Of a stretch of 36,612 nucleotides of DNA, positions 1 to 36,612 are shown piece by piece (position 1 is the stretch's first letter; each line of letters starts with the position of its first letter). The stretch covers positions 1 to 36,612 of the forward strand of contig JAUCBJ010002975.1 in NCBI GenBank assembly GCA_032718475.1. Direction: 5' to 3'. The stretch comes from Nemertoderma westbladi (lineage: Eukaryota > Animalia > Xenacoelomorpha). The notes beneath the pieces are model-generated. The model was not told where the DNA came from. It searched no databases and saw nothing but the letters and a program-made list of their open reading frames with translations. The position numbers and the translations under genes were made by a program.

Positions 1-1080
1 TGCCATAGAATCATAAAATATGCCTTTCACAGTACACATACGGAGGAAATAGGTCTTAGATCCTCTAAAAACACCGATACAGCAATAATACGGTTTCTTA
101 CACTTATTAAATCAACTACAGAGTATTTTAATGTAAAAGATAATAAAAATAACGGGGCAATTCAGCAAAGGCTTTTACACCGACTTACCGTTGTGATTAG
201 TATAAGTCATATCTCTGTTTACCTAGATAGAGCGCCACGTCCTAAAGGAACTGTTAATATTTCCCGAAAGTGAATAATATTAGTCAGAAATTAATTATTA
301 ACGATCAATCGAATAATACAGTAAGCTTACACTGCAATAATAATCTAAGCCCTCAGAATCCAGTCTCCCGGGTATATCCAGCGGGTGAATGGACGCGCAC
401 TAGGCTGGCTTCTGCTAATGTTGTGTTTATTGGTATTAAATATTTGTCAACTTCTAAAGTCTGTTTATAAACCAAAAGACATATAAATTTTGGCAGGTTA
501 AACTGCTAAAGGTCTTCAAAAGCGCGTACAATTTTACTATTATTTTTTTTATGTTTACGCCAGATGGGGTTGTATCTATAATAATATAAATACTATTGTT
601 TCTACGGTAATTATTATTTAGTTTCTATTTCTATAATGATGTTTTGAGGTCATATTATATGCTAGTGTAGTTAATTATTAATGATAATATTTTAAATATT
701 ATTTACTACGATTGTACCTGTAATTATAGGTTATATTGCACCACTAGAATTTATCCTAAGAAATATAAATAAAAAGATTCTAGAACAAAACAATAATAAA
801 CTTGCCAACCTTGTACTGCAACTGCAACTTGTACAAATAAAAGTATAAAAAAAAAGCGGCCCAGCGAAAACGGTTCAAACGAATAATGTTAACAATTAAT
901 GTATCTGTTTCATCATTAAAATTACCGAACAAAACAGAACAAAACTTTTGTTACATTATTTTTATGCGTATACCTACCTATATGCCGTATGCGCATGCGC
1001 AAGTGCGTTCTGAGTAGTACATTGATATAACCGGTACCGGAACAATAAGCCTATTATATATAATATTAATACAAACTTAC

Positions 1081-1221
1081 TGTCATTCCAGAGGGACACA
1101 GACACATGTAGTCATTGAAGAGTTTCACGCAAGTTGCCTGTCCGTCACATGGCCCGGATTCGCAGTGATCTATGTTAATCAAATCTCGAAGTTCGTCGTA
1201 ATCTTGTTGCAGTGAACTCAG
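1081..1221 (-). CDS. CUBN: Cubilin-like gene, coding exon 5: end of coiled coil plus EGF-like domain (LSSLQQDYDELRDLINIDHCESGPCDGQATCVKLFNDYMCLCPSGMT)
   Basis: Acceptor ...ctaaag| and donor |gtaagt on minus; 141 bp, phase 0-0, open; EGF cysteine spacing, with the sixth Cys expected in the next exon (not found in the window). Confidence 0.8.
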
Positions 1222-1825
1222 CTTTAGTGATAAATAAGATTAATATTATGGTAAAATATAATAATTCTAGCTTTTAGACTTTCAGCTACGACGACTGGTC
1301 GATAAAAAGTGAACCAAGGTACCTTGGGTCGTACTACTACTTGTACTTGTACTTTTACTTTAGGCATCACTAATTTTTCGGCCTGATGCATTGTGATTGA
1401 CATCGCAAATAATACGGCTATATTTTTTCACACTGCTGTAAAAACTAAATCTCAATTGTGTATGAATGATTAATTTTTATACGTATTATCACTATAACGA
1501 GCCATTTATTACTATTTAACCCTAGATCATAACCATTAACCCAATAAACATTCTTTTAAAATCTGCAGTTAAATCTCACCTCCGTGTGCAATGTAAAAAT
1601 AGGTACAATAGTCCTACAGTAAGTTATTAGTTTAGTAATTATTTACTATTTATACTGTAATTACGTTTTATATTAAATTGTTCTGTACATTACATCTTTA
1701 TCGTTGAGTCGGACATTATTGTCACGCTCTCGGTAAAGTTGTACATGTACATAGTGTAATTACGTTTTATATTGGTTTTTTTAGGTTAGCGTAGTGTAAT
1801 ATTGTATTTGTAACCAAGTAACATA

Positions 1826-1976
1826 AAGGACCCCCTTGGAAATAAGCTGCAAAGCTTTAGGGGTAATCCTATATGTTATGTTGGACAATACCTTTATACC
1901 GGTACATTGTTTGGTGTATTTGTTATTGTTTTTACATAATGTATAAATAAATCTATCTATCTATCTATCTATCTAT
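1826..1976 (+). mobile_element. Probable 3' end of a LINE (CR1/L2-group-like 3' UTR)
   Basis: Stem-loop GGACCCCCTTGGAAATAAGC...GCTTTAGGGGTAATCC followed by AATAAA and an (ATCT)n tail. Confidence 0.4.
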
Positions 1977-2059
1977 AGATCAAGACATTTATTACTGTTT
2001 GACCCTAGATATAGCCATTTATTACCGATTTGCACTAGATCAAGCTATTTATATCGAAC

Positions 2060-2143
2060 CTGATTCTGCAATTTGGTAACCGTTGAGGATATATTCTCAC
2101 GATGAGTAGTGCCTTCTTCACTGTTAGTCGACAAGTTTTTGAT
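2060..2143 (-). CDS. CUBN: Cubilin-like gene, coding exon 4 (IKNLSTNSEEGTTHRENISSTVTKLQNQ)
   Basis: Polypyrimidine acceptor ttttttctacag| and donor |gttcga; 84 bp, phase 0-0; joins the flanking exons in frame. Confidence 0.65.
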
Positions 2144-2446
2144 CTGTAGAAAAAATAATAAGCGCTGTGGAATTATGTCTACATCAACACAGTTGGTAAT
2201 TCTTAAAGTTAATGTTAGTGGCATGAAGTTAATATTGTTTGAATGAAATAAAGTGCAGCAGGATGGTAAACACCCAATAATTTTATAACTAAAACAACTT
2301 CCTAGGATCAAATACTATATGAATTTATAATCAGCTGCTAATTCAATACAATAATGCTTAATATTAAATACTTTATATTATAATAATAGTTTAATATAAT
2401 GAATGTAATAACATAAAGCAATAATATGTGAAAACAATGTCCTTAC

Positions 2447-2551
2447 CGTTTGATCTAAAGTTAAGAAGTTGTGCTCCAAATTCTCCAACCTTCTGTTAAA
2501 CCACCTTAGTTTGTAATAGTTTCTGTTTGCCTTATAAGTTAATCTTTTCGA
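2447..2551 (-). CDS. CUBN: Cubilin-like gene, coding exon 3 (SKRLTYKANRNYYKLRWFNRRLENLEHNFLTLDQT), coiled-coil-like
   Basis: Acceptor ttttttgcattcag| and donor |gtaagg; 105 bp, phase 0-0, open; heptad-like Leu spacing. Confidence 0.7.
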
Positions 2552-2742
2552 CTGAATGCAAAAAAATTCAGATTTTAATCAAAAGTAATTATTTATTAAG
2601 AAGACACAAAACATTGTGTATACAAGCGGTTAATTGAGAACGATAATTTTTCAACCGCGAGTTGTGCCAGATGTGCTGCCCTAATGTGTAGAAGTAGGGT
2701 TTCACTTTAATATTCCGAAAGGATCCCATTTCATAGTTGAAC

Positions 2743-5284
2743 TCATCCAGCATACATTCCTCTCTATGCGTTTGGGTCACTATTCATCCAGCATACATTC
2801 CTCTCTTTGCGTTTGGGTCACTATTCATCCAGCATACATTCCTCTCTTTGTGTTTGGGTCACTATTCATCCAGCATACATTCCTCTCTATGCGTTTGGGT
2901 CACTATTCATCCAGCATACATTCCTCTCTATGCGTTTGGGTCACTATTCATCCAGCATACATTCCTCTCTATGTGTTTGGGTCACTATTCATCCAGCATA
3001 CATTCCTCTCTATGCGTTTGGGTCACTATTCATCCAGCATACATTCCTCTCTATGCGTTTGGGTCACTATTCATCCAGCATACATTCCTCTCTATGTGTT
3101 TGGGTCACTATTCATCCAGCATACATTCCTCTCTATGTGTTTGGGTCACTATTCATCCAGCATACATTCCTCTCTATGCGTTTGGGTCACTATTCATCCA
3201 GCATACATTCCTCTCTATGCGTTTGGGTCACTATTCATCCAGCATACATTCCTCTCTATGTGTTTGGGTCACTATTCATCCAGCACACATTCCTTTCTAT
3301 GCGTTTGGGTCACTATTCATCCAGCATACATTCCTCTCTATGCGTTTGGGTCACTATTCATCCAGCATACATTCCTCTCTATGCGTTTGGGTCACTATTC
3401 ATCCAGCACACATTCCTTTCTATGCGTTTGGGTCACTATTCATCCAGCATACATTACTCTCTATGTGTTTGGGTCACTATTCATCCAGCATACATTCCTC
3501 TCTATGTGTTTGGGTCACTATTCATCCAGCACACATTCCTCTCTATGCGTTTGGGTCACTATTCATCCAGCACACATTCCTCTCTATGCGTTTGGGTCAC
3601 TATTCATCCAGCATACATTCCTCTCTATGTGTTTGGGTCACTATTCATCCAGCATACATTCCTCTCTATGCGTTTGGGTCACTATTCATCCAGCACACAT
3701 TCCTCTCTATGCGTTTGGGTCACTATTCATCCAGCATACATTCCTCTCTATGCGTTTGGGTCACTATTCATCCAGCATACATTCCTCTCTATGCGTTTGG
3801 GTCACTATTCATCCAGCATACATTCCTCTCTATGCGTTTGGGTCACTATTCATTCAGCATACATTCCTATCTATGCGTTTGGGTCACTATTCATCCAGCA
3901 TACATTCCTCTCTATGCGTTTGGGTCAATATTCATCCAGCACACATTCCTCTCTATGCGTTTGGGTCACTATTCATCCAGCATACATTCCTCTCTATGTG
4001 TTTGGGTCACTATTCATCCAGCATACATTCCTCTCTATGTGTTTGGGTCACTATTCATCCAGCATACATTCCTCTCTATGCGTTTGGGTCACTATTCATC
4101 CAGCATACATTCCTCTCTATGTGTTTGGGTCACTATTCATCCAGCATACATTCCTCTCTATGCGTTTGGGTCACTATTCATCCAGCATACATTCCTCTCT
4201 ATGCGTTTGGGTCACTATTCATCCAGCATACATTCCTCTCTATGTGTTTGGGTCACTATTCATCCAGCATACATTCCTCTCTGTGTTTGGGTCACTATTC
4301 ATCCAGCATACATTCCTCTCTATGTGTTTGGGTCACTATTCATCCAGCATACATTCCTCTCTAAGCGTTTGGGTCACTATTCATCCAGCATACATTCCTC
4401 TCTAAGCGTTTGGGTCACTATTCATCCAGCATACATTCCTCTCTATGCGTTTGGGTCACTATTCATCCAGCATACATTCCTCTCTATGTGTTTGGGTCAC
4501 TATTCATCCAGCATACATTCCTCTCTATGTGTTTGGGTCACTATTCATCCAGCATACATTCCTCTCTATGCGTTTGGGTCACTATTCATCCAGCATACAT
4601 TCCTCTCTATGCGTTTGGGTCACTATTCATCCAGCATACATTCCTCTCTATGCGTTTGGGTCACTATTAATCCAGCATACATTCCTCTCTATGCGTTTGG
4701 GTCACTATTCATCCAGCATACATTCCTCTCTATGTGTTTGGGTCACTATTCATCCAGCATACATTCCTCTCTATGCGTTTGGGTCACTATTCATCCAGCA
4801 TACATTCCTCTCTATGCGTTTGGGTCACTATTCATCCAGCATACATTCCTCTCTATGCGTTTGGGTCACTATTCATCCAGCATACATTCCTCTCTATGCG
4901 TTTGGGTCACTATTCATCCAGCATACATTCCTCTCTATGCGTTTGGGTCACTATTCATCCAGCACACATTCCTCTCTATGCGTTTGGGTCACTATTCATC
5001 CAGCATACATTCCTCTCTATGCGTTTGGGTCACTATTCATCCAGCATACATTCCTCTCTATGCGTTTGGGTCACTATTCATCCAGCATACATTCCTCTCT
5101 ATGCGTTTGGGTCACTATTCATCCAGCATACATTCCTCTCTATGTGTTTGGGTCACTATTCATCCAGCATACATTCCTCTCTATGCGTTTGGGTCACTAT
5201 TCATCCAGCATACATTCCTCTCTATGCGTTTGGGTCACTATTCATCCAGCATACATTCCTCTCTAAGCGTTTGGGTCACTATTC
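2743..5284. repeat. 41-bp tandem array, about 62 copies, in intron 2 of the cubilin-like gene
   Basis: Unit TCATCCAGCATACATTCCTCTCTATGCGTTTGGGTCACTAT repeated head to tail with a few recurrent variants (TGCG/TGTG, ATAC/ACAC, one 2-bp deletion near 4282). Confidence 0.98.
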
Positions 5285-5626
5285 TCGCCATTTTTGGGTA
5301 TCGGCGTCTATTGTTGATGTTCATTTTTTTGATAGATTATGCCCGCGTATCGGCTGGTCTGACTGGTGGTACAGTATACCACTTAATGCTGCAAAGTAGG
5401 TTACCCATTGGGGAGTTACGCTCAAGTTATACACTTTGAAAGCGAACGAGTAGAAAAGAACGTTATTCCCCATTTTGCTCTAGCGCGGATGAAAAGCATT
5501 TTTATGCGTCACGTGTAAAATTGTTTACCGTAGTAACTGCATAAATGCATATCGCATCGTTAATTCATATAAAATCATAATCTGAATTTATTACTAAACA
5601 TGAGAATGTTCGAATGAATAATTTCC

Positions 5627-6433
5627 GATAAGTTGACATAATGTAACGAAATTACCTACATATCATTGCATGAGAAGACAAAATTCTGAGTTGATGATAC
5701 AAGATGATGGCTGTGTCCACCAAACCAAAAAATAAAATTCTATAAACATAAAACACTTAAAAATGTTGTAATAACTATTTACATCACTGTGTGCAAAGTA
5801 GCACTTTGCAGCGTTACGACCCGAGTTTATTTATGTACCGAGCGAGCGCCGCGAGGGAGGTTTATATCAATAAACAAGGGTCTTTAACGCTGAAAAGTGA
5901 CCTTTGCACACAATGATGTATGCAATTTTGTTACATTATGTCAACTTATCAGCGTTCGGTATGTGAAGAAAGGAATTTATGGTTGCAATTTGAACATTTT
6001 AATGATGTAATGTATCGAATATTATTGAAATTTATTAACAGGTACACTGGTACACAGTATTAATTATACATTAAAATCTAATTTAAGTTTATTGGAACTT
6101 ATCTCCTGCTTGGATGTGATAAATCATTAATCCATCTTAAATATAGTCGACTGAAGCAAACTTAGTCACCGTCGCCTTTTTCTTTTGTCATTTTAGTGTC
6201 TTCTATTAGACGTTTCGCCATAATGGATTACAGTACACGTTAAACAATTATTTACATACAGTAGCTAGTGCCGTCACTGCAAACTGGATAATAAAGCAAC
6301 ACTCATTAAAGTTGTTTGAAGATTGCTTACTTTGCAACGTTCCGTCCTATAGGCCGCAACGTTGCAAAGTAGTACTTTGCAGCGTTATGAGTAATTCACA
6401 TGAACGCTGTTAAGTTGACATAATGAAACAAAA
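5627..6433. mobile_element. Non-autonomous element(s) with long hairpin and sub-terminal inverted repeats (unclassified)
   Basis: Imperfect palindrome of about 140 bp at 5781-5919; motif AAGTTGACATAATGWAACRAAA at 5630 and 6412 and its complement at 5924-5950; related sequence at 12640-13140. Confidence 0.55.
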
Positions 6434-6556
6434 ATAAAAAAAATTGAGATTTGTCAAATAATTTTATAGTTTGAAATTTAAAGTAAATAAATATTATACT
6501 GTTTTATTTATAATAAGCTGTAATAAAGAGTGTATTAAATATATTCTGTAACTTAC

Positions 6557-6689
6557 ATTATCAATAAGACCAGTAAGATCATGTCCGTCGAAAATGACCT
6601 TACCACCTCCTTGATTAGCTTGAAAGCTAATGTTCTTATTTGAAGATGGAATAAAGACAAGGTTGCCGTCGTGGGTGACAATCCGAGGT
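6557..6689 (-). CDS. CUBN: Cubilin-like gene, coding exon 2 (PRIVTHDGNLVFIPSSNKNISFQANQGGGKVIFDGHDLTGLIDN)
   Basis: Acceptor ttccttttcag| and donor |gtaagt; 133 bp, phase 2-0; closely resembles the cubilin N-terminus as I recall it ([38 protein letters not shown]). Confidence 0.85.
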
Positions 6690-7796
6690 CTGAAAAGGAA
6701 ATAAGAATAACGTCAAAATCAAATAGGTCAATTAATGGAACAGATATAGATCGTTGAACATTTGTGACGCTTTTAGGAACAACTTGTAGTGATAGGAAAG
6801 GAGCAGGTAGGTAACAGTTATATTCTAAACAAAACAATAAACCAAACAGAGTCAACAGCTAAGCTTACAGTTTAACATTATTAGTTTAACATAAATTAGG
6901 AATAATAACTCCTAATTATTTGTGACTTCCCATTCGATTTTCCATTGGAGAATGTTTAATAGGTAGGAACATGGGATGACATATGTATTGTATTATTATT
7001 TTTTATTTGGTTCGTACAGTAAGAACTTAAAGCTTACAGTAGTAAAGTAAACCTTGATTGACCACGTGGCGTCTGGTATGACCCACATCTTTCAATAATC
7101 ATACTTGAAATATTATTTTCTCAGATTGACCAGCGGTCAGGGAAAAATAGTTATATATAATATATAGAACAAATAACTTGAGACAGTTGCCATAATTGTT
7201 ATCACAAAGGAAACAGTAACTGATTTCATTTAGTGCAGTAATGGGTGCGTATTATTTTATTAATACTAAACACTGCGGCCATTTACTTATAGAGAAAGGG
7301 ATAATGAAGTTCCTAGTAACAAGTCTATGTCTGGGAAAACAAATTGGTTTGAGATAATTATGTCTTATGGATAGAACTAAATAATGTCAATATTAGCTGC
7401 AAACTAGATACACTTTGGTACGGCAGAAATTAGAAATCGTATGATGTAAAAAGGAAAGCAATATGTACGCATATCAAATATTTGTGTTTGGGATATAAGA
7501 GGACTTAAGAAACAATAATTGTATAGATGGTTAATTATAGAGCAGTCAATGTAAGTAAGGGCGCTATACTAGTAATGTGCTTTCTTAGAGTGGCCCTTTA
7601 TGGCTTTAAAGGCGTCTAAACAAATTGGGAAATAATAGGCGATCAAACTGTGGCAAGATTGGTCTATGTATGATTCTATATAGCAGTAGCCTGCTGTTGC
7701 AATTATTATGTAATCATTGTCTTCCTATAAATATATAAATGATTAACATACAGGATTCGGTACCAAAAGGGAAGAAAATATAATTAATAAACTTGG

Positions 7797-9650
7797 TTGT
7801 GGCGGTAGGTAAGTGTTTGTGGCTGTAGGTGCGTGTTTCTGGCTGTAGGTGCGTTTTTGTGGCTGTAGGTGCGTGTTTGTGGCTGTAGGTGCGTGTTTGT
7901 GGCTGTAGATGCGTGTTTGTGGCTGTAGGTGCGTGTTTGTGGCTGTAGGTGCGTGTTTGTGGCTGTAGGTGCATATTTGTGGCTGTAGGTGCGTGTTTGT
8001 GGCGGTAGGTGCGTGTTTGTGGCTGTAGGTGCGTGTTTGTGGCGGTAGGTACGTGTTTGTGGCTGTAGGTGTGCGTGTTTGTGGCTGTAGGTGCGTGATT
8101 GTGGCTGTAGGTGCGTGTTTGTGGCTGTAGGTGCGTGTTTGTGGCTGTAGGTGCGTGTTTGTGGCTGTAGGTGCGTGTTTGTGGCGGTAGGTACGTGTTT
8201 GTGGCTGTAGGTGCGTGTTTGTGGCGGTAGGTACGTGTTTGTGGCTGTAGATGCGTGTTTGTGGCTGTAGGTGCGTGTTTGTGGCTGTAGGTGCGTGTTT
8301 GTGGCGGTAGGTACGTGTTTGTGGCTGTAGGTGCGTGTTTGTGGCGGTAGGTACGTGTTTGTGGCTGTAGGTGCGTGTTTGTGGCTGTAGGTACGTGTTT
8401 GTGGCTGTATGTGCGTGTTTGTGGCTTTAGGTGCGTGTTTGTGGCTGTAGGTGCATATTTGTGGCTGTAGGTGCGTGTTTGTGGCTGTAGGTGCGTGTTT
8501 GTGGCGGTAGGTGCGTGTTTGTGGCTGTAGGTGCGTGTTTGTGGCGGTAGGTACGTGTTTGTGGCTGTAGGTGCGTGTTTGTGGCTTTAGGTGCGTGTTT
8601 GTGGCTGTAGGTGCGTGTTTGTGGCTGTAGGTGCGTGTTTGTGGCTGTAGGTGCGTGTTTGTGGCTGTAGGTGCGTGTTTGTGGCGGTAGGTGCGTGTTT
8701 GTGGCTGTAGGTGCGTGTTTGTGGCGGTAGGTACGTGTTTGTGGCTGTAGGTGCGTGTTTGTGGCTGTAGGTGCGTGTTTGTGGCGGTAGGTACGTGTTT
8801 GTGGCTGTAGGTACGTGTTTGTGGCTGTAGGTGCGTGTTTGTGGCTGTAGGTGCGTGTTTGTGGCTGTAGGTGCGTGTTTGTGGCTGTAGGTGCGTGTTT
8901 GTGGCTGTAGGTGCGTGTTTGTGGCTGTAGGTGCGTGTTTGTGGCGGTAGGTACGTGTTTGTGGCTGTAGGTGCGTGTTTGTGGCTGTAGGTGCGTGTTT
9001 GTGGCTGTAGGTGCGTGTTTGTGGCTGTAGGTGCGTGTTTGTGGCTGTAGGTGCATGTTTGTGGCTGTATGTGCGTGTTTGTGGCTGTAGGTGCGTGTTT
9101 CTGGCTGTAGGTGCGTGTTTGTGGCTGTAGGTGCGTGTTTGTGGCTGTAGGTGCGTGTTTGTGGCTGTAGGTGCGTGTTTGTGGCTGTAGGTGCGTGTTT
9201 GTGGCTGTAGGTGCGTGTTTGTGGCTGTAGGTGTGCGTGTTTGTGGCTGTAGGTGCGTGTTTGTGGCTGTAGGTGCGTGTTTGTGGCTGTAGGTGCGTGT
9301 TTGTGGCTGTAGGTACGTGTTTGTGGCTGTAGGTGCGTGTTTGTGGCTGTAGGTGCGTGTTTGTGGCTGTAGGTGCGTGTTTGTGGCTGTAGGTGCGTGT
9401 TTGTGGCTGTAGGTGCGTGTTTGTGGCTGTAGGTGCGTGTTTGTGGCTGTAGGTGCGTGTTTGTGGCTGTAGGTGCGTGTTTGTGGCTGTAGGTGCGTGT
9501 TTGTGGCTGTAGGTGCGTGTTTGTGGCTGTAGGTGCGTGTTTGTGGCTGTAGGTGCGTGTTTGTGGCTGTAGGTGCGTGTTTGTGGCTGTAGGTGCGTGT
9601 TTGTGGCTGTAGGTGCGTGTTTGTGGCTGTAGGTGCGTGTTTGTGGCTGT
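7797..9650. repeat. 20-bp tandem array, about 92 copies, in intron 1 of the cubilin-like gene
   Basis: Unit TTGTGGCTGTAGGTGCGTGT; variants GGCGG, GTAC and two 2-bp GT insertions; the right end is nearly homogeneous. Confidence 0.98.
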
Positions 9651-10224
9651 TAGTCTCAGAATTTAGTAATATTGATTGATTGATTTATTTTTTATTTATT
9701 TATTTATTTAATGAAATATTAATTTCTCATGTCAACACCTCAACGAAATTATTTAGCTAATGATTCTAAAGAATCACGATTAAATACTCATGCAATCATT
9801 TTGCGAGATAATGCAAGCTGGCTTATTAGTATGGCACCTTACACTCGTAGTGCCTGCCTATGCCATATAGATGTAATTACCCGTTTCCAAGTAAGTGGTG
9901 AGATGATTGGACTGGTTCCCACTACAGACATAGCAAGTATGCCTAGGGGGACGGGATGGATTTTGATATCTTAAGCACGTTTAGATCAATTAAAAACACA
10001 TTTCTTAAAGCAAATCACTTGAATTAATTAAAAACTATAATGGAATGGGGTATGGGGATTACAGCTGAATAATTTTTAAGTATAATTATTTATATCTTAT
10101 ACTATAAAATAATTAATTTCCATTAAAAGTCATTTTAAAAATGCTGTTTTCACCCTAACTAACTTAATTAATTTTAATTTAATTAATTAACTGCTATTAT
10201 CATAGCTTCTCGAAGGCCACACGC

Positions 10225-10416
10225 AAATTCAACTTGGAAAATGTCTAAACTTTTTTTGCCAGACTACATGTGTACCAAGATTCATCCAGATTTGGCTGAG
10301 TTATTAACGTTTAAAATTGGACACGACAGAACAACATAACGACAGAACAACAGACACTCCGAATGAGTTAGTGGTACCTGTATGCTTACTCGCTTACTTT
10401 CGTGGCTCGCCCCACA
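10225..10416 (-). mobile_element. Left-end fragment of the GTGGGGCGAGCCAC element family
   Basis: TTCGTGGCTCGCCCCACAA at about 10398-10416 is the complement of the starts at 27260 and 35232; ACGACAGAACAAC short repeats; related core at 24245-24360. Confidence 0.6.
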
Positions 10417-10447
10417 AAGAGCACTAATACATAGCTGCTAACAAACG

Positions 10448-10800
10448 TGCCACAAACGCGCAAAAACAGCCACAAATACGCAAAAACAACCACAAACACG
10501 CACCTACAGCCACAAACACGCATCTACAGCCACAAACACCCACCAACTGCCACAAACACGCACCTAAAGCCACAAACACGCACCTACAGCCACAAACACG
10601 CACCAACAGCAAGTGCGTGTTTGTGGCGGTAGGTACGTGTTTGTGGCTGTAGGTGCATATTTGTGGCTGTAGGTGCGTGTTTGTGGCTGTAGGTGCGTGT
10701 TTGTGGCTGTAGGTGCGTGTTTGTGGCTGTAGGTGCGTGTTTGTGGCTGTAGGTGCGTGTTTGTGGCTGTAGGTGCGTGTTTGTGGCTGTTTTTGCGTAT
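10448..10800. repeat. Fold-back palindrome of the 20-bp unit (about 8 inverted copies followed by about 9 direct copies)
   Basis: Orientation switches near 10611 with almost no spacer; both outer ends carry the GCAAAAACAGCC variant. Confidence 0.95.
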
Positions 10801-11269
10801 AGGCAGGCACTACGAGTGTAAGGTGCCATACTAATAAGCCAGCTTGCATTATCTCGCAAAATGATTGCCTGAGTATTTAATTGTGATTCTTTAGAATAAT
10901 TAGCTAAATAATTTCGTTGAGGTGTTGACATGATAAATTAATATTTCAGTATCAATATATCGGCATAAGGTAAGTCACATTATGTTTCACATTATGTATA
11001 TTTTGATATTCCAGTGTTTGTCTGTGGAGAATGTAGTAGTAGACTTACTACCGCACCGGTAGGCCTACAATAACTAATATAATACGTTATCTCCTCCCTA
11101 TCTTTGCTAATTAAATTCTGAGACTAATCTTCCTTGCGGAGGAAATATTTATATAAATGGAATTTGCGCTATTTTTTTATTACCATCCCATTCACAATCA
11201 CAGAAAAACTATGAATCACAGGAATATAGCTCATACAATGAATATTTAAAAAAATAAAAAGTTTTGAAA

Positions 11270-11484
11270 ATTTCGAGCTGCGGATGCGGTTTATCCTCGA
11301 CATGGGTGCGAGAAAGGTCCTTTTCCTTTATGAAAAAAGGGTTGAGGTTAGAGCCACGGCTTTTTTTATTTTCAAGGTCATACCTCTAAACGGCAGGTCG
11401 TTAGAAATACCAGCGGCATTTATAATGGTCCTGGCGGATCCCCCCCCCCCCCCCCCCCCCCCCCCCCAGGGTAGATAGGGTTAA
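11270..11484. mobile_element. piggyBac-like non-autonomous element end with poly-C tract
   Basis: GGCGGATC(C)n...ATAGGG|TTAA terminus; partner end not found. Confidence 0.4.
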
Positions 11485-11764
11485 ATAGCCTTACCTAAAA
11501 AGGACAGTTTAAATGCCATTACACGTATTAAAGCCTGTAAGGGCTAACTGAAATAACTTTCTTATATAAGCTCTCGTGCTGCGTGAAGGCCCCACGACGT
11601 GTAGCTGGTAGCTGCTAGTGTAGTGAGTGTTTGTGATTATGTCTCCGAGTGATTGATTCAGTTGGTGGTAAGCCAAGCTGTTAGTCAGTGTTTGTGGATT
11701 ATTATTGCTTATTGCAGTTTGTGAATGTTTGTGGCTGTTAGGGGGTAAAGTAAAAACTAAAATA

Positions 11765-11905
11765 GTAAGCAAAGTTTTCTTCGGGCCATAAATTGCGCAC
11801 AAATCTTACGACTTATTTCCAGTGCGATAGCTGCCCCCCAGAACTATACCCCCCAGAGGAAACTGTCCTTTTAAAGCATTCGTGCCGAAAGAAATCTTCC
11901 CTGTA
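11765..11905 (-). mobile_element. Truncated SINE copy of the 17040 family, lacking the central V-like domain
   Basis: Complement contains TTTCGGCACGAATGCTTTAAA, AGTTTCCTCTGGGG, GTTCTGGGGGG, CGCACTGG and CCGAAGAAAA in the same order as 17040-17320. Confidence 0.7.
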
Positions 11906-12199
11906 CCGGTAGGCAGGCCGTGAAGCGGCTAGGTTTGGTTTATTGGTTAGAGTTTGTTGGTCAGTCTCAAACACTAATACAAATTAACATGGTATTCCTA
12001 ACCCCAGGTGAACCTAATAAATTTAGCGAAATTATTGATTTATTGATTGCGGAATGTAAATGCCTACAATTTCACCCGAGATTTAAAATCCCCGGATCTA
12101 AGTGACCCGAGATATAAAGTGACCCCTGACCCGGGATATAAAGTGACCCGGGATATAAAGCCCCCAACCCAGTTACTTTTTATTGATTCCAATACTTAC

Positions 12200-12285
12200 T
12201 GTCCTCCCGATTCGAGGTCCTCATCTGTCGGCTGTAATGACGTTAGCAGTATCATTACCATGACAACAAGCTGCCATGCATCCAT
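12200..12285 (-). CDS. CUBN: Cubilin-like gene, first coding exon with signal peptide (MDAWQLVVMVMILLTSLQPTDEDLESGG-Q)
   Basis: ATG at 12285, hydrophobic core, consensus donor |gtaagt; ends in phase 2 (CA), completed by the first base of exon 2 to give Q-PRI as in cubilin QPRM. Confidence 0.75.
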
Positions 12286-12639
12286 CGCAACCCCGTTTCC
12301 TATTGTCAGCTAATAATTGATGAACTAGAAAAATTACTCTAAACTAAGTAAAAACAAGTGATTGGAAAAGTAAATTAAATAAGTAAATGTATCGAGTGCA
12401 TTGAGGCTAATTTAACCAACAGTTACACCCCAAATTTGTAAGCGTATTTGAAATGATTTACTGTTAGACTGTTACTAGTAGGCCTACGCAGTGATCTTTT
12501 TCCGTTTTTTTTTAAATTATTTTGTCCTTTTGTATTTGTCTGTTAAGAATATAAATTATTTGTTTTTAATATTGTTTTTGTTAATATTTTTCAACTGTTT
12601 TGATTAGATATTATCTGATATGTATTAATTATATCTACA

Positions 12640-13140
12640 TCATTGTTCACTTTTCTACATCACTTTTAAGCGTTATGACCTGAGTGTATTTATGTACCGA
12701 GTGAGCACAGAGAGTGAGATTGATATAATAAATAAACGAGGGTATTTTAAAGTTGAATAGTGAGTGCCCCTTTCATCTTCATACAATTAATTTTGTTACA
12801 GAGTTGTTACCGGTTACCGTTACCTTCAAACATTTAGAGAGTTTACTGCTTACTGTCGGTGTCATCTTATATATTACGCTATATTGCCGGTCATGATGAA
12901 ATTGAAACAACAAACATTCTAGAATAATAAATATTTGTAAGTAGAAGGTGTTAATTAATAAATGTATCGGTACCAGGATAACTTGACAAAATGTAACATT
13001 GTGTACATAATTTGTATGAAAAGGGCAATTTAATACAGCCTAAAGGACCCTTGTTAATTTATGTATAAACTTCCCTCGCTGCGCTCGTTCGCTACATCTC
13101 AGAAAAGTGCTACTTCTCACACAATGATGGAAATAGTTTT
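12640..13140. mobile_element. Degenerate relative of the 5781-6433 hairpin element
   Basis: Shares AGCGTTAYGACCYGAGT-TATTTATGTACCGAG, AAAAGTGCTACTT, CACACAATGATG and CTTCCCTCGCTGCGCTCG motifs in both orientations. Confidence 0.5.
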
Positions 13141-13505
13141 GCTATCAGATTTTAAGCGTCTTGAAAAATACCAAAAAGCAGCTATAAAAACAATATTATA
13201 ATATTAATTGTTATTATTGATACAATTTGATTATTTTTTTTCCGTTCTATGTTCAGTTTATTCGTGTGTTTTGTTCCTCATAAACACTATTAGGTAGGGG
13301 AGAGTAAGGAGGGTTGAACCAAAATTTACAAAAAATGTATCTCCCTGTTCTCCCCTACTGTACCTAAACACTATTAGGTAATAATTATTATGCTTGATAG
13401 TTACAGTATTTAGCATTTTATTATTTTATGAGTGCAATCCGCATTAAAAAAGTGTTCGATTGTTAAAAATTGCAGACTTTACAAACCAGAAGAGGTGGGT
13501 ACATC

Positions 13506-13888
13506 TACTACTGTCGAGCTAGTTCGGACAGTGGAAATGAGATCCTTCCAGGCTTCCCGATTCTCCAACTACTACTAGGTCGAGCGAACTCGGACAGTGG
13601 AAATGAGATCCTTCCAGGCTTCCCGATTCTCCATAGTTGTCGCAATTTCGTTTCTCCCAAGTTCAGTATCCCTTTCAAGTTGGTCTACATATGTTATGGC
13701 CCGTCGTCCACGACTACGCTTTCCATGAGTTGGTTGCCAGAAAAGTAGATCTGGTATGACCTCGTCTTTACTTCGCCAGCAGTGCCCACTGAATCTTAAT
13801 CTGCGTTTACGGAGGGTGGTTGATACAGGTGGTATCGTACCATAGAGCTCGGCGCTTGTCATGTCTCCAGCTGATGTTTAGGGCTGCT
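13506..13888 (-). mobile_element. RTE-like LINE 3' fragment with duplicated 3' end
   Basis: AALNISWRH/…ELYG…LRKRRLRFSGHCWR…LLFWQPTHGKRSRGR…TYVDQL…MENREAW is a typical RTE-group ORF C-terminus; ends in a short (TAG)n tail; the last ~60 bp are repeated at 13506-13567. Confidence 0.85.
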
Positions 13889-14679
13889 CAACTAGTAGAG
13901 TACATTACCGCCCTTACAGTACATAAAACACATGAAAAAATACTAACGAAAAGTCGAAAAATAATAACAATAATAACAGAAATAAAAAAAAACAGACCAA
14001 AAATCGGACAACAAATTAAAAAACAAACATTATGAGATTAATTGGCAGAATGGAAAGTATCTAAACTAGAAAATGTTAATCGAAGCAGTAAAATTAATAG
14101 AAAATAATTAATTGCAAATAGATATGTTTGCTACCTGCTGAGTACCTCTACCGATAATCTTATATGCGAGTGTCAGCTACTTTCAGTTCTTTGTCCCAAA
14201 TAATTGTATAAACCCATTTTATATAACAAAAATAATAACACGCTATCTGGAAGTTCCAAATGTGGTTTGCCATTGTTACTTGACTAACAACACTTGACTT
14301 CACAATGAAATTTAAATCACATAACATTGGTATTAGGGCAACCAGGAGAGAACTCTGATTGGTCAATGTAGTATAGCCTATCAATAGTATCATCCAATGA
14401 GGATGCAGTATTCCTATTGGCCCTCCTCTACCTGTGTTGTACAACGCATAGGAACTTAGGAACTTATAATTTCCCGCTGGTTCTAGCGTCCTCTACGCAT
14501 GTTAGTACTTTACAATTTAAAAACTTCTTGCAATTAGAAACCTTTAGTTGATAATTAATTATGTTTATATTTAATCCCAACTTGTCAATTTCAAAAAAAT
14601 TACCAGTGCGGTAGGTTGGTTTGTACACGTTCGTGGGGCCTTTGCGCAGCACGTAGTATACAACCATACAGGTTGGGTG

Positions 14680-15045
14680 CAACCCTCGCCCGCGTGCAAC
14701 CTTCGCCCGCGTACAACCTTCGCCCGCTTACTACATTCGCCCGCGTCCAATCTTCGCACGGGGGAAACCTTCGCCGGCATTGCAATCTTCACCCGCGAGC
14801 AACCTTCGCCCGCGAACAACCTTCGCCCAATAAGATTTGTGTTACTAACCCTTTTCGTTACCAATTGAGGGAAAGGAGCAGGTTACAGAGACGGCTTTTT
14901 CTAACCAAAACAATAAACGATGTTGTTACCAATTGAGGGAAAGGAGCAGGTTACAGAGACGGCTTTTTCTAACCAAAACAATAATTGTTTACTGGGCGAA
15001 GGTTTCCGCCGGGCGATAGTTGCTCATTTTATGGGCGAAGATTAC
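14680..15045. mobile_element. MITE-like element with ~17-bp sub-terminal repeats and a 60-bp internal direct duplication
   Basis: CAACCTTCGCCCGCG repeats at 14680-14830, inverted GGGCGAAG copies at 14993-15041; GTTACCAATTGAGGGAAAGGAGCAGGTTACAG...CCAAAACAATAA twice (about 14857 and 14925). Confidence 0.65.
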
Positions 15046-15742
15046 AGTTATATTTTACTTTGCAGTTTACCCCCATGTGAAGTATAATACCACTTACCAG
15101 GTATTTCACTAAAATTCCAAGTTACAGAAGTGATGATTCTAACCAAAACAACAAACGAATTAGAATCTGTACAGGTTATGAGATTTAAAAAAGCGCTATA
15201 AAACACGTTATAATGAGAAAATTATAAAAACAATTTAAGCATAAAACCATTTAATTAAACAATATTTGTATTTAAAACTTAGTTGTTGTGCGTTGCGTAC
15301 GAGATAAATCTAAAAAGGAAACATTAATTGAAACATTATTAACAATATATTCATGTAATAGTAAATGGTTTCCGAACTAAAATATAATAAAATATAAACA
15401 AACTTTACAAATAATATAAAACTTATCATAATTACAAAATACCACCAATTAATTCATATAATCCGATTAAGTTTCTTATTTATTTCAGTTATATTTGAGA
15501 AAATGGAAAAAAACCTTGAAGCGAAATTACCTTTCTTTACTTTCAGTATGCTCTATGGCGAAAAAGGTGGATTTAGGAAAAAAACTTTGCAGAAGTAAAT
15601 TGTTCTTTAAGATTTAGTTAATAAAGTAGTTAAATTTTTCACATAATAATTCGCTTGTTTTTTACTCAATTCAATGGAAAACAAGTCTGATAAATTAAGT
15701 GTAGATGCCCATATTTGGAGTTGGTTAAACAATTTAGGTAGT

Positions 15743-16850
15743 TTATGTGGATGCTTCTATGTTTAAGTGCTGGTAAACCGCTTTAATACAGAAAGTTTCC
15801 TCGTTGCGATCGTCCACGTCGTTTACGAAGAGAAGGATCTCAGTGACCCCTTGGGAGGCGACCGGGGAGAACTTCAGCCCGATAGCGTGTGATTCCCGGC
15901 CTTCTATACGAGTCTGGGACTCTTTGAACTGGAGTAAATCGTCGCGGTTCGAACGGAATCTAAAGGTTTTAGCGTATTGGTAGGGGTTGGTGAACGCAAT
16001 GCGTTTATTAGAGCCGCGACCTCCTCCGACAGGGAGAGAGATCTCGAACGCTTTAGAGATGTCGGGGAGACGGCAGGTGAGACAGACGAGCCACGATCTC
16101 ACAACTCGATGTAACTCGATATCCACGGCGTTGACGTAGATGAATTTACTCCCGAGTTCGAGGGGGCGAACGGAGATCTCGAGCTCGCGAGCCGAGCTGT
16201 GAGCGAGCATAAAGGGTTCCGAAGGTACGAGTTGCATCTCGCGAGGCGCGCTCGTGAAACAACGAACCAAGCGAGCGGGGCCCCCGCGTAGCACGAGGTT
16301 GAACCGGGTCGTCTGGCCCTCGACGCAACTCACATCGACGCGTTGGAGAGCGTGCACGAGGAACTGCCAGGTCTGCGCGGGTTTAGCGGCGAACTCGTCG
16401 AGAAAGACGAGCACAAAGAACTTCTTTATAGAAGGCGAGGCCCCGACTGGGGATTTAATAGCGACATCTAGCGGATCTCCCGGGTGCGAATAACGGCCGA
16501 GTGCGATTACTTCGGGGTCGCTGGATATCGCGCGGAACTGAACCGGCTGATCGCGAGTTGCGACGCTGTGGTAGGGAGGCAGACGAACCGTTTTCTTTAG
16601 GAAGGTTGACTCTGGCTGCTGGAAACGGAATGTTTGGTCTACCAGTTGGGGCTGCGGCTCGACAGCCAATGAGAGTATCGCCACCGGTTTGTGAGCCTCC
16701 CCCTTGAAGTAGACTCGTATGGTCCGCGTCTGGAGGGCCGTGTCCACCGTGATCTCTCGGTTGCTCAGCGACGACAACGCGCCAGAGCTGGATTCCAGAC
16801 GGTCCATGGTCTCGGGTTTAGTGGAATGGTCGGCCGTAAAACTCTGGTAT
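15743..16850 (-). CDS. NPHP4: Nephrocystin-4, last coding exon
   Basis: Acceptor tctcttccag| in phase 2 giving PFR-YQSF; motifs VDQTFRF, QTWQFLVHALQRVDV, KRIAFTNPY, LLQFKE, EETFCIKAVY; TAA at 15743. Confidence 0.93.
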
Positions 16851-17039
16851 CTGGAAGAGAACAAGGGATCAAAATCTCAAAGTTGTCAGGAACATTGTAA
16901 GCTACTGTAAATCGAGTTATTTACTTATTTTAAATCTTAATTTTTATTTACTTATCTTAAACAATCTCTAATTTCCTCCATCTCTATAATCCGCCTGCTG
17001 CAGTGAATCTGCACGCACAATGAGATGCTATGCCAAGGT

Positions 17040-17320
17040 TCCACCTTGGTGTAGTGGTTGCATTGAATTCACATCTCCTGTAGGTCGTGGGTTCGATCCT
17101 CACATGGGTCAGGGCAGTTTTCGTTTCGGCACGAATGCTTTAAAGGGACCAGCCAGGGCGCATCTCTGCCTTGCATCCTTAAGTGGTAGCTAAATGAGTA
17201 CTGGAGTTTCCTCTGGGGAGTAAAGTTCTGGGGGGACCGCACTGGTAAGTCGTCAGACTTTGTGCGTAATCCCTGGCCTAACGGCCGAAGAAAATTTACT
17301 TTACTTTTTACTTTACTTTA
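17040..17320 (+). mobile_element. tRNA-derived SINE with V-domain-like core, in NPHP4 intron 3
   Basis: A box TGGTGTAGTGG (17047), B box GGTTCGATCC (17090), GCCTTGCATCCTTAAGTGGTAGCTAAATGAGTAC resembling the V-SINE domain, (TTTAC)n tail. Confidence 0.8.
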
Positions 17321-17502
17321 TGCTGGCTTAACAAAAAAATGTTTACGTAATGTTAACAAAAAAGTAAAATTTTTTTATTTTCAAAAAAATACTAAGCTAG
17401 TACAAAAAAACAATAGCTACCATTAAAAAATACCTATTAAGGTTCTAGAACATTCAATTAAATTTGGTCCCATTAATATGTATGTTTTGGTACCGAATTG
17501 TC

Positions 17503-17845
17503 CTAGTCAGTATCAGTCAGGACAATTCGGTCCCGGTCACGGCGAAAGCAATGTCCTGTGAAGCGGAGGCGGCTTTGTTCTAGTGTCAAGCTTGGGGGAA
17601 CCAATGAGCCACCTCCAATGTCATATAGTGTCTGGTTGGAGATGTGTGCATTGTACTTGACACACTGAACCCGGCGTAGCATTCTTGTGAATGTGCCATC
17701 CAGAGATTTGGTGTCCTCAGCAGTTAGAGCCCAGCATGGACTCCCATAGAGGAGTACTGGAACTACTGCTGCTCTAAATAATTGAACCTTGAGGTTTCGT
17801 TTTATTCTATATGGGACTTCCAATTTCTGAAAAGCCACAGCAGCA
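17503..17845 (-). mobile_element. RTE-like LINE fragment (region after the RT domain), in NPHP4 intron 3
   Basis: LKVQLFRAAVVPVLLYGSPCWALT...LDGTFTRMLRRV...HISNQTLY...RLRFTGHCFR. Confidence 0.85.
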
Positions 17846-18216
17846 TATCTCCAATCTATCGTTATTGTTGGTAAAATAATGACTTAGCTGTTGGGGGCCG
17901 GGCCGGACACAAAGAGACTGACAAAGATTTCCCTCTTATATAACGTGAATATATTTCTAAAAGGTAAAATTGGTAAATATTGACTGTTTTTCCTTTGCCA
18001 CTTTGATGTTTTTATTAACTTATTGAATGATAACTGTAAACTTAAACGCGACGATATTCCGGGCATCCATTCCCGTTCCCTAGGTGACGTCTATTATGGA
18101 AGACCCTTAATGGATATACCATAAATAAAAATATAAAATTAGAACAAAATTTTCAGGAATAAAATAATTTTGATTAAAATTTAATAATCTCATAAATATA
18201 TCAAGTAAATGTTTAC

Positions 18217-18551
18217 CTGAATGGGATGTGGACCGCCTCTCTGGGCCTAAGAAACAGCTCTATAGCCCCATCTGTCCCACCCACATTGAACATGTTCTCC
18301 TCCACAGGTGTGTGAGTGTCAGTCAGCTGTTTGAGATGACGCCACTCGCGTGTATCCGTGACTACCTTTAGGTCTGCGTCGCTACATTCTACTGACAGCG
18401 TGAGTTGGTGGTTGAACGGGTTCTGTAGGTGGAACTCAAAGAATTCAGCTGTACCGAAGGAAGGATAGATTGTGTGGCTAGTGGTTATGGATGATTGTAA
18501 CATGGTTTTAATACCGTCTTCTTTGGTTCTATCCCGACAATCTTGAATGAC
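18217..18551 (-). CDS. NPHP4: Nephrocystin-4, coding exon 3
   Basis: Acceptor ctccgtag| and donor |gtaaac; phase 0-2; motifs ITTSHTIYPSFGTAEFFEFHLQNP, EWRHLK, TPVEENMF, LFLRPRE. Confidence 0.93.
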
Positions 18552-18593
18552 CTACGGAGACAGTTTTTATGAAAAGTATATATTAAAGTAAAC

Positions 18594-18905
18594 TGCCGTC
18601 CTAAGGCAAACCATGTAACTCGAATTTTGAAGAAAATGAGATATTGGTATCATTTTAAAGCTTACGGCGAGCTCTATCTGGTGGTAGATGCATTATATGA
18701 ATTTGTTACGGCGTGCCAAGGCAGAACCATGTAACTCTCATGTGATAATGACACTCCATGTAACTATAAGCGCAAACCATGAATCTCATGCGAGTTACAT
18801 TGTTTTGGCTTAGGAACAGCTGGGGAAATTTATTTAATTTACATGATGTAATATAAGTAAATAAAGGGCACTGGATAGAATTTGTAAGGTAAATCCATGT
18901 AACTC
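18594..18905. mobile_element. Repeat element with multiple CCATGTAACT motifs and an inverted repeat, in NPHP4 intron 2
   Basis: CCATGTAACT(C) recurs at about 18611, 18727, 18755 and 18895; CCTAAGGCAAACCATGTAACTC is mirrored by GAGTTACATTGTTTTGGCTTAGG. Confidence 0.5.
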
Positions 18906-19701
18906 CAAAATCAAAATAAAATACATTTTTTAAATAGCTAACTTAAGTTTGGAGCTCTAAGACTTTCTACGTTTATCTAAATATACTATTCGACTAATCT
19001 TTAGAGTTGAAAATGTTCACACAGACAATCACATGTTTTCTTGCAGATTCGTTAACTTATAAAAAAGTGCAGAAATGAGACAACAATATACTAAATAATT
19101 AAATTTTTTTTAACAAAGCAGTACCATCAGTGATCTACCAGCGAAGTATATCACGATTTCACTTTAAACAATGGAACTTATAGACTATTTATTTATCCAA
19201 CAAAAACAATAAACTAAAAGAAAAGGCGCTGAGTAGATTTTTGATTATATTTTTAAAAAACCATAATTTACCATCCATCCGAAAATTTAACGTCGACAAC
19301 ATTCTATATTATATTCCTTTTGTTACGTTAATCATGTATGCGTCCACTCTAGTCGATGAATGTAACTTTACTGAACTTTCACACAGTAGTTAGCTGTGCC
19401 GCCCATTTTAATTAATTAATTTAACCGCGTGAAACCGAATCACCATAATACTATTAACTTTACAAAAAATTTACAGAGATTCGACCGCAAAGTTAAAATG
19501 TCGCCAGTGTTGAGAAAAATAATGCGATTAATTATTGAAGAGATCTATAAGTAAATAAGGTATATAAGTAGGTATATAAGTAAACTCATAAAAAAACATA
19601 ATTATAAGTCAAGTTTCATAATTGAATATATCGTAAAGTTCAAGAGCTATGGAATAAATTAAAGAATTGAAGATAAAAATGAAAGTTAAATAAAGACGAA
19701 C

Positions 19702-21161
19702 CTGGAACTCCCTGGATCTATTAACTTTCAACTCTTTCTTCAATGTGGCGTCGGCACTCATTGGAGAAGATTCGGCCATTCCGGACTTCCGAACCAACTC
19801 CATCCGGAGCAGTTTCTTACTCTTAGAATCGTCTAACAGACTGAGAGACGAGCCGCTACGCATACCTGACAACAGAGTCTCTATACTCCTGTCTGATTGG
19901 CTCATATGTAACGCCTTATTAATACGAGACGATCGCCCGAGACTCAGAGTGGATTGGAAACCTGAGGTTATTGACCCGCCGCCGAACGTTGAATGGCATT
20001 GCCTCACTAAGGTCGGAGCCGTTGGTTGCGGTATAAGTCCGTGCGACGCCGGGTAGCCCACGTTAGCCAACCGGAGATGCAGTCTACCCCGAACTACCGT
20101 CCTCACCCCTATGGGTCGCACCGAGCCGCCGCGGGTTAGATCCCCGGTTAGACTGTCCTCGGTGTACTCCGTGGTCACCACGTCCAACTCGTGGGTGGTC
20201 TGCACGGCCTCGCGACCCTGCCGTACGAGATGCCTCAACTCAACGGCCGACGAGCCAATCAGCATCAAGGAGTCGCCGTCCCAACAGTCTATACGGAGGA
20301 TATGGGTTGCTAGGTAACGATGGAACGCCCCTATCTCTCCTGGTCGCATAGCAACTGGGTCTATTAGATACTTCAAAGTTAACCCTAAAGCCCCGGAAGT
20401 TACGTTGTCATTGGGGTCTAGACGTTTCAAAATAAAAGGTAAATCTTCTCTAAATTCGCTTTCAAATTTGTTTTCTATGTCGCCTAGCAACAGACGTTCT
20501 GTCGATATTTGAGGGAATCGATAAAATTGGAAAGTGAAGAAAATTGTAGAAACTGATTGTTCTTTTCCTCCTTTACTGAATGCGAGAAACTGAAGGATAA
20601 TTTCGTTGCATTTTAAGAAGTCGTTTGTTTCTCGTTTTGGGTCGAATGTTGCGACGTCCCAGACGTCCACGGTCTCGGGAACGTTGCCATGGCGATCGCG
20701 CACGGAAGGGAATCCGGCGGAGTAGAGACGGGCGTAGGCGGCGCGGGAGAGAGCGGTGGTGCCGGAGGCGGTGGACCGAGTGGCTACGTGGGCGAGTACG
20801 GGGGCGTGAAGCGGAGTGTAGGGGACCTCGTGGAGGGAGTCCACCACCTCGGGGGGTGGGTAGGAGGGGCGGAGAGAGGGGGTGAGGTAGCGGGGCTCCG
20901 AGGTGAAGGGATGGGGGGTCAGGGAGGGGGTCTGTACGCTGGCGGGATGGGAGGGATGAGCGGGATGAGATACAGGAATCCCGTAATCGTAATCCTCCTC
21001 CCAGTATTCAGGAGTTGCCTCAGGTTTCCTCCGCCGTCTCACTTTTCGTTCTTCCATCTCTTCTTCCCGTTCCTCTGGAAGCCTCTCTTCCTCTTCTTCC
21101 TCCTCTTCAACCTCATCCTCCTGTTCATCAACTTGCTTCTCCCGTTTTCGACGCGGTTTCT
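19702..21161 (-). CDS. NPHP4: Nephrocystin-4, coding exon 2
   Basis: Acceptor tatatttag| in phase 1 and donor |gttcgt in phase 0; acidic and Pro-rich linker, then LSRAAYARLYSAGFP, NEIILQFLAF, FFTFQFYRFP, IDCWDGDSLMLIGS, GRLHLRLANVG. Confidence 0.93.
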
Positions 21162-21484
21162 CTAAATATAATTTGAGAACATGTTGATAGTGTTAAAAAT
21201 AATACTTTATTTTATGGCCAAACAACTAATCTTTGACAGTTGTGAAATACGGTACCGGTATATGAGATTAAACCAAAAATATAATTATTTATTACATGGG
21301 AAAAAAAGTAGATTTTTTTTCACTATTCTCGATGCCTTTTATTTATCGAGAGAAAGCCGCCCCAATAGTAGATTATAACAACAACATTTTCATTGGGTAA
21401 GGAAGTGGAGGATAGCCGGACTTACAACTTAGTTTATATTACACGATCAAATTTCACTCCTAATGAACCCAACATGTATGTACG

Positions 21485-21660
21485 CGAGACAGGGGGGGAA
21501 ACTCGATGCAAAACCCGCCTTGGCGAATTAATATCCCGCCTCAATGTTAAATTCTCAATTTATGGAAAGGAGCAGGTTACAGTGGCACGTTATTTTAACC
21601 AAAACAATAAACTAAACACAATAGAACAGGTTACAGTTTTATTTTTGAGAGTTATCAGCT
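21485..21660 (+). repeat. Dispersed repeat (GGAAAGGAGCAGGTTACAG...AACCAAAACAATAA family)
   Basis: Close inverted copy at 28211-28383; shorter copies near 6795-6845, 14860-14985, 15115-15155 and 28580-28740. Confidence 0.85.
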
Positions 21661-22539
21661 GTTATTTGCGTCGAATTTCCCCTGGAGAGGGATGAATTTT
21701 TATTGCATACAGCCCCCCCCCCCCCCCCCCTATCTGATGTTTTTGATAAACCTTTTGATAAATTTGTTGGCTATACTGTTGGTCACACTGAAATATTTTG
21801 GATGTGAAATGTTACAGCGGTCAGATAAATTTCATTTATATTTTATTATGAGGGAAGAACATACAAAGTTATTTAATGTCTGAAAATGTAACGAAATAAT
21901 TGTTTTGGGGTTTAACTTGGAAGCCTCTCCAATTATATGATACCGGTATAATTATATTTGTAATTATTTCCATGGCTTGGGGGCTTCCACATAAATTTAT
22001 TTGGGTATAATTACTTTGGGGACCGTTGTATGAAACACTTTTATATACCGCTTATAACACACGTCATAAACCGCAACAAATTATATGCACACCTAATTAG
22101 ATACCTTTTTGCACCAAATAAACTCACTTTCCACTAAAAACGGCTCACTTTACCACCAAATGATAGAAGGTCAGTCTATGACCCTCCTGGTAAGGGTCGC
22201 CCTCTCGAAATCCTAGACAAAAAGCGTCTTAAACCCTAAACCTAACTGGAAACCTGGTTTTCAACCCTACTTGAGGCCAATATTGCCAATTAAAGTCAAT
22301 TTGAAGGGCCAAAATTGGCTTCAATTGGAAATCGAAAAATCGAATATGGAATATAATAACATTCGATTCAGCATAGTGTAAAACCTATACTAACGCTAGC
22401 CAACAATACCACGCTATTAGTTTTTAGAATATCAAAATATTATATATTTTATCCTGGAACTACTTCTATTTTTCATGCAAATTATTATAAGCACCTTATG
22501 ATATTTTCATTTTTTTGGATTTGAAAATGTTCTTCGATA

Positions 22540-22679
22540 ATTTTTTCACCTACAGCCCAAATTTCGTAGGATTTCAATGGATGATTACAAAAATACAGTG
22601 GGGGGGGGGGGGGGGGGGGGGAATCGGCCTCCGCCAGTGCAGCTAATGGTCTAAATACCCCCAGTGGTAATAGGGTTAA
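22540..22679. mobile_element. piggyBac-like element end with poly-G tract
   Basis: (G)n AATCGGCCTCCGCC...ATAGGG|TTAA; same style of terminus as 11270-11484. Confidence 0.4.
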
Positions 22680-22939
22680 ATTACTCCGAAATAAGCAATA
22701 GAGCATAAAATAACATACTACCATGATAAGAACACGAAATATCGATTATTAACAATTTCCATATTTGCACAACATTTGCACTTATTTTTGCAATAGTGCA
22801 CTACGATAATTTCCAATGTTGTTTACTATTTATTTAACAAATTATGATCTATTCTGTATCGATTGGTAAAACTTTCAGGTAAAAAGGGCCAGTAGAACCG
22901 GAGTTACAAATGTTTGAAATAAGTTACACAAAAATACAA

Positions 22940-23690
22940 AAGCATTTTATTAGCGAGGTTAATAAAGCGTCGAGAGAATATTGAAAAAAATGTTGTAGTT
23001 ATTTTTCCCATGTAATACGTAATTTTATTTTAATAATGGTACTTTTTTGCTTTCCAGTCAAGTAATAAATATTCGAGAACACTAAATGATTTAACATTGA
23101 GTAAGGCAGCATCAAGAATTGAAGAGTACAATAATTGGAATCTCAGTAACTATAGAAGCAGTAGTATAATACTACTTACATTCATTAGCTACAAGCGTTT
23201 GAAAAAGGTGTCTGTGACGATATTGCTCCATTTACACCGCAGTTATTCTTCAACCTTATAGTGATTTGTTAGAAAGCTGGCCATACAAGGATTCCAAATT
23301 TGTAACACAATCTGGATTTTGTCGTAAAATAGCTGAGATATGAGCGTTTAAAAGTTGTGACAGAATACAGAATTGTAACAGAATTGTGTTACATATTTGG
23401 AATCCTTGCATGGCAATGCAATCTCATGCAATCTCATTACGATTTGTAGAAAAATTTACCTGAACAACGACACTACTAACTGCATATTCCATGGCATGGC
23501 GAATCGCTCTATCTTTTATTAAACAATTAAACAACAAAAAAGTACCAATTTAAGAATAAGATTACGTATTACATGGGAAAAACGTGGAACAATTCTTTCC
23601 AATATTCTCTCAACCCTTTATTAACCTCGTTGACCCTCGGTGAATAAAATGCCTCGAGAATAGTGAAAAAAAGCTTTTTCCCTTGTAATG
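22940..23690. mobile_element. Non-autonomous element with ~110-bp inverted repeats and a terminal hairpin; second IR element nested at 23280-23414
   Basis: 22955-23049 is complementary to 23534-23629; 23568-23689 folds back; nested GCCATACAAGGATTCCAAATTTGTAACACAAT / ATTGTGTTACATATTTGGAATCCTTGCATGGC; fragment at 21290-21350. Confidence 0.65.
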
Positions 23691-24488
23691 AATAATAAAA
23701 GTAAAATCAATGCAATCCAATGGGTTACTTTTTTCCCTAGGAAAAAAAGTACTCCATTATTTCCCGATTTTGGGGTATATTCAAGCGAAAAATTGACAAT
23801 CTAAGAACAAAAGTTTTTCTAAAAAAAATGTCTTATTCTGAAATTTATTGCAGACCTATCACTACGACTACGTACAGTAAAACCATTGTTACCTATTACT
23901 AGTCTCTGCCACATATAAGCTTGGATAATTCACTCAAAACGAGTTAGAAAACCGTTGATTTTAATCTTCCCGGTACGGCTTTCGTAATGAATTTTTTTTA
24001 ATTTAAGAGATACTGGAATTTAAACCGAACATTGAAAAGTTCACAAAATTCTCTATAAACAGTTATTATTATCATTCCTTATTATTCTCGCACCAAAAAA
24101 ATTTACATATATAAAGCGAAAAACAATCACACTAACATACCAACAGGTAAGAATAGAAAGAGTGACGGATGGATAGTTAGCGCTAATTTAATGAAAACAG
24201 CAAAAAATTATAAATTCTTACACATAAGTTTGTCTGTGCCTAGAATTTCTAAACTTTTGATAGACTACATGTTTACCAAGTTTGGTTCCATTTCATCCAT
24301 GATTGACTGACTTATTAGCGTTCAAACATTCTAGCCACAAACCCGCCAACTACGAACAAACTAATACAGTAATAGCTGCCGGAACTCGAGCTGAGCTCCA
24401 GTGATTAATTGAAGTGTAAAGAGATACACAGAAATCAACTACAAATGTTGTTGATATCTTACTCACAGTAAATTATCTCATTACTCAC

Positions 24489-25698
24489 CTTGTTGCTTCC
24501 GTTTGGAGGGAATAAAGGTCAACACGGCCTGGAGGCTCCCGTTGTAGACTAGCGCCTCCAGCGGAATAGCACCGCCGCCTCCGAGCATAGTCAGTTCCAC
24601 GGGAGACCCCAAGGGGCCACCGAGAAACGGTTGCCATGGAGCCCAGCGGATAACGATCTCCTTGGACGAGCGAGTCACCGAAATCTTGCGTTTTAATTTC
24701 TCGGCTTTTGGGAACTCGATTTTGTAAACTAATTCTACAACCACGGCCACATTGGGGTCGAGGGGTACGTTGGAGAGTTCCACCGTTCCGATATTTAATT
24801 TGCTATTATTCTCGTTGTCGATCTCGATTGGGTTTGACTCGCTTTTAGTAACGAGATGCCAACCGTTGTGCGCCGAGACACGCAGCTTACGACCTACTAC
24901 GATAATCTTACAATCCTCTCGGTTCAATAAACTTTTACTAACTAATAAACCGCTCATATCTTTGCAGAATTGCAACTCGAACTTTGATATATTCGGGTTG
25001 ACTTCGACTCGAATGTTATCGAGGTAAATTCGTGTAGCTTTCACGGATTCTACCTCCGAAGAAATATCCCTGTTCGGAGAGAGAGAATCGTTTTTACCAA
25101 TTAAAACGTTGGCGGGAAGTAACTGGGAGATTTTTAGTAGGTTTTTATGCGCGAATAAATTGTATATAATTTTACTATCTGTGAGAATATTTAAGTGTTT
25201 CGAAATTTCGGTGAGGTTCATAAGTGTTAGGGCTCTAGGATTGCCGTGGTATATATCCAAGGAGCGAGATGGGCGTGTTTTCTTTTTATGCGAAACATCG
25301 GAAATGTCTTCAGAGAAAGGGAACAGGAAGGTGAAACCCTCGCTGAGTAACACCTCGGCTTTGGCATCGCGAGAAACTAACTCGAAAACAAGGGCGATAT
25401 CTTTGGGGTTATCAACGGGGAAAGTATGGAAATTAATAGAATCGTTAAATTTCACAAAGTCCCCGTCGCTGCTCGCAGGTTTGAGTTTAGATTTCCATGA
25501 TTTTCCAAAGAAACTTTTGTATCGACTGTCATAAAGATGGATTTGGAGGCCGTAATGAGTGGCTTTCGTGGAATTTGGAACGCCAATCAACTCGGATAAG
25601 TGTAACGAAAACGGAACCGATAAATCGTTGGATGATGTTCGTTGTATCGGCGTTGATATGATCCCTTGTTTGTCACGGATAGAATTTAGAAACTCCAT
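24489..25698 (-). CDS. NPHP4: Nephrocystin-4, first coding exon
   Basis: ATG 25698 preceded by an in-frame stop; donor |gtgagt in phase 1; motifs LYDSRYKSFFGKSWKS, YHGNPRAL, RKLRVSAHNG, IRWAPWQP; the four exons sum to 4113 nt = 1370 aa plus stop. Confidence 0.88.
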
Positions 25699-26070
25699 TA
25701 TCTATTATATCTTTGAAAATATCGGGACTATGTTATCTATAATTATGTTCGATAATCAAAGGAAATCTGAATAAGTTACCGGTAGAATAACCTAATAAAT
25801 TAATATATACAGTACCGGTATATAGCATAGGAACCTGCCCGCTTATAGACTGATGTCCCGATTTTGCGATAAACTTATCGGCTATCGCCGAAATAGTCAA
25901 TAAAATAAGTACTGTGCAGCAATAACCACCTAACACTTTTGTTAGGGCCTACTTGTTAGCTCCTCAGGTTGGCTACATTGAAATGCCAACAAAACAGCAC
26001 AGCTACCAGGTAGGTTGCACACAGCATATCATATAATCATATATCAGACATTCTGCATATGTTTACTGAA

Positions 26071-26083
26071 GTTGCCTAGCAAC
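26071..26083. promoter_or_regulatory. RFX X-box upstream of NPHP4
   Basis: GTTGCCTAGCAAC fits GTNRCC(N0-3)RGYAAC, 373 bp upstream of the ATG of a ciliary transition-zone gene. Confidence 0.75.
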
Positions 26084-26596
26084 GATAATACTGTTATTAT
26101 ATAGAAGTTGATCATCACAAAAATTGGGAATATGACTCACTTGCGCCAAGGAAGGGCAGGATCTGGCCATGTGCGTGCCTGTGGGAATATTTCCTGTCAT
26201 CCCCAAATCTTTGAAAAATTTTTTTTGATATCTATCAAAGTTTGGGCCTATTTGATGACATCTGATCTGCAAACTGAGTTGAAATTAGGAAAAAAGTTTT
26301 TTTGGACTACCCTCCTGTAGCATGCCGATTGTGGATTGTATTTGGTGACACAATGTTGTTGTTAAGCCAGTTTAGCAATGTCAATGCGTAGCTATGCAAC
26401 GCAGCATGCTGATTATTATGCAGTATGATCATTATTTTGCTTACTTTGTATTAAATATACAGTATTATATATTTAATTTGTGTAGATTGTCTGTTTTTTT
26501 ACAAATCCCTCATCCGTCCTGGAACAACGACTACAAGGGATCCCACAACTGGATTGATTGGACCGACAACGATTTCTTCGCTGCAATTTCTCCAGA

Positions 26597-27030
26597 AGAG
26601 CTTGGAGGGGTCTTCTTGTCAGTAGCAATAGAGCTTGGAGGGGTCTTCTTGTCAGTAGCAATATAGCTTGGAGGGGTCTTCTTGTCAGTAGCAATAGAGC
26701 TTGGAGGGGTCTTCTTGTCAGTAGCAATATAGCTTGGAGGGGTCTTCTTGTCAGTAGCAATAAAGCTTGGAGGGGTCTTCTTGTCAGTAGCAATATAGCT
26801 TGGAGGGGTCTTCTTGTCAGTAGCAATATAGCTTGGAGGGGTCTTCTTGTCAGTAGCAATAGAGCTTGGAGGGGTCTTCTTGTCAGTAGCAATAGAGCTT
26901 GGAGGGGTCTTCTTGTCAGTAGCAATAGAGCTTGGAGGGGTCTTCTTGTCAGTAGCAATAGAGCTTGGAGGGGTCTTCTTGTCAGTAGCAATATACTGTA
27001 GCTTGGAGGGGTCTTCTTGTCAGTAGCAAT
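26597..27030. repeat. 33-bp tandem array, about 13 copies
   Basis: Unit AGAGCTTGGAGGGGTCTTCTTGTCAGTAGCAAT with AGAG/ATAG/AAAG variants; short insertion before the last copy. Confidence 0.97.
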
Positions 27031-27259
27031 TGATGTGATATTGATAAAAACATTGATGTGAAAATAGTGAGATGTGATCATGATCAACTATTTAATCTTG
27101 TTTTCTAGTTTAGCGCACAGAAGTAATATATTAACAATATTAACGATCACAAACAGTATCATTTAATTAATTAAATGTTATCAAATATAATGCAAAGTGA
27201 AATATTACTATTATCATTGAACAGCACATTGTCAATTCTCACATTATTATTTAATCTTT

Positions 27260-27781
27260 ATGTGGGGCGAGCCACGAAGTTGGCGGAGCCTTAGCGAATT
27301 GACACTGTTAGGGGGTGGGTCAATTTATGCAAATAGTTGTCGTCGTCGTCGTCGTCGTCGTTGTCGTCGTCGTCGTTGTCGTCGTCGTCGTTGTCGTCGT
27401 CGTTACGATTTTGACATGCTAATAACTTTGTCGGATTTAAAGCTGCCAAGTTGAAAATTTGTAGGTATCAATATGAGCAAAAGTTGAGATTTTTGAGAGA
27501 CTTTCAGACACCATCAGTGCAATGGTCTCCCGCTAGAGGGCCACATGTCTAAACATTAAATGCCCTCCCATTTCTTTGCTTTTAATCCGTTTAAGCTGAA
27601 ACTTGGCAGATATGTATTAGACCATTAGCTGTGACTTTCAAGGGAGGCGAATCCATCTGCAGTTCTCCAGTCTGCCGCTAGAGGGCCAACGTGACTATTT
27701 GCATAAATTGACCTACCCCCTAACAGTGTCAATTCGCTAAGGCTCTGTCAACTTCGTGCTGCGCGAAGTCCCCACTTCGTG
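27260..27781 (+). mobile_element. Non-autonomous element with 65-bp sub-terminal IR, (GTC)n microsatellite and 3' hairpin (HINE/Helentron-like or Crypton-like; unclassified)
   Basis: 27273-27337 is complementary to about 27694-27758; (GTC)n at 27339-27402; ends CTTCGTGCTGCGCGAAGTCCCCAC. Confidence 0.75.
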
Positions 27782-27859
27782 TTATGATATAGCAGGATTG
27801 TGGTTTAACATGAACTGACATTCCGCAAAGTATTAGCGACCATTGAAGGGTGTACTCTG

Positions 27860-27992
27860 GCTAGTCCCTTTAAAGCATTCATGTCGAAAAACTCCGTGGC
27901 CCCCTTTGCTAGCACGCTAGGATCGAACTCACGACATCTGAAGACAGATATGGATTCAAGACAACGGATTAGAGATTAGACCAACGACGGAG
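27860..27992 (-). mobile_element. SINE head related to the 17040 family
   Basis: Complement shows GTCGTGAGTTCGATCC (B box) followed by TTTTCGACATGAATGCTTTAAAGGGAC. Confidence 0.6.
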
Positions 27993-28210
27993 ATAAGAGA
28001 GTAGAGGACTAATAGCAATTGTTTAATATACTTGATATTTGTATAATCCATAATACATTAGATTGGTATGACCAATCCTAGGCAGCTAGCGGATTAAATC
28101 CGGTATGCGCTCCAATTACAAAATGATACAGGGACAACTGGATAAATAAAATAAAAATATATATAAATAAAAAATCATCCCTCTCCAGGGGATATTGGAC
28201 GCAAATAACA

Positions 28211-28383
28211 TCTGATTACTCTCAAAAATAAACTGTAACCTGTTCTATTGTGTTTAGATTATTGTTTTGGTTAAAATAACGTGCCACTGTAACCTGCTCC
28301 TTTCCCTAAATTGAGAATTTAACATTGAGGCGGATAGGATTTCGCCAGGATGGAATTTGCGACCAGTTCCCTTCTGTCTCAGC
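28211..28383 (-). repeat. Inverted copy of the 21485-21660 dispersed repeat
   Basis: Direct alignment by eye. Confidence 0.85.
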
Positions 28384-29016
28384 AACACATATTTGTCTAA
28401 CACAAATTACAAATTCAGATACAATAGCTCTACTGTACTAAGGTACAGATGCTATCATCAGCTCAAACATATATCTGATGTCGGAAATTTCAAGTAAAAT
28501 ATAATTCAACATTACTTTATTAGGTCACTAAGTAACTACATCTGAAAGATTCCTTCCTAGTTCATATTATATTAACAACATTTATTGTTTTGGTTAGAAT
28601 AACGTGTCACTGTAACCTCCTTTTTTTTTTTTTTTTTTTTTTTTTTTTCCCTGAGTAATTAATAATTTTACACTGAGCTACTGTATACATTAATTCACCG
28701 AGATGGATTTTCATCCACTTCCCACTACCCCCGTCTCAGCCTGTGCTGGGTGGGAATCTCTGCAATCAATAATTCTTATATAAATATCTTCAATTTATTT
28801 TTTCATATGGGCCACACTTTGGCATCGCAAATATAATTATTAACATCAAATTTGGCCCCTTTAACCTTTTTTTATACTGTAGGCCTACTCGAAAAATATA
28901 ATAATATAGCAAGGCTTTTAGTCAGAACTCGAAAATATGAGGAAGGATGTTATCGGGGGTTGAACCAGTGCTCTATTTTAATATTTTACGTTAATAAATG
29001 CAATGAGGTAGTATAT

Positions 29017-29317
29017 TATTGGGATCGGAAATAAATGAATACCAGCTGCATCAGTTTATTAATGGTCGACATACAGAACAGCATATCAAACAATAATAAG
29101 AACCAACAGACCAACGAACACACCCACCACCTTACAGCACATCAGTACAGCAGTACAGTAGGTACCGGTAACGGCTACTGTACCTACAGACCTAGAAGAT
29201 AGGAAAGACTGAATACCGGAATACCAGAAGAGGACCGGTAGGTAAAAGACCAGTAGGTTGGATCTAACCACCACCAAGCCAGGGTCTACTAGAGCCCTAA
29301 CAATACATAATCTAACA
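29017..29317 (-). repeat. 3' LTR (301 bp)
   Basis: No difference seen from 33508-33808; on the element strand it begins TGTTAG and ends CCCAATA. Confidence 0.97.
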
Positions 29318-29388
29318 TCTCCCCCAAGAACAATGTAGGAGACATTTGTACTGAAAAAAAAAAATCCAACCACCACCAATAGGTCAGT

Positions 29389-32300
29389 TCATTGAACTCC
29401 GAATCTTGCTGGTTGCTTGTGAGTTCTCGAACTGCGCCTGGGAAGATCATCAGCGAACTGTACCTGTTTTTGAGGCGTTATGTCACGAAGAGAAGAGTCA
29501 TCTGGGATGGAACGTAGATAACGACGATTTCTCCAATACACCCGACCATTGTCTAGTTCTATCCGGTAATCTCGCCTAGTACCACGGGAAAGGACGATAC
29601 CAGATTTGTTCCATAGTTTGGAATGTGCACTCTGGATGCAAACTCGGGAACCAATAGGAATCGGGGTTAAGTCGTGAGCATGATCATTATAATATGATTC
29701 AGTTGCTGAAGACGTTGAAGGACCAGGGATAGGGAATGAATCACCTGCCAGTGTGGACGAATGAGCTGGTATAGTGGAACGGAGGGATCTACCGAACAAC
29801 AGTTGAGCTGGAGACATACCATGTTCTTTAGGAGTATTTCTCCATTCCAGCAAACCACGAACAAAGCAAGTAGAGTTTAGATCTCCTTTGATATCTAACT
29901 TTTTTATCAATGATTTCATGGCCTTTACAGCCCCCTCTGCATGGCCATTAGACTGAGGATACTCAGGAGTAGAATACTCAGGGATGATATTCCATTCGGA
30001 TAAGAAATCATGATAACGTGCTGAATTAAATTGTGTACCACCATCAGAACAAAGGCGTTTTGGAATACCGAAATCTTTGAACCATCCTCGAAGAGCTGAA
30101 ATAACTTGAGAGCTGGAAGGATCGGCACGCCAAGAATGAACGCATGGCCACCCAGAATATCTATCGACATAAACCAGGTATGACCAGGTGCTGAAGTAGA
30201 AAAGATCAGCAGAGCAATCCTCCATTGGAAGACATGGATGAGGGTCGCTTTGGAGAGACTCTTTAGGTAAACTTGGTTGATAAAGTTGACACTGGGGACA
30301 ATAATTGACTATGTTTGTAATATCGCTATTGATACCAGGCCAGAATACAGTTTGCCTAGCTCTCCTCTTAGAACGTTCAATGCCCTGATGAGCATCATGA
30401 AGGTGCTTCAGGACATTCTTGTGGAGGGAAGATGGAATTACAATCCGGGAACCTAATAAAAGAAGATTATCTTCACAAGATAACTGATGTCGCACATTCC
30501 AGAATGGGCGTATGTGCACAGAACATTGTGTGGATGTTGAGGGAAATCCAGAAATAACAGCATCCACCAAAGCCATGTAAGAAATATCATCCTTTGCAGA
30601 TGATTGGATAGACTCAATATATGAATCCTTGAGATGACTTGGAGCATCAGAGACAACAATTGAGGTAGACACGTGACGAATGACTGCGGAAACATGGTCA
30701 TTGACATCTGTATCACAAAGAATATCCTCTGGAGTAGGATCCGAAACAGGGACACGGGAAAGTGCGTCTGGAATCGAATCGATATCGGAAGTGATATCGG
30801 AAGTGATATCGGAAGTGATATCAGTAGTGATATCAGAAGTGATATCGGAAATGATATCGGAAGTGATATCAGAAGTGATATCGGAAGTGATATCGGAAAT
30901 GATATCGGAAGTGATATCAGAAATGATATCGGAAGTGATATCAGAAGTGATATCGGAAGTGATATCGGAAGTGATATCAGAAGTGATATCGGAAGTGATA
31001 TCGGAAGTGATATCGGAAATGATATCGGAAGTGATATCAGAAGTGATATCGGAAGTGATATCGGAAGTGATATCGGAAATGATATCGGAAGTGATATCAG
31101 AAGTGATATTGGAAGTGATATCGGAAGTGATATCAGAAGTGATATCGGAAGTGATATCGGAAGTGATATCGGAAATGATATCGGAAGTGATATCAGAAGT
31201 GATATCGGAAGTGATATCGGAAGTGATATCAGAAGTGATATCGGAAGTGATATCGGAAGTGATATTGGAAGTGATATCGGAAGGATGAACCCAATCAGTT
31301 GGTTGGTTATCCAGAACTGGACAAATAATACCTTGTTCAACCATTTTCTCTAAGCAAGCTTTAGCCCAGTCTCTAATGGCTAAAGGAAGTTGCCTGGCTG
31401 TATGAATAGCATATGGTTGGGCATCATCTTTTAATGAAATGGTCATGGGTGGGCCATTCATTGGACGAAGTTTGTCATTTTGGTCAAAAACATCAGAATA
31501 AGCCTTTATGAGTTTCTGCTTAACAGTATCCCATTCTGAAGGCGAAGGTTCATCAGAAAGATGGAAGTCAACCTTGAATGATGTTGTTGGAATTGAGTTT
31601 TTAATACCAATAGGTGACATATTAGAAGAATTAGAAGAAGCAACAGACTGAATTTCTGCCACTGGTTTTGGATATGAACTTGAAATAATTCCTAGGTTTT
31701 GACAAGTATACCATGCCAAAAGAATTCCATCGACTTCTTCACAAATGCAGATAAGCTCATCAGTTGAATATTCACCATAGGAAATTGTGGTGTGGAGGAG
31801 ACCAATGCATGAAAGAAGACTACCATTAGCAGCAGAAAGATCATCATGGTCTGGTGGAAGTAAATTTTCTTTGTCAATAGAAAGGGCCTGAAGAAAATCT
31901 AAGCCGGCAACAGTGGCCTCAGCACCAGTATCTGGAGTTGCTTTGAGAGAACCGAATAAATGTCCTGTTGCGATATGACAGAAGTTCAGAAATACTTTCG
32001 GAGCTTGTCGATTATGGCTTCCAACCAAATTGAGGGTGATGCGGCTAATGGGTTTTGTCTTAGGTTTTGAAGATGAATTCGAATTATTTTGTTTAGACCG
32101 ACAAACATTGGCAAAGTGGCCTTCCTTGCCACAATAAGAACAATCTTTGTTCCTTGCTGGACAGTCAGCGCGTTTATGGTCTGTTTTACCACAACCATAA
32201 CAAACTATAGGGCCAGTAGTTGAAGAATTGTTTCTGGAATTGGATTTAGAAGAATTGTTGCGCCTGGAATTATATGGCTTTTTGTTGTGAAAACGAGATT

Positions 32301-33105
32301 GTAGAGAAGCTTGGTTGATTGAAGGGTTTTTTAAATCCTGAACTCCAGCTTGGGCTGATTCCTCAGACCTACAAAGATTTACAGCATCTTCAAGCGATGG
32401 AAATGGAGTCAATGCAAGAAGTTTAGATCTGGTGTCCTCGCAAGAAATACCAGACATAATTCGAGTAGTCAACCGCCGATCGAAACAATGACGACATAGA
32501 TCAGCATCTCGAGCAAGATCTTTAATAGCAACCAGGTAGCTATCAAAATTTTCACTTTGACGTTGTTTCCTATTATCAAACTGAACACAATCAAGGGCTA
32601 TATTCCGTTTACCACGAAAATAACTTTGAATACAATCTATTAACACCTGAACTGTTAAAGGATTATCATGTGTGTCAGGAGGAATGTCAATAACTTGTTC
32701 CAGTGTAGAGCGCATACCTATAGAAAGGTAACTCCTGAAAATACAGATTTGCCTATCCCTAGCCATTCTATCCATCTGAAATGCAGAATAATAATCTGCC
32801 CAAACCGACTTCCAAGTTTCAAATTTTGCTAAACTGAAATCCGGTTCTAAAGCAATTGGAGCTTTAATTTGAAGATTACGAGGGGTTGAGTCAGCCTGAT
32901 GAACTACAGGTTGATGTGGTTGACCAAGTAATTGTTGAAATTGATGGGCATTTTGGGCTTGGGATTGTGCTAAGGAATCAGCCAAATCGCGTTGTGATTT
33001 AACTAAAGCATGTAGAAGAGCTGAGGTGGGATCAGGATTACCACGACCAGCCAACTGTTCTCTTAAAACCTCCAGTTCGGTTTCGAGTTCAGCTTTAGTA
33101 GGCAT
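29389..33105 (-). CDS. Gag-protease-(ITSD)n-integrase polyprotein, 1238 aa
   Basis: Paired zinc knuckles CYGCGKTDHKRADC and CSYCGKEGHFANVC; protease DTGA; RT lead-in up to WVHP; RNase H tail IPDALSR; integrase HHCC (HDAHQG...CPQC) and DDE (ADLF, SDGG, SNGHAE); no YxDD. Confidence 0.93.
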   Translation of the reverse strand: MPTKAELETELEVLREQLAGRGNPDPTSALLHALVKSQRDLADSLAQSQAQNAHQFQQLLGQPHQPVVHQADSTPRNLQIKAPIALEPDFSLAKFETWKSVWADYYSAFQMDRMARDRQICIFRSYLSIGMRSTLEQVIDIPPDTHDNPLTVQVLIDCIQSYFRGKRNIALDCVQFDNRKQRQSENFDSYLVAIKDLARDADLCRHCFDRRLTTRIMSGISCEDTRSKLLALTPFPSLEDAVNLCRSEESAQAGVQDLKNPSINQASLQSRFHNKKPYNSRRNNSSKSNSRNNSSTTGPIVCYGCGKTDHKRADCPARNKDCSYCGKEGHFANVCRSKQNNSNSSSKPKTKPISRITLNLVGSHNRQAPKVFLNFCHIATGHLFGSLKATPDTGAEATVAGLDFLQALSIDKENLLPPDHDDLSAANGSLLSCIGLLHTTISYGEYSTDELICICEEVDGILLAWYTCQNLGIISSSYPKPVAEIQSVASSNSSNMSPIGIKNSIPTTSFKVDFHLSDEPSPSEWDTVKQKLIKAYSDVFDQNDKLRPMNGPPMTISLKDDAQPYAIHTARQLPLAIRDWAKACLEKMVEQGIICPVLDNQPTDWVHPSDITSNITSDITSDITSDITSDITSDITSDITSDIISDITSDITSDITSDITSDITSNITSDITSDIISDITSDITSDITSDITSDIISDITSDITSDITSDITSDITSDITSDITSDIISDITSDIISDITSDITSDITSDIISDITSDITTDITSDITSDITSDIDSIPDALSRVPVSDPTPEDILCDTDVNDHVSAVIRHVSTSIVVSDAPSHLKDSYIESIQSSAKDDISYMALVDAVISGFPSTSTQCSVHIRPFWNVRHQLSCEDNLLLLGSRIVIPSSLHKNVLKHLHDAHQGIERSKRRARQTVFWPGINSDITNIVNYCPQCQLYQPSLPKESLQSDPHPCLPMEDCSADLFYFSTWSYLVYVDRYSGWPCVHSWRADPSSSQVISALRGWFKDFGIPKRLCSDGGTQFNSARYHDFLSEWNIIPEYSTPEYPQSNGHAEGAVKAMKSLIKKLDIKGDLNSTCFVRGLLEWRNTPKEHGMSPAQLLFGRSLRSTIPAHSSTLAGDSFPIPGPSTSSATESYYNDHAHDLTPIPIGSRVCIQSAHSKLWNKSGIVLSRGTRRDYRIELDNGRVYWRNRRYLRSIPDDSSLRDITPQKQVQFADDLPRRSSRTHKQPARFGVQ
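30781..31283. repeat. 12-bp tandem array, about 42 copies, inside pol
   Basis: Unit GATATCGGAAGT with variants AGAAGT, GGAAAT and GATATT. Confidence 0.98.
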
Positions 33106-33489
33106 ATCTGACTGTTGAATATTAGAGAAATTTCAGGAAATTAAATATCCGAAAAAATTTTGCAAAATCCGAAAAGAAAAAATTTTGCAAAAATGTGCAA
33201 AACTTTTGCACGCAAATCAGCCAAAATCTGTAGTTATCGAATACTGGCAGACTGGAATACCGCCTGACTGCTGAATGTGAATTGAATAGGTACCGGTCTG
33301 CCGGTAGTTATAATTACAGATTTTGGCTGATTTGCGTGCAAAAGTTTTGCACATTTTTGCTAAACTGATGCAGCTGGTATTCATTTATTTCCGATCCCAA
33401 TATGGCGCAGTGATGTACTTGATGTTCCTACAACCCTATTCAAATGGTGGACATTCCAGCGCATTCAGCAGGTCAGATAATTCAATATT

Positions 33490-33507
33490 ATCCTACACAC
33501 TGCGCCA
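33490..33507 (-). other. Primer binding site, probably tRNA-Ser
   Basis: TGGCGCAGTGTGTAGGAT directly abuts the 5' LTR; its complement ATCCTACACACTGCGCCA resembles serine tRNA 3' ends. Confidence 0.8.
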
Positions 33508-33808
33508 TATTGGGATCGGAAATAAATGAATACCAGCTGCATCAGTTTATTAATGGTCGACATACAGAACAGCATATCAAACAATAATAAGAACCAACAG
33601 ACCAACGAACACACCCACCACCTTACAGCACATCAGTACAGCAGTACAGTAGGTACCGGTAACGGCTACTGTACCTACAGACCTAGAAGATAGGAAAGAC
33701 TGAATACCGGAATACCAGAAGAGGACCGGTAGGTAAAAGACCAGTAGGTTGGATCTAACCACCACCAAGCCAGGGTCTACTAGAGCCCTAACAATACATA
33801 ATCTAACA
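33508..33808 (-). repeat. 5' LTR (301 bp)
   Basis: Direct repeat of 29017-29317. Confidence 0.97.
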
Positions 33809-34139
33809 TATATTAAGGCATTTCTGCATTTAATAACCATAGAAGGTTGTATTCGAGTTGTTGTACTGTATTATTGTGTCAAAACATAAATAAATAAAGA
33901 ACAAATCATTCAAACTTTGAAAAGTTTTCAACGGCTGTTTGTCTGAATTAATAAACAAAAAAGCTATTTATCATTATTTTTTTTATTATATATAATAGTA
34001 AAAAAAACACACTAAATGGGAAATTTTATTAAATACGGTTATAAAAATTCTACCAATTTTACATCCCACCACCAGCCAATGTTACCTAGGTTACAAATAT
34101 AAACAATAACAATTATATTAATATTAGAATACCGGTATT

Positions 34140-34645
34140 ACCACAGTAGGCACTCCAGGGCATGGTGTGGTTGGGTCGGCTGCAGACTGCAGAATAAACC
34201 CAGGGCTCGACATGAATGACGGCCACCACGGAGGCAGGGGGAGTTGGACCGAAGGAGCGTGAACTGCAGTCGCCGACGCAGACCCGCCAGGACGCACGCG
34301 AGGCCCCTTTCCGCATACCGTCCCGACCAGCCACGAGTGTCTCGGCGAGATGCTGATTAGATCGATAGAAGAGATCGATAGAGAGATAGAACGACACCAC
34401 TCTCTGGTTAGCCCGCCAGACCCACCGAGCGATCAGGATAACGGAGCGCCAGGTTGTCCCGAAACTCATATGGACTGAGGTCGGTGTCGGAAACATTGAG
34501 TACGCTGGGTTGGGTTGTCAGCCAGTCCCCAGTCTTATTGAGGACTGTGCGAGTCAATGTTAGCCGTCGGTCGGCCGGTAGCGACGCTAAAGCCAGATTC
34601 GATACGTACGCCGCATCCTGGGTCTTGCGGCTTTCAGAGCACAGA
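34140..34645 (-). mobile_element. Degenerate CRE-like (RLE-type) non-LTR retrotransposon 3' fragment
   Basis: Manual translation gives KTGDWLTTQPS...DLSPYEFRDNLALRY, then after a stop and frameshifts HLAETL and LRRRLQFTLLRSNSPCLRG, matching CRE-clade C-terminal motifs (WL...FRDALALRY; LR.RLSFALLRS...CLRG). Confidence 0.7.
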
Positions 34646-35231
34646 GAGAACTGTTCGCAGAATCAATACATTATATATATATATTGATTAATAACTAATA
34701 ACTAATTACTAATAATTATTTTTATAATAATGGTATGTTAAATGATCTCCATATAGCGAAAAAATGTAAACCGGAAATTTTTCTATCCAGTAACTGATAT
34801 GAAATAAGAACTAAATTGTAATGAAAACAAATAATATAAGTTACAATCAAAATGTAGACAAACCGAATTATATAGTTAATAGTTAATAATAGTAGATTCG
34901 CTAAACTCTGATCTTCATTTCTATTTTATCCATCGGTACGTAGCTGTAAGAGTCAGTGCAGCAGTGAATGTGTAGGCCTACTAGGGATGGGACGGAGCTA
35001 AAATTATAGGGTTACCCGGAGCCGGATTTCAGCAGCAGTTGCTCCAGCCGGAAGGCCGGAGTTTTTATTTGATCTTTATTACAGTACAGTATTATACTAT
35101 TTTATTATAATATATATATCCCTTATTCTCTCATGGTGGACCGATAATCATTGTGTAATGTAAATATTTTGCCGCTATAATGAACCATAGTTTATTTTAG
35201 ATTAATCAATTTTAGACTCATCTTATTTAAT

Positions 35232-35530
35232 TGTGGGGCGAGCCACTTAGCATATGGGTGCCATTAACGAGTTGTCTGTCGTCGTTGTAAATATTGGATC
35301 GCTAATAACTCAGTCATTCCTTGATGAAATTAAACGAAACTTCGTACGTATGTCAAAAGTTTAGAAAGAATCTGAATTTTGGTAAAAAACGAACGAACGC
35401 AAACGCAACGAGGCAAATGAAGGAAACGAGTTATTGTGTTGATGACTTCTGACTAACGACAGACAACTCGTTAATGGGGCCCCTATAAGCTAAGGCTTTG
35501 CTCACTTCGTGCTGCGCGAAGACCCCACGA
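35232..35530 (+). mobile_element. Second complete GTGGGGCGAGCCAC...CCCCAC element with its own sub-terminal IR
   Basis: Same termini as 27260-27781; CTTAGCATATGGGTGCCATTAACGAGTTGTCTGTCGT mirrored at about 35456-35494. Confidence 0.75.
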
Positions 35531-36124
35531 ACGTGTACCTATTTAGACAGTTATTTTTTATTTACTTAAAATCGCGCATTCTATTAAATGTATATTGATG
35601 CACTGTATACTGTATTGTTGATACCAAAGCCTTATTTAAGTTTTTCTCAGTTTTTAGTTTGTGAGCACATCATGAGCATGTGCTAATTTGATTGATTTTG
35701 ATTTGATTGAATTATTTGACGATTTGATGAAATGTTGCTCAACTTTCGTTTTCACAGTTATTCACAATAGTTATTTTTAGTCGTTAAATTTTAATGTTCG
35801 TGATACTTATTATTCCGCTAAATTTCGCTATTTCTAAATTTCCTTTAAGAAATTCTATTACTTTTCGAAAGAACAAGAAAGGTTTATCTGGAGTCACGGT
35901 ACCAACTTTACGAGTCATAATTTGATGGGAGATGGGGTGGCCTGGCCATGGTCAGCCTAGAATGAGTGCAGAATAAGATACGTCTTCTTGTACGACGAGG
36001 TTGGCTTGGGTGAACTCGGGAAATGGATAGATTGGATACTGTAACATTTATCTCTGTTTGTGATAAAAATTGAAAAAAATATAAAATAACAAAAAATTTA
36101 ACGCCGATTTCAAATATTATAAAT

Positions 36125-36300
36125 TAAATTGAGTTTATTGCGAGAAAATAATATTCGATATTAATTATAATATTTCGAACCGACTGGATGGCGGGGCGGT
36201 GCTTCATCAGATCCAGAATAATAAGGGTACAATAGAAAAATATAAAAGTGTGGTAATATATTATAATATTTGAATTTTTTCTCGCAATAAACTCAATTTA
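36125..36300. repeat. Short inverted-repeat element
   Basis: TAAATTGAGTTTATTGCGAGAAAA mirrored by TTTTCTCGCAATAAACTCAATTTA. Confidence 0.7.
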
Positions 36301-36612
36301 CATTTATAATATTATGCATCAACCATCATTAACTCATCATCAGTATCGCCGCTTTCAAATCTGAAAACGATATGGCGAGATCTCTTTTAGTTCTCGAGTT
36401 ATACAGTAGCTGCCTATCTGCCTGTCAGTCAGTCTGTCTGACAAAATAGAATAAACAATATAACAAAATAAACACATGCATTGTACAATTTTCGCGATAG
36501 GATTTTCCCCTTTTGGTGATCAAATTTATAAAGTTAGTTTTAATGTTTCGTGGATACTAGATTGTCTGTCTATCTCCCTGCCTGTATATCTATCTGTCCG
36601 TCGGCCTGTCAG

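What the first reader, a model, noticed from the sequence alone, without database searches (positions are those of the whole stretch)
29017..33808. Young LTR retrotransposon whose RT and RNase H are replaced in frame by a 12-bp repeat
Seen: the ORF runs ...QPTDWVHP-S(DITS)n-DIDS-IPDALSR with no stop or frameshift. Gag zinc knuckles, protease and integrase motifs are intact, the LTRs look identical, and TSD, PBS and PPT are present. Established: in Ty3/gypsy pol, W-x-[SH]-P opens the RT domain and xDALSR closes RNase H, so roughly a kilobase of enzyme sequence is missing and about 500 bp of repeat stands in its place. Inference: this could be a semi-autonomous lineage that supplies its own Gag, PR and IN, keeps IN in frame through a Ser/Thr/Asp/Ile spacer and borrows RT in trans. 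It could also act as a dominant-negative or defective-interfering element. Frame preservation has about a 1-in-3 chance by luck, so one copy does not prove selection.
Basis: partly seen in the sequence, partly recalled or inferred. Interest (0 to 1): 0.88.

Follow-up and report, generated by a model that had tools for sequence, protein, structure and literature searches.

The report
Repeat-filled, RT-less retrotransposon lineage
This jumping gene has lost its copying enzyme and carries an in-frame 12-base repeat in its place; the same repeat junction occurs in another sample alongside intact relatives, so it likely spreads by borrowing their enzyme, an unusual form of a known kind of genomic parasite.

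Summary
Observation confirmed. A Mag-like Ty3/gypsy element (− strand, identical 301-bp LTRs, 5-bp TSD) carries one 1238-aa frame, Gag–protease–(DITS)41–integrase; 371 aa of RT and RNase H are missing. Public contigs show an RT-bearing sibling about 99.5% identical, with 1114 letters where the window has 502. In sample S1 the repeat junction holds about half the family's depth (811 of 1541), roughly 12–26 times flank depth, while the one contig at this site fits the empty allele; no contig of sample S2 reached the array. So it is neither an assembly artefact nor a one-off. It is likely a non-autonomous sublineage copied by the sibling's RT. The filler probably began as an inverted copy of breakpoint sequence and then expanded. 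Selection on the fusion protein is not shown: 5 of 14 private changes are synonymous, against 4.5 expected. RT-less in-frame forms recur in relatives (an 11-protein family, L015), and this scan noted RT-deleted LTR elements on other DNA. Closest known: mouse IAP 1Δ1. New variant of a known kind; the coding minisatellite is the unusual part.

The parts
33508..33808 (-). 5' LTR, 301 bp, TG...TA ends, AATAAA at 33546-33551
29017..29317 (-). 3' LTR, identical to the 5' LTR; both share two letters that differ from most public contigs (29099/33590, 29175/33666)
33809..33813 (.). Target-site duplication TATAT, 5' side
29012..29016 (.). Target-site duplication TATAT, 3' side
33498..33507 (-). Primer-binding site TGGCGCAGTG directly behind the LTR (tRNA-Ser type is recalled, not tested)
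   Evidence: related loci L016-L019 and L080 have TGGCGCTGCG at the same place
33361..33497 (+). Inverted leader piece: a second, inverted copy of the last 42 bp of the LTR plus the PBS (33361-33412, perfect 52-bp arm with 33498-33549) and 85 bp of leader that public contigs carry in the opposite orientation
   Evidence: loose end behind 33496 in X1, X2, X3 and X2 record 14
33187..33360 (.). Second leader hairpin, perfect 46-bp arms (33187-33232 / 33315-33360)
29389..33105 (-). Single open frame, 1238 aa from ATG: Gag-PR-repeat-IN
32359..32853 (-). Gag capsid-like region
   Evidence: profile from 7 full-length relatives
32101..32202 (-). Two CCHC zinc knuckles
31666..31965 (-). Aspartic protease (PDTGA)
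31282..31557 (-). Lead-in to RT, ending at TDWVHP; left breakpoint 31282/31281
30780..31281 (-). 502-bp filler not shared with the RT-bearing sibling: 41 units of GATATCACTTCC and variants, read as (DITS)n
30283..30779 (-). Last residues of RNase H (SIPDALSR) and integrase N-terminal/HHCC region
29746..30231 (-). Integrase core with D-D35-E
29318..29325 (-). Polypurine tract GGGGGAGA

Best explanation
This is a young copy of an RT- and RNase H-deleted, repeat-filled sublineage of a Mag-like Ty3/gypsy family that is likely copied to new sites by the reverse transcriptase of its intact sibling, with the open frame likely a by-product rather than a selected feature. Steps: (1) SHOWN: 1114 letters of RT-RNase H in the sibling are replaced by 502 letters of repeat, in frame. 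(2) INFERRED: the filler began as a short inverted, templated copy of sequence at the right breakpoint (fold-back or template switch; the leader has inversions of the same kind). (3) SHOWN for the pattern, inferred for the cause: the 12-mer expanded with variants copied along the array; adjacent GATATC palindromes form small hairpins that would favour slippage. (4) SHOWN in short-read contigs: the right junction exists in another sample at about half the family's depth, while this site looks empty there. (5) INFERRED: the deleted RNA keeps LTRs, PBS and PPT, is packaged with RT from intact copies, and integrates with a normal TSD.
For: One 1879-bp contig of X3 covers 31282-31601 and 30335-30779 with 1114 letters between; loose ends read as the start of RT and the end of RNase H as in P0002 (RNase H side in X1, X2 and X3). 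In X1 a 65-bp contig runs from the integrase side into the array (30745-30809, depth 811.4; 35 and 30 letters either side of the divergence point, one short of the tool's 31-letter rule) beside a body contig of 1540.9 (0.53); on the left a contig starts exactly at 31282 (1866.1) and a second of 984.4 covers 31288 (0.53). Flank contigs in X1 have depths 30.9 and 67.2. The only X2 contig at 28982 stops fitting at 29018, exactly as the empty site predicts. The window copy differs from the contigs at 14 places in 3186 coding bases, yet its LTRs are identical (2.5 differences expected, P(0)=0.08) and share two such letters, as a recent round of reverse transcription would give. Array CpG loss 13 (test run against 28 kept) versus 5 of 83 in the body, p=3e-4; a 10-unit block recurs, p=0.004. 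An 8-base stretch of the unit matches the opposite strand of the sibling 2 bases from the right break (chance 0.009-0.04; 0 hits in 4253 other element bases, match read by eye). No excess of synonymous changes: 5 of 14, 4.5 expected.
Against: Contig depth is no copy number (tool's warning), and no contig ties an array-bearing copy to a second flank or TSD, so retrotransposition of several array copies is inferred. Which form the 984.4 contig belongs to is not shown. LTR identity could come from gene conversion or assembly polishing. A unit length divisible by three plus an in-frame join and no stop has only about a 0.09 chance (1/3 x 1/3 x 0.77, rough), which leans towards selection, though the element was noticed because it is in frame. 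14 changes have little power, and young terminal branches often look neutral. The templated-origin match was found after the fact.
Confidence: 0.6

Rival explanations
1. Semi-autonomous lineage with a selected fusion protein: the Gag-PR-(DITS)n-IN protein is made, packages its own RNA in cis and borrows only RT, as IAP 1-delta-1 is reported to gain from its gag-pol fusion; the 12-mer can change copy number without breaking the frame.
For: All catalytic and zinc-binding residues present; no stop or frameshift in 1238 codons; frame-safe design has about 0.09 chance (rough); about half the family's depth in S1. Related RT/RNase H-less in-frame forms: 11 of 14 proteins of the P0012 cluster plus P0014 share one junction (the other 3 are too short to reach it) beside a 92-97% identical full-length partner P0007; L015; P0110 and P0121. 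The P0012 family and L015 keep the same short stretch around IPDALSR. IAP passages: PMC6466679, PMC7411935.
Against: 9 of 14 private changes are non-synonymous, as neutral drift predicts. Protein searches see only in-frame deletions, so their recurrence is biased; in frame-blind DNA loci only 1 of 46 colinear elements lacked RT and RNase H. The P0012 family and L015 have also lost the integrase zinc-finger region, which argues against a working integrase there.
Confidence: 0.25
2. DNA-level spread without retrotransposition: the deletion arose once and was multiplied by segmental or tandem duplication, or pasted into resident copies by gene conversion.
For: In S1 array and RT forms share the same letters at the 14 coding places where the window differs; the genome is rich in tandem arrays; no second array flank was seen.
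Against: This copy has its own TSD and identical LTRs, and the site looks empty in S1, which holds the junction at high depth. Shared letters in S1 also fit recombination between co-packaged RNAs.
Confidence: 0.12
3. Assembly artefact, or a one-off repair event in this copy after insertion.
For: No raw or long reads of this locus were available; the source sample of the window is unknown.
Against: Short-read contigs of a sample that differs from the window at flank and element letters hold the right junction; the array has structured variants that an assembler would not invent.
Confidence: 0.03

Closest known systems
Mouse IAP 1-delta-1 elements (passages read in PMC6466679 and PMC7411935; the primary paper, Saito et al. 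2008, was not held)
   Same: Internal gag-pol deletion that leaves one fused open frame; non-autonomous; coexists with full-length helpers and makes up a large share of copies or new insertions.
   Different: IAP is a betaretrovirus-like ERV with a plain 1.9-kb deletion from gag into pol and a tested cis effect. Here Gag and PR are whole, only RT-RNase H is lost, a 502-bp coding minisatellite fills the gap, and no cis effect is shown.
Semi-autonomous RLG_Sabrina_SA of wheat, RLG_Quinta, TR-GAG (passages of PMC9744471 and 10.64898/2026.03.01.708851; abstract of PMC11302176)
   Same: Gypsy derivatives that keep part of their coding capacity and depend on an autonomous partner.
   Different: They keep Gag or Gag-PR and lack RT and IN; this one keeps an integrase with HHCC and DDE in the same frame.
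Tandem-repeat-bearing LTR elements of Culex quinquefasciatus (passages of PMC3286476)
   Same: Tandem arrays between LTRs in non-autonomous elements and in three Mag elements; Mag rows there have Ser or Leu PBS, mostly 5-bp TSD and 119-304-bp LTRs.
   Different: Those arrays are non-coding (5' UTR, or elements without coding sequence and without a known master); here the array is in frame and the master is about 99.5% identical.
Unnamed RT/RNase H-less relatives found here: P0012 cluster with partner P0007; L015; P0110; P0121
   Same: Same clade of gag-pol proteins; in-frame Gag-PR-IN without RT and RNase H; separate positions in the integrase tree (quick tree).
   Different: No repeat filler; other breakpoints; P0012 family and L015 also lack the integrase zinc finger; no LTR or TSD data.

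Membership tests
Ty3/gypsy LTR retrotransposon family (of origin) | LTR pair, TSD, PBS, PPT | tested here: met
Ty3/gypsy LTR retrotransposon family (of origin) | pol order PR-RT-RH-IN, no env | tested here: met
   Window PR...IN; the sibling contig holds 1114 letters between, with RT start and RNase H end at its edges; relatives carry RVT_1 and RT_RNaseH; no long frame behind IN
Autonomous LTR retrotransposon | Encodes RT and RNase H | tested here: not met
Mag clade | Placement with named Mag elements in an RT/pol tree | not testable with these tools
Mag clade | Short LTRs, 5-bp TSD, Ser/Leu PBS, no env (table in PMC3286476) | tested here: inconclusive
   301-bp LTR and 5-bp TSD fit; tRNA identity of the PBS is recalled, not tested
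Mag clade | LTR end motifs TGTTRKR ... AACA (Mag A, PMC3601003 table 3) | tested here: not met
   5' end TGTTAGA fits; 3' end is AATA, also in public contigs. Hence 'Mag-like', not filed as Mag
Non-autonomous LTR element mobilised in trans | Close autonomous partner in the same species | tested here: met
   RT-bearing contig about 99.5% identical over shared parts; its RT was not read through
Non-autonomous LTR element mobilised in trans | Same deletion junction in more than one copy | tested here: met
   Right junction in X1 contigs at depth 811.4; this site looks empty in the same sample
Non-autonomous LTR element mobilised in trans | Several deleted copies with different flanks and TSDs | not testable with these tools
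   No genome held; contigs break inside the element
IAP 1-delta-1-like semi-autonomous element | Fusion protein under selection or acting in cis | tested here: inconclusive
   5 of 14 synonymous, 4.5 expected; too few changes; no expression data

The most novel reading that the evidence does not exclude
A retrotransposon lineage has swapped its polymerase for a self-generated, length-variable coding minisatellite that keeps integrase fused to Gag and protease; the fusion gives its RNA a cis advantage, letting it take over half the family in one population, and such RT-less Gag-PR-IN parasites are a recurrent, undescribed strategy among Mag-like elements of invertebrates.
Probability: 0.2. Interest if true: 0.75.

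Novelty: new variant of a known kind. Interest (0 to 1): 0.47.

Why it matters
It is a very young helper-parasite pair (about 99.5% identical) in which the parasite seems common in one sample and was not seen in another, so it could show directly whether a retained open frame helps a defective retrotransposon, a question tested mainly on mouse IAP. It also looks like a minisatellite caught close to its birth at a deletion junction and carried around by a retroelement. If the frame is a by-product, it is an odd-looking but ordinary deleted element.

Tried and rejected
Own genome: none held, so no locus census. No RNA holder listed; no evidence either way. No contig of X3 lay on the array (bin depth 272 equals the RT contig alone), and X4 covered little more than the LTR; contigs show presence, not absence. 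Array pattern in metagenome and viral contigs: 0 and 0 matches. Earlier findings by place and by sequence: none. AlphaFold on the 332-aa spacer region without alignment gave one long helix in the best of five models, pTM 0.23: not used. RNA folding z of -17 for the array is a trivial result of the periodic palindrome, not evidence of function. Three apparent RT-less proteins (P0109, P0112, P0136) were dropped as gene models from one arachnid assembly, each with a different join; L004, L025 and L054 were dropped as circularly permuted contigs. Three repeat-only hits (P0070, P0151, P0158) are unrelated low-complexity proteins. The integrase tree is the quick tree on 95 of 164 integrase cores, used only to show that RT-less rows are not one group. 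Paper searches listed no paper on an in-frame minisatellite replacing RT (listings only; open-access library; no supplements read). Saito et al. 2008 was not held.

Full report
Observation. The element lies on the − strand from 33808 to 29017. Its LTRs are 301 bp and identical, the TSD is TATAT on both sides, a PBS-like TGGCGCAGTG follows the 5' LTR and an 8-purine tract precedes the 3' LTR. One stop-free frame spans 29389-33132, 1238 aa from the ATG at 33105. Pfam finds zinc knuckles and two integrase families and nothing for RT or RNase H. The best full-length relative, P0002, aligns in two blocks that leave out 371 aa exactly between TDWVHP and SIPDALSR, where the window has 168 aa of repeat. 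The array has 41 twelve-base units and one junction unit, without indels. Protease and integrase catalytic residues sit in invariant columns. The host is an animal: the open frame tested (19612-21192) is nephrocystin-4-like, at most 50% identical to listed hits.

Is there a helper? No genome is held, so I used public contigs of the same organism label (6 runs listed, 3 with half the words or more, from 2 samples). One 1879-bp contig of X3 covers both sides of the array with 1114 letters between them where the window has 502; the difference is 204 codons. The loose letters at its two edges read as the start of RT and the end of RNase H as in P0002, and the RNase H edge also shows in X1 and X2. 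The shared parts differ from the window at 14 of 3186 coding bases. A near-identical RT-bearing sibling therefore exists; its RT was not read through.

Is the repeat form confined to this locus? No. In X1 the integrase-side contig (depth 1540.9) ends at 30774 and a 65-bp contig of depth 811.4 runs on into the array (35 and 30 letters either side of the divergence point, one short of the tool's bridging rule). On the left a contig of 1866.1 starts exactly at the breakpoint 31282 and a second of 984.4 covers 31288; both ratios are 0.53, though the second contig's form is not shown. Flank contigs in X1 have depths of 30.9 and 67.2, so the junction stands at roughly 12-26 times flank depth; the tool warns that depth is no copy number. 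In X2 (same sample) the only contig at 28982 stops fitting at 29018, exactly where the empty site would diverge. The sample also differs from the window at flank letters, so it is probably not the window's source, though I cannot exclude that. No contig of X3 reached the array. No contig linked an array copy to a second flank.

Was this copy reverse-transcribed in its deleted state? Likely. The body carries 14 private differences, which would predict about 2.5 differences between the LTRs had they arisen in place (P(0)=0.08); there are none, and both LTRs share two letters that most contigs lack. The array also has its own history: 13 lost CpGs against 5 of 83 in the body (p=3e-4) and a 10-unit block that recurs (p=0.004), so variants were copied along it. 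LTR conversion or assembly polishing could mimic the first point.

Origin of the filler (inferred). The unit occurs nowhere else in the window and the array pattern was not found in metagenome or viral contigs. An 8-base stretch of the unit matches the opposite strand of the sibling two bases from the right breakpoint (read by eye; chance 0.009-0.04, 0 hits in 4253 other element bases; found after the fact). The leader shows the same kind of event: an inverted copy of the LTR end and PBS and a second 46-bp hairpin, where X1, X2 and X3 show the leader running on in the other orientation. A fold-back or template-switch event followed by slippage, helped by GATATC hairpins between neighbouring units, is the simplest account.

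Is the frame selected? Not shown. 5 of the 14 private changes are synonymous against 4.5 expected. All three sense frames of the unit are stop-free, so the join needed only a 1-in-3 chance; with a unit length divisible by three and no stop the joint chance is about 0.09. RT/RNase H-less in-frame forms recur in relatives: 11 of 14 proteins of the P0012 cluster and P0014 share one junction (3 are too short to reach it) and have a 92-97% identical full-length partner, P0007; P0110 and P0121 are single cases; L015 is 1 of 46 colinear metagenome loci. Three more were dropped as gene models. Protein searches see only in-frame deletions, and the P0012 family and L015 have lost the integrase zinc finger too, so this recurrence does not prove function.

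Comparison. It works like a non-autonomous LTR element with a close helper; the nearest described case is mouse IAP 1-delta-1, whose gag-pol fusion is reported to act in cis (passages; primary paper not held). Plant semi-autonomous elements keep Gag or Gag-PR only (passages; abstract), deletion derivatives that outnumber their parent are reported in grasses (passage), and Culex elements carry non-coding arrays (passages). It resembles Mag elements in LTR size, TSD and paired knuckles, but the 3' LTR end fails the published motif (passages) and no named reference was available, so it is called Mag-like only. Seven searches (listings only, no supplements read) showed no report of an in-frame minisatellite in place of RT. 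This scan has noted RT-deleted LTR elements on other DNA.

Verdict. Real, more than one copy, likely mobilised in trans (0.6 with the frame as a by-product, 0.25 with a selected fusion protein). New variant of a known kind; interest 0.47.

Noticed in passing
window 33187-33549: The leader has two perfect inverted repeats; the first duplicates the LTR end and PBS in reverse. Contig depth over 33240-33330 is about half of body depth in X1, about 40% in X2 and about 1% in X3, so part of this leader may travel with the array lineage (two samples only).
   Followed up: partly
window 30335-31601 in run X3: Depth is 552 over the RT-flanking stretch against 885-996 on both sides, which could mean a second, longer deletion form in sample S2; no joint was seen because the two sides were laid separately.
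   Followed up: no
window 29017-29020 and 33508-33511: The family's LTR ends in TA, not CA, also in public contigs, whereas related loci L016-L019, L029 and L052 end in CA.
   Followed up: partly
run X4, record 25: A 2281-bp contig holds only the LTR, apparently with its own 5-bp duplication, at high depth: possibly a solo LTR inside a repeated unit; little of the element body was laid in this run.
   Followed up: no
P0012 cluster, P0014 and P0007: A second, unnamed helper-parasite pair: 11 proteins share two in-frame deletions (RT-RNase H and the integrase zinc finger) beside a 92-97% identical full-length partner. L015 has a similar double deletion.
   Followed up: partly
window 30769-31340: A weak GT donor about 55 bases before the array and a CAG acceptor at the right junction are in the same phase, so the array could in principle be spliced out in frame; read by eye, no RNA evidence.
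   Followed up: no
window 15743-16876, 19609-21192, 24481-25701: Three long open frames on the − strand; the middle one is nephrocystin-4-like and the others look like further parts of the same intron-poor gene. The element lies about 3.3 kb 5' of the most upstream one.
   Followed up: partly
window 2743-5284, 7797-10790, 26597-27030: Other young minisatellites (41, 20 and 33 bp); the 20-bp array recurs inverted within a 153-bp inverted-repeat structure at 9709-10951.
   Followed up: no
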